IMG/VR virus record: IMGVR_UViG_3300026085_000093
Location: 128,001-192,000 of that record
Reading direction: 5' to 3' (one strand)
Length of the DNA stretch: 64,000 bases
From: a virus
Taxonomy: Duplodnaviria; Caudoviricetes
In this document: piece after piece, positions 1-64,000 of the stretch
Layout: every line of letters begins with the position of its first letter
Position numbering within the stretch: position 1 is the first letter of the stretch
The notes under the pieces: generated by a model
The model's input: only the letters and a program-made list of their open reading frames with translations
Database searches by the model: none
What the model was told of the DNA's origin: nothing
Made by a program: the position numbers and the translations under genes

Positions 1-3000
1 GCGCCATCATAATCAACACCGTCCATTAGTTGTGATAGGTCTTTACCAGGCATTCCTGTAGCAGGATTATAAGCGTGATAAATTCTATCTGCTGCTGTAA
101 GCATGTTTAGATTACGCTTATATGTAATTACAATTGTCGCACCAGTTGCAGGTGCTTCTTCAAATATAATATACCCTAACTGTCTGTCATAACCTTTTGC
201 AGTGTCTTTTTCATTATCTACAGAATATTCACCTTTTAAAATTGGTAATCCGTTTACTGTTACTTCATAGGTATTTGTATTTCTATTGATTGGCCATTTT
301 AAAGAAAACTTAGTTGTAGAACCTGTGCCAGTAAACGTTTCAGATTCATCTATGTTTGTCATCAAGTATGTGCCCGTTGTTCTGTCAAATTTCATTATCA
401 TGTGTGTAGAACGCACTAATGGGTTGCCAATAATAGCAGTTGCTTTAGCCTGTATTCCTCCAGGACTAGGTTCATCAATTACTACTAATGGTGCTTCATA
501 AACTTTACTACCTGCTTTAACAATTTCAATTTTGCTAACACTACCTTTAGACAAATATGCTTTTGCTGTTGCTCCACTATCTCCTAAAATAGTTACAGGC
601 GGGGTTTCTTTGTAATTAGATCCTCCGTTAGTAACTTCTATTTCAATAATGTCATAACCGTTATTGTCTACCCAACTTTTGTAGGGATATTGCTGATACT
701 TTTCGATAATATCTGTTATAATACCATTGTCATATTTTGCAGCAATTGTTTCGATTTCTTTTGCAGCACTGTAACTAGGAGGTACATCAAAGTCAGTCGT
801 TAAACTGTTTGTAGGCTCAACATGGTCATAAGAACTAATGTACTCTCTTATTTTACTATGGTATGGTTTGACTTCTTTGACATAGTCTTCATAGTTTTCT
901 AAATTGTCATTTTGATAAGACAATTTTTGTTCAAAATCACCAAGTACATGTTTTACTCTAATGAAACTAGATTTGAACGCCCAGTCTAAGTCAGTTTGTT
1001 CGCTCATTGCATATTTTAAACTTGCAAAGAATAAATTATTCCATTCTACTTCTAAATCATTTACATAAATGTTATTTTTTAATGAACTTAAAATATTTCT
1101 AAGTTCTTGAATAGGTTCTCTGTCATAAAATGTTGTATCATATATTTCTGTATCAAACCCGCCAGCAGCTTCTAAGAAATTGTAAAGTTTATTACTTAGT
1201 TTGATAGTTCCGTTTTGACGACCTATAGTTTCGTAATTAATTGTATAATCTTCAACTAATTGATCGTCAATTTTTTTCAACAACAACCAGCCGCCTGATC
1301 CAACTTCTTTGATTTTTACAATATCGCCAATTTCATTTTCTAGTCTAAACAATTGATATGCTAAATCAACTGTTTGATCAATTGGTGTTTGTGCATTATA
1401 TCCAGTTGCATACCAATCAGCATAATTCCAGTAACCTGTAGTTACATATGACTGAGATCTTAATCTATCCCATTCACTTGATGTTGAATCATATGTGTAG
1501 ATAGCCCATCTACCTCCAATATCACTATCAGAATTTACAAGAACACTAAACGGTCTTGCAGTTATTTTTGTTGCACTACTGTAATTTTTACCTTGCTTTC
1601 TTACTGTTGCTCCTGTAACTTGTCCTAAGTTGTTTATTGTAGTATTGATAACAGCACCTCTGCCGTAAGTATCTTCTATCCTAACAGTTGGCGGATAAAC
1701 ATACCCACGTCCTGAATTAGTAATTGTAACTGCAACAATTTTACTGTTTTCAATTACTGGTGTAAACTCTGCTGTTTGTACTTTTGCCACACCTACAAAT
1801 CTTAACAAATCTGTTGTTTCAACTATTGTGTCGTATAAGTTTTCGGAAACATTTGGTACTGGATCATTTTGCTGTAACAAACTAATGTCATAATTATCAA
1901 CAATTTGTGTTTTAGCAAATACTGTGTTTACTCTTTCAACAACTTGTTTTAATGCTTCAATTCTGTTTATAAACATACCCTGTCTTGGATAGTTTAAAAT
2001 ACCATACTTTACTTTAGGAGAAAGATTTGGATCAGGAACTGTTGCATTATTTAAATCATATCCTACTAAACTATCAATCCATTTACTTTCAATTTCCTCG
2101 TTTGGTTTGCTTGTTGCTAACCCTGAACTCATTAATTGATATTCATTATGAATTGGTGTTTTTTGCTCTGCATCATCAATTAATGTAAAGTGCAGAATTG
2201 TGTCTTTGTCATTAATAAATGATCTAACATTGTGCAAACTAAATTTATTACCGTCAAGTAACTGAATATATCTATATCCATATCTTGATGGATCTTCAAT
2301 CAGTCTTGCAATTTCAAATGCACTTAATGCCCTGTTAGGAATATTAGGTATAGTTTGCTTGTTTTGCACCCAGAAATAATAGTAAAGTTTTGATTGACCA
2401 CTTACAGAATCTATTTTGCTTTTTACACTGTATGTATTTGAACCATGGTAAGGTGTGCCGCTTATACCCTGTGTATATCCTTGTGTAGTGTCTGCAAGTG
2501 AAATGTATTCTTGTGGAGGAACTGTGCTTTCTACCCATTCTAGTATACTAACAAGACTTGTTTGTGTTTGCTTATGCCAATTTGCGGATCTATATTGTAT
2601 CGGACCTTGGTATGGATTGAACCAACTTACTGTATCAATATTCCACCAAATTTCTCCTACGTGTTCATCACACCAGTTTGCTGCTTGATCAACAACAACT
2701 TTACCACTACCATTACTATAAATTGCAGGGTCATAAGGTGTTTTATAAGTTATTTCTTGATCAGCAACACCTGCAATTTTTCCTTGTCTAGGATCAATCA
2801 CATCTAAATTAGTTATAATGTCATTTGTTTCTTGACTATATAAAAATACTCTGCCAATTTTATTTAGATCAACTTGCCCAGTTTCTGAAGTAACTACTTT
2901 CCAACTATTCTTATTCTTATCGGCTCTAAAGTTTACAAACATTCCGGCAGTAGAATCTTCATTTTCTAGACGAGATGAATCTGTAAATTCAGATGGATTA

Positions 3001-6000
3001 ATCATAGGTAATCCAACATATACATTGTTGTCTTGTAATTTAATATTACTTAAATCATTGCCTATTGTTTTTCTTGAGTAAGGTAGATCTTCACCAAAAA
3101 TAAATTTATTACCTAACTTTTCGTAGATACCTAATCTTCCTGAATCAATTTCTTTTGTTACAAAGGTAGTTCTGCCGCCGTCAAATGTAGTTTTTTCTGT
3201 ATTTTGTACACCTGTATTATCGTTTACATATCTACTGTAAATTGTGTTTTTAAATTCATTTTTTCCTATTGCATACTTTTTGTATTCAACATATCTGTCA
3301 AATGTTGTTGTAGTACGTGTATCAGTATTCTTACCTACAACTAATAGTTTATCTGCTGAGAAATCAATTGCAAGTCCCCATGCTTCATTTTTTTCTTTGT
3401 ATGGACTTGTAAGAGTTTGTGTTAATTCCCAAGTATCGCCTGTTGAATTTTGACTGTATAATTTTACACTACCTGCATCTGTGTTTTCTTCAGTATTATA
3501 CAATGGAGCACCAATGCCTATTGTATCTCCTGTATCATTTACAGCAAGACTATAATCAATGCCTTCTTGATTTACAATACTTTGATTTAGTCTCCATCTA
3601 TCAAAAACATTAGTATAGATGCTAACAAGTTCGTCATTACCAGATTTTGCACTAAATGCAAGTACATCACCTAATTTATTTGTATCAAAAACTTTACCAA
3701 TATTAATACTTTGGTTAGTAACATCGTCTTCGTTTTCGCTTGCAATAAAGTTTTGTCTAGGCACGTATCCTGTATATTCTGTGTTTACATCTGTTTGTTC
3801 AATCCATAAATTAGGAGCATCAGATGGTAAACTTGTACCAGGTGCAATGTTAGTTGCAGCTTTGTACAACGCACCATTGTAGAATGTTAAATCGTTTTCA
3901 TTGTACTTAAAGAGATCGTTGTACACACCTTTATAGTTTCTGTCTGAACTGTATTTCCATTCACCGCCTTGGTTATCTAGCATGTAAATTCTACCAACAT
4001 CAGTTCCGTCTGCACCAGGAGCGCCAACAAACATTTTCATAGAACCATTTGCTGCTTTTCTTAATTGTATCTTTGTACCAAATTGTTCGTTTGCCTTTGG
4101 AAATGGTGAGCAAATAATATGTTCAACTTCGTACAATCCTGTATCAGCATTTTGTTTGTATAGATAAACTGTACCTTGTTTTTCAATACCGCTACCGCTA
4201 TGACCTAAAGTAAAGGTATCATTGTACCAAGACTGTTCTAATAAACTAGGTAAAATAATATTTTTCCAACGGTCAACGTTGTCTTGTGCAGCAGTACCCT
4301 CTCTAATTTTTATGAACTGCAAAACATCTGCACTTCTAATTGTTGGTGGCGTAGTGCTTTTGTCAAGATTACCAAAGGCAAACCCATCGTCTGCAATACT
4401 ACGTGCCCAAGTTTCAAACTCTGTTGGTGTTGTTGCCGTTGACAATGCAACATTAAGCATTTGATCTGTAAATTCTACACTAGGTACTAAACGGTTTTTC
4501 AATATGTCTAACGATGGTTCTAATCCTGTAATAAGATTAACTTCGTCCCAATCGGCATCATTTATAGTAATAGTAGAACTATCACCTACGCTATCATAGT
4601 ATAGCCCAATGTCTTTGTTTGCTTGCCACAAAACACCTCTATCTCTAACAATGTCTCCTTCATAATAAATTACATCAGGTTGTAATTCATCAATATAAAG
4701 TGTTTTTACATTACTTGTGTAAGGAGCACCTACAGCAATATAAGTTGCATCATCTGAAATTGCAACTGTTCTACCAAATCCAATTTCTGGATCACTTACT
4801 AATTCAGGTTCCATTATTTGTCTTAGGCTGATTTCTAATTGCTCGTTTGGACGATAGAAAAGTCTAAGTATGCCTTCATCTCCTGGATGTCCTAAACTTG
4901 CAATAGGAATGTATGTGTTGTTTGAATTTACATCATAAGCAGTTGCAAATCCGTCTTGATCACCTGACGGATTATAAACTTCTTTTTGTAAAGTAAAGAT
5001 ACCTTCGTTTTCGTATAATCCCCAATTGCCGTCAACTTTTTCAATCCATACTTTATCATTTTTTACATGGAATAAATTTTTAACCTCTTGGTTTAATTCT
5101 TCTATATCAGTAAATCTTCTAGTAACAAATCTAGATACTGCATTTTCTGTACTATCTGGGAATGTATTAATTTGTGTTTCAGTTACCGACAATGTTCTTG
5201 TGTCAACTACAACATAATCTATACCTACTTCTAAAATTTCCCAATATCCTGCTATAGTAGACAACCCGCCATAAATGCCAATTATTTCACCTTTAGTAAA
5301 ATCAACATATTTGTCAAACACAAGTTTTAATACATTTAGTGTGTTACCTTTAGAATCAGTATATGTTCCGTCAACATTAATATCATAACTTACAATTTTA
5401 TTTGTCTCTTTAACCTGAGTTACAACATCCCATTCATTCTTTTTATTTTGTATCCAAATATTATCGCCGATAAACGTCTTTGCTATGTTAAGATCTAATA
5501 ACCCTTTATAAGTTGTTACAGCACCTTTGACATCTTGTAAGCGAACCCATCCATTATTACGGCTTGAGTTTAATTTTGCAGTTGAAGTTACAAACGGATT
5601 GTTTGCATAGCCTTCAGGTTTTTCATATACTTCATAATCAGCAATTTTATAAATTAAATCTGCTTCATTTGTTTTGTTGTTTGTTAATTCAAATAGTTGA
5701 GGTTCTAGTTTATAATTACTTTCGTTTAACTTAAACTCTAAATCTTGTTTATTATCTAAAGCACCATAAGATCCAACTCTTATTGCCCACTCTTCAAAAA
5801 ACTTTAAACTTTCTTCGCCCGATGTGCTTAGAGCATCAAATAATTTTGTAAGAGAATTTTTTGTTCCTTTTTCTTGTATAAAGCCTTGATAAAATTTATA
5901 CTGACTTACACTATCAGGAATAATGTTGCTTAGGTATTCACGTTTTTGATAACCGATTAAATGTTGTCCTAAACGCTGTTGTTCAGTATCAAAATTATCA

Positions 6001-9000
6001 GTATCTAAATCATAAAAATCGGTAAACTGATTAACTCTATAATCAAAGTTAGGATATAGTTCTGCCTTTGGTTCTTCTGACAATCTATTCCAATTTGAAG
6101 AAACAAACACTTCTCCGCTATTATGTTTAACATTCGCAGAATAAAAGAATTCTTTAAATTTAACAACATCACCTACTGCATAATCTTCATAAGTTTTCCA
6201 AAAATCAACTTTTACATTGTCATAGAAGAATCCAGGAATATTTAAACCGCCTGCCCAATTGTCTGTTCTATAACCTACAAGTTTAATTCTTTCTTGTCTA
6301 TATCCAGGTGTGACATCATAAATTACATCATTGAATACTGTTGAGTTATCTAATAAAATAACATGCTCTGTTTGCACTAAAGGTAACTTTATTAAATAAA
6401 TTCCTTCGTTTGTATTAGAAGGTGTAATACCAAATGTATTTGTGTCATCTCTATAAATGTTGCTTAATTCTCTACCTAGTTTTTCGCCATTTCCAGATAA
6501 TAAATTGTATCCGTAAAAATCATCAAAAATATTATCTACAACAAAATACGGTTTTGTAAAAATACATCTGTTTGCACACGGACTAGTTGTAAGGATAGTT
6601 CCTGCTTCCCAGTTTTGTGTTACCCAGAACATAAATTCTTGTATACACAAAGTCATATCTTCTAAACTATCTGTATCTCTGTTGTAATAATCTAGTTCAA
6701 ATCCTTGCTGTTTTAAAAACTTTTCATATCCTTGCATAAAGTCAACAACTTCTTGCACTGATTCTAAAATAGTTCCATAAGAAATATAAGAAACAGTAGT
6801 TTCATATCTTTTTCTAATTTTTGCACTTATACCACCAGTAATAGGAAGTGTAGGCAACTTAGCAAATTTTGTTGCGTCAAATGTCTCAGAACTCTTGTGA
6901 GTTGAAGTTGTTCTATACCAGTTGTTTTGATATTCAACAATTGTACCAATTGTATATTCTTGATCTTCTGTCCATACAACATAATTTGCAGATATGCCGC
7001 CGACAGTAATCGATGTATCTGAATTTGTTTCTAATGGTTTGTAGAAAGGAAACGTAGGATTGTCTCCGTCATATCCTTTTAAAATATATGTATTATCTGC
7101 TGTTTTTTCAATTATCATACCACTAAACACAAGTGTTTCTAATGGACTTGATGTGTTTAAGAAAATTTGATAATTTTCTTCTGGTACAAAGTTACTACTT
7201 TTATTTAGAGGACTTCTTGCGTCTAAAACTAATTTTAGTTTTTCTTTACTTGCAAACCCACCAACTCTAATTGATAATTGATTTTTAAGTCCTTTTAATC
7301 TTTGCTGATAATTATTATAATTTGAACTATACTTAGAAGACATGTAACTTGCAATAAAGTTCACAAGTCCGCTTGTAAGTAAAATATCTTCGTTGCCAGT
7401 AATACTCGGAAATACTAGATCTTCACAACGTATTGCTTTATTTGTTTCAGTATAAACATATTGATCTGATAAATTCTTTTTAATGCGTGATCTATCAAAT
7501 GCTAGACCAAAAATTTGTGCAGATTGATTTAGCATCCATGCTTTTAATAATGCAAATGGATATTCTGAACTTCTTCTCCATGCAGTTTCGACAGGTGCTT
7601 CGTCACCAAAAACAAAATTGTTACTTGCTGTGTCAAACTTATAGTTTTGTGCAAGTCCTGCTTTATACGGATCGACTAACTTACCGTTACTGTCCACTGG
7701 AATAGCATCTAACAATTTTGAGTGCTTGTACATTTTATTTTTTTGTGCAACAACACCGGGTGTTCTTACAATACCTTCGGCCATGTCTGTCCAAAGTAAA
7801 ATATTATCACTAGTATAAGGAGCAGGTCCGTATTGTTCATCCCACCATGTAGGCTTAATTGTTAATCCTAGCATTTCCCATGGATGTGTGTTAGGACGAT
7901 CAGTACCATAATATGTTTTATATACACTTCTCCAAAAACCTTTTAATGGTTCATTTTCTGTATTTGACATAAAACTATAGTTGTATGTAAATCCGTCTCT
8001 TTCATCATAAAAGTTATTTTCAGTATAAGTTAAGTTTCCTGCATCTTCTAACCAACTTGTAAAATCTCCAAGTACACTATTATCAATTTGTTCTTTAGTA
8101 AACTTAGTATCTCTGTCAAATGTAGGAACAAAATTGTTGATATCTAAAACACTAGCATCATATTTTAATTTAATGTTATTGTATACTCTATATTCATACT
8201 CTAACAAAAAGTCGTCTCTAAAGTCATTCCATGCTTTTGTTAAACTTCCGTCATGTCCTTGAATAACGCACTGCGGGAAGCCTATAATTACATTTTCATT
8301 TGCTACAACCGGATCTACAAAGTCTACATAAAATAAACCGTTTCTTACTTTTTCTATAGTATAATCAATATTACCATATGCTTTAACATCGCCTACTTGT
8401 ACAATAAGATCAGTTGCTTCAATAATTTTGTTTACATTTTCTAATACAAAACGTGTTTGAGATTTTGTTGTAACAAATGTTTTCACAGCAGGTCTTACTG
8501 TATGATCTTTTTGTACTTCAGGATAATACAGAGGAAACAAACCTAGTTTAGTAGGTGTTGGCGGAATATAGCATCCGTTAGTATTTTCAAATTCGTCAAC
8601 TCTTATAACATCACCTTTTGCAAGTGTTGCTGTTACGTTTACAAAGTTATCGCTTATTGTATAATCTCTGTCTTTAAGTAATTGAACTCCGTTAAGATAG
8701 ACATATACTGCTTGATTAGATAATTTGTTTATATCAAAATTTGTAAGTCCGATTGCAAAATATGTTTCTTCACTATTATCTATATTATGTGTTGTGCTTG
8801 TATTTGCTTTCTTACCTACCATATCTCCATAATAGAAATTTCTATAAGAAACAGTTTCTTTTGAAAATCTTTCAAGCACTGTATCTAGTTGATCTTTTGC
8901 AGTTCCTTCTATACCGCTTTCGTTAGCAAGCGCAATTAGTCTACGTTTTGTTTTACCATATTCCGATCTAACAAAATTTATTGCTTTAACAATATTTGCT

Positions 9001-11561
9001 TCTTTATCAGTAATATGAAATGCTGCTAGGTTAAATGGTCCGCTATGTTGCACAAAACGCTTACCGTAATGTGTAACATTTCCTAAATCTCTAAGATTAC
9101 TAACTCCTGGATAAATTCCGTCAAAACCTTGTACCTCTTCAACAATAGATTCTACATGGTCATTAACTTCACCTAATGTAAAGTCAACTAAATTATCGTT
9201 TAATGGATTCTTTTCTAAGTTTACAGGTATTTCATAATAACCATTTTCATTTTTAGGAGCATTAGAAAAACATCTAAACACAAGTGTTTTACCAACTTCT
9301 AAATCTTCTGTAAAAACAACAGTTGCTATGTTGTTAATGTTGTCTATAGTAAATTTAGAATCTAAAACTTTTTTACCATCAACATATGCTTTTACTACTA
9401 AATCACTTAATGTACCGCTTTTGGTAAAAACAGTAATTGGAAAATTATTAACTTCATCATCGACTGTAAGTTGTTGTTGTATTACAGCTTGTCTACTTAA
9501 AATATTTGTTTTAGTCCAACCGTTCACATATTCAAAAGTATCAATATTTGAAAACTTTTTCAAAAATCCTGTATCAGTTTGTGTTGTAAGTGTTTCACGC
9601 AATTCGTTTTGATATCTAACAATTTGATTTTGTATATCAAAAGAAAATACAATGTCTCCAATATTAGCAATATTTCTATACTTTAAAGGAAATCCTAGTT
9701 CTGTATCATTAGATCCAGTGCCTACTTTATAACTAAAAATTTTATTACCAATAAAGTCTGAAGCAGGATATGTAATTTGATCGTTTAAGATTATTCCGTC
9801 ATGATCAAAAACGTCAAAAAGTGGTGCTTGGTTTACGCCTGTTTTTTCTTGTGACTGAATCCACTGAGTGCCATTATACCAAAACATCTTGCCACCTAAT
9901 GATTCTCCTGATAAAGCAAGAACAGTTTCGTTTTCTAAAGGCATAGTATCAGTTGTTTCTACTAAACTAATTTGTCTGCGGCTGTTATGTGTTATGAAAT
10001 TTACTTCGTAAATTTTACCATTTACCATACTATCGGGATCTGCTGTAAATAATACACGCATACCGTCAGTAAGATCTACACCATCAACATTGTATCCTAG
10101 GCTACCTTCTACATTGCTAAAAACGTCTTTTGTAAAATTATCAACTAAATTAACATTTTTCTTTGCAAATGTACCATGGTTGAATAATTTCATTCCTGCG
10201 TTAAATTCAATAATTGGTCTTTTGGCTCTAAAATTTTGATCTAAATTTATTTCAGTATTATTAACCTCATAACTTTTTTCAATTACATCCTTGTGAAACC
10301 ACCTGTTGTAACGTGACCAGGGGTTTCTGTCATGACTTGATCGATTAACAGTGATATAATCTTTAGTACCTGGAAAACTTGCAGCGTCTTCATAGGGTAC
10401 TGCATCAAATCCATATTCATCCCATGCAATTTCTACATCACTTGTAAAGATGCTCGGAACTTCTAAATCATTTTCAGAAATTAATTTTATACTTGTTCCA
10501 ACACCTTCAATATAATAAAAACCTTCACTATATTCTGAAGGTGTAACAGTACCTTGGAAGTAAACTTTCATACCGTTTGAAAGGTTTACGCCTGTGCCTG
10601 TTTTGTATGTTTTTTTACCGATAACATTTTCAGCAAGGTCAATTTCTGTGTTTTCTTCTATAGCAAAGCTTAGAATAATACCGCTTGTATTAATATCAGT
10701 TTGACTTAGATAGTAAAGACTGTCCGGTACATCATCTGGTATAGTCCATTTTATAACACCTTGCTCAATGTAATCGTCTTCTGTTAAAACTAATCTACCT
10801 TCTTCGTCATAAACATATTTTAACATATCTTTATCATAAATTTCACTGCTTATCTCTTGCTCTATGCTAAAGCCTAGATCTGTATCAATAAAATCTCTTG
10901 TTATTCCAATAGTGAATGGATGTCCCGGTGTGTTGACTTCAAACACATAAGTTTGTCCTTTGAACAATCTTAGTGTTGGATTTCTTGTTGTTCCTCTTGA
11001 ACTAAACAGGAATGCAGTATTGTCATCGTCTACAACTGTAGACACAACAATAGTGCTTTCTATTTCTTTTTGCTCGCCAAATACAGGAATAGGTAAAGGT
11101 CCTAACGGTAGCCAATAGTATTCACGGAAATTGGCAAACTTATCCCAATCAATATGTGGATTCCAAGAATACATTTCCTGCGAATTTAAACTATTATGAT
11201 TTTCTGTAGGTCCTTTAAAGTTTTTTATTTGACCGATAAAATCAGGATAGTTTTTATAGAACAAAACATTATCTAATTGGTCTTTGTAAACAATACTGGG
11301 CTCAAATTGATAATTTTCTCTATCAGCAGTTACATCTGGAAGATAAACATCGCTTACTTGATTTACTTTAGAATTACGTCTACCTGCAAATGCATTGATT
11401 TTTTCTACAGCACCTGGATTGATCATTTGCTGTATAGTACTAGATAGTAATTTTTTGTTTACATCTGTTCTAAAATATTTTGGCAGAAAATCAATTGCTT
11501 TTGGATTTTCGTTATTATCGGTAGGCAAACCACTTTCGTTTTGTTCTTTATCGTATGCCAT
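1..11561 (-). CDS. Giant baseplate wedge/structural protein (gp7-like position), >3850 aa, truncated by the window edge
   Basis: ATG at 11561-11559 overlaps the gp6 stop (TAATG). I translated MAYDKEQNESGLPTDNNENPKAIDFLPKYFRTDVNKKLL at the start. The same frame reads NSSRNNGWVRLQDVKG at ~5540 and GMPGKDLSQLMDGVDYDG at the left edge. It is absent from the ORF track, consistent with no stop inside the window. It contains FG-GAP-like segments (FGRTVAISDDATYIAVGAP; MFVGAPGADG). The frame was spot-checked, not read codon by codon. Confidence 0.85.
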   Translation of the reverse strand, partial: MAYDKEQNESGLPTDNNENPKAIDFLPKYFRTDVNKKLLSSTIQQMINPGAVEKINAFAGRRNSKVNQVSDVYLPDVTADRENYQFEPSIVYKDQLDNVLFYKNYPDFIGQIKNFKGPTENHNSLNSQEMYSWNPHIDWDKFANFREYYWLPLGPLPIPVFGEQKEIESTIVVSTVVDDDNTAFLFSSRGTTRNPTLRLFKGQTYVFEVNTPGHPFTIGITRDFIDTDLGFSIEQEISSEIYDKDMLKYVYDEEGRLVLTEDDYIEQGVIKWTIPDDVPDSLYYLSQTDINTSGIILSFAIEENTEIDLAENVIGKKTYKTGTGVNLSNGMKVYFQGTVTPSEYSEGFYYIEGVGTSIKLISENDLEVPSIFTSDVEIAWDEYGFDAVPYEDAASFPGTKDYITVNRSSHDRNPWSRYNRWFHKDVIEKSYEVNNTEINLDQNFRAKRPIIEFNAGMKLFNHGTFAKKNVNLVDNFTKDVFSNVEGSLGYNVDGVDLTDGMRVLFTADPDSMVNGKIYEVNFITHNSRRQISLVETTDTMPLENETVLALSGESLGGKMFWYNGTQWIQSQEKTGVNQAPLFDVFDHDGIILNDQITYPASDFIGNKIFSYKVGTGSNDTELGFPLKYRNIANIGDIVFSFDIQNQIVRYQNELRETLTTQTDTGFLKKFSNIDTFEYVNGWTKTNILSRQAVIQQQLTVDDEVNNFPITVFTKSGTLSDLVVKAYVDGKKVLDSKFTIDNINNIATVVFTEDLEVGKTLVFRCFSNAPKNENGYYEIPVNLEKNPLNDNLVDFTLGEVNDHVESIVEEVQGFDGIYPGVSNLRDLGNVTHYGKRFVQHSGPFNLAAFHITDKEANIVKAINFVRSEYGKTKRRLIALANESGIEGTAKDQLDTVLERFSKETVSYRNFYYGDMVGKKANTSTTHNIDNSEETYFAIGLTNFDINKLSNQAVYVYLNGVQLLKDRDYTISDNFVNVTATLAKGDVIRVDEFENTNGCYIPPTPTKLGLFPLYYPEVQKDHTVRPAVKTFVTTKSQTRFVLENVNKIIEATDLIVQVGDVKAYGNIDYTIEKVRNGLFYVDFVDPVVANENVIIGFPQCVIQGHDGSLTKAWNDFRDDFLLEYEYRVYNNIKLKYDASVLDINNFVPTFDRDTKFTKEQIDNSVLGDFTSWLEDAGNLTYTENNFYDERDGFTYNYSFMSNTENEPLKGFWRSVYKTYYGTDRPNTHPWEMLGLTIKPTWWDEQYGPAPYTSDNILLWTDMAEGIVRTPGVVAQKNKMYKHSKLLDAIPVDSNGKLVDPYKAGLAQNYKFDTASNNFVFGDEAPVETAWRRSSEYPFALLKAWMLNQSAQIFGLAFDRSRIKKNLSDQYVYTETNKAIRCEDLVFPSITGNEDILLTSGLVNFIASYMSSKYSSNYNNYQQRLKGLKNQLSIRVGGFASKEKLKLVLDARSPLNKSSNFVPEENYQIFLNTSSPLETLVFSGMIIEKTADNTYILKGYDGDNPTFPFYKPLETNSDTSITVGGISANYVVWTEDQEYTIGTIVEYQNNWYRTTSTHKSSETFDATKFAKLPTLPITGGISAKIRKRYETTVSYISYGTILESVQEVVDFMQGYEKFLKQQGFELDYYNRDTDSLEDMTLCIQEFMFWVTQNWEAGTILTTSPCANRCIFTKPYFVVDNIFDDFYGYNLLSGNGEKLGRELSNIYRDDTNTFGITPSNTNEGIYLIKLPLVQTEHVILLDNSTVFNDVIYDVTPGYRQERIKLVGYRTDNWAGGLNIPGFFYDNVKVDFWKTYEDYAVGDVVKFKEFFYSANVKHNSGEVFVSSNWNRLSEEPKAELYPNFDYRVNQFTDFYDLDTDNFDTEQQRLGQHLIGYQKREYLSNIIPDSVSQYKFYQGFIQEKGTKNSLTKLFDALSTSGEESLKFFEEWAIRVGSYGALDNKQDLEFKLNESNYKLEPQLFELTNNKTNEADLIYKIADYEVYEKPEGYANNPFVTSTAKLNSSRNNGWVRLQDVKGAVTTYKGLLDLNIAKTFIGDNIWIQNKKNEWDVVTQVKETNKIVSYDINVDGTYTDSKGNTLNVLKLVFDKYVDFTKGEIIGIYGGLSTIAGYWEILEVGIDYVVVDTRTLSVTETQINTFPDSTENAVSRFVTRRFTDIEELNQEVKNLFHVKNDKVWIEKVDGNWGLYENEGIFTLQKEVYNPSGDQDGFATAYDVNSNNTYIPIASLGHPGDEGILRLFYRPNEQLEISLRQIMEPELVSDPEIGFGRTVAISDDATYIAVGAPYTSNVKTLYIDELQPDVIYYEGDIVRDRGVLWQANKDIGLYYDSVGDSSTITINDADWDEVNLITGLEPSLDILKNRLVPSVEFTDQMLNVALSTATTPTEFETWARSIADDGFAFGNLDKSTTPPTIRSADVLQFIKIREGTAAQDNVDRWKNIILPSLLEQSWYNDTFTLGHSGSGIEKQGTVYLYKQNADTGLYEVEHIICSPFPKANEQFGTKIQLRKAANGSMKMFVGAPGADGTDVGRIYMLDNQGGEWKYSSDRNYKGVYNDLFKYNENDLTFYNGALYKAATNIAPGTSLPSDAPNLWIEQTDVNTEYTGYVPRQNFIASENEDDVTNQSINIGKVFDTNKLGDVLAFSAKSGNDELVSIYTNVFDRWRLNQSIVNQEGIDYSLAVNDTGDTIGIGAPLYNTEENTDAGSVKLYSQNSTGDTWELTQTLTSPYKEKNEAWGLAIDFSADKLLVVGKNTDTRTTTTFDRYVEYKKYAIGKNEFKNTIYSRYVNDNTGVQNTEKTTFDGGRTTFVTKEIDSGRLGIYEKLGNKFIFGEDLPYSRKTIGNDLSNIKLQDNNVYVGLPMINPSEFTDSSRLENEDSTAGMFVNFRADKNKNSWKVVTSETGQVDLNKIGRVFLYSQETNDIITNLDVIDPRQGKIAGVADQEITYKTPYDPAIYSNGSGKVVVDQAANWCDEHVGEIWWNIDTVSWFNPYQGPIQYRSANWHKQTQTSLVSILEWVESTVPPQEYISLADTTQGYTQGISGTPYHGSNTYSVKSKIDSVSGQSKLYYYFWVQNKQTIPNIPNRALSAFEIARLIEDPSRYGYRYIQLLDGNKFSLHNVRSFINDKDTILHFTLIDDAEQKTPIHNEYQLMSSGLATSKPNEEIESKWIDSLVGYDLNNATVPDPNLSPKVKYGILNYPRQGMFINRIEALKQVVERVNTVFAKTQIVDNYDISLLQQNDPVPNVSENLYDTIVETTDLLRFVGVAKVQTAEFTPVIENSKIVAVTITNSGRGYVYPPTVRIEDTYGRGAVINTTINNLGQVTGATVRKQGKNYSSATKITARPFSVLVNSDSDIGGRWAIYTYDSTSSEWDRLRSQSYVTTGYWNYADWYATGYNAQTPIDQTVDLAYQLFRLENEIGDIVKIKEVGSGGWLLLKKIDDQLVEDYTINYETIGRQNGTIKLSNKLYNFLEAAGGFDTEIYDTTFYDREPIQELRNILSSLKNNIYVNDLEVEWNNLFFASLKYAMSEQTDLDWAFKSSFIRVKHVLGDFEQKLSYQNDNLENYEDYVKEVKPYHSKIREYISSYDHVEPTNSLTTDFDVPPSYSAAKEIETIAAKYDNGIITDIIEKYQQYPYKSWVDNNGYDIIEIEVTNGGSNYKETPPVTILGDSGATAKAYLSKGSVSKIEIVKAGSKVYEAPLVVIDEPSPGGIQAKATAIIGNPLVRSTHMIMKFDRTTGTYLMTNIDESETFTGTGSTTKFSLKWPINRNTNTYEVTVNGLPILKGEYSVDNEKDTAKGYDRQLGYIIFEEAPATGATIVITYKRNLNMLTAADRIYHAYNPATGMPGKDLSQLMDGVDYDG

Positions 11562-14500
11562 TAATAGCCTCCGGTATTATCTGTAGAACCAATTATAAAA
11601 TTATCTGTTGTAGTTTCTTCTGCACTTTGTATTCCGCTTCCTACAAATTCGCTTCGAGTTACTACTGTACCAGACGCTTTAAGTCTTTCTGAAGTTAATG
11701 CATCTATTATTTCAATATCAGAAACAGTTGCACTACTAATTAATATTTCATCTGAATCACATTTGATTTCTTGTAAACTTCCATATGAACTACTTGTAAG
11801 TCTTGGAACAATTACAATACTGTTTACATCGGGTGCTAATTGCTTCATAACATATGCACTCAATTCACTCCAATAAAATGTTTCGCCAAAGTCCCAGTTA
11901 TCTAAAGCAAAAAATTCATTAATTGCTTGAACAATACGAACTTTCAATTCATTATCATTTATGACACGTTCTTTAGATTTTACAACTTTAATTGCTGCTT
12001 GCAAATCTACATCTGCTTTATCTCCGAATAGTACTTTGTACTTTACAGGATGATAAATTATTTCATCACTTATAGATTTTACTTTTTCAATTTCACCGCC
12101 ATAATACCTTGCCATTTGATCACTGCTTAATGGTAAAGGTTTTGTTGTAATAATATTTCTTAAGTATTGTCTAAATGCTGTATCGTATGCTCTTGTCATT
12201 AGATAAACATCAATTACATTTGTGCTGCTAGGATCAATTCTACTATTTTCATCACTTGCATGTACATATCTAAAACTTATACTATCACGACCTATAAATG
12301 CTTTATAATTATAAGAAGGTGATAATGTTCTATTAACTGAATCTAAAATATAAAATTCGTCTGTTGAACTTACATAATACTTAGGATTATTAGGTGTTAG
12401 CAAATTGATATCTGTGCTAAAACCTACAACATTTAAATTCTCGCTTTCTGCTGAAACGTAATTGTACACAGTTGTATTGTTTTGCTGTCTAGATTTTAAG
12501 AAAATATAATTTGTAGGATCTACAATTTCTGTAAACAACTCTGGATTATCAATTACTCCATCGTCGTCGCTATCAAAAAATGCAACTTCTACTCTAGTAC
12601 TATCTATATAACCATCTTGGTCTCTATAAACACTTGAAATTTCCCAATCATAATCTAATGTGTATGATTCTGTTCCTGTGCTAGAATTAACATCATTATT
12701 AATGTTTAGCACCGAAACTCTATCTCTAATAATTTTACCTGATTTGCTGTCAAATATTTTTTTGTTATTATCAAAATAGAATCTTAATTCTGTATCACTT
12801 TCAAATATGTAACGTAAAGTTCTATAAGTTACAGTATATGTTTCACCATCAGTTTCAAATAAGAACAACCAACTGCTGTCAATACGTGAATTACTTACAT
12901 CGCCTGCCTGTCCTAAACTAAAATTACCTGTAATATTTAGGTTGTCTTGAGTAATAACTTTCCAAGATCTAGATTCTCTATCGTAACGCAAACCAAAAGT
13001 GTTGTACGAGAAAATTTGGTCTACCATTTGACCTTGAACATCTACAATCAATTGTGTGCTAAGTTTTGGAATTGCACTATCTAAAACAGCACCGTCAGGT
13101 ATGACATCGTTAAAAATAACACCCCCTAAACCTGTAGTTTCATCTACAGTGTTTCCACCATTAGTAACACTTACACATTTTGTCCAAATATAAGATGTTG
13201 CATATCTGTGTGTTGCATCGCCTAGCATAAGTTTATTATCGTCATTAGTCATGAAATGATAGCCTGCTGGTGCAGTAAATTTAACCATTGCACCAGGTTC
13301 AATAAACCGCAATGGACCTTCAGTAAACGATCCTACTGTATATCTAATGAAGTTACTATCTTGAAACATACCTGTAGTTCTGTTTGTATCTATTGTTTCT
13401 TCGTTCCATGTTAAATTTAATTCTGTGTAATTTTGTCTATTGTAGTTTTCTAAATAAAAGTTTCTAACATTTTTACTTTGCAACAATGGAGTAATTTTGT
13501 TAAAAATTGTTTGTAAAATATCTGATCTTGTTGTAAAATCAAAACTTGTAACTTCGTCAACATACTCTTTATACAAAATACCATCAGTAGCAAAAAGATT
13601 AGTGCTACTGTATTTTCCTGTAGCATCTAAAATATCATAATTTCTACTAATACCACTTGCGATTCTGTTTAGAGATTTTACCTTAATAATATCTTGGCTG
13701 ACGCCTAGTGGACCAACATTGTAATCTTCACCTGTTACCATTCTATTTTGAGTATAGTAAGTAGAAGATGCATTATTCTTAATACTTTCGGTACTTTCAC
13801 TACTTGCACTGTTAGAAATTGTTTCTTGTAGTGATAGTGTTAGGACGAGTGTTTCTGTTCTACCTCTAGAACTAATGTAAGGAATAGTTACTTGTACATC
13901 TTTAATATTATTAGGTAAAATTACAACGTCTGAGTTTTTACTTGTCCTATAATACGTTCTAAATGTTCCTGTAGGTAAATTACCAAAAACACCATCACTA
14001 AAAATTAAACTAATTCTATCATCTGCTCTAGTTAAAACACTAAAAACATTTTTTATATTTTTTGCAATACTATTGTAAACAATATTGTTACCTTCAACAG
14101 CATCAATTTTTGTCCATTCTGTAGTTTCTCTTGAAGAACTGTCTAAGCCAAAAAGCCAAACATCTGTATTGTTAATGTTTGTTGTATCAATATCAATTTT
14201 TTGGTTAGGCACAGGAAAATCTACGCTAAAATCGCCTCTTTGTAATCTACCCTGTTTAAAGTGCATAAAGAAACCTGTGCTAGATGCACCAGGTCCCCTA
14301 CCGTTGTCTCTGTAAATGTAACTTAGTGGATCTGCAGGTTTAGGTGTTGCTTCTTTTAATTCGCCATTGTCAATTATTGTGCTTACAACTTCAAAGTCTA
14401 AACTTTCGCCATTTACGTCACGGTTGAAAGCATAAATCGGAATACCGCCATTGTTAGTTTCAAATGTATACTGCTCTGTTGGAATACCGTCAATAACTTG

Positions 14501-15028
14501 ATTGTTTACAGGACGTCCGAATTGGTTAGACACATTGTTTGCTGCATTTAGAATTTTAACAAAATGTTCAAACCAATCATTATTAACATTATCATTCCAT
14601 AAAATACTTCTACCTGAAAGACTATTTCCATTACTGTCAATTACATTTTCAGATGTTTGAACTGCTGTAATTTTAAGAAAGCCGTTTGCTGCTTGGTTAC
14701 GTGTTACATTATAACTTAATAGTCTTGCTAAACGTAGAACACTTTCTCTACGTTCTGCAAGTTCTAAATAGTTTTCTCTTGCATTTAAATCTGTTCTGTA
14801 TGAAAGGTTTTGCCCAAGAAACGCAATCATATCAATTATTGCAAGATATTCTGAACTTTCAATATAATCATTAAAATCTTCTGGATAATTTTTACGTAGA
14901 TAACTTATCATTGTTCTACGTAGTGTATCAAAGTCATATGACTTAAATTCTGCGTTATTAAAACTCTGATAGATTTTTGTCCAATCCTCAGCAAGCAATA
15001 ATCTATTTTGTCTATCTATAGAAGACAT
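11561..15028 (-). CDS. gp6: Baseplate wedge protein, T4 gp6-like (extended, ~1155 aa)
   Basis: N-terminal AEFKSYDFDTLRRTMISYL...DFNDYIESSE..AIIDMIAFLGQNLSYRTD and TQNRMVTGEDY motifs typical of gp6/baseplate J. The likely start is ATG 15028 (AAGGAA SD 6 nt upstream) rather than GTG 15034. Confidence 0.85.
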   Translation of the reverse strand: MSSIDRQNRLLLAEDWTKIYQSFNNAEFKSYDFDTLRRTMISYLRKNYPEDFNDYIESSEYLAIIDMIAFLGQNLSYRTDLNARENYLELAERRESVLRLARLLSYNVTRNQAANGFLKITAVQTSENVIDSNGNSLSGRSILWNDNVNNDWFEHFVKILNAANNVSNQFGRPVNNQVIDGIPTEQYTFETNNGGIPIYAFNRDVNGESLDFEVVSTIIDNGELKEATPKPADPLSYIYRDNGRGPGASSTGFFMHFKQGRLQRGDFSVDFPVPNQKIDIDTTNINNTDVWLFGLDSSSRETTEWTKIDAVEGNNIVYNSIAKNIKNVFSVLTRADDRISLIFSDGVFGNLPTGTFRTYYRTSKNSDVVILPNNIKDVQVTIPYISSRGRTETLVLTLSLQETISNSASSESTESIKNNASSTYYTQNRMVTGEDYNVGPLGVSQDIIKVKSLNRIASGISRNYDILDATGKYSSTNLFATDGILYKEYVDEVTSFDFTTRSDILQTIFNKITPLLQSKNVRNFYLENYNRQNYTELNLTWNEETIDTNRTTGMFQDSNFIRYTVGSFTEGPLRFIEPGAMVKFTAPAGYHFMTNDDNKLMLGDATHRYATSYIWTKCVSVTNGGNTVDETTGLGGVIFNDVIPDGAVLDSAIPKLSTQLIVDVQGQMVDQIFSYNTFGLRYDRESRSWKVITQDNLNITGNFSLGQAGDVSNSRIDSSWLFLFETDGETYTVTYRTLRYIFESDTELRFYFDNNKKIFDSKSGKIIRDRVSVLNINNDVNSSTGTESYTLDYDWEISSVYRDQDGYIDSTRVEVAFFDSDDDGVIDNPELFTEIVDPTNYIFLKSRQQNNTTVYNYVSAESENLNVVGFSTDINLLTPNNPKYYVSSTDEFYILDSVNRTLSPSYNYKAFIGRDSISFRYVHASDENSRIDPSSTNVIDVYLMTRAYDTAFRQYLRNIITTKPLPLSSDQMARYYGGEIEKVKSISDEIIYHPVKYKVLFGDKADVDLQAAIKVVKSKERVINDNELKVRIVQAINEFFALDNWDFGETFYWSELSAYVMKQLAPDVNSIVIVPRLTSSSYGSLQEIKCDSDEILISSATVSDIEIIDALTSERLKASGTVVTRSEFVGSGIQSAEETTTDNFIIGSTDNTGGY

Positions 15029-15055
15029 GGGCACTTCCTTAACATTAATTTATAA

Positions 15056-15063
15056 TATTTATC
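15056..15063 (-). promoter_or_regulatory. T4-type late promoter (GATAAATA) for gp6/gp7-like genes
   Basis: Matches the TAAATA core recurring before late genes. Confidence 0.7.
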
Positions 15064-15084
15064 TAGGATTATAATACACGTACT

Positions 15085-15531
15085 TTAAAAGATTTCGTTA
15101 TTTAGGTCAAATTCGTATTGTAAAACTTCGGATATATTGTACTCTAAAAATAGTAAAGTTAACTGTATTTGTATGCCTGATTCAAAGGAATCTACTTGTA
15201 CATCTGTTAATGTAACTCTAGGATCTGCATTTGCGATATCAGTTACATTTGCAATAATTGCTTGCTCTACATCTGGTGTAAACGGCTCGTATAAAAGATC
15301 CCATACAATTGTACCAAAATTAGGATTTTCTAATTTTTCACCTACTCTAATGTGAAAATGATTTAAAATATCTCTTTTTATTAGTTCAATATCTGTATAC
15401 TTGAAATTTTTTGTATTAGGATCTGTAGTGCTTACTCCTCTATAAGATTTACTTCTTACAGGATTAGACACTTGATAAGATTTTTGTCTTACCTTTAAAT
15501 TTTTATACAGATTTTTTTCTAGTGTACTCAT
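15085..15531 (-). CDS. gp25: Baseplate wedge/sheath initiator, gp25-like
   Basis: IKRDILNHFHIRVGEKLENPNFGTIVWDLLYEP...DPRV motif of the GPW/gp25 family; adjacent to gp6. Confidence 0.9.
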   Translation of the reverse strand: MSTLEKNLYKNLKVRQKSYQVSNPVRSKSYRGVSTTDPNTKNFKYTDIELIKRDILNHFHIRVGEKLENPNFGTIVWDLLYEPFTPDVEQAIIANVTDIANADPRVTLTDVQVDSFESGIQIQLTLLFLEYNISEVLQYEFDLNNEIF

Positions 15532-15536
15532 AGTAA

Positions 15537-15543
15537 TATTTAG
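15537..15543 (-). promoter_or_regulatory. Late promoter (CTAAATA) 5 nt upstream of the gp25 ATG
   Basis: tatttag on the plus strand. Confidence 0.65.
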
Positions 15544-16079
15544 TTCCTAACTATTTGTCTAACCGCAAGACGTCTAAAATCTTCGTCAGATCTTGCTCCG
15601 TATTTGTCATACATTTCAAGAGCCCAATCTAATCCTATTGTAGGACCATCATAACTAGAAGGTGTTTCTCCTTGCCAAGGAAAAATTTTTTCTAATCTGT
15701 ACGCTAAATCTAATTCAAATTTTACACGGTTAAAATCGTCTAGCAGTGCTTGAGAAATAAGTTTTTGTACTTCTTCAGGAGTAGAATTTAACATTAATCC
15801 ATTACGTATAAACTCTCTTCCATTTACCCGAGTATCAACTCTAGAATCCCAGTCTTCGACTTGTTCAGCAAATGCTGCTTCTGCTTGTCTTGCAATCTGT
15901 GCAGCATAAAATTGTAAAGGTCCAATTATATTATCATATTGCTGTTTTTCTAAATCGGTCAATCCTAAAGGATAACCGTCATCTGCTATATCAGTGCTCA
16001 TATCAATTTTATCAATAAGTCTGTTGATTTCTCTACTAGACATAGGATAAGTTGTTAAAACATTATCAATTGAACTCAT
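15540..16079 (-). CDS. Hypothetical protein (179 aa) in the baseplate operon
   Basis: ORF tightly coupled to both neighbours (4-nt overlap with the upstream gene); no recognisable motif. Confidence 0.65.
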   Translation of the reverse strand: MSSIDNVLTTYPMSSREINRLIDKIDMSTDIADDGYPLGLTDLEKQQYDNIIGPLQFYAAQIARQAEAAFAEQVEDWDSRVDTRVNGREFIRNGLMLNSTPEEVQKLISQALLDDFNRVKFELDLAYRLEKIFPWQGETPSSYDGPTIGLDWALEMYDKYGARSDEDFRRLAVRQIVRN

Positions 16080-16891
16080 ATCACACTCCCTTGTGTTATT
16101 CCACCAGTGTCAACTGCCGTATCACCTGTAGGATATGCAATATCATATTCGGAAGGTATATCCCAATTCCTACGAATATCAGTGAGATATAAATCTGCGC
16201 TAGGATTGTTAATCCAGTAGTTAGAAACTTTATAATTGTCTCCTTGGTTGCCGCCTGCAAGTTGTATTTTAAAACTACCCGGTTCTACAGCCCAAACAAA
16301 TCCCACATGACCTCCTCTACGTGTTCTAGATTTTAAAACAGCAATATCGTATTTTCTAATCTTAGACAAATCTCTCCAATCAATTGCTCGACCGTACCGC
16401 TTATATTCTTGACTTCCCATAGTGTTAAAACTTTCTAAACCTGCGGTTGCTAATACATGACTTACAAATGCTGCACACCATGCATAATCAATTGCACCTG
16501 AATCTCTTGTATATCCTGATCTGCCAGCAGTAACGTAACATGCATAGATATTAGGATTTGGCGGAGATCCTTTTTCAGTCCAGTCTAATCTTCTAAAAGC
16601 AACAAGTGTATTTGCAAGCGCACCGTATGGAGTATCTGCTGGAGGAATATTGGTAATTTGTTCTACTCCACCTCTGTTAGGATTATTATAACTGAAAAAA
16701 TGAGGACTGCCACCTGTTCCACCTTGTCCGCCATCTACTCCTGTAACAGGATCTCCATCTCGTAAATCGCCGATTGTTCCTGGTGGCCATTGTAATGCTT
16801 GTGTACCTTGACTATCTTGTTGTGCTATTTGATCAGTTGGAGACTGTCTCGGAGGCACAACTGCATTTGCTGGTATTATAACTTGACACAT
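16076..16891 (-). CDS. CHAP/NlpC-P60-like peptidoglycan hydrolase (TIGR02594-like), probably virion-associated
   Basis: AWCAAFVSHVLATAGL...GGHVGFV...GGNQGD gives a Cys/His catalytic pair pattern; lies directly downstream of the spike gene. Confidence 0.75.
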   Translation of the reverse strand: MCQVIIPANAVVPPRQSPTDQIAQQDSQGTQALQWPPGTIGDLRDGDPVTGVDGGQGGTGGSPHFFSYNNPNRGGVEQITNIPPADTPYGALANTLVAFRRLDWTEKGSPPNPNIYACYVTAGRSGYTRDSGAIDYAWCAAFVSHVLATAGLESFNTMGSQEYKRYGRAIDWRDLSKIRKYDIAVLKSRTRRGGHVGFVWAVEPGSFKIQLAGGNQGDNYKVSNYWINNPSADLYLTDIRRNWDIPSEYDIAYPTGDTAVDTGGITQGSVI

Positions 16892-16894
16892 TTT

Positions 16895-19387
16895 TTATGC
16901 ACTCCATGTTGTTTCATTTGAAATTGTTGACCTTCCTAAATTATAATAAGCTTGCACTGTAGTTCCATATGCATCAGGATTTACTGAATTACCGTTTCGC
17001 CAATCTCTTACATCTCCTGGACCTTTAAGATGTGCTGCCATTAGCAATCCTGAAATAACACTTACACTATCACCTTCTCTCAAAGCGCCAATTCTGCGTA
17101 GTGTATTTAAATTTTGTGTAGTGTATCTAATTATTGTTGCTTCTTGAACGTCTGGACTGCCTAGCCAATCTTGTAAACTTGAAATGCCATCTCTTCCTGT
17201 CCAGAATGAAGAATCACGCATAACAGTACAGTTTCTCAATCTTCTTGCAAATGTTCCCGATCTAATATATCCCATGTCTTCAAGTGCAGCGTGTCCAAAT
17301 TGGTATTTTCCTGCAAAACATATACTGTTTACAACGTCATATGAATTTCCACTTTCTCTTTGACCTAGCGCATTAAGATAAGTGAGTGTTTCTTGTTCTG
17401 TAAATCCAGGAATGCGTCCTGGTGCAGCAGTTAAAGGTTCTGATGGTGTTCCGCCTTGTGCTCTAGGTACATTAGCATTTGGATCTGTGTATGCGCCAGG
17501 AGGTCCTGCAAAATCTTGTTGTGGACGCTGCTGACTTTGTGTTCTGCCAACCGATGGCTGATTTTGTGGAGGCAAATAAGTATCAGGCACAGCATCAACA
17601 AATGTATCGATTTGCTGTTGACCTGCTCTTGTTTTTTCTGGAGTATATTCCGTTGGATTTAGATTTTCGTGCTGATACCAAGGTTCGTGCATTGGTTGTC
17701 TTGCAGCTTGTTTTGCTCTTGCAGGACTTTCAGGCAGCGCAGGATCAGGTACTGAAGGAAGTGTTGCTGCTTGAGCATCGCTTGCGACACTTGCTGGACT
17801 TCCTGCTGTGTTAAGATGTATGTTAGATCCTGTTGCTTGTATGTTTGCACCATCTGCTTTCAAACTCATTATACTTTTTGAATATAATTTCATTGCCGCT
17901 TCTGTGCTTTTTATTTCTACAGTATTTTCAGCAGTAATTTTTGCACTTAATTTAGCAAGCATATTAATACCCGCTTCGTCACTTTGCATAAAAATAGTTC
18001 CTAATGCTTTTGTATGAAAATCTCCATCAGTTGCAATTTTAACGTACTGACATCCTTCAATTGCAACTTCGCCACCCGCTGATCCAATATTGACTGTAGA
18101 TTCTGCTAAAAAGTCCGCTGTGTTTTGAGAAATAAAACTTACATTGTCAGGAGCATATCCTGCTAAAAACGTGCCAGCAGATAAACTAATTCCTTTTTCA
18201 GCATTTGCTGCAATTTTTGCACCACTTGTTAGTCCTACTTGATCACCTGCATCTATTCTTAATTCTTTACCTACTATGATATTCATATCTTCATAGGCAG
18301 TTAAATTAATGTCTCTATCAGCAACAAAATTTAAATCATTTTCAGAGTGTATACTTACACTATCATGAGAATAAATGTCAATTTTTCCATTTGCTGTAAG
18401 TTCAATCCACGCGGTGCCTCCTGCGTTTCCTATGTAAATTAAATCTTCACTGTTATGCAGAAGAATTTGATGTCCAGTGCGAGTGCGGATTCTAAAAAGT
18501 TCATTTGCAGGTATTTCATAATCACCGCCAGTTTCGTTCTGTTCTAAAGGCACATATTCAGATGGAGTTTCACGTGCAGGACCTCTGCGTAGTAATTTTT
18601 CATCACCGTCGTCCATAACAATACTATGGCCGCCAATTCTACTAGAGAACATGGATGCTGTTGCACCTGCAACACCTTTATCTACTCTAGGAGCACCAGG
18701 ACCTTTATAAAGCGGACCCGGTGTATTCATACCATACACATTACTAGGTGCTTCACGTCTTGCACCACTTGTTGTTAGTCCTCTTGTGTCATCATCTAAT
18801 AAACCTGCTTTAAACAATTGATCTGTTATCCTATCATTTGGAGGTTTAGGATAGTATGTTGGCTGTTTTTGCCCTTGTGGATCTACTCTATTTTTATTGT
18901 ACTCTCCCACTGGTAATTTTTTACCAAGTAATGTAGTAGGAGTCATTGTAGGATCTGTAACAGCAGTTGCAGTATTACCTGCAGGCACAGTAAAATTCAT
19001 ATATTCATCTGGCACACATGCAAACCAAAAACAATAATCATGTCTGCCTTCTACAAATGTTACAAGAACACGTGATCCAGGATCTGGCGGTACTGCCCAA
19101 AATCCATAACTTTGTTGTGTATGAGTATAATCGTTTGGTCCTGTTGCGCCTGTAAGTGGTGTGGTACCAAAAAACGGACTTGCATAAAATGCATCAACAA
19201 TTTGTCCAGGATCAGAATCGTCGTCAGCACTAGATCTTGTCTTAATAAGTTGCACTCTAAGAGCGCCCATAAATCTTTGATCTAAATGACTTACAACTTT
19301 AGCAAGATATGTACCAGGAGTATTTGGTTGCGCTGCGTCTCTACTAGTTCTACCAAGTTCTGTTCTTATAGGTTTAGGTGCTATCAT
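16895..19387 (-). CDS. gp5: gp5/VgrG-like central spike with C-terminal lysozyme-like domain
   Basis: N-terminal OB-fold pattern (YLAKVVSHLD..GALRVQL...GFWAVPPDPGSRVLVTFVEG), RIRTRTGHQILLHNSEDLIYI, beta-helix repeats, a Pro/Gln linker, then LGQRESGNSY...GKYQFG...LMAAHLKG (lysozyme-like). Confidence 0.8.
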   Translation of the reverse strand: MIAPKPIRTELGRTSRDAAQPNTPGTYLAKVVSHLDQRFMGALRVQLIKTRSSADDDSDPGQIVDAFYASPFFGTTPLTGATGPNDYTHTQQSYGFWAVPPDPGSRVLVTFVEGRHDYCFWFACVPDEYMNFTVPAGNTATAVTDPTMTPTTLLGKKLPVGEYNKNRVDPQGQKQPTYYPKPPNDRITDQLFKAGLLDDDTRGLTTSGARREAPSNVYGMNTPGPLYKGPGAPRVDKGVAGATASMFSSRIGGHSIVMDDGDEKLLRRGPARETPSEYVPLEQNETGGDYEIPANELFRIRTRTGHQILLHNSEDLIYIGNAGGTAWIELTANGKIDIYSHDSVSIHSENDLNFVADRDINLTAYEDMNIIVGKELRIDAGDQVGLTSGAKIAANAEKGISLSAGTFLAGYAPDNVSFISQNTADFLAESTVNIGSAGGEVAIEGCQYVKIATDGDFHTKALGTIFMQSDEAGINMLAKLSAKITAENTVEIKSTEAAMKLYSKSIMSLKADGANIQATGSNIHLNTAGSPASVASDAQAATLPSVPDPALPESPARAKQAARQPMHEPWYQHENLNPTEYTPEKTRAGQQQIDTFVDAVPDTYLPPQNQPSVGRTQSQQRPQQDFAGPPGAYTDPNANVPRAQGGTPSEPLTAAPGRIPGFTEQETLTYLNALGQRESGNSYDVVNSICFAGKYQFGHAALEDMGYIRSGTFARRLRNCTVMRDSSFWTGRDGISSLQDWLGSPDVQEATIIRYTTQNLNTLRRIGALREGDSVSVISGLLMAAHLKGPGDVRDWRNGNSVNPDAYGTTVQAYYNLGRSTISNETTWSA

Positions 19388-22152
19388 TATGTGAAAAATC
19401 CTCTTGTCATTTTTCTTGCAACATTAAACACTTCAGGTGCTGCATTTTTTCCTGCTGTTACAATGTCATTGAGCACAGGTGCAACACGTTTTGCTGCATC
19501 ATCTAATGCTCCTCCTATTGCTGTTTCTATTGCTCCGTCTAATGCTTCCATTTTTGCCCTAAAAATTTCTTGAGCAACTTCTGATGGATCCACTGCTCCT
19601 CTTTCTAATACTCGCTGTCGAAGTTGATTTAATGCATCAGCTCCAACTTCGTTCGGTAATTGGAAGTTTCCTAAGTCGCTGACATTTCCTCCTAGAACGT
19701 TTATTGCTGGTGCAAGTGCATTTGTTGTAACGTCTCTAAAAAAGCCAACAAAGTCGCCATACTCTCCCATTGTTCTTTGGAACAAATTATCTATACTTGC
19801 AGATACAACTTTTTGTATATCTATTCTTTCTAATCCTGTAACTTTTAAATATTCTTGTGGTAGTCTTTCAAGTATTTTATTAAAATCATCTACTACATTT
19901 ATAATAGATTGATTAATCAATTGTGTGGCTAAATCTTCAGAAAGATTTTTATCAAACAAACTTGCAATAGAGTTAAGTGTTTGTTCGTCTTGTCCTGGAC
20001 GTCTAACTAATTCTAGTGTTTGTGTAAATCTACCTTTTGAAAAACTATTTCTAACAGTAACAATATTATATAAACCTGTAAACTGTTGTAAAGAGTCTAT
20101 TACCATTTGCCCTTGTCTATAGTCAAACCCAGTTCTAAAATACACAAGGATATCTACTTGTTCATACATAAAAGGTGCTTGTATATTTCCAGCAACATAT
20201 GATCTTGATTGATCAGCAGGTAATCTAAAATTACTTGCATCAGATTCTGCCATATAGTAAGGATCTCCCCAAATTGTTAGTTCTAATGACACGTTTTCTG
20301 TATCACTATTAAGAATTAAATTATTGAAAAGTTCTGCTATTCTACGAGTATTGGTGCTTATCCTTGCACCGCCTGAATTTGACATATCTAATGTATATGG
20401 ATACACTACATTTCTAATTCCAGCATTTACATTAGGAGTAATAAATGTACCGGCTTTTGAAGTTACTCTATTATTTGTAACATTTGGTACATCACTATCT
20501 TCTCCGGATTGTATATTTGTCCATGGCTTATGAAAACTATTGTCAATTGTAAAATTAAAATCAATAATATCAGTATTTCTTCCAGTATAAGAATAAAAAT
20601 ATCCCTTGTCTAAATTTAACGCTCTTTGTGAATAATTAGTTTGAATTGTAGGCGCACCAAAAACACTAGAATGTACTTTATACGGAATAACAATATATTG
20701 AAACTCCATAGCAGATCTGCCACTTTTTGTCATTTCAATTGTATCGAGTATTCTATTTTTTACATCAATTTTAAACCATGTCATCATACCATCAGAATCA
20801 GGATATTGTTCGATTAAACTTCTTCCCCATTCACTTGTTAAAATAACATCTTCAATTATTATTGGTATACTTGTGTTTTGAGGAAATACAAAATTTCTTG
20901 TCAACGGGTCAATTGTAAATTGTGCATCCCTAATTGTTCTTGTAGTTTCATCCCAACTAGAGTTTTCAAATGCAAAACGTATGTTGCCAGGATCTTCAAA
21001 TGTTCTTACAATAGGACTGTTTCCAATATAATTAGAATTTGCATCTTGGAACAGTGTAACATCTGCTGCTGAAAAATCTCCATATTGAACATTACCAGAT
21101 TGTTCTGCTGCTCTAAAAGATTCTACCCTACCTGGTATTCCTAATCCTGTATCAGTTACAGTAGGTGCAGCAGGACCATTAAGTCGAGATTGTAATTCTT
21201 GTCGTTGTCTTTCTAAATTTGTTCGTGCTGCTTCTGCAATAGCCTGATCTCCTGATCCTGATAAGATATCTAAAGCATCTAGATTAGCAATCACAGTACC
21301 TAATTGGTTACGTAAAGAATCTCTTTGTGCTCTTGCAAGAGCAGGATCAACTGCTCCTTGAAAATAACCTATAGGCGCATTTAAAACAGGATCAATTTCA
21401 GGAATAAAAATATCATCTACTTCGATTAAGCCGCCTTCAGGATTTTTTGGAAAAACAATTGTATATCTATCGCCTACAAGTTTCTTACCTTCTTTAACTG
21501 CTTTTTCTTCTATTCTATTTAGACTAGCAGTTAAACTATTATCGCCCTTTTGTAGAACCTCAACAACACTTGTACCTGAAATACTTGTTGTAGTTTGCAT
21601 ATTAGAAATTTGATCTAGCAAATTTAAATGGTTAAAAGGTGTAGCGGTGCAACTGTAATTTGCTCCTCCTGCCGTTACACTGAATTGTATATCAACCCAT
21701 TTAATTGCATAACCTCTACTACCTACTGTTTTACCATGCTCTCCTTGATCAGTATGTCCTATCCAATCTACAGAAATATAAAATGGTGCTTCAATATAAT
21801 TTGCATAACCTGCTTGCAACGCACCAATGGCTAATGCTTGTAAAAACAAACCAACACTATATGGTTCATAAACATTAAATTGAAATGTTACATTATTTGT
21901 TGTACCTGTTGCAGGGTTAGGATTATACAACCCTTCTATTTCAACATCATCCATGAAAAATTCAACTTGTCCGTATTGTTTTTCTAGTTCTGTTAAAACA
22001 GTTTTTTGACCAATGCCGCCGTCTCTAATAATAAGATTTGGTTTATAATTTAAAAAACCACTTTCGTTGTAATCTTGAGGTTCTAGAACTCCAAGAGACC
22101 ATCTATAGTTACAACTCCTAAATTGGTTTAATATATTTGGCTGCATTGCCAT
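19387..22152 (-). CDS. Baseplate hub protein (gp27-like position), 921 aa
   Basis: Sits between gp53-like and gp5-like genes; C-terminal LELTIWGDPYY and FTGLYNIVTVRNSFSKGRFTQTLELVR resemble hub/late-control D proteins. Confidence 0.6.
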   Translation of the reverse strand: MAMQPNILNQFRSCNYRWSLGVLEPQDYNESGFLNYKPNLIIRDGGIGQKTVLTELEKQYGQVEFFMDDVEIEGLYNPNPATGTTNNVTFQFNVYEPYSVGLFLQALAIGALQAGYANYIEAPFYISVDWIGHTDQGEHGKTVGSRGYAIKWVDIQFSVTAGGANYSCTATPFNHLNLLDQISNMQTTTSISGTSVVEVLQKGDNSLTASLNRIEEKAVKEGKKLVGDRYTIVFPKNPEGGLIEVDDIFIPEIDPVLNAPIGYFQGAVDPALARAQRDSLRNQLGTVIANLDALDILSGSGDQAIAEAARTNLERQRQELQSRLNGPAAPTVTDTGLGIPGRVESFRAAEQSGNVQYGDFSAADVTLFQDANSNYIGNSPIVRTFEDPGNIRFAFENSSWDETTRTIRDAQFTIDPLTRNFVFPQNTSIPIIIEDVILTSEWGRSLIEQYPDSDGMMTWFKIDVKNRILDTIEMTKSGRSAMEFQYIVIPYKVHSSVFGAPTIQTNYSQRALNLDKGYFYSYTGRNTDIIDFNFTIDNSFHKPWTNIQSGEDSDVPNVTNNRVTSKAGTFITPNVNAGIRNVVYPYTLDMSNSGGARISTNTRRIAELFNNLILNSDTENVSLELTIWGDPYYMAESDASNFRLPADQSRSYVAGNIQAPFMYEQVDILVYFRTGFDYRQGQMVIDSLQQFTGLYNIVTVRNSFSKGRFTQTLELVRRPGQDEQTLNSIASLFDKNLSEDLATQLINQSIINVVDDFNKILERLPQEYLKVTGLERIDIQKVVSASIDNLFQRTMGEYGDFVGFFRDVTTNALAPAINVLGGNVSDLGNFQLPNEVGADALNQLRQRVLERGAVDPSEVAQEIFRAKMEALDGAIETAIGGALDDAAKRVAPVLNDIVTAGKNAAPEVFNVARKMTRGFFT

Positions 22153-22153
22153 A

Positions 22154-22453
22154 CTAAACTCCTAATACTGATAACAATGTAGATTTTTTTGGCAAATATA
22201 TTTGTGTTCCTGTTTTAAAATCAAATACAGGATCTTTTAAAATATCCATATTACGTTGTGCAAATACCCACCATAGTTTGGGTGTTTCATACACATCAAA
22301 AGCAAGCAAGTCTGGTCTATAATTGTAAACAGGTTCTATTGTATATAAAATGTCGTCTTCTGTTTCGGGTATAAATCTAGGTGAAAATATACCTAATGCT
22401 CCGTTTCTAGTATATTTTGTTTGTGAATATGGACTAGTATTAGCATATGGCAT
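22154..22453 (-). CDS. gp53: LysM-like baseplate wedge protein (gp53-like)
   Basis: YNYRPDLLAFDVYETPKLWWVFAQRN is the typical gp53/LysM wedge motif. Confidence 0.75.
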   Translation of the reverse strand: MPYANTSPYSQTKYTRNGALGIFSPRFIPETEDDILYTIEPVYNYRPDLLAFDVYETPKLWWVFAQRNMDILKDPVFDFKTGTQIYLPKKSTLLSVLGV

Positions 22454-30352: not shown

Positions 30353-33300
30353 TTGGCAGAAGACATAGAAATTAGTAATGTAGGTGGTCCCCGTCCAAGA
30401 GACGGCGTAGCCAGTGAAGCTACCTTACAGGCTTTATTAGCAGCAACTGAAAGACGAGGTGGCAGCGCCGGTAGCGTCACAGCAACACGTATACAAGAAA
30501 ATTATAATAAAGCACAAAAAGAAGGCACTGACAAAGTCAGTAAGTTAGGCAAAGCAGCAGAAGCAGCAAGCAAAGGTCTTAAAGGTTTTGCTAAAGAACT
30601 TGCGTTCGGAGGCACACGGGCTAGTGACTTTGCTGAAGCAATCTTTGGAAGTACAAATGTTGTAACAAGACTTACACGCTACTTGGATCACACAGTTGAT
30701 CAATTTAGAAGTTTAGCGTCAGTAGGTGCAAGTTTTGAAAACAGTATTTTTGAAATGATGAAAATAAGTGCAGAAGCATCAATGAGCCTTGATGACTTTG
30801 CACAAATGGTAAGAGACAATGCTGCAAACCTAGCGTTCTTTGGAGGTACTGTAACTAACGGTGCAAAACTTCTTGGAACATTCAGTCAAGAGTTTAGAAC
30901 AGGACTAGGTAGACAATTCTTTTCAATGGGTTTCACTATTGAAGATGTTAATGAAGGACTTATTGATTTTCTTTCAAACGAAAGAATGAGACAGTCGCAA
31001 GCACTGAGATTTGACGGAAAAACACAAGCAAGTGCAGCAAATTATATTTTACAACTTGATAGACTAGCAAAACTAACAGGTGAAGAACGCAGACAACTTG
31101 CTGACAGAATGGCACAGCAAATGACTGAAGCTAGAATTAGAAATCAGTTAAATCGATTAAATGAAAATGAACGCAACAACTTGCGTGGTGCCTTGACATT
31201 CTTTGACACAAGACTTCCTGGTTTTAGCGAAGGCTTCCAAGACCTAATGGATGGCGTTGCACAAACTGATTTAGGCAAAGCCTTAAGTCAGGCTATGCCT
31301 GGTATTGAAACTTATATGCAAAGAGTTTTTTCAGGTGAAGAAGAACTATCTGATGTTATTTCAACTTTGCAAAACAGATTTGGTCCTTCGTTAGAAAGAT
31401 TTTCGCAACAGTATGGCCCTGCGCAACTTACAGCAATGCAAAACAGTAGTAACGGTGTTGTTGCTGCACTTGCAAGTGTTGCAGACTATGCATACCAATT
31501 TAACAGTATAAGAGGTATTGATGCAGGACTAAGCGAAGAAGAACAAGGACGCAGAAATAGACTAACATCTGCATTAGGAAACTTTGAACAAGCAGTAACT
31601 GACGTAAGAAAATCAGTTGTAAGAGCATTTTTTGAAATTGTAGATGGCACTGACGGCAGAGGTGGATTACTTGAAGTGTTTGGTGAATTTGGAGAGGCTT
31701 TGAAAAATTTCTTTGCACCAGGTGCAGCAGGCGGTCTTAACACAGTAACAAGCAGTATAAAAGGGTTTTTAGATATAATTTTTGGTCCGCAAGGATTTGT
31801 TACTAGAGGATTGAGAAGATTTAACGAATTTTTAAATTCAGGAGAGGCAAGAGACGCATTGCAATATCTACAAGAAAAACTTATAGAGTTTAGTGATTAT
31901 CTAAAAAGTATTTTTACAGATCAAGACGGTAAGTTAACAATTATCGAAGGACTTAAAACACTTCTTAAAGACACATTCGCAACTATTATGGATTTTGCAT
32001 TTGGAGAACTCGAACAAGGACAAAATGGAGAACAGTTAAGAAAGGGCGGAATATTTTTAGGTATTAAAGAAAGTTTGATTGAGTTTTTTACAGGAACAGA
32101 ATTTGGACAAGCAATTACCGGAGGTATTACAACTGCATTTAACACTGTTGATCGGCATTTATCTAGAATATTAGGAATGCCAGCAGGTACAACAGTATCA
32201 GATTGGCTTAGTACTCAATTAACAGCAATTCAGAATGCATTTAACGGTCCAGACGGTGTATTATCTAAAATAACTACATTGTACAATGATATAAAGGGAT
32301 TTATAGGCACAAGCGGCCAAACAAGTCTAACACAATGGTTTGACAATACGTTAGCAACTATAAATTCTATGATAGAAACTGTAACAACGACAATGAATAG
32401 TACTGTTCAATACTTTAGAGATGCACTAGGTTTTGGACAAGGACAAACACTTCGTGAATGGTTTGACAGTACTTGGACAAGTATTGAAAATACCATGAAT
32501 ACCATTAATAACACTATCATTAATGTAATGGAAACAATAGCAAATACATTTGGATTTGCACCAGGAGGCCAAACGTTTCAAGAGTGGATGAACACAACAC
32601 TCACCGATTTACAAACTAGAATGCAATCATTTATTGATACCCAAATTACTGCTGTAAGAAAATTACTAGGCATGGAGGCTAACGAAACTTTTGATAGTTA
32701 TATTGATAGATTAATTCAATCGATGATAACTTCAATGGAAGCAGGCATATTGCAAATTCTAAAATCTTTAAGTGCTTATGCAAAGTCATTTATTCCAGGT
32801 GCTAGGATGACAAGCGCTCAACGTGATGATGCTATGAGTCGCTTTATGGCAGGCGAAAAACTTGACAGGAACGAATTACAAAGTTTAATACAAACTATAC
32901 GTGCAGAACAAGTTGATCAATCAATTGCAAATGGCAATGTTATTTCTGGAAATTTTGCTAAATTTTTAAACTTAATAACTGATCCTGTCTCAGACGCACT
33001 TAATTTAGATGCTCTTATGACCGATCCTGATGCATTACGTCAGAGTATCATAGCACTTTATGGTAATGCTCCTACCTTTCCTGAATTTTACAATGGAACA
33101 AATGGGTTCCGAGAGTTTGGTAGAGGAACTCATGCAATATTGCACGGTAATGAAGCAGTTGTGCCTAGGAATACAGAAGCAGGACAACTTCTAGATGCGT
33201 TCTACGAAAGGCAAGGTTCTATAGGCTCAAGTACGGACCAGACTCAGTTAATTCAGAAGCTAGATCAGTTAAATAACAATATGAAAATGGCTGTGCATTT

Positions 33301-33385
33301 GCTAAGTGAAGGACTAAGTGTTGAAAAAGGCATTGCTAGAAATACAAAAGGCAGTACTAACCTGTATAGGAGTTTAGGTAGATGA
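30353..33385 (+). CDS. Tape measure protein (1010 aa)
   Basis: Long helical Ala/Leu/Gln-rich protein with ~40-aa Trp-containing repeats (VSDWLST, LTQWFDN, LREWFDS, FQEWMNT) and C-terminal AILHGNEAVVP; adjacent to the chaperone gene. Confidence 0.8.
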   Translation: MAEDIEISNVGGPRPRDGVASEATLQALLAATERRGGSAGSVTATRIQENYNKAQKEGTDKVSKLGKAAEAASKGLKGFAKELAFGGTRASDFAEAIFGSTNVVTRLTRYLDHTVDQFRSLASVGASFENSIFEMMKISAEASMSLDDFAQMVRDNAANLAFFGGTVTNGAKLLGTFSQEFRTGLGRQFFSMGFTIEDVNEGLIDFLSNERMRQSQALRFDGKTQASAANYILQLDRLAKLTGEERRQLADRMAQQMTEARIRNQLNRLNENERNNLRGALTFFDTRLPGFSEGFQDLMDGVAQTDLGKALSQAMPGIETYMQRVFSGEEELSDVISTLQNRFGPSLERFSQQYGPAQLTAMQNSSNGVVAALASVADYAYQFNSIRGIDAGLSEEEQGRRNRLTSALGNFEQAVTDVRKSVVRAFFEIVDGTDGRGGLLEVFGEFGEALKNFFAPGAAGGLNTVTSSIKGFLDIIFGPQGFVTRGLRRFNEFLNSGEARDALQYLQEKLIEFSDYLKSIFTDQDGKLTIIEGLKTLLKDTFATIMDFAFGELEQGQNGEQLRKGGIFLGIKESLIEFFTGTEFGQAITGGITTAFNTVDRHLSRILGMPAGTTVSDWLSTQLTAIQNAFNGPDGVLSKITTLYNDIKGFIGTSGQTSLTQWFDNTLATINSMIETVTTTMNSTVQYFRDALGFGQGQTLREWFDSTWTSIENTMNTINNTIINVMETIANTFGFAPGGQTFQEWMNTTLTDLQTRMQSFIDTQITAVRKLLGMEANETFDSYIDRLIQSMITSMEAGILQILKSLSAYAKSFIPGARMTSAQRDDAMSRFMAGEKLDRNELQSLIQTIRAEQVDQSIANGNVISGNFAKFLNLITDPVSDALNLDALMTDPDALRQSIIALYGNAPTFPEFYNGTNGFREFGRGTHAILHGNEAVVPRNTEAGQLLDAFYERQGSIGSSTDQTQLIQKLDQLNNNMKMAVHLLSEGLSVEKGIARNTKGSTNLYRSLGR

Positions 33386-35112
33386 GTTGGAAAAAATATT
33401 TTACACCAGTAGCAACAAGTGCCAATCCTACCGGTAACTTCAGTCCCTTTAGTTTTACGCAAGGTCAAGGAATGGGACCAGCAGCAGCAAACTATTCATC
33501 TCACCTTCCTGATGTTTATGTTGGATCACCGAATCGTGTTGAGCGATATGGTCAATATAACACAATGGATAATGACTCAGAAGTTAATGCTGCACTAGAT
33601 ATCCTTGCAGAATTTTGCACACAAAAGAACAAACAGAACAATACACCTTTTAACATTTTGTTTAACAAAGGTGCAACAAAAAGCGAAGTACAAATTCTTA
33701 GTCAGTATCTAAAACAATGGTGCAAGATACAAGAATTTGAAAAACGCATGTTCCGTATCATAAGAAATGCATTTAAGTTTGGTGATCAATTTTTTATTAG
33801 AGATCCTGAAACACAAAAATGGTATCATGTTGATCCTGCTAATGTAACAAAAATTATTGTTAACGAATCGGAAGGCAAGCGTCCTGAGCAATATATTGTA
33901 AGAGATCTCAACATTGCTTTTGAAGGTCTAAGTGCAACAAAAATTAACACAAATCAAGTTTATGGGCCAGGAGGTAACAATCCTGGATACCAAACACTTG
34001 ACAACAAATATATGACAGGTAGAACTCCTGATCAAAGCACAAGCCGTTGGAGTCAAGATGCAAATGAAACTGCAATTGATGCAGAACATGTTGTGCACCT
34101 ATCAATGAGCGAAGGCCTAGACAACAACTACCCATTTGGTAACAGTCTACTAGAAACAATTTTTAAAGTTTACAAGCAAAAAGAATTATTAGAAGATGCG
34201 ATTATTATCTATCGTGTCCAACGTGCGCCAGAGCGCAGAGTATTCTACGTTGATGTGGGCAACATGCCTTCACACCTTGCTATGCAGTTTGTAGAGCGTG
34301 TAAAAACGGAAATACATCAAAGACGTATCCCATCCAAGACTGGTGGTGGCCAAAATGTCATAGACTCAAGTTACAATCCACTGTCAATCAACGAAGACTA
34401 CTTCTTTCCACAAACTGCTGAAGGCCGCGGCAGTAAAGTTGAAACGCTACCAGGTGGTACAAACTTAGGAGAGATTGATGATCTTAGGTATTTTACTAAC
34501 AAGTTGGTTCGTGGTTTACGCATACCTAGTTCTTATTTGCCCACAGGCGCTGATGACAGCAATTCACAGTACAATGATGGACGAGTAGGTACAGCATACA
34601 TTCAAGAACTACGTTTTAACAACTACTGTGAACGTTTACAAAAATTACTTACAGACAAATTTAATCAAGAATTTAAACTTTATCTAAGCAAAAAGGGTGT
34701 AAACATAGATGTAAGCATGTTTGATCTTGTTTTACAACCTCCACAAAACTTTGCAAGTTATAGACAAGCAGAACTTGATAACAACAGAATTTCAACATTT
34801 GCTCAAATGCAACAAATTCCGTTTATATCAAATCGTTTTGCACTGAAACGTTTTCTTGGACTATCAGAAGAAGAAGTCAAAGAAAATGAACGTTTATGGA
34901 TGGAAGAAAATGATGAATTCTTTGCAGCACAGGAGCAAGATGCATCTGCACAAATGAGAGGCGCAGGCATTACTGGTTCTGATATTGCAGGAGATCTTGA
35001 AGGCGCACAAGGCGAAGAACTAACAGGAGATGATGCTATTGGAGGCGATGATGGAAGTGTAATTGGCGGTGAAGAAAACGCTGCTGAGCCATCTCCGCAA
35101 GCAACAGCATAA
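33382..35112 (+). CDS. gp20: Portal protein, T4 gp20-like
   Basis: YKQKELLEDAIIIYRVQRAPERRVFYVDVGNMP...EDYFFPQTAEGRGSKVETLPGGTNLGEIDDLRYF. Confidence 0.95.
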   Translation: MSWKKYFTPVATSANPTGNFSPFSFTQGQGMGPAAANYSSHLPDVYVGSPNRVERYGQYNTMDNDSEVNAALDILAEFCTQKNKQNNTPFNILFNKGATKSEVQILSQYLKQWCKIQEFEKRMFRIIRNAFKFGDQFFIRDPETQKWYHVDPANVTKIIVNESEGKRPEQYIVRDLNIAFEGLSATKINTNQVYGPGGNNPGYQTLDNKYMTGRTPDQSTSRWSQDANETAIDAEHVVHLSMSEGLDNNYPFGNSLLETIFKVYKQKELLEDAIIIYRVQRAPERRVFYVDVGNMPSHLAMQFVERVKTEIHQRRIPSKTGGGQNVIDSSYNPLSINEDYFFPQTAEGRGSKVETLPGGTNLGEIDDLRYFTNKLVRGLRIPSSYLPTGADDSNSQYNDGRVGTAYIQELRFNNYCERLQKLLTDKFNQEFKLYLSKKGVNIDVSMFDLVLQPPQNFASYRQAELDNNRISTFAQMQQIPFISNRFALKRFLGLSEEEVKENERLWMEENDEFFAAQEQDASAQMRGAGITGSDIAGDLEGAQGEELTGDDAIGGDDGSVIGGEENAAEPSPQATA

Positions 35113-35115
35113 ATA
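35109..35115 (+). promoter_or_regulatory. Late promoter ATAAATA
   Basis: 5 nt upstream of ATG 35121. Confidence 0.65.
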
Positions 35116-35120
35116 ATTAC

Positions 35121-35372
35121 ATGATACTAAGAGAGCTTTACTATTTTGATAAACAAACAATGGAACCTGTAGAGGATCAGCGTTACAATAGTGACGATGA
35201 TACAACTTCTGTTGTTGCAATGGATGACACTCGTAAAACAAGATTGACATTTAAAGACATTAATAAAGCACGTAAAGCAGATGATATGCATAGACAAGAA
35301 AGTCAAAAAGATCTTGTGTATGTGAGGGCAATGTACGGATTGGCAGCAAATGCTGGAGAAGCCGCAGTGTAG
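35121..35372 (+). CDS. Hypothetical head-operon protein (83 aa)
   Basis: Follows the portal gene; TAAATA motif 5 nt upstream of the ATG. Confidence 0.7.
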   Translation: MILRELYYFDKQTMEPVEDQRYNSDDDTTSVVAMDDTRKTRLTFKDINKARKADDMHRQESQKDLVYVRAMYGLAANAGEAAV

Positions 35373-35384
35373 GAGTAACCAGCC

Positions 35385-36125
35385 TTGCCCGATAAGGAAA
35401 AAAATCGTATAGACGGCGAAACTAAACTACAAAGAAAAGCAAGAAAACGTTTAGAACGCTACCAGAAACAACAAGAAAAATTAAGAAAACATTTAGAAAA
35501 GTCAATTAAATTTGACGACGGCACACCTTCGACTAAAACTAATATTGCATTTGTATTAGGTAACGGAACTAGTAGAAAAGATATTCCTTTAGAACCATTA
35601 AAACAATACGGCTTAGTTTATGCATGTAATGCAGTTTATAGAGTATTTAGACCTGATCATTTAATTGCAGTTGATACAAAAATGATGAGAGAGATTACCG
35701 ATACAAGATACAACTATGACAATATGGTTTGGACAAATCCTAATAGATATTCGAGAAGTTTAGAATCTGTAAATTTAATGAACCCTAATTTAGGTTGGAG
35801 TAGCGGACCTACTGCACTTATGCTTGCAACACAACACAATCATGAAGAAATTTATATTTTAGGATTTGATTATAAAGGACTTGAAAACGGTACTAAAGTT
35901 AATAATATTTTTGCTGGCACTCCGAATTACAAACAAAAAGAAGATAGAGCAACTTATTACGGAAATTGGTCTAGACAGACAAATACATGTATAAAAAAGA
36001 ATTCGACTGTGAGATATATAAGAGTGATTGAAGACAAATCAAGTTTTATACCAGATAATTTATTAGGATTAGATAACTTAACGCATATAACTGTTGAAGA
36101 TTTTAGAAAAAAATTCAGCCTTTAA
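35385..36125 (+). CDS. Maf/DUF115/GT42 (Cst-II)-like Rossmann-type putative sugar transferase
   Basis: AFVLGNGTSR, YACNAVYR, HLIAVD, SSGPTALMLA, EIYILGFDY follow the GNGPS...CN...S(S)G...GxDF pattern of this superfamily; TTG start with AGGAG SD. Confidence 0.6.
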   Translation: MPDKEKNRIDGETKLQRKARKRLERYQKQQEKLRKHLEKSIKFDDGTPSTKTNIAFVLGNGTSRKDIPLEPLKQYGLVYACNAVYRVFRPDHLIAVDTKMMREITDTRYNYDNMVWTNPNRYSRSLESVNLMNPNLGWSSGPTALMLATQHNHEEIYILGFDYKGLENGTKVNNIFAGTPNYKQKEDRATYYGNWSRQTNTCIKKNSTVRYIRVIEDKSSFIPDNLLGLDNLTHITVEDFRKKFSL

Positions 36126-36187
36126 ATAGGATTCTTCTCAAAATAGTTCATTTTGAGCCTATTTCTACGTATATTTTCCCATTCTTG

Positions 36188-36194
36188 TTAAATA
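36188..36194 (+). promoter_or_regulatory. Late promoter TTAAATA for the prohead core operon
   Basis: Intergenic, upstream of an AAGGAG SD. Confidence 0.65.
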
Positions 36195-36230
36195 ATACTG
36201 ACAGCCTTGTAATCAGTAAAGGAGAATAAC

Positions 36231-37160
36231 ATGACTGACACTAATAAGTTCGAGGAAATGCTCGAAAAACTAGTTAATGAGGACCGTGAAGGTGCTGAAG
36301 AATTATTCCACGAGATTGTTGTAGAAAAATCACGTGAGATTTATCAATCAATTATTGAATCAGAAGAAGAAGTTGAAGAAACTACAGACGAAGAAGTAGA
36401 TGAAGCAACTGACGAAGAAGTAGACGAGTCAGAAGATGACTTAGACGAAGCAACTGACGAAGAAGTTGATGAATCAGAAGATGACATTGACGAAATGTTT
36501 GGCCTAGACGACATTGAAGCAGAAGCAGATGATCCAGTAATGGACCTAATGAAAGATGCAGGTGCAGATGATGCAGAAGGCGACGATATGGACATGGACG
36601 CAGACGACGAAGAAGGCGACATGGATAATGATGATCTAGAAGATAAAGTTATGGATCTAGAAGATGCTTTAGAAGACCTAAAAGCAGAATTTGAAAAAAT
36701 GATGGGTGATGAAGCAGATGACGACGAAGGCGATGAAGAGCCAGAAGAAGAAGCATTTGCTTTTGAATCAGACGATGAAGAAGTAGACGAAGCAGCAGAC
36801 GAAGAAGTTGACGAAGCAGCAGACGAAGAAGTTGAAGAGTCACGTACAAAAAGCGCAAGCGAACAAATGCGTGAGTATGTTGAAAAAGTTAGTGCTACAA
36901 TGGGCGACAACGGCGCACATACAAAATCACCAGTAGCAGGCAAAAATGATATGGGCGGCACAGCAGCAAATATCGCAACAGGCGGTGAAAGCAAAAGCGA
37001 AGGAACTGGTGCAGGTGCACCAAAAGAAGATAACGCAGGGAACGTAAATGTTCCAGGCGGTAAGGCTTCAAAATCAATGAAGTCACAACCTGGCCACGGC
37101 GCTGAGAAAAAGGGCAAGCCAGAGACTGCTGATAATAAAAAGTCTAACATAGGCTCTTAA
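36231..37160 (+). CDS. Highly acidic prohead core/scaffold-like protein (309 aa)
   Basis: Extremely Asp/Glu-rich with EEVDEA(T/A)D repeats; lies between portal and prohead protease like T4 core genes 67/68. Confidence 0.7.
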   Translation: MTDTNKFEEMLEKLVNEDREGAEELFHEIVVEKSREIYQSIIESEEEVEETTDEEVDEATDEEVDESEDDLDEATDEEVDESEDDIDEMFGLDDIEAEADDPVMDLMKDAGADDAEGDDMDMDADDEEGDMDNDDLEDKVMDLEDALEDLKAEFEKMMGDEADDDEGDEEPEEEAFAFESDDEEVDEAADEEVDEAADEEVEESRTKSASEQMREYVEKVSATMGDNGAHTKSPVAGKNDMGGTAANIATGGESKSEGTGAGAPKEDNAGNVNVPGGKASKSMKSQPGHGAEKKGKPETADNKKSNIGS

Positions 37161-37184
37161 ACAGCAGTATAATAGGACGAACGG

Positions 37185-37808
37185 ATGAATTTACTACGTG
37201 AACATATGAGTTTTGACCAGGCCAGAATGGTCGTTGAGTCTGCTAACGAAGGCAAAGACCTTTACATGAAAGGTATTTGCATACAAGGTGGTGTTAGAAA
37301 CGCCAATCAGCGTGTCTATCCTGTACAAGAGATTAGCAGGGCTGTCCAAACTCTTAATGATCAGATAGCCGGCGGATACTCAGTATGTGGCGAAGTTGAT
37401 CATCCTGAAGGACTAAACATTAACTTAGATCGTGTAAGTCATATGATCACAGATATGTGGATGGATGGCCCAAACGGTTACGGCAAGTTAAAAATTTTAC
37501 CAACACCGATGGGATCCCTTGTTAAAACAATGCTAGAAAGCGGCGTTAAACTTGGGGTTTCGTCACGTGGATCTGGAAACGTAAAAGAAGATGGATCCGG
37601 CGAAGTATCAGAATTTGAGATAATCACTGTAGACGTTGTTGCTCAACCGAGCGCACCGGGTGCTTATCCAACACCGATTTATGAACACCTAATGAACACA
37701 AATGGTGGATACAAGGCAATACTCACTTCGAGAGAAGTTCAAGGCGATAAAAAGGCACAAAAATATATTGCAGAGAGTCTATTTAAAATAATAGACAAGC
37801 TCCAATAA
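37185..37808 (+). CDS. gp21: Prohead protease, T4 gp21-like
   Basis: NANQRVYP, GEVDHP, LDRVSH, GVKLGVSSRGSG, DVVAQPSAPGA. Confidence 0.95.
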   Translation: MNLLREHMSFDQARMVVESANEGKDLYMKGICIQGGVRNANQRVYPVQEISRAVQTLNDQIAGGYSVCGEVDHPEGLNINLDRVSHMITDMWMDGPNGYGKLKILPTPMGSLVKTMLESGVKLGVSSRGSGNVKEDGSGEVSEFEIITVDVVAQPSAPGAYPTPIYEHLMNTNGGYKAILTSREVQGDKKAQKYIAESLFKIIDKLQ

Positions 37809-37820
37809 AAGGAGAAAATC

Positions 37821-38909
37821 ATGGAAGCTATCAAAGACCTTTTAGAGAGCGATGCAATTACAGAAGCAATGGCATCTGAAATACAAGAAGCATTTGACGC
37901 AAAAGTTAAAGAAAATAAACTTGCTGTTACAGCAGAACTACGTGAGGAGTTTGCAAAGAAATATGAACACGACAAAGGTGTTATGATCGAAGCAATCGAC
38001 GCTATGGTATCTGAAAAACTTTCAGAAGAAATGGCAGAATTCCACGAAGATCGTAAACAACTTGCAGAACAAAAAGCAAAATATGCTTTAGCAATGAAAG
38101 AAAATGCTAATCTAATGTCTCAGTTTGTAACTAAGACACTAGCAAATGAAATTTCAGAACTACACGAAGATCAAAAAACAATGGCAACTAAGTTTTCAGT
38201 GTTAGAAGACTTCGTAGTAGAGCAACTTGCATCAGAAATTGCAGAGTTCCAAGAAGATAAAAAGGACCTGGCTGAAACAAAAGTACGTTTAGTACGTGAA
38301 GCCAAGGCTCACTTCGAAAAAGTACGTAAGAACTTTATCGAAAGAAGTGCAACAGCAATTGAAAATGTTGTATCTACCGGTCTAAAGGCAGAAATATCTC
38401 AACTAAAAGAAGATATTGAAGCGGCTCGCAAAAATGATTTCGGACGTAAGATTTTTGAAGCATTTAGTTCTGAGTATATGAACTCACATCTAAATGAAAA
38501 ATCAGAAACTGCAAAACTTCTAAAACTTGTTGATGCAAAAAATAAACAAATTGCAGAAGCAAAAACTTTCGTAACGAAAGCAAAAGAAATTGCAGAAAGC
38601 AAAGATGCAGAAGTTAAGCGTCTTGTTGAAGCACAAAAACGTGCTAAAATCATGAGTGAACTTGTTTCACCATTGAGCAAAGACCAAAAAGACATTATGA
38701 CGGATTTACTGGAAACAGTTCAGACTACAAAACTACGTGAGTCGTTTGACAAGTACCTACCATCAGTTATTGACGGTAAAAGTCCAGCAAAGCAGAAGGC
38801 ACCACTAACAGAGGCAAAAGAAGTAACAGGCAATAGAGAAATTAGTTCAGACAGCAAGCAGATTGACACAAACGTTGTGGACATGAAAAGACTTGCTGGT
38901 TTAAATTAA
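37821..38909 (+). CDS. gp22: Prohead scaffold protein, T4 gp22-like
   Basis: Coiled-coil protein between protease and capsid genes, ending in MKRLAGL. Confidence 0.85.
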   Translation: MEAIKDLLESDAITEAMASEIQEAFDAKVKENKLAVTAELREEFAKKYEHDKGVMIEAIDAMVSEKLSEEMAEFHEDRKQLAEQKAKYALAMKENANLMSQFVTKTLANEISELHEDQKTMATKFSVLEDFVVEQLASEIAEFQEDKKDLAETKVRLVREAKAHFEKVRKNFIERSATAIENVVSTGLKAEISQLKEDIEAARKNDFGRKIFEAFSSEYMNSHLNEKSETAKLLKLVDAKNKQIAEAKTFVTKAKEIAESKDAEVKRLVEAQKRAKIMSELVSPLSKDQKDIMTDLLETVQTTKLRESFDKYLPSVIDGKSPAKQKAPLTEAKEVTGNREISSDSKQIDTNVVDMKRLAGLN

Positions 38910-38919
38910 GGAGATAATT

Positions 38920-40098
38920 ATGTCAGAACTATTAGAAAGTCGCTGGCAGGAGACAAAAGGTGCACTTCTTGAAGGCCTAAATGGTAACAAGAAAGCTGTA
39001 ATGGCGACAACACTTGAAAATACACGCAAGTATTTGTCAGAGAGTGCAACTTCAGGCGCAACTGCTGCTGGTAACATCGCAACACTAAACCGTGTGATCC
39101 TTCCTGTGATCAGACGTGTAATGCCAACCGTTATTGCTAACGAGTTGGTAGGCGTTCAGCCAATGACTGGTCCAGTCGGACAAATCCATACTTTAAGAGT
39201 ACGTTATAGTGACGCATTCACAGGTTCAGCAGGCGGAAGCACTGTCGCTGGCGAAGAAGCACTATCACCGTTCAAAATTGCAGAAGGTTATTCAGGTAAC
39301 ACAACATCTGCAGACACAGCCGGTGCAACAGGTGCTCTAGAAGGTATTGCTGGTAACAGACTAAGCATTCAGATCTTGAAGCAAACAGTCGAAGCCAAAT
39401 CACGTAAACTAAGCGCACGTTGGACATTTGAATCAGCGCAAGACGCTCAGTCACAGCATGGCATCGACGTAGAAGCAGAAATCATGGCAGCACTTGCTCA
39501 AGAGATTACTGCTGAGATCGACCAAGAAATCATCCGCAGCCTAACAACTCTTGCAGGTTCAGCGGTTGAAACATACGACCAAGCCGCTGTATCAGGTACG
39601 GCTACTTTTGTTGGCGACGAACACGCAGCACTTGCAGTTCAAATCAACAGAGTGTCAAACCTAATTGCACAGCGTACACGCAGAGGCGCAGGTAACTGGG
39701 CAGTTGTATCACCAACAGTACTAACACTACTACAAAGTGCAACAACATCTGCATTTGCTCGTACAACAGAAGGTACATTTGAAGCACCAACAAACACAAA
39801 AATGGTTGGTACACTAAACAACAGCATGAAAGTATATGTAAACACATATGCAGGTAATGACAATGTTCTAGTTGGCTACAAAGGTACATCAGAATCAGAC
39901 GCAGCAGCGTTCTACTGCCCATACATTCCATTAATGAGCAGTGGTGTTGTACTAGATCCATCAACATTCGAACCAACAGTGTCATTCATGACACGTTATG
40001 GTTACGTAGAACTATCAAACGCAGCATCGTCACTAGGCAATGCAGCGGATTACCTAGGTCTAGTTGGTGTAACAACAGCAAACCTAAGCTTCGCGTAA
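38920..40098 (+). CDS. gp23: Major capsid protein, T4 gp23 family (392 aa)
   Basis: LPVIRRVMPTVIANELVGVQPMTGPVGQI, VEAKSRKLSARWTFESAQD, YCPYIPL, FMTRYG. Confidence 0.97.
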   Translation: MSELLESRWQETKGALLEGLNGNKKAVMATTLENTRKYLSESATSGATAAGNIATLNRVILPVIRRVMPTVIANELVGVQPMTGPVGQIHTLRVRYSDAFTGSAGGSTVAGEEALSPFKIAEGYSGNTTSADTAGATGALEGIAGNRLSIQILKQTVEAKSRKLSARWTFESAQDAQSQHGIDVEAEIMAALAQEITAEIDQEIIRSLTTLAGSAVETYDQAAVSGTATFVGDEHAALAVQINRVSNLIAQRTRRGAGNWAVVSPTVLTLLQSATTSAFARTTEGTFEAPTNTKMVGTLNNSMKVYVNTYAGNDNVLVGYKGTSESDAAAFYCPYIPLMSSGVVLDPSTFEPTVSFMTRYGYVELSNAASSLGNAADYLGLVGVTTANLSFA

Positions 40099-40121
40099 GT
40101 TTTAGAATATATATTTTTAAG

Positions 40122-40147
40122 ATAGGCCCTGCGGGGCCTATTTTTAT
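40122..40147 (+). terminator. Intrinsic terminator after the capsid gene
   Basis: ataggccc-tgcg-gggcctat followed by a T run. Confidence 0.85.
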
Positions 40148-40154
40148 GTAAATA
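40148..40154 (+). promoter_or_regulatory. Late promoter GTAAATA for the CSD-like gene
   Basis: Immediately after the capsid terminator. Confidence 0.65.
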
Positions 40155-40170
40155 CTGTAAGGAGATACTA

Positions 40171-40383
40171 ATGGAAACAGGTACAGTATATAAAAAATTA
40201 AAAATGCATGGATTTATTAGACCAGATCGTTGGAAAGCGACACGTAAAGATATTGTGTTTGATCCACGTTTGTATGATCTAAAAATTGGCGACAGAGTGC
40301 AATATCTTGCAGATGATTTTAAAGATAGAAAATTTGCAACAAAAATAGAAAAAATTGAAAAAAAAGATCAAGATTATCGTTGA
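40171..40383 (+). CDS. Cold-shock-domain/OB-fold-like small protein (70 aa)
   Basis: METGTVYK..HGFIRPD...DIVF...LKIGDRVQY echoes the CSD pattern TGTVKWF..GFGFI.PD...DVFVH...G..V.F; own TAAATA motif and GGAG SD. Confidence 0.55.
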   Translation: METGTVYKKLKMHGFIRPDRWKATRKDIVFDPRLYDLKIGDRVQYLADDFKDRKFATKIEKIEKKDQDYR

Positions 40384-40407
40384 CAAACTTTTTTTAGATG
40401 TTATATT
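40380..40407 (+). promoter_or_regulatory. sigma70-type promoter with extended -10
   Basis: TTGACA (40380-40385), 16-nt spacer containing TG-n, TATATT (40402-40407). Confidence 0.8.
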
Positions 40408-40413
40408 AAGTAC

Positions 40414-40670
40414 ATAACAAAGACGACGGTCCGAGTTAGATAGTGCAAGGAAACGATGCTTACCCAGGCATTAACTTGACTCACACGCTGTGGTGGCGCT
40501 GTAAGACTTTGGAGACAAAGCATTGCAGGAAAAGTAGAACTAACCATTCTATTGTGAGGTTCCGTGCTGATCTGAGCCTGATGGGGCATAGTGCGGTTGT
40601 TGGTAATCAGTAGTCCAACCTATCACATATTATAGAAAAAGGTCTGCTATATTTTAGTAGGCCTTTTTTT
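40414..40670 (+). ncRNA. Candidate stand-alone structured small RNA (~255 nt)
   Basis: Bounded by a sigma70 promoter and a terminator; no credible sense ORF; GNRA hairpin ctttg-GAGA-caaag and other stems. Confidence 0.65.
40636..40670 (+). terminator. Intrinsic (possibly bidirectional) terminator
   Basis: A5-ggtctgcta-tattt-tagtaggcc-T7. Confidence 0.9.
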
Positions 40671-40699
40671 ATGACATAATAACCCATTTTAATCTTTTG

Positions 40700-40707
40700 G
40701 ATAAATA
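40700..40707 (+). promoter_or_regulatory. Late promoter GATAAATA
   Basis: Upstream of the structured leader and ORF 40794. Confidence 0.7.
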
Positions 40708-40793
40708 CTTGTGTCAAGAGGAGTGCCTCTAGATGAGGACTTATGCGGTGCCCGCCGCGTATTACCTAGAACGTAACATAAAAGGAGAAAACA

Positions 40794-41243
40794 ATGGGAC
40801 GTCCAATTAATAAATCAAAAATAGGATACGGTGCAGGTAAAATTGCTGTAAGCCGTCACTATTTTACAGGTGGTTCAGAAGCAACTACAGCAGCACACAT
40901 TTACAAAGTAAAAGGTGCTAACCAATTTTGGGTACGCTTAGATAGCGACAATGCAGATCCAACAGCAGGCGAAGTTCTAAAATTAACGACAGAAGGCAAC
41001 GGAGCGATGCCAGAAGGTACATTTAGAATTGATGCAACTGGTTCTGACTCAACAGTTTATCAAGTAACACAACTTCGTAACAGAACAGTACAAATTGAAA
41101 ATACTGCAAAAGGTACTGCTACACCTCCAGATGGTGACAAAGCAGACAATGTAATTTACGAAATTGGTAATCATCCAGATGCAAGAGAAGATTCAGGTGT
41201 ACCAAACGCAGTATTAAGTGTATCTCTACCAAGACAATCATAA
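40794..41243 (+). CDS. Hypothetical late/structural protein (149 aa)
   Basis: GATAAATA promoter, structured leader and AAGGAG SD upstream. Confidence 0.75.
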   Translation: MGRPINKSKIGYGAGKIAVSRHYFTGGSEATTAAHIYKVKGANQFWVRLDSDNADPTAGEVLKLTTEGNGAMPEGTFRIDATGSDSTVYQVTQLRNRTVQIENTAKGTATPPDGDKADNVIYEIGNHPDAREDSGVPNAVLSVSLPRQS

Positions 41244-41256
41244 GTTGGAGATATAA

Positions 41257-42582
41257 ATGTCAGCGTCTAGAATCGAGCAGTATGGAGTCGACAATTATAA
41301 GTTAACAATTAACGATGGCGGAACTATTGAAATTAATGTAGGTTCCGGCACTGTCGTTATCAATGGTGACTTAGATGTCAATGGTTCCCAAACTTCGATT
41401 ACTTCGTCTGAATTAATTGTAAGTGATAAGACCCTAACACTAAACAATCAATCTAATACACTATACGATATTGTTGGTATTACACAAACAAACCCAGCAC
41501 AAATAGAATTATCAGATGCACACAGTTTTACTGATGGTAGCGAAGTAATCATTACTAATGTTTTAGGAATGATAGAATTAAACAATAACACTTACTATGT
41601 AAATGTTGTTGATCCTACCACAGTTGAATTGTTTGCAGATTTTCTATTAACAACGCCTGTAGATTCGTCAGGGTTTACTGCATACGTAAGTGATGGTAAT
41701 ATACAAAGGGTAATTGCAACTGGTATTGGTGGAGATGAAATTTCAGGTATCATAATGGATAGAGGTACATTACCTAATGCTGTTATGTTTTACGATGAAA
41801 ACTTACTTTCATACACTAACGGTGTGTTAGAAGCAAATGCAGGTGCATTTAAGTTTGGTTTAGAAGGTTCAGGATACTTAGGTATCTACACTAGCAGTAT
41901 TAAAACTGAAGACGGTAATGATCTTAACTTGTTACCAGGATCAAACTTAGGAGGTGTTGTTTCTGTATCAGGATCACTTGATTATGAAAAACGCCTTGCT
42001 GAATATGATGGCAGTGAAATTAAAAATATGCCTACAAATTCTGACAGATTGTCAGGGGCAGATTGGCCAGGATATGAACCAGATGCAATTCCTAATTTGC
42101 AGTTCTTGAAAGACTATGTTAGAGACTATCACAAATACAATTGGCAATATAGAATTAATGCTATTGAACCGGATGGAACAACAAAAGTAGAAGCATTCAG
42201 TACACTAGATGGTACTACAACATTAAGTAATGTTAGAATTACTGTAGACGGTAGTGAAATTGCATACTTTTATGAAACATCTGCAGAAATTGCACAAGTT
42301 ACCATAGACGGCTCTACAATTTCGTCAACTGGACTTGATAGTGATTTGAAAATATCAGGTAATAATTTAGGTGATGTGCAAGTATTAACACCTATGTTGT
42401 TTCCTAAATTGACAGATCCTGCATTAACTGCTACAGAAGCAACACCACCAACTGATGGTACAAAGATATATGCAAAAGACGAGGCTGATGGCGGCACAGG
42501 TTTATATTTTATAAACGAGTTAGGTACACAAGACGAATTTATAAGCAGGAATAAAGCTCTGCTTTATAGTATTATTTTTTAA
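41257..42582 (+). CDS. Virion structural protein (441 aa) with an FCCH-like beta-sandwich insertion
   Basis: IVGITQTNPAQIELSDAHSFTDGSEVIITNVLGMIELNNNTYYVNVV resembles the E1-FCCH-like modules common in phage tail proteins. Confidence 0.6.
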   Translation: MSASRIEQYGVDNYKLTINDGGTIEINVGSGTVVINGDLDVNGSQTSITSSELIVSDKTLTLNNQSNTLYDIVGITQTNPAQIELSDAHSFTDGSEVIITNVLGMIELNNNTYYVNVVDPTTVELFADFLLTTPVDSSGFTAYVSDGNIQRVIATGIGGDEISGIIMDRGTLPNAVMFYDENLLSYTNGVLEANAGAFKFGLEGSGYLGIYTSSIKTEDGNDLNLLPGSNLGGVVSVSGSLDYEKRLAEYDGSEIKNMPTNSDRLSGADWPGYEPDAIPNLQFLKDYVRDYHKYNWQYRINAIEPDGTTKVEAFSTLDGTTTLSNVRITVDGSEIAYFYETSAEIAQVTIDGSTISSTGLDSDLKISGNNLGDVQVLTPMLFPKLTDPALTATEATPPTDGTKIYAKDEADGGTGLYFINELGTQDEFISRNKALLYSIIF

Positions 42583-42591
42583 GGAAGAAAG

Positions 42592-42924
42592 ATGGCGATT
42601 AACAGTGTAAAAATACTTGAAACTGATACAACATTGCTAGATGTTCCAGCAGGAAAGAAATATGCCATCACGACCGTGTTAGTTAGCAACTATTCTACTT
42701 CGACAACAAGTGTAAACGACAGTAGTTTTGATATGCATGTAATACAAGGAAGTGGCGGAGTTAAATCAGACAGTAATAAAGTCCTTAACAATATATCGAT
42801 GCCTGCTCAGGAAACATTTTCTTTTAATGTTGAGAGATTGATTTTAGAAGAAGGTGACAGAATAGTAATGATTAGTCCGGATTCGGATAAACTGAATGCG
42901 ACAATAAGTTATTTGGAAGTATAA
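42592..42924 (+). CDS. Small beta-rich virion/baseplate-fibre adaptor-like protein (110 aa)
   Basis: Co-transcribed with the fibre genes; AAGGAAG SD. Confidence 0.65.
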   Translation: MAINSVKILETDTTLLDVPAGKKYAITTVLVSNYSTSTTSVNDSSFDMHVIQGSGGVKSDSNKVLNNISMPAQETFSFNVERLILEEGDRIVMISPDSDKLNATISYLEV

Positions 42925-45900
42925 ATGAAGTATGTAAAGCAGCAGATATTACACGATAGGAAAATAGGAGACCGTCAACTTGTAATTAAAGGTGACGGTA
43001 CAATTGAACTTAATCCTGGTAGCGGAACTGTTGAAATCAACGGTAACTTAAAAGTTACAGGTAGTTCAAGTGGTCCTACTGATACACTGATCTATTATGT
43101 GTCATTACAAGGTAATGACGCAAATGATGGGTTAGGTGCAGGTCCTGATCGTGCAAAAAGAACAATTAAATCTGCTGTTGAAGCAGCACCAGCAGGATCA
43201 ACTATTAAAGTTGCACCAGGAGACTATTACGAAGATAACCCAATTACGTTAAAAGAACGTATGACTGTTAGAGGCGATAGTTTACGTAACTGTCAAGTTT
43301 GGCCAAACAATAAAACACAAACAATTTTTTATATGGATTGTGCATGTTATTTGTTCCAACTTACATTTAGAGGATTAGCAGATCCAGGCTGGTGTGCAGA
43401 AATTAGACCAGGCGCACTTGTAACCGTTTCGCCGTATGTACAAAACTGTACAAACATGAATGGCCCTTGGTTAAACGACGGAACAGAATTTGTTCCGTTC
43501 CAAACAGAACAGATTCCAGGTGTACCAGCAGGTGCTAGACCAATTATAAACGATCCTAATGTACCATTTGAAAAACGTGTAAATGACAACGGTGGCGGCA
43601 ACGGTCTGAAGTGTGATGGTTCTGCTTACGATCAGCGAAGTCTTGTGAGATCGTTTGTTGCTGACGCATTTACACAAGTTGCACAGGGCGGTATTGGCTT
43701 TTGGCTATTAAATGAAGGATATACACAGATTGTTAGTTGCTTCTCAGTTTTTACAAGAGTTGGCTTCCAAGCAACTACAGGCGGATATCTTTCAATCTCA
43801 AACTCTGTTAGTGACTTTGGTACATATGCTATCATTGCTGACGGTTTATTTGATCAAGTGTTTACAACTGCAAGGCCTACAGAAGATTATTATTCTGTTG
43901 TTGGTAGTGTAACTATAAACAATCAAGGTGCAGGTTATACAAATGCACCTACAGCAACTATTGATCCTCCTACTACGCCAGGCGGTATACAAGCAACAGG
44001 TACTGCAAGTATTGACCCTGCAACAGGTAAAGTTGTTGCTGTAAGTATTACTAACCAAGGTACCGGTTATGACTTTATTCCTACCATTACATTTACAGGC
44101 GGCGGATTTAGTATTCCTGCAACAGGTACTGTAAACCTAATCACAAACCGAATTATCGAAGTAGATAGTTTACGTGATATTCCGCAAACAGGTTCTATTA
44201 TTACGTTCGAAGGTGATTCAACAAAATATTATGTAACCGAATCTAATATTACAACACAGCCTTTCATTTATGATGAAACAATTTGTAGAAGAGATATACA
44301 AAGAATTATTGATGCAGTCTCAGGAGATTCTGCACTAGGTACAAATTATCAAAGTATCAATGCAGGTAGAAGTTATCTTCGTGCAACATCGCAAAAAGTT
44401 CTTAATCAACAGTTAGCACCTACAATATACGGTATCGAAGCAGCAAGAGACGAAATGCTGAAATGTGTTCCTGATACAGATCCTGCTAACTTAGACTATA
44501 GATATAACATAATTGAAAACTTTGCAATTATTACAAATACTATTACACAAGGAGATAGCACTGCGGTACCAGATGTAGTGTACAACGAACTTGTAGGTAT
44601 AGATAGCGGTGTTATAGCAGCAAAAGATAACATTGTACAAAATAAAGATTTTATTATTGACGAAGTTGTAAATTATATTTCAGATCAATTTACAGATTTA
44701 TCATACGACCAAGACAAGTGTGAAAGAGATGTAAGACAAATCACAACTGCTGTTGCATATGATACTGCATTAGGAACAAACTATTCAAGCGTTACAGCAG
44801 GTAGAGCATATGCTCGTGCAAATGCAAGTATAGTTTACCAAAAACAAAAAGTGCAAACTATTGCAGCATACCAATACTTAAAATCACTTATGCTTGCATT
44901 ACCTAATGTAGTAGCAAGTTCAACTGCTACAAGCAGAGTTAACAATGCTATGGATGAGATTATTGAAATCCTTTCAGCAGGTGATAGCACAAGTGCAGAC
45001 GATTACACATATCCTTCACCAACAGGTGTTATTGCAGCAAGAGAAAATGCAAGAGATCAACTTGTTAACAACAAAGACTTCATTCAAGAAGAAATTATAA
45101 AGTGGGTAGATGAAAATTATCCTACGTTAGATTATGACCAAGATAATTGTTACAAGGATGTAGGACATATTGTTGACGGATTAGTTTATGATATTTTATA
45201 TGGCGGCAATTATGCAACTAGAGATGTAGCACAAGCATATTTTGTAGGTGCAGCAAGTCAATTAGGAGCAGACGAAACTACTGCTACTATTGCAGCATAT
45301 GGTAGATTAAAAGAAATTACAACACAGATTTTGCAAGGAGATCCAGTATTTAGGTCTTCCGGCAACTTGTTAGTACAAGATACATCAGCAGCAAATGCAA
45401 CAGGTGTTGAAGCAGAACGTGCAGACGAATATATTGATATTATTATTGAAGTAATTAACACAGGTGCATTGACAAACTTACCTGAAGTACAATATCCAAG
45501 TGTGCTTTGGGCAGCAGCAGATGTACAAGCAGCAAGAAGTTCATTGTTTGCAGCACAAGATAATTTTGCAACTAATATTACAAGTTATTTGCTTACAACA
45601 TATCCAAACTTTACATATGATAGAACAAAGTGTAAAAGAGATGTAGAACTTATTTTAGATGCTGTTGTAAGAGATGTTAAACTAGGCACAAACCACAATA
45701 GTATTCAAGCAGGACAAGCATATCAAAGAGCAACAGCAACATATTTTGATGTTGCACAAAAACCTGCAACAATTATTTCAATTAGATATCTAAAAACACT
45801 TGCCGCAGCAGGTGCAGCAGGTAGCAGTGTTGCTGTTGAAAGAGTCAATGACAGATTTGATATTATTCTAAACTTAATTGAATTTGCAGATCAAACTTTA

Positions 45901-48900
45901 ACTACTGTACCAGATGGAGGCTTTGGTGCACAAACTGCATTACCTAGTGAAGGTAGAACATTCCCTGCACCGACACCAGCAAGTCAAGAATTAATCGATG
46001 CCAATAGATTATTACAAGCAAACAGAGATTTCTTAGTTGAAGATACAATTGCGTATATTGCAAATAACTATTTTGTTTACGATAGTGCAAAGTGTGCTAG
46101 AGACACTGCATTAATTCTAGATGCTGTAACATATGACTTAGTTTTAGGTACAAATTACAATAGTATTCAAACAGCACTTGCATATTATAATGCTAATGCA
46201 TCTTTAGTGATAAGTGATCAACTTACAGAAACTGTTGCAGCAATTACATATTTAAGAACAGAAGTTGCTACATTAGTAGCAGCAGACGGACCAAGTGTAG
46301 CAGCATGTAATGCATTGTTTAATGAAATTATCGACATTCTGCAAAATGGTGTCGGTAATGCAGATCCTTTGACATTCACCGATCCGGGTGCAGACGTAAA
46401 CAAAGCATATGCAAGAACATTACTACAAGCAAACCGTACATTTATTATTAGTGAATTAATTGCTTGGATTAATTTAAGTTTTCCAACTTTAGTCTATGAT
46501 CAAGCAAAATGTGAAAGAGACACAGGATACATTATTGATGCTGTATCGCATGATATACAGTACGGTACAAACTTTGCAACAAGAACAGCAGCACTAGCAT
46601 ATTTTGAAGGTACTGCATCACAGATTCCTGCGTCACAAAAAGATGAAACAATTGCTTCATATCAGCAGTTAATTGATATTGCCGATGATGTAATTATAGA
46701 AAACAGAGCAGGACAAATTCTTACAGGTAATCCAGCAAGTTCAGCAGAAATGGATGAACTAGCAGGGTTAGTTACCTACATTGTTGATGTTTTACAAGAA
46801 GAAAGCACAGAAAATCTTCCATCACTTTATGAGCCTGATCTAACTTGGGTTGCTTCTAACTTAACAGACTCAAGAGATTTAATTTTAGCAAGCGGTGACA
46901 GTTCTCAATCAGATCTTGTACAAAGTGTAATTGATTATATTAACATAAGTTTAAATGGATTAAGTTACGACGAAGCAAAATGTCGTAGGGACAGTGAATA
47001 TATTATTGACAGTGTGTCACACGATATGCTGTACGGCGGAAACAGAAGTATACTAATTAGCACTAGAGCATATTTTGATGACGGTGTTTCTACTATTGTT
47101 GGACAAGAGTTCCAAACTGCTGATGCTATTGAACACTTGAGAGATATTAGTGTTAGTATCATTGAAGGTGTTCCAATTGCTGTACAACCTGGAAACGGCG
47201 AAACACAAGATCTAAGCGGAACATTTGGTACTTCAACAGAAAGCGAAGTTGCAAACGAACTTTATAATATTTTAATTCTTGCAATCACAGACAGTTTAGG
47301 ACTGGGTACTACTCCACAAAATACTAATCCAGATTATAGCTGGATTAGTAGTAGTCTTGTAGAAGCAGCAGACAATATCCTTACAAATAGCACAACATAT
47401 CAGCAGCAAGTAATTGATTATATTACTGCAAATATAATCGGTTTTAGATATAATGTAGAAAAGTGTAGAAGAGATACAAATTACATTATTGATGCAGCAG
47501 TTTATGATATGATGTATGGCGGTAACAAGCAAACACGTAGAGCAGCAGAAGCTTATTATAGTGGTACAATTCTAAGTGCAGCAACCGTAGGTAATGCAGA
47601 TCAACAAGATATAACTGAATTTACATATAAGCATCTAGCAAGAGTGTTAAGCGATGTTGCACAGAACATAGATATTACACCTAGCGGCACACCTACCTTA
47701 CTGCAAGAAACAGACGGTACAAATGGTAGTGCAGCAGCAGGATTAATTCTAAAAACTCTTGTATATAAAATTGCTGAAGTTATTGAAACTACTGTAATTT
47801 CTGATTCAGGAAACACAGTATATCTTCCTATCGAACAAGATCACAACTATGAAGGCCTAGCATCTATGGAAGACTATGCTGACAGACAATTGATTATGTT
47901 CAAAGCACAAGACATTGAAGATGAAGCAATTAGATTACTAAACTTAGAATATGGTGGTGTTGCAGAACTTACATTATTCCCAGGTGTACTATCTGTAGAA
48001 AAAGGTACACTTGGTAACATGCAACGTGTAAGTACTGTATCAACTTCAGGACATGCATTTGAATATGTTGGCGCAGGTATCACTTACAATGCACTTCCGT
48101 TCTTTGGCGGTTCACCGATTGCTGCAAACGAAATTGTTGAAACAAACACTGGTAAGGTATTTGCAGGCGGTACTGTTGACCAAATTGGTAACTTTAGAGT
48201 TGGTAATTTCTTTGCAGTTAATGCTCTAACAGGTGCTATTACTCTTAATGCTAACCAAATTGATTTAACAGGTATTGCAAGCATTGGTCCTTTCCAAAGA
48301 TTTGGTATTCCAGTTGGTGTTGAATTAAAAGAAGTAAGTAATAATACAAACCTTATAGCAAGCACAGGTGCAGCAGATATCAATACTGTACCTACACAAA
48401 ACGCTGTAGTACAATTCCTAAGCAACAACTATCTAAATAAAATCACAGGCGGCACAGTTGAAGGCGATGTTACTTTTGAACTAGACATTGCGGTCGATGG
48501 CGGAGACTTAACAACTACTGCAAGTGAGTTTAACCTAGTTAATGATAATGCTAATACTGTTAACTTTGCTGGCGGCGCTGCAAACATTAACATTGGTGAT
48601 TTGATTGGTACAACAACTATTAACAACAGCCTAGTTGTTAAAGATGATATCAAATTAGGAGAAAATCCTACTACTAATGTTACAACTGATTCATTAATTG
48701 TAAACTTACTAAACACAACAGTAACAACAGTAAATGCAATGGGCGACGCGACTACAATTGTTATGGGTGCAGATACTGGTACGATGACGATCAACAACGA
48801 CTTTGTTGTTATTGATAGTGATAAAAGTATTCAAGTACCGGTAGGAGATACAAGTGCTCGTCCGTCTGTACCAGTAATCGGTCAAGTACGCTTCAACACA

Positions 48901-49929
48901 GACTTACAGTTTTATGAAGGTTATAACGGTGTAAACTGGAGTTCACTAGTTGGCACTATCGATGCTGATCAAGATACATTTATTAGACCAGAAGTTGGCC
49001 CAGGTACTGACGAAGATACATTAGAATTCTACGCTGATGGTACAAAGAGAATGTTCTTAAATTCAAGCACATTGAATATTGATGAGACAATTGATGTTAT
49101 AATTAACAGCGATACACAATCAAGAAGTACTGAAAGCGGTGCAGTTGTTGTTACAGGCGGCATGGGTATAGGTGGCAACTTATATGTTGGCGGCACGATA
49201 GGCGGTGATATTCAAATTGGCCATTTAGGAACAAGCACTCTTACAATTAGAGGCGAGACTGTTTATGCTCCTGACACAATTAGACTTATTACAGATGCAC
49301 CTGATAGCGCAGCAGATGATATTGTATATCCGTTAACACTTGCACACCATACTACCACTGGTGCAATTACTGCCGGTGCTGGTACTGGTATGAAGTTTGA
49401 GTTAGAAACATTCCTAAACAACTTTGAAACCGCAGCACAAGTTGATGTTGTTAGCACAGATGTAACAGGTGGTGGTGAAGACTTTGATATGATTATTAGC
49501 ACCATGCACAATGGATTGCTAACTGAAAAGTTTAGAATCAGCGAACTAACTTCAACATTAACAACAAGTTTAGCGATTGAACAAAATCTTACTGTAACAG
49601 GTATATTAGATGCAGCAGCGTTTACTGGTTCTTTATTTGCAGATGACAGTACAGAAATTATTGATGCAATTAATAACAAATTAACTGTTGTAAATGCTGA
49701 CATTGGAACGCTTATTTTAACTACTGATCTTGAAGTACAATATGGTGGTACTGGTGTAAGCACATTCACTGAAAACGGTATACTATATGGAAACATAGCA
49801 GACCCTGTACAAGTTACTGATGCAGCAGGTACAAGTGATATTAACGAGTCATTCCAAATACTAACTGTAACCAGCGATGTTGATTCAACACCAGTTTGGA
49901 CTGATACAATCGATGGTGGTAGTTTCTAA
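42925..49929 (+). CDS. Giant fibre-like structural protein (2334 aa): beta-helix domain plus 8 phycobiliprotein-like repeats plus C-terminal fibre segments
   Basis: YYVSLQGNDANDG...AKRTIKSAVEAA beta-helix start; eight YDxxxCxR/KD repeats at 139-161 aa spacing; GQVRFNTDLQFYEGYNG motif. Confidence 0.8.
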   Translation: MKYVKQQILHDRKIGDRQLVIKGDGTIELNPGSGTVEINGNLKVTGSSSGPTDTLIYYVSLQGNDANDGLGAGPDRAKRTIKSAVEAAPAGSTIKVAPGDYYEDNPITLKERMTVRGDSLRNCQVWPNNKTQTIFYMDCACYLFQLTFRGLADPGWCAEIRPGALVTVSPYVQNCTNMNGPWLNDGTEFVPFQTEQIPGVPAGARPIINDPNVPFEKRVNDNGGGNGLKCDGSAYDQRSLVRSFVADAFTQVAQGGIGFWLLNEGYTQIVSCFSVFTRVGFQATTGGYLSISNSVSDFGTYAIIADGLFDQVFTTARPTEDYYSVVGSVTINNQGAGYTNAPTATIDPPTTPGGIQATGTASIDPATGKVVAVSITNQGTGYDFIPTITFTGGGFSIPATGTVNLITNRIIEVDSLRDIPQTGSIITFEGDSTKYYVTESNITTQPFIYDETICRRDIQRIIDAVSGDSALGTNYQSINAGRSYLRATSQKVLNQQLAPTIYGIEAARDEMLKCVPDTDPANLDYRYNIIENFAIITNTITQGDSTAVPDVVYNELVGIDSGVIAAKDNIVQNKDFIIDEVVNYISDQFTDLSYDQDKCERDVRQITTAVAYDTALGTNYSSVTAGRAYARANASIVYQKQKVQTIAAYQYLKSLMLALPNVVASSTATSRVNNAMDEIIEILSAGDSTSADDYTYPSPTGVIAARENARDQLVNNKDFIQEEIIKWVDENYPTLDYDQDNCYKDVGHIVDGLVYDILYGGNYATRDVAQAYFVGAASQLGADETTATIAAYGRLKEITTQILQGDPVFRSSGNLLVQDTSAANATGVEAERADEYIDIIIEVINTGALTNLPEVQYPSVLWAAADVQAARSSLFAAQDNFATNITSYLLTTYPNFTYDRTKCKRDVELILDAVVRDVKLGTNHNSIQAGQAYQRATATYFDVAQKPATIISIRYLKTLAAAGAAGSSVAVERVNDRFDIILNLIEFADQTLTTVPDGGFGAQTALPSEGRTFPAPTPASQELIDANRLLQANRDFLVEDTIAYIANNYFVYDSAKCARDTALILDAVTYDLVLGTNYNSIQTALAYYNANASLVISDQLTETVAAITYLRTEVATLVAADGPSVAACNALFNEIIDILQNGVGNADPLTFTDPGADVNKAYARTLLQANRTFIISELIAWINLSFPTLVYDQAKCERDTGYIIDAVSHDIQYGTNFATRTAALAYFEGTASQIPASQKDETIASYQQLIDIADDVIIENRAGQILTGNPASSAEMDELAGLVTYIVDVLQEESTENLPSLYEPDLTWVASNLTDSRDLILASGDSSQSDLVQSVIDYINISLNGLSYDEAKCRRDSEYIIDSVSHDMLYGGNRSILISTRAYFDDGVSTIVGQEFQTADAIEHLRDISVSIIEGVPIAVQPGNGETQDLSGTFGTSTESEVANELYNILILAITDSLGLGTTPQNTNPDYSWISSSLVEAADNILTNSTTYQQQVIDYITANIIGFRYNVEKCRRDTNYIIDAAVYDMMYGGNKQTRRAAEAYYSGTILSAATVGNADQQDITEFTYKHLARVLSDVAQNIDITPSGTPTLLQETDGTNGSAAAGLILKTLVYKIAEVIETTVISDSGNTVYLPIEQDHNYEGLASMEDYADRQLIMFKAQDIEDEAIRLLNLEYGGVAELTLFPGVLSVEKGTLGNMQRVSTVSTSGHAFEYVGAGITYNALPFFGGSPIAANEIVETNTGKVFAGGTVDQIGNFRVGNFFAVNALTGAITLNANQIDLTGIASIGPFQRFGIPVGVELKEVSNNTNLIASTGAADINTVPTQNAVVQFLSNNYLNKITGGTVEGDVTFELDIAVDGGDLTTTASEFNLVNDNANTVNFAGGAANINIGDLIGTTTINNSLVVKDDIKLGENPTTNVTTDSLIVNLLNTTVTTVNAMGDATTIVMGADTGTMTINNDFVVIDSDKSIQVPVGDTSARPSVPVIGQVRFNTDLQFYEGYNGVNWSSLVGTIDADQDTFIRPEVGPGTDEDTLEFYADGTKRMFLNSSTLNIDETIDVIINSDTQSRSTESGAVVVTGGMGIGGNLYVGGTIGGDIQIGHLGTSTLTIRGETVYAPDTIRLITDAPDSAADDIVYPLTLAHHTTTGAITAGAGTGMKFELETFLNNFETAAQVDVVSTDVTGGGEDFDMIISTMHNGLLTEKFRISELTSTLTTSLAIEQNLTVTGILDAAAFTGSLFADDSTEIIDAINNKLTVVNADIGTLILTTDLEVQYGGTGVSTFTENGILYGNIADPVQVTDAAGTSDINESFQILTVTSDVDSTPVWTDTIDGGSF

Positions 49930-49952
49930 AAACTACCACTATTAATTTCCTT

Positions 49953-49960
49953 GATAAATA
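49953..49960 (+). promoter_or_regulatory. Late promoter GATAAATA for the giant tail fibre
   Basis: Intergenic, ~75 nt upstream of ATG 50036. Confidence 0.7.
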
Positions 49961-50035
49961 CATTTAGCAATTTCTATTGCTTTAACGTGGGCGTCTACAT
50001 AGACTTGACCCGTACCTTGATAGGAGATAAGCCTT

Positions 50036-53000
50036 ATGGCAACCAGAATTAGACACAAGCGAAGTGCGGTCGCTGACAAGAAACCTATAGTTTCACAATT
50101 AGACAGCGGCGAATTAGCAATTAACACAGCAGACGGTAAAGTTTTCCTACTTAGAGATGACAATACTGTTCAAGATATTACAAGAAGAATTTTTTCTAAA
50201 GATACTGAATTAGCAGTTAACGAACCTGATGATAGTACATCTGGCACCATTGATATGACAATTGACGGTGAAAAGAAATTTATCGGTTCTATTAGCGACT
50301 TAGAATTTCTTGATGATGTTACTATTGACAATGCTAAGTCACTGAAGATGAGAGAAGCAACTGCTTCAGGTCTTGACAGTATTAATATTAAAGCGCCTAC
50401 TACTATTCCAAGTTCATATGATATTGTTTTACCAACAGAAAATGGAATCGATGGACAGGTTTTACGTCTAACAAGTGATGGTTCTTTAGCATTTGAAAAC
50501 CCAGATGTTTACGGTGGTAACGTTGTGTATGTGTCTGCAGAACGTGGTAATGATGCTAATGATGGTTTGAACAAACCTGTAAGAACAATCAAACGTGCGT
50601 GTCAAATTGCTTCTGGTTTAGTTTATAATGTAGACGGTACAACAAACGGTATACGTGTAAACGTCAAAATTGCTGTAGGTGATTACGAGGAACAAAACCC
50701 GGTTATTGTTCCAGACAACACAGTTATCAAAGGTGACGGTTTGCGTGGTTGTATTATCCGTCCTGCAAACGCAAACCAAGATATTCTACGTGTTAGAAAC
50801 GCTTGTTATTTTGGTGAATTTACATTTAGAGATAAGGTTGATGCTAACTTTGTTCCTTTATGGACTGGTGATTATTGTGTTGCATTTGACGATCCGAATG
50901 ATGCAACTGTAGATAGAACAGGTTACACTAACCTACCTGATACTGCTCCATTCATTACTGTTTCGCCATATGTACAAAACTGTTCAATTCTTTCTTTCCT
51001 TGGTCTAAACGGTGCAAAAATTGACGGTGCTAAGATTGTTTCTCCAAACATTGGTCTAATTCCATTAGAACAAGAAAATCCAGTGCTCGGTGCTACTCCT
51101 GAACAAGGTAAGTCTATGGTTGCTAACGCATTTACTATGCTTAGTTTCGGTGGTACAGGTTGGCGTCTACTAAACGATGCTTATGCACAGATCGTTTCTT
51201 GTTTCCAAATTTTCCTACTAAACGGTGTTTATACACAGTCAGGCGGTTATTGTTCAATTACTAACTCTGCTACAAACTTTGGTTTGTATTCACTACGTTC
51301 ATCAGGTTATTCACCTAAAGCATTCGTTTTTGACCGTGCTTTTGTTACAGCAACAGGTCAAAGTGAAGGCTTACAAACAGTTAGTATTGTTGGTTTAAAT
51401 CGTACTGCACCAGTTGAAGAATTCGTTTTACGCTTTAGAGATCCTGAATATAAAATTGCTTACGATCTTATTCAAGGCGAAACACAAAATATTATTGACG
51501 ATACTATAACTTATATCACAAACAGTGTTGCAGCCGCAACGCCTGGCGATATATGGTATTTGTTTAATTACGACGAAGCAAAGTGTCGTAGAGATTTAAG
51601 TATTATTTTAGATGCTGTTAGTAGAGATACATGGGCAACTGCTAATGCTTTGACTAGACAGGCAGCACTTGCATACTATTCTCAACGTATTGCAGATAGT
51701 TCTAACATTACTATCAGTGGACAAGAAGAACAAACAATTGATGCAATTGAAGAAGCAAGTAGACTAACAGGTATTGTACTTACAGATCTTGATAGTGAAC
51801 CTAGAGCATACGTAGATGAACTATTTGATTTGGTTAAAAATGCAATTGCAGATCCGGACAGTATTCCGGCATCGTTTGACGTAAGTTCAGAAGGTGAAAT
51901 TACAAACCAATTTAAAGATCCGCCCGATGAAGTTTTATTTAATGGTGGATCAGGTGTTTCTGAAATTACAAATATTTTTACAAAAACAGCACACGGACTT
52001 GTAAATGGTGAACAAGTTGTATATAGTGCTAACGGAAATGTTCCAATTCAGGGACTTGACGAAGAGCAAACCTATTATGTGAAACTAATTAATGTAAATG
52101 AATTTAGTTTGACATTTGATGACAGTTTAGAGTTTGATGTTAATATTATTGCAACATCTAGCGGTACTCACAAATTCCTTACAAACATCAAAGAATTCTT
52201 TGTAAAAGAAATTATTTCAAGTCACACAACATATCAAAAGCTTATTTTACCTTCAGGTAGTGAAGGTTACGCATTTGTTCCAGGTAGACAAATTACTGCT
52301 ACAACAGGTGCAGCAAATAACCGTGCTATTGTTTATAGTTGGACACCTAACCTTAGAGAACTTGTAGTTTCAATCGAAGAAGTTGCAGTAGGTGAATCTA
52401 CACAGAGAGTACAATTTAGTAATTTAAGTATTATTGATGACGATCACACACCTAGTCCTAACACAAATATCGGTGTAAGTGAAGTACAACCATTTGTCGG
52501 TTATTCAACCGCAACATTTACAATTGAACCTACAGTTGCAGGCGAACTACTAACAAATCTTGTCGCGCTTCCTGAGAAAGCAATTTGGTTACATAGACCT
52601 TCAATTGTTAACAGTTCATCACACACTTGGGAATTTGCAGGGTCGGGTACAGACTATAACGCCTTACCACAAAACGGCGGTAATACAAGAACAGAATACG
52701 AACAGTTTGAAGAATTACCAGGACGTTGTTACTCATCAGGTACAAACGAACTTGGTGACTTTAAAGTTGGTGACTTTATTACAGCGTTTAACAGAACTGG
52801 TAACATTACGTTTAGAAACAAAGTTCAGGTGGACGAACTTGATGCTTTGAGACTAAGTCTTTCTAATGTTGCCATTGAAGAAATTTCAACAAGTGTTAAC
52901 TTAGGTGACGATGAAATTGGCGGTCCGAGTGATTCAAGACTATCTACACAGTTAGCAACAAGAAGTTTCTTATCAAACAGATTAGGAGGATTTATTGATA

Positions 53001-56000
53001 AATCTGTTTCAACTGCGGCAGTTCCTGGTGCTATTGTTCAGTTGAATACTAATGGTCAGTTGAATCCAGATTTGATTCCTGCTACACGACAGTTTACAAG
53101 TACAAACACAGATGGATATGAATCAAGACTTACACAAGTTGACGAAATTCCAGCAATCGATCTAAAAGCAGGTGATATCGGTACAGAAGAATATGATCAA
53201 ATCGAATTAACATTTTCATCACCAATTTCAGCAAATGACGGTGATTTAATTACACAACCTGTAACAGGCGCTAGGGGTTTAGCAAAAGGTAATTATGCTT
53301 CATCAACTAACTTATTAGTTGCTAGTGAAGATAACCAATTCAAGCCAGGTGAGGACTCAACAGGCACCGACTTTGATACTACAAACAATATCTTCATTGC
53401 GGGGGTTGACACTGGACAAGCACCATTAACACTTGGTTCGGTATCAGAAATTACTGATAACTTCTTCTTAAAAAGTTCTAACTCTAGTCAGTATCTTGTA
53501 TTAGATTCAAGTGGTGCGCCTTTCAACTTTACAGTTGAAACAATTACTAATGTTGAAAGAACAGGCAATGTTGCTACAATTACAACAAGCGGCAACCATA
53601 ACCTTGCAATTGGTAACAATGTTGAAGTTGAGTGTAATGATACACTTTACAACGAAAACGGCCTAGTTACAGGTGTACCTAGTACAACAACATTTACAAT
53701 AGAAAACACAGGATCTAATGAAGGCAGCAAAGCAGCAACAGGTACAGTAAGGACCATTGTTACTTCTGCAGACGGCAACGCACAAGGTGCAGTTACAGAA
53801 ACACGTTTTGGTGTATGTACGAACGTGGATAACGCTAATATCACTGGCGGTAGTGGTTATACACCTACACTAGGTACTCTTGTTTACGAAATGGTAGACT
53901 TACAAGCAAAAACTGGAGTAGGTACAGGTGCAAAAGCAGATATTACTGTTACAGCAGGACAAATCAGTGATGTGGATCTACGTAGAGGCGGTACAGGCTA
54001 TGCAGCAGGTGATTTACTAGAAGTAAATGCAAGTGATGTAGGCGGTACAGGTAGTGGTTTTGAAATTGAAATTGCTGCTATCGAAGATAGAGCATATGTA
54101 AACATTTTAGGTGGCGAACTTTACGTGGCAAGTGCATCATCGATTGACTTTATTGAAGACAATGATGCAGTAAGTTCTAAAATTACTACTACACTAGATG
54201 ACAGCATTGTGAATCAGTTTTTAGCAGGTACTATAGCAGGCGGCGGCGATGTTGACTATACAACCTATAGAATTACAATGACCGCCCATGGATACTCAGA
54301 CGGTGATCCTATTAGATATAATACATTAGGTAATGTTGCAATCGGCGGATTACTAAATGGTAGTGTGTATTATGCAAAGCGTATTGACGCAAATACTATC
54401 GAAGTATACGAAGATTTTAGTTTGTTAAATCAAATTGAATTCTTAACAACTCCTGCTAACAACGCCCATCAATGGACAAGATTTAACGTTAACATTTATG
54501 ATAACAGTATTATTGTTCTAAACCACGGCTTAACAACTGGTGACGCTATTAGAATAGAAGAAGAAGATGATGGAAGTTCAGGAACTGGACTATTTTCTAT
54601 AAACGGTACTCAAGTTATAACAGGTTCAAGATTCTTTATTGGTTCTGTTACAACTAACAGTTTCACCCTACATACACTACGTTCAGATGCTTTAAGCAGT
54701 ATTAACGGACTTGTAACAAATGCTTCGGATATTACTGCAACCGGTACAGGTGATGCAGATGTTATTCCAAATAATGTGCAAGTTAACACAGTAGTCAATA
54801 CATCGAGTAGATTGAAAGCAAACTGGAATACACTTGCTGTTACAAACATTGATGCAAGTAACATTATTTCAGGTACTGTATCGCCGAGCAGATTAGGTTC
54901 AAGTGGTATTGCAAGTAGTGATACATTCTTAAGAGGTGATAGTGCTTATGCTGTTGCAGTTCAAACACTTACAAAAGCCAGCACAACTGACAATCCAATT
55001 ACACTTACTGGTCCAAACACCAGTGGCGACTATTATGGTGCAGTCGATATCGGTATTGCTAATGTTGATTATGACCCAGGCGGTACATATTCTACACTAG
55101 GTACAAGTAGATTCTTCCAACAACAATTTGATGTTGACGCTGCTGGCACAGGTCAAGTGTTTATCAAAGATGGTGTAGTTGATGCAGGCACATTAGACGG
55201 TTTAGATAGCAGTTATTTCCTTAACCCTGCTAACCTAACAAGCAATGTGCCTGTTAACAGAGGCGGTACTAACCTAAGTACATATGCTGACGGTGACTTG
55301 ATTTATGCACAAACATCAGGTACACTAAATGCCCTTAATATTGGTAGACAAGGAAATATACTTGTAGTAAACAGTGGTTATCCTGTATGGGGTGATGCCG
55401 TTGATGTCTTAAATAATTTAGATATAGGTGCAGCAGATACAAGTTCTAAGAGTACTGCTACTGGTAAAGTTTACAATGAAAATCTTACAACTGTTGAAAT
55501 AAGCGGTGAAGCAGATGTTACTAGAATTGGTGCAAGTACATCAACTAGAGCAATTACTTCATTTATTGACGGATATGATGCTGCAACAAGTCAAGTTGTT
55601 GCTATCAATTTAAATAGTTTTACAAGAAACACAAATGAAAACGTAAACAACACAGACGACTTTATTCCGCTTTCTAGCACAGCAACAATTGAAGTTGGCA
55701 TGGTTGTTACAGGAAGTGCAAGTTTACAAGCAAACACAGTAGTAACAGGTGTTTCAGATGATGTAGTATATATTGACAAACCTACAACAGGCACTATTCC
55801 AACAACATCTACTTTAACTTTTACTTACACACCAGAAGTACTAGGTATTAGAGCAGGCGATTTTGTTACTATTGCAAGTAGCGGTGTTGCTTCATTAGAT
55901 GGTACATGGCCAGTATTAGGTGCAACAGTCAATGCAACTTCGTTTACTATACAAACAGAATTAAATGTTACAGTAAGTAGTTCAGGCGGCGTTGCAGGTA

Positions 56001-59000
56001 GTGCAGTAATTAATAATAAACTAATTGTTAAACATCGAAAAGTAATTTTTGGCGATGCAGAAGCAAGTGCAACACCAGCAGATGTAGAAATACATGGCGC
56101 AGCAGGTATCGGTACAGACATCGGCGGCGGCGAAATTAAAATTGTAGGCGGTCTTGGAACTGGTGCAGGTACAGGTGGAGACTTTGTTGTAGAAACTGGC
56201 ACAGTTACAACAACAAGCGATTTCCTACAAAGTCCATCAGAAAGATTGCGTATCGATACAAGCGGTGTTTTAACTTATACAGGTTATGCAAAATTTACAA
56301 CTACTGCTGGTATAAAAATTCCAGTAGGTACAAGCGCACAACGTCCAGGCGCACCTGGTGTAGGTACAGCAGCAGCGCAAGGCCAAATTCGTTATAATAC
56401 TAGCGACAGTACATTTGAAGGTTACGATGGAAGTAACTGGGGTTCATTGGGCGGTGTTAAAGACGTTGACCAAGATACCAAAATTGAAGCTGAATCTAGT
56501 GCTGGAGTAGATAATGATCAGTTAGATTTCTATACAGCAGGCACACAGCGTATGCAAATCGGTGCAACTGGTGACCTAGCATTTGGTGATTCGTTGAATA
56601 AGTTTACTGTTGCTTATGCAACTGGTACTGCAACATTTGCAGGAGACTTAACAGTTTCAGGTAACCTAACAGTAGATGGTACAACTGTTACACTAAACAC
56701 AACAACACTAGACGTTGAAGATATCAACATCACAGTAGCAAAAGGCGCAGCGAATGCTGCCGCAGCAGACGGCGCTGGTCTTACAGTAGACGGTGCAAAT
56801 GCAACATGGACTTATGATGCATCAAACACTAGTTGGGATTCAAGTGAAGATATTAATCTTGTAAGCAGTAAAGCATATTTTATCAATGACGTAAGTGTTC
56901 TAAACTCTACAACACTTGGTGCAAATATTGTAAACTCTAGTTTAACTGTTGTAGGAACACTTAATACTGGTTCAATAAGTTCAGGCTTTGGTAATATTAA
57001 TATTGGATCATCAAATCTAACAGCAACAGGCACAATAAGCCTAGGTGCAACTAGTTTCAACGATAATAATATTACAAACGTTGGTACAATTAGTTTAGAT
57101 ACAATCCAAAAAGATGCAGGCACAGGAATCAACTTTGCATCAGGAACAATTGTAACAGTAAGCGACACAACTGAATCTACAATAGCAACAGATGGTGCAT
57201 TAATTGTTTCAGGCGGTGTTGGTATTGCTAAAAAACTAAGAGTTGGCGGTGTTATATACGGCGATGGTAGCGGACTAACAAATCTAAATGCGTCACAGTT
57301 ACTAAGTGGTACTATTCCGGATGCAGTGCTTCCTACTTCACAAACAGGAAAAACATTTACAAGTGATATCACAGTAAATGGACACTTGATCGGTGAAGGC
57401 GGTGGAAGCAGTGCTACTAACTTCTTTGCAGGAGGAGGTGCTGCTGTAACAACTGGTATAGACTCAGTCGGTGTAGGAGACGGTGTATTTGGTGCTGTAT
57501 TAACAGGCAATCAAAACACCGGTGTTGGTAAAGATGCTCTTGCATTAGTTACTGCATCAGCAAACAACACAGCAATGGGTGCATACACACTTTCACAGAT
57601 TGATGCAGCAACAGGCGGCAACACAGCAATCGGTGCTGAAAGTATGCAGAACTCAATTACTGCTAATGCAAACGTTGCTATTGGTTATAAAGCACTAGAA
57701 ATTGCAAATGCAAGTAACAACGTAATTATTGGATACGGCGCAGGTGCGACAATTACAACAGGTAGTAACAACATTGTTATTGGTAAAGATGCTGCACCAA
57801 CAGCAAATACCACAGACAATGAAATTACATTAGGTACTTCTTCGCATACAAATCTAAGAATACCAGGTGTAGGACTAACTGTTAACACTACAACATTGTC
57901 ATTTAGTGGTACTACTGGTTTTGCAGGTGTCGGTACTTCACTTACTGCACTTAATGCAAGCCAACTTACAAGTGGAACTGTACCAGATGGTAGAATTTCA
58001 AGTTCAAGTGTAACACAGCACGAAACTGACATTGATGCTGTAGGTACACTAAACGCAGGTGCAATTAGTTCTGGCTTTGGTAACATTGATATTGGTACAA
58101 GCACATTTACTGGTAACGGTAGTGGTCTAACATCACTAAACGCAAGTAACTTATCAAGTGGTACTGTTGCAGGTACAAGACTAGGCGGCAACCAGTCAAT
58201 GAGTGGTATTAAGACGTTCTCAAACACTACTGAAGCAAGCAGCACAACAACAGGTGCTGTTAAAGTAAGTGGTGGTGTTGGTATTGCTAAAAACCTACAT
58301 GTTGGCGGAACAATTACAGGTAATGGTAGTGGTCTAACATCACTAAACGCAAGTAACTTATCAAGTGGTACAGTACCTAACGCAAGAATTAGCGGTAGTT
58401 ACACAGGTATTACTGGTACTGGCGCACTAGATGCAGGTCAAATTACCAGCAACTTTGGTAACATTAACATTGGTACAAGTACATTTACTGGTAACGGTAG
58501 TGGGCTTACAAATGTTAGTGCAGATACGCTAGATGGTATTGATAGCACACAGTTCTTACGTTCGGATGCTAACGATACAGCAAGTGGCGTTATTAGTTTA
58601 GTAGGTGCAGGCGCACAAAGACTTGTTATTAGAAACACAACAAACGCAGGCGGTGCTAGAATTGACTTTACTGACCATGCATCTAATACGCAATATGGTA
58701 GACTAAACTTTGAGCATTCAGACAGTGCGTCACCTGGCAGTGCATATGGTGCAGTATTCAAATTCCAAACAACAGAAACAAACTTAGCAGTTACTATTGA
58801 TGGACCGGGTGACTTCTATGTCAACGGAAACAAAGTATGGCATGCTGGTAACGATGGTGCAGGTTCAGGACTAGATGCTGACACAGTTGACGGACAAGAC
58901 ATTGGCGATTTTGTTAACGGCGCAGGAGTAGACAACGGACTTACTACAATTAGAGTAAACGATGCAGACTTTATTGTTCAAGATACTACAGACACCACAA

Positions 59001-60157
59001 CAAACTATATATGGAGAGATCATAGTGAAAACGCCTTGTATTTAGGTACAGCAAATGCTGTTGTTACACTGCGATCAACATTAGACTTAAACTCAAATAA
59101 TCTCACTAACGGTGGTACTATTAGTGGTACGTTTAGTGGTAATGGCGCAAGTATTACAGATATCAATGCTGGTAACATTACATCTGGTACATTCCCAGAT
59201 CTATTTAGTTCTAGTACACGCTACAACATTGGTCTTATTGATGGCTACGGAGCAAACAGTTACGATAAGATCAGAGTTTGGAATTCGAGTTCATATACAA
59301 TTGGTATGACAAGTGCTCAAAGTTATGGTTGGCTAAATGACTATGCAATGACATTTACTATGAACGATGATACTGATAGAGGCTTCTTATGGAGAGATAC
59401 CAGTGATGTAGCATCAGATGGTGCTATGTCACTTACTACAAACGGTAACTTGATGGTTAAGAATGCTATTGGTTTAGCAGGTAATACTGGTGCTTATATC
59501 CAAGCAGCAAACACTCAAAACTACGGTACTATAAGAGTAGAAGGTTCCAACGGCACCAGCGGATCATACGCAGGTTATTCAGTTAGAGATGACTGGGTTA
59601 TGATGTCAAGCAGCGCAAGTAACTGTGGACTTTATAATGATACTGACAACGAATGGGCATGGTATGCACAACAAAACTCTTACACATACATCTACTATAA
59701 TGGTTCATGGAGAGCAAGAGCACAAAACGAAGGTTGGTATGTAAACGGTCAATTGCTTGCAACAAGCGAAGTTACAGCATACTACTCAGACGAACGTTTG
59801 AAAACATTCACAGGTAAACTAGAAGGTGCCCTTGATAAAGTAAAAGCACTCAATGGTTATCTATATGTTGAAAACGAAACTGCTAAGAAGTACGGATACA
59901 ACAATGACAATTCACAAGTAGGTGTTAGTGCCCAAGAAGTACAAAAGGTACTACCAGAAGCAGTTGTTGCTGCACCGTTCGACTTAGACGAAGATGGTAA
60001 CAGTAAGTCAGGTGAAAACTATCTAACAGTTAAGTATGAGCGTATGGTTCCGTTGTTAATTGAAGCAGTAAAAGAAGCAGATGACAAAATTGAAGCACAG
60101 GCTGCTGAGATTGCTGAACTAAAAGCAATGGTGCAAAAATTAATTGAAAAAAATTAA
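50036..60157 (+). CDS. Giant tail fibre (3373 aa) with C-terminal peptidase S74-type intramolecular chaperone
   Basis: N-terminal IRHKRSAVADKKP...GELAINTADGKVF anchor motif; beta-helix; Gly/Thr/Ser-rich shaft repeats; C-terminal YSDERLK...ALDKVKALNG...GVSAQEVQKVLPEAV...YERMVPLLIEAVKE plus coiled coil. Confidence 0.9.
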   Translation: MATRIRHKRSAVADKKPIVSQLDSGELAINTADGKVFLLRDDNTVQDITRRIFSKDTELAVNEPDDSTSGTIDMTIDGEKKFIGSISDLEFLDDVTIDNAKSLKMREATASGLDSINIKAPTTIPSSYDIVLPTENGIDGQVLRLTSDGSLAFENPDVYGGNVVYVSAERGNDANDGLNKPVRTIKRACQIASGLVYNVDGTTNGIRVNVKIAVGDYEEQNPVIVPDNTVIKGDGLRGCIIRPANANQDILRVRNACYFGEFTFRDKVDANFVPLWTGDYCVAFDDPNDATVDRTGYTNLPDTAPFITVSPYVQNCSILSFLGLNGAKIDGAKIVSPNIGLIPLEQENPVLGATPEQGKSMVANAFTMLSFGGTGWRLLNDAYAQIVSCFQIFLLNGVYTQSGGYCSITNSATNFGLYSLRSSGYSPKAFVFDRAFVTATGQSEGLQTVSIVGLNRTAPVEEFVLRFRDPEYKIAYDLIQGETQNIIDDTITYITNSVAAATPGDIWYLFNYDEAKCRRDLSIILDAVSRDTWATANALTRQAALAYYSQRIADSSNITISGQEEQTIDAIEEASRLTGIVLTDLDSEPRAYVDELFDLVKNAIADPDSIPASFDVSSEGEITNQFKDPPDEVLFNGGSGVSEITNIFTKTAHGLVNGEQVVYSANGNVPIQGLDEEQTYYVKLINVNEFSLTFDDSLEFDVNIIATSSGTHKFLTNIKEFFVKEIISSHTTYQKLILPSGSEGYAFVPGRQITATTGAANNRAIVYSWTPNLRELVVSIEEVAVGESTQRVQFSNLSIIDDDHTPSPNTNIGVSEVQPFVGYSTATFTIEPTVAGELLTNLVALPEKAIWLHRPSIVNSSSHTWEFAGSGTDYNALPQNGGNTRTEYEQFEELPGRCYSSGTNELGDFKVGDFITAFNRTGNITFRNKVQVDELDALRLSLSNVAIEEISTSVNLGDDEIGGPSDSRLSTQLATRSFLSNRLGGFIDKSVSTAAVPGAIVQLNTNGQLNPDLIPATRQFTSTNTDGYESRLTQVDEIPAIDLKAGDIGTEEYDQIELTFSSPISANDGDLITQPVTGARGLAKGNYASSTNLLVASEDNQFKPGEDSTGTDFDTTNNIFIAGVDTGQAPLTLGSVSEITDNFFLKSSNSSQYLVLDSSGAPFNFTVETITNVERTGNVATITTSGNHNLAIGNNVEVECNDTLYNENGLVTGVPSTTTFTIENTGSNEGSKAATGTVRTIVTSADGNAQGAVTETRFGVCTNVDNANITGGSGYTPTLGTLVYEMVDLQAKTGVGTGAKADITVTAGQISDVDLRRGGTGYAAGDLLEVNASDVGGTGSGFEIEIAAIEDRAYVNILGGELYVASASSIDFIEDNDAVSSKITTTLDDSIVNQFLAGTIAGGGDVDYTTYRITMTAHGYSDGDPIRYNTLGNVAIGGLLNGSVYYAKRIDANTIEVYEDFSLLNQIEFLTTPANNAHQWTRFNVNIYDNSIIVLNHGLTTGDAIRIEEEDDGSSGTGLFSINGTQVITGSRFFIGSVTTNSFTLHTLRSDALSSINGLVTNASDITATGTGDADVIPNNVQVNTVVNTSSRLKANWNTLAVTNIDASNIISGTVSPSRLGSSGIASSDTFLRGDSAYAVAVQTLTKASTTDNPITLTGPNTSGDYYGAVDIGIANVDYDPGGTYSTLGTSRFFQQQFDVDAAGTGQVFIKDGVVDAGTLDGLDSSYFLNPANLTSNVPVNRGGTNLSTYADGDLIYAQTSGTLNALNIGRQGNILVVNSGYPVWGDAVDVLNNLDIGAADTSSKSTATGKVYNENLTTVEISGEADVTRIGASTSTRAITSFIDGYDAATSQVVAINLNSFTRNTNENVNNTDDFIPLSSTATIEVGMVVTGSASLQANTVVTGVSDDVVYIDKPTTGTIPTTSTLTFTYTPEVLGIRAGDFVTIASSGVASLDGTWPVLGATVNATSFTIQTELNVTVSSSGGVAGSAVINNKLIVKHRKVIFGDAEASATPADVEIHGAAGIGTDIGGGEIKIVGGLGTGAGTGGDFVVETGTVTTTSDFLQSPSERLRIDTSGVLTYTGYAKFTTTAGIKIPVGTSAQRPGAPGVGTAAAQGQIRYNTSDSTFEGYDGSNWGSLGGVKDVDQDTKIEAESSAGVDNDQLDFYTAGTQRMQIGATGDLAFGDSLNKFTVAYATGTATFAGDLTVSGNLTVDGTTVTLNTTTLDVEDINITVAKGAANAAAADGAGLTVDGANATWTYDASNTSWDSSEDINLVSSKAYFINDVSVLNSTTLGANIVNSSLTVVGTLNTGSISSGFGNINIGSSNLTATGTISLGATSFNDNNITNVGTISLDTIQKDAGTGINFASGTIVTVSDTTESTIATDGALIVSGGVGIAKKLRVGGVIYGDGSGLTNLNASQLLSGTIPDAVLPTSQTGKTFTSDITVNGHLIGEGGGSSATNFFAGGGAAVTTGIDSVGVGDGVFGAVLTGNQNTGVGKDALALVTASANNTAMGAYTLSQIDAATGGNTAIGAESMQNSITANANVAIGYKALEIANASNNVIIGYGAGATITTGSNNIVIGKDAAPTANTTDNEITLGTSSHTNLRIPGVGLTVNTTTLSFSGTTGFAGVGTSLTALNASQLTSGTVPDGRISSSSVTQHETDIDAVGTLNAGAISSGFGNIDIGTSTFTGNGSGLTSLNASNLSSGTVAGTRLGGNQSMSGIKTFSNTTEASSTTTGAVKVSGGVGIAKNLHVGGTITGNGSGLTSLNASNLSSGTVPNARISGSYTGITGTGALDAGQITSNFGNINIGTSTFTGNGSGLTNVSADTLDGIDSTQFLRSDANDTASGVISLVGAGAQRLVIRNTTNAGGARIDFTDHASNTQYGRLNFEHSDSASPGSAYGAVFKFQTTETNLAVTIDGPGDFYVNGNKVWHAGNDGAGSGLDADTVDGQDIGDFVNGAGVDNGLTTIRVNDADFIVQDTTDTTTNYIWRDHSENALYLGTANAVVTLRSTLDLNSNNLTNGGTISGTFSGNGASITDINAGNITSGTFPDLFSSSTRYNIGLIDGYGANSYDKIRVWNSSSYTIGMTSAQSYGWLNDYAMTFTMNDDTDRGFLWRDTSDVASDGAMSLTTNGNLMVKNAIGLAGNTGAYIQAANTQNYGTIRVEGSNGTSGSYAGYSVRDDWVMMSSSASNCGLYNDTDNEWAWYAQQNSYTYIYYNGSWRARAQNEGWYVNGQLLATSEVTAYYSDERLKTFTGKLEGALDKVKALNGYLYVENETAKKYGYNNDNSQVGVSAQEVQKVLPEAVVAAPFDLDEDGNSKSGENYLTVKYERMVPLLIEAVKEADDKIEAQAAEIAELKAMVQKLIEKN
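58118..58371 (+). repeat. Exact 47-bp direct repeat within the fibre shaft
   Basis: ggtagtggtctaacatcactaaacgcaagtaacttatcaagtggtac at 58118-58164 and 58325-58371. Confidence 0.9.
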
Positions 60158-60166
60158 AAAAAGTTC

Positions 60167-60195
60167 TTGACAAAGATTCTATTTGCAGTTAGTAT
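60167..60195 (+). promoter_or_regulatory. sigma70-type promoter
   Basis: TTGACA (60167-60172), 17 nt, TAGTAT (60190-60195), with an A-tract upstream. Confidence 0.7.
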
Positions 60196-60224
60196 GTATA
60201 TATTAACTGTAGATAGGATCACTT

Positions 60225-60398
60225 ATGGCATTACCTCCAACAGGATCACAAATTACTATGAGCGAAATTAGAAACTATTTTGGCTCTTCAACAACCCCAA
60301 TTACAATGAGTTTTTTGGGTAGCTACTTGGGTATCTCAAGTGGTACAACAATTCCTATGAGTTCAACATTTGGCGGTTTAGGAACTCCAGGAGTATAA
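60225..60398 (+). CDS. 57-aa fibre-associated small protein, missed by the ORF track
   Basis: Manual translation MALPPTGSQITMSEIRNYFGSSTTPITMSFLGSYLGISSGTTIPMSSTFGGLGTPGV*; AGGA SD; resembles the MALxxSGxIxMSxI small proteins that follow S74-type fibres. Confidence 0.75.
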   Translation: MALPPTGSQITMSEIRNYFGSSTTPITMSFLGSYLGISSGTTIPMSSTFGGLGTPGV

Positions 60399-60422
60399 CT
60401 AGCAAAGTAAAGGAGCAGACGT

Positions 60423-60821
60423 ATGCTAACACGTTATCAAATTGAAAATATCGAACTTGCAAATGAATACAGCAAGGCACGCAAATTAACTAAACTTTCA
60501 TCACTTGAAGTAGATGAAAGTATTCTAACAGAAATCAAAGACGCTATTCTTGACGGTGAAAAAGAAACTGATGTAATGGCGCGAGCAGCAGATGACGATA
60601 GAGAACATTGGATTCGTGCTATCGGTAAAAAAGCCGCTGCTGATCTACTAACACTTGGTAAGGTTCAGCCTGAAACAATGCTTGAAATGGGCAACCTTCC
60701 ATCCGAAGATTTCCGCGAAGCAGTAAAAGTAGCAACTGGTACTGCAAGACAGTGGAATAATGATACTGTGGCTGCAGAGCAAGAACTAAACACAGACACA
60801 GTTGATGATTCTCTAGTTTAA
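60423..60821 (+). CDS. Hypothetical protein (132 aa)
   Basis: AAGGAG SD; tight operon spacing. Confidence 0.75.
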   Translation: MLTRYQIENIELANEYSKARKLTKLSSLEVDESILTEIKDAILDGEKETDVMARAADDDREHWIRAIGKKAAADLLTLGKVQPETMLEMGNLPSEDFREAVKVATGTARQWNNDTVAAEQELNTDTVDDSLV

Positions 60822-60822
60822 G

Positions 60823-61434
60823 ATGAGAATCGCGATTTGTATTCCAGCACGGGATACAGTTCACACAGGATTTGCTTTATGTTTAGCAAATCTCACAGCA
60901 CGTCTGCAACGAGACGGAATAGAATTTGTTGTTCTATTCAATCTTGGCAGTGTGATTGCCAACCAAAGAAACTCGCTAGTTTGGGATGCCTTTGCCAAAG
61001 GGGCATCCCACATACTTTGGTTAGATAGCGATATGCACATACCATCAAATGTTGTTGATGTGTTCCTTAAACATAAAAAAGATATTGTTGCTGCAACCTA
61101 CAGCACACGAGTCAAACCGCAACGCAGTGTTGCGTTTACCGATCAATACAACTTAGACAGTAGACTGACAGAGTCAAAAGGTTTACACGAAGTTTTTGCA
61201 GTAGGTCTTGGATGTATGTTAGTTGATAGAGATGTGTATCGTGTATTAGATGCACCTTGGTTTAACTATACATGGAACGAGGACACACACGACCTTAGCG
61301 GTGAAGATATTCACTTTTGTAAGTTAGTCAGAGATAATGGTTATAAAATATATGTAGATGCTGATATAAGTGAAAAGGTTGCACACTTCGGCACTAAGGC
61401 ATATATGTTAAGAGAAACAAATGAATTCAGTTAG
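60823..61434 (+). CDS. GT-A fold (GT2-like) glycosyltransferase
   Basis: IAICIPAR, HILWLDSD (DxD), GLGCMLVDRDVY, GEDIHFC, GYKIYVD. Confidence 0.8.
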   Translation: MRIAICIPARDTVHTGFALCLANLTARLQRDGIEFVVLFNLGSVIANQRNSLVWDAFAKGASHILWLDSDMHIPSNVVDVFLKHKKDIVAATYSTRVKPQRSVAFTDQYNLDSRLTESKGLHEVFAVGLGCMLVDRDVYRVLDAPWFNYTWNEDTHDLSGEDIHFCKLVRDNGYKIYVDADISEKVAHFGTKAYMLRETNEFS

Positions 61435-63949
61435 TAGATTTGAAAGATTTAGTAAAAACATTTATAACGGACAAGATGTCCTAAAAAATCACATTTTTCA
61501 ATGTTATCCAATACTACACACAGACGATGTAGAAGATTATGAACAAGTAAGAGATTATGCAGAAGTTGCTGATTATGTTTGGCTTGTTGACAAATCAATT
61601 AAAGTATTAAATACATTTCCTTGGCATTTTAGGCCAAGCATTGAACAAAGTAACGGCATTCACTTGTTTCCGTATGTAAGAAAAAAGAGTAGACATCCTA
61701 AAAGTTGGAATAAAGTACAACTAGTTCCAACAAAGTTTGATGCAAAAAAGAAATATACTCACAACAATATTTGTGGTGTATATGATCCATATTACGGTAA
61801 AGAAAAATTTGATATATTCTTCTTAGGTAGCCGTAAAGATAGCGAATATAAAAAATTAAAAGAAAAATACAATATACAAATTGTTGACACTTATAGTCAA
61901 GCACAAGAACTAACTTCGACTGATATGTTTTGGTTAATACCAAATGATGTTACAGTATCAGAAAACTTCGACTTTTCTTTTGAACCAGACGAATGGAGTT
62001 ACAAATATAATCATGTGTTTGGAAATGGAAAAAGAAATCAATTTGACGGCATATTTTTGTGTAACAAATTCTATAATCCCTCAAATAGAGAAATTGACTA
62101 TAGATTTTTAATTAACAAAAAAGAAGTCCGTATGATTGCAAGTACACCTAAGCCATATGACTTTTTTGAAATTGATAATTATGACGAATACAAAACTGCA
62201 CTTGAATCATCTACAACAGAAATGTTTTGGATGAGCAGTAAAAATATAAAAGTTAATATTGATCTTGACTTTTATATTTCACACCATGAAAAAGATCTTA
62301 AAAACAAAACACATGCATTTTTGCATAGCAATAACAAGTACAATGGATTATTTTTGTGTTCTAAAAACAAAGTACTCTCAGAAAAAGAAGTTACTTATAG
62401 ATTTCCTGTAGAACGCATTGAACATGATATTGTAGCAACAGGACCTGTAACTTATGATAGATTCTATGTTGATTCGTATGAAGAATATGAATATGCACTG
62501 AATAATTCCAAAACAGAAATGTTTTGGATGGACAGTAAAAACATCAGCAGCGATATACCAGAGATATATTTTGACTTTGAAAACGAATACGACAGACAAA
62601 CAAATCATGCTTTTGTACACGATGCTGATGGAAGGCAATTATACAACGGCTTGTTCCTTTGTTCAACAAAAAAACCTCTTAACAAAAAAGAAGTTGAACA
62701 CAGACACATCATTGAAAGAAAAGAATGGAAAGTTATTGGCTCAACAGGAGTCAAGTATGAAAAATTTTATATTGACACTTATGGTGAATATCTAAATGCG
62801 CTAGAGCAAAGCAAAACAGAGATGTTTTGGGCATTAAGTAGAAATATAAAAATAAAGAAAAACTTTAAATTCGACAAGTATTTTACACACGACAATATGT
62901 TTGATAGAAAAATTAATCATGCGTTTTTACATGATGTTGATGGTGAAAAACTTTATAGTGGTGTATTTTTATGTAGCAAGTACTCAAAGCTTTCTAAAAA
63001 AGAAATAGAATTTAGACATCCGGTAAACCGTAAAGAATGGAATGAAGTTGCAAGTACAAAAACTAGATATGATGTATTTGATATAACATCGTACGATGAT
63101 TACTTAGATGCAATGCAAAAATCTAAAACAGAAATGTTTTGGGGTAAGTTACAAAATTTATCAGTTATTGATGAATCAATTTTTGATTTGTATTTTACAC
63201 ATGACAATACGTTTGATAGAAAGACCAATCATGCGTTTTTACATAAAGTAAATGATAAACTAACTTATGACGGACTATATTTGTTTTCAAAACATAAGCC
63301 TGTAACTAAAAAAGAAATTGATTACAAACATATTGTTGAAAGAAAAGAGTATGAACGAGTAATAAGTGGACCTGTTCTTTACGACATTTTTGACGTAGAT
63401 AATTATGATGAATACTTGGAAGCACTAAGCAAATCTACAACAGAAATGTTTTGGATTAAAAGTAGAAATGTTGAAATTGATCCTAACTTTAAGTTTGATT
63501 TATTCTTTGATAACAGAGACAATGAATTTGAATACGAAAGAAATGAAAATCATGTTTTTGTACACAAAGTAGGAAATAAAGAATACTATAACGGTGTGTT
63601 TTTAATGAGCAAAAACAAACCTGTAAGTAAAAAAGAAATTGAACATAGACATCTTGTTACTAGAAAAGAATGGAATACTGTTGCAAGTGGGCCTGTAGAA
63701 TATGATAGATTTATTATTGATACCTATGAAGACTATCTTAAAGCACTAGATGAATCTACAACAGAAATGTTTTGGGCTATTTCGTCAAACGTTGATACAA
63801 GTAATTTTAACTTTGATATTTACTTTACACACGATAATGAATATGATAGAAGTACTTCTCATTCATTCATACACGAAGTCGAAGGTAAGCAATATCATAA
63901 TGGTATTTTTCTATTACCAAAAAATGTATCAAGAGATAAGATTAATTAA
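61421..63949 (+). CDS. Tandem-repeat protein (842 aa) with seven ~100-aa S(T/K)T(E/D)MFW repeats
   Basis: Repeated YDxFxIDxYxEYxxALxxSxTEMFW...FTHD..NHAF.H...YxGxFLxSK units; overlaps the upstream GT gene by 14 nt. Confidence 0.8.
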   Translation: MNSVSRFERFSKNIYNGQDVLKNHIFQCYPILHTDDVEDYEQVRDYAEVADYVWLVDKSIKVLNTFPWHFRPSIEQSNGIHLFPYVRKKSRHPKSWNKVQLVPTKFDAKKKYTHNNICGVYDPYYGKEKFDIFFLGSRKDSEYKKLKEKYNIQIVDTYSQAQELTSTDMFWLIPNDVTVSENFDFSFEPDEWSYKYNHVFGNGKRNQFDGIFLCNKFYNPSNREIDYRFLINKKEVRMIASTPKPYDFFEIDNYDEYKTALESSTTEMFWMSSKNIKVNIDLDFYISHHEKDLKNKTHAFLHSNNKYNGLFLCSKNKVLSEKEVTYRFPVERIEHDIVATGPVTYDRFYVDSYEEYEYALNNSKTEMFWMDSKNISSDIPEIYFDFENEYDRQTNHAFVHDADGRQLYNGLFLCSTKKPLNKKEVEHRHIIERKEWKVIGSTGVKYEKFYIDTYGEYLNALEQSKTEMFWALSRNIKIKKNFKFDKYFTHDNMFDRKINHAFLHDVDGEKLYSGVFLCSKYSKLSKKEIEFRHPVNRKEWNEVASTKTRYDVFDITSYDDYLDAMQKSKTEMFWGKLQNLSVIDESIFDLYFTHDNTFDRKTNHAFLHKVNDKLTYDGLYLFSKHKPVTKKEIDYKHIVERKEYERVISGPVLYDIFDVDNYDEYLEALSKSTTEMFWIKSRNVEIDPNFKFDLFFDNRDNEFEYERNENHVFVHKVGNKEYYNGVFLMSKNKPVSKKEIEHRHLVTRKEWNTVASGPVEYDRFIIDTYEDYLKALDESTTEMFWAISSNVDTSNFNFDIYFTHDNEYDRSTSHSFIHEVEGKQYHNGIFLLPKNVSRDKIN

Positions 63950-64000
63950 TTCAAACACAGTTTGTAATTTGTTTTGATTAGTTTTACTACGCAAAGTATT

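Follow-up and report, generated by a model that had tools for sequence, protein, structure and literature searches.

Between the capsid and fibre genes of an uncultured T4-like phage stands a promoter that is followed, some 255 nt on, by a terminator, which raises the questions of what RNA is encoded between the two, to which family it belongs, and whether it serves the neighbouring genes or acts on its own. The window, meaning the whole 64-kb stretch of DNA that was analysed, comprises bases 128001-192000 of a 236-kb IMG/VR virus record. Upstream of the unit it carries genes for a T4-type portal, a prohead protease, a probable scaffold protein and a gp23-type major capsid protein (38920-40098); downstream are a 149-aa gene (40794), a 441-aa gene and genes for giant proteins of 2334 and 3373 aa. 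The capsid gene is followed by a 70-aa ORF (window 40171-40383) for which no Pfam match was found at E up to 0.01 and a weak PHROG match was the only other one, which gives no support to a cold-shock-domain protein; its stop codon lies inside the -35 box of the unit's promoter. The setting of the RNA is T4-like and aquatic, with word matches in aquatic, marine and estuarine runs, although word shares alone were not taken as a basis for habitat claims. An earlier reading of this locus, made from the sequence only, had proposed an early phage small RNA of unknown family; what it had observed proved right on every point checked, and its assignment to no known family is revised below.

Promoter, transcript and terminator

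The promoter (Table 1) scores 11 of 12 consensus positions and in addition has an extended -10 element in a consensus scan. It is the only match of at least 11/12 with the TG in the 64-kb window on both strands, where shuffled sequences give 0.24 such sites, and the near-consensus sigma70 promoter of the sequence-only reading is thereby upheld as unique in the window. Transcription would be expected to start 7 nt past the -10 box, at about 40414, and the 3' end to fall in the U-run, at about 40668.

The core of the terminator, GGTCTGCTA / TAGTAGGCC, occupies 40641-40663 and is extended by A/T pairs, with seven T following at 40664-40670; in the minimum free energy (MFE) fold of 40414-40675 it forms a stem of 20 bp, which agrees with the strong terminator that had been claimed. 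A simple scan overlooked it because of its G-T pairs. The MFE of 40414-40675 is -84.5 kcal/mol against -65.6 +/- 4.5 for dinucleotide shuffles (z = -4.2), and in this structure the terminator and the fold that precedes it coexist without overlap, separated by a 12-nt spacer. A possible antiterminator, sought by eye between the 5' arm of the terminator and the fold, amounted to only a 4-bp AGAC/GUCU match to P1 and was rejected.

The next operon begins with a probable T4-type late promoter, so identified because its motif also stands in front of other structural genes of the window: GATAAATA(C/T) recurs intergenically 27-92 nt before such genes at 30290-30297, at 49953-49960 and, on the minus strand, at 15059-15066. 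Behind it lies a freshwater-2 leader, a separate 5' leader of the 149-aa gene that is not part of the RNA unit.

Table 1. Features of the RNA unit and of the elements that follow it, in window coordinates
Feature	Position	Strand	Description
Sigma70-type promoter	40380..40407	+	-35 TTGACA 40380-40385, 16-nt spacer, TG 40399-40400, extended -10 TGtTATATT, TATATT 40402-40407
Predicted primary transcript, ~255 nt	40414..40670	+	Predicted from promoter and terminator
P1 hairpin	40415..40438	+	UAAC/GUUA around GAC-GACG-GUC; from MFE fold and pair counts; equivalent to classical manA P1 with GACG loop
manA core	40439..40624	+	Closed by P2, GAUAG 40439-40443 with CUAUC 40620-40624; from RF01745 match, MFE fold and compensatory changes
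P3	40447-40477	+	In manA core
P4	40480-40485 with 40553-40558	+	In manA core
P5	40486-40498	+	In manA core
L5 loop core UGGU	40491..40494	+	Complementary to L7 ACCA; relatives UGGU/ACCA -> UAGU/ACUA
P6	40499-40528	+	In manA core
L6 GNRA tetraloop GAGA	40512..40515	+	On extended P6
P7	40534-40552	+	In manA core
L7 loop core ACCA	40543..40546	+	Pairs with L5 UGGU
P8	40562-40596	+	In manA core
L8 element CUGAU	40578..40582	+	Complementary to L9 AUCAG
P9	40599-40619	+	In manA core
L9 loop core AUCAG	40606..40610	+	Inside conserved GGUA..CAG.A.UCC hairpin
Intrinsic terminator	40636..40670	+	A-tract, GGUCUGCUA, loop, UAGUAGGCC, U7; read in sequence and MFE fold
T4-type late-promoter-like GATAAATA	40700..40707	+	Heads next operon; outside the RNA unit, bounds it
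freshwater-2 leader (RF02980)	40724-40796	+	55.6 bits against cut-off 49.9; contains Shine-Dalgarno and ATG of 149-aa gene

Assignment to the manA family

The manA family has been known since 2010 from T4-like cyanophages and marine metagenomes (PMC2864571) and is labelled cis-regulatory, a riboswitch candidate, by Rfam and by Weinberg et al. 2010 (PMC2864571). In a permissive Rfam scan, a check that the sequence-only reading had itself proposed, the manA model RF01745 matches 40420-40629 end to end at 54.9 bits (E 3.5e-13); the gathering cut-off of the model is 55.2 bits, and manA is absent from the default Rfam scan because the window copy falls 0.3 bits below it. Pattern scans of viral and metagenome contigs returned about 14 contigs carrying the same RNA at 90-97% identity; these relatives score 50.7-58.0 bits on RF01745, two types passing the cut-off (55.6 and 58.0). 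In the wider clade behind homologous capsid genes the scores are graded from 29.7 to 78.6 bits, with E-values of 1e-13 to 1e-16 recorded, and classical manA RNAs from 15 cyanophage records or viral contigs reach 140-193 bits; at about 55 bits the window RNA therefore belongs to a distant branch, most of which the Rfam cut-off misses.

The wider clade was drawn from 80 loci around capsid-protein homologues (81-99% identity), fetched out of about 600 existing, on which two covariance models were run, R1 built from classical manA and R2 from the variant clade. R2 in return recovers the classical cyanophage manA RNAs at 41-51 bits (E 1e-12 to 1e-16). When 22 classical and variant RNAs are aligned, 92.5% of cells pair against 32-43% with slid partners, in an alignment that is itself model-fitted, and both partners have changed in 42 of the 61 pairs, among them P2 pairs that went from GC to AU and from GC to UA. 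The homolog and covariation search that had been proposed along with the Rfam scan thus found a clade, with compensatory changes in its helices. Judged by sequence and pairing, the window RNA belongs to a divergent part of the manA lineage and is a new variant, not a new family; given the reciprocal R2 match and the helices kept with compensatory changes, the view that its family is unknown no longer holds.

In P3 the window RNA is without the CUGAAUAAACUU internal loop, the most conserved classical element; a search of P3 for the conserved form CUGAAUAAaCUU found GAAACG in its place. An RNA of intermediate type, between the classical and the window form, is present at L090:2774-2985, with 78.6 bits, a GGGU/ACCC P2 and an UAAUAAUC loop in P3, and would help to root the variant clade.

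The sequence-only reading had also named a 6S-like decoy of RNA polymerase as one possible role. This finds no support: the Rfam scan gave no 6S match even at E up to 10, and the MFE fold is a multi-branched junction and not the long, largely double-stranded rod with a central open-promoter-like bubble that is expected of 6S RNA. Searches of other kinds added little: a blastn comparison of 40100-40900 with 50,697 phage records yielded just a 57-nt chance match to a Clostridium phage, since the RNA is too divergent for it; one metagenome scan gave no further sequence types; and the 149-aa protein as a query led to near-identical loci only. The pattern matches in L008, L011, L018, L022, L044, L045 and L059 lie in coding DNA and were set aside as chance.

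Fold and conservation of the helices

All the manA helices are reproduced by the MFE fold of the window RNA, namely P1, P2, P3, the P4-P7 three-hairpin junction, P8 and P9, and the conserved loops are in place: GUGGUG at 40490-40495, ACCA at 40543-46, GNRA at 40512-15 and GGUA..CAG.A.UCC at 40602-40616. Four stems that had been noticed in the sequence before any family was considered are real and find their places in this architecture, with ctttg-GAGA-caaag being the tip of P6, agtagaa/ttctatt being P7, ccgtgct/agtgcgg being P8 and gttgg/ccaac being P9. No tRNA or tmRNA was found by ARAGORN, as had been stated.

In the eight close relatives the helices are kept, with 99.1% of cells paired against 29-46% with slid partners, and among the eight closest relatives five pairs, one of them in the terminator stem, change on both sides. 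The structures were set by hand from the Rfam consensus and MFE folds, because RNAalifold on MAFFT alignments gave poor consensus structures; P6 and P7 were counted on the variant alignment, since the R1-fitted alignment misplaces these two helices of the variants. Every variant type has GAGA, GAAA or GUGA as its L6 tetraloop, and a GNRA loop is found at L6 of nearly all the classical RNAs.

Comparison with classical manA (RF01745; PMC2864571) shows the same order and topology of all nine helices, the shared loops GUGGUG (L5), ACCA (L7), GNRA (L6) and GGUA..CAG.A.UCC (L9), and likewise a sigma70 promoter of its own right before P1. The differences are in P2 (GAUAG/CUAUC in the window, GGGAG/CUCCC in the classical RNAs), in P6, which is about 18 nt longer in the window RNA, in the P3 internal loop already described, and in L8/L9, where CUGAU/AUCAG stands against the classical CUGUA/UACAG. 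The host differs as well: it is an uncultured jumbo phage of the T4-like type that encodes giant fibre proteins, and not a known cyanomyovirus.

Layout of the unit in related loci

A manA-like RNA follows the capsid gene at a distance of 105-1014 nt in 24 of the 80 loci, or in 18 of the 52 that have at least 1200 nt downstream, and each phage record searched has a single copy. In all 22 variant-clade loci it is preceded by a promoter with the TG, in the form TTGAC(n), 16-17 nt and a TGnTATATT-like -10 element, the sequence of the spacer varying; from the end of the -10 box to the model start there are 7 nt in 18 of these loci and 12-13 nt in the other 4. In 19 of the 22 relatives the RNA ends about 3-10 nt ahead of a hairpin with a T-run, the stem sequences being unrelated, and ATAAATA is found 33-69 nt downstream in 16 and directly at the RNA end in 2 more (18/22). 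Downstream of the manA unit, at least 12 relatives also have the freshwater-2 motif (43.7-76.6 bits). Promoter, terminator and late-type motif across the relatives therefore describe a self-contained unit and not a leader of the fibre operon.

Three of the 22 are without a terminator. In L012 and L072 the late-type motif comes at once, and in L125 a tRNA gene (L125:2999-3070) starts one base past the manA-like RNA with no terminator between them. For the L012 type the surrounding region is non-structural, and a cluster of tRNA-Trp, tRNA-Pro and tRNA-Met begins 250 nt further on; at L012:3174-3419 the late-type motif behind the RNA is succeeded by an ORF of 20 aa that has a Shine-Dalgarno sequence, and a terminator separates this ORF from the three tRNAs.

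In some relatives a glnA RNA, the glutamine riboswitch, comes immediately behind the capsid gene and ahead of the manA unit (L112:2734-2783, L078:2734-2781 and L084:2736-2782; 43-58 bits, cut-off 35); none was found at the corresponding place in the window.

Classical manA in cyanophages

In annotated cyanophage records, classical manA stands directly after gp23 in P-HM1, P-RSM4 (and S-TIM4), S-SSM5 and metaG-MbCM1; other copies precede talC, gp32, a purL-like gene or a carbamoyltransferase gene, or follow pstS. Most of the 15 classical copies have a promoter of the form TTGACA, 16-18 nt and TGnTATAAT type that ends a few bases before P1, and terminators are found right behind the RNA in P-HM1 and S-SSM5.

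In L032, L035 and L038-L043, about 60 nt before manA, a GC-rich hairpin carries the -35 element TTGACA in its loop, and its T-run serves as the promoter spacer, as in GAGGGTGCTTGACACCCTCTTTTTTT. Terminator and promoter are in this way combined into one element in those cyanophages.

Annotated 'hypothetical proteins' overlap manA RNAs of 169-186 bits at L032:1472-1648, L034:1562-1735, L037:1556-1730 and L040:1505-1711, and such annotations occur in the GenBank/RefSeq records of P-HM1, P-SSM4, P-HM2 and S-SSM5 and also as ORF_135 of S-TIM4. These are probably false gene calls.

Presence in RNA libraries

Twelve runs recorded as RNA contain 42-63% of the sampled words of the RNA. Contigs from four RNA runs, each of a different study, were placed on 39800-41300, and all cover the body of the RNA, starting at 40424, 40429, 40430, 40432 or 40435 and ending within 40560-40630. 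In one contig a sequencing adapter is joined at 40424, and this contig extends beyond 40625 by about 40 nt, reaching into a variant terminator. None of the listed RNA contigs bridges 40408-40423; this stretch and 40106-40207, both free of RNA-contig cover, were not counted as evidence of absence. Contig depth over the RNA is 150-275, compared with 2.4-2.6 for the upstream and 4-12 for the downstream neighbours, figures from assembled contigs that cannot prove ends, strand or level; strains are mixed, and DNA may have been carried over. Contig X22, which has no flank cover, is uninformative because it is of the L012 type and has another genomic context. Taken together, the RNA-library contigs are a consistent hint of expression and not proof of it.

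With these data the proposal of an early phage small RNA is supported in part: the unit is self-contained and non-coding, its host-type promoter lies in a late gene block, it is conserved across the clade, and its RNA is found in contigs of four studies; the unknown family has had to be given up, and the 6S-like decoy finds no support.

Loop complementarity and proposed assembly

The unit encodes a free-standing RNA of the manA family, about 255 nt long, which is probably an early structural RNA that acts in trans and multimerises through L5-L7 and L8-L9, a reading that is held with moderate confidence. A host-type RNA polymerase should start at about 40414, directly ahead of P1, and the RNA takes up the manA architecture of P1, P2 closing P3, the three-hairpin junction P4-P7, P8 and P9; the terminator, separate from the fold, would end the transcript at about 40668, and a late-type promoter and a freshwater-2 leader of its own serve the next operon. 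As a structural RNA it would then work in trans, neither as a leader nor as a riboswitch, and by analogy with the pentamers, decamers and 60-mer formed by classical manA in vitro it most probably forms multimers via L5-L7 (UGGU/ACCA) and L8-L9 (CUGAU/AUCAG), together with the GNRA loop L6.

The analogy draws on a cryo-EM preprint (10.64898/2026.07.01.735769, July 2026), which reports that classical manA RNAs associate into pentamers, decamers and a T=1 cage of 60 subunits. The contacts between the molecules are given as kissing loops, L5-L7' and L8-L9', and a further subgroup is reported to use L5-L7' and L3-L8' together with an L6 GNRA-receptor contact. According to the preprint, manA_A0F1 forms the 60-mer cage and pho34 and related RNAs form decamers, the periphery deciding which oligomer arises, and self-assembly was in vitro only, at high RNA and Mg concentrations. 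For the window RNA the loop numbering was obtained by counting helices from the 5' end, which makes L5 the GUGGUG loop, L6 the GNRA loop and L7 the ACCA loop, with L8 at the tip of the long hairpin and L9 as the GGUA..CAG..UCC loop. With this mapping, the window RNA has the loops named as interfaces of the cryo-EM assemblies (L5-L7', L8-L9' and the GNRA L6), the paired loops are complementary to each other, and they covary in its clade; the variant differs from the assemblies in its peripheral P3 and P6.

Between the classical CUGUA/UACAG and the CUGAU/AUCAG of the window, two L8-L9 pairs are changed on both sides. At least eight different complementary forms of L8/L9 exist in the clade, such as AGGAU/AUCCU, AAUGAUC/GAUCAUU, GAGAG/UUCUC and CAGAA/UUCUG, and cognate L8-L9 partners score a mean of 4.76 compared with 4.07 +/- 0.17 for permuted partners, a value reached by 1 of 5000 permutations, although relatedness inflates such counts. 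The complementarity is just 3 bp in the subgroup of L104, L088, L090 and L093, and part of CUGAU is buried in a small stem in the MFE fold of the window type. Two lineages have UAGU/ACUA at L5/L7 in place of UGGU/ACCA; this single switch from G-C to A-U is the sole support for covariation of L5-L7, because the length score shows no difference between cognate and swapped partners (4.08 vs 4.00). The covariation of the loop pairs is no effect of fitting, because neither pair was in the covariance models.

Free-standing structured RNAs that are linked to phages or prophages include ROOL, GOLLD and OLE, for which homo-oligomeric cryo-EM structures have been reported. The window RNA resembles them in being free-standing and highly structured; they are 2-4 times its length and share neither sequence nor fold with it, and the Rfam scans made here gave no match to ROOL, GOLLD or OLE.

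The same loops could serve within one molecule, as tertiary contacts of a monomeric RNA that acts in trans by titrating a host or phage protein or by pairing with mRNAs, a reading that is possible yet rather unlikely. The stand-alone unit and the evidence of expression fit it equally well, RNAalifold places L5-L7 as a nested intramolecular helix in classical manA, and covariation is blind to the distinction, as it cannot separate intramolecular from intermolecular loop contacts. However, the loop pairs are reported as intermolecular in every manA construct that 10.64898/2026.07.01.735769 describes as an assembly, and neither a candidate target nor an extended single-stranded seed region was found in the window RNA.

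The preferred reading of a multimerising, free-standing manA RNA could be taken one step further, in what is a tentative and on balance unlikely proposal: manA RNAs, the variant included, might be early, abundant and free and form pentamer-based shells or cages in the cell, as an RNA compartment or a multivalent decoy, their gene having repeatedly settled beside the capsid gene. If this were true, the label 'cis-regulatory' would be wrong for a large share of manA members. The family has been an orphan 'riboswitch candidate' since 2010, and the report of 2026 made it the first natural RNA described as forming an icosahedral cage, although in vitro only and without biological context. The present locus and its clade supply manA with such a context: the RNA has a gene to itself, between an early promoter and a terminator, and recurs behind the capsid gene in several T4-like lineages; its body is present in RNA-library assemblies of several studies; and the loops identified here with the cage contacts covary in nature. 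The layout of the unit, its recurrence and the covariation of its loops therefore make RNA cages in the cell testable in cultured cyanophages (P-HM1, S-SSM5).

Action on the neighbouring genes

The label of the family suggests a different role, that of a cis-regulatory riboswitch or attenuator in which a ligand or protein bound to the manA fold would set whether transcription passes the terminator and reaches the 149-aa gene and the fibre operon. Besides the classification by Rfam and Weinberg et al. 2010, the unit lies upstream of the next operon on the same strand, and several classical copies stand 17-45 nt before an ORF; since many classical manA RNAs directly precede an ORF, a cis role is possible for the family. 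For the window RNA it is improbable. In a riboswitch platform the terminator would share nucleotides with the aptamer, whereas here, as mentioned, a spacer of 12 nt separates two folds that form together in the MFE structure; no conserved alternative pairing was seen, and the terminator arms differ widely among relatives. The RNA lies clearly outside any 5' UTR, unlike the RNAs on which the cis-regulatory label is based: between its terminator and the gene come the late-promoter-like GATAAATA and the freshwater-2 leader, and the next ORF is 165 nt on. The same RNA is also found beside tRNA genes in other phages.

Less probable still is a role as the 3' end element of the late capsid transcript (gp23 and the 70-aa ORF), by which chiefly the upstream mRNA would be ended and stabilised. 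The position of the RNA after gp23 in 24 of the 80 relatives' loci and in four cyanophages would suit such a role, and the terminator would halt upstream transcripts too, but a conserved and correctly spaced sigma70 promoter lies right before P1 in every copy, no listed RNA contig extends across 40408-40423, and the RNA also occurs away from capsid genes.

That a small protein gene (56 aa on the plus strand or 62 aa on the minus strand) accounts for the conservation is hardly credible: both small ORFs exist, and GenBank cyanophage records do have hypothetical proteins across classical manA RNAs, but the plus-strand ORF (40443-40613) has an in-frame stop in 4 of the 8 close relatives, in line with the earlier statement that no credible sense ORF is present, and the minus-strand ORF, though open, encodes amino acids that differ at many positions among relatives whose RNAs are about 90% identical, neither ORF has a Shine-Dalgarno sequence, and the substitutions are instead compensatory in the helices.
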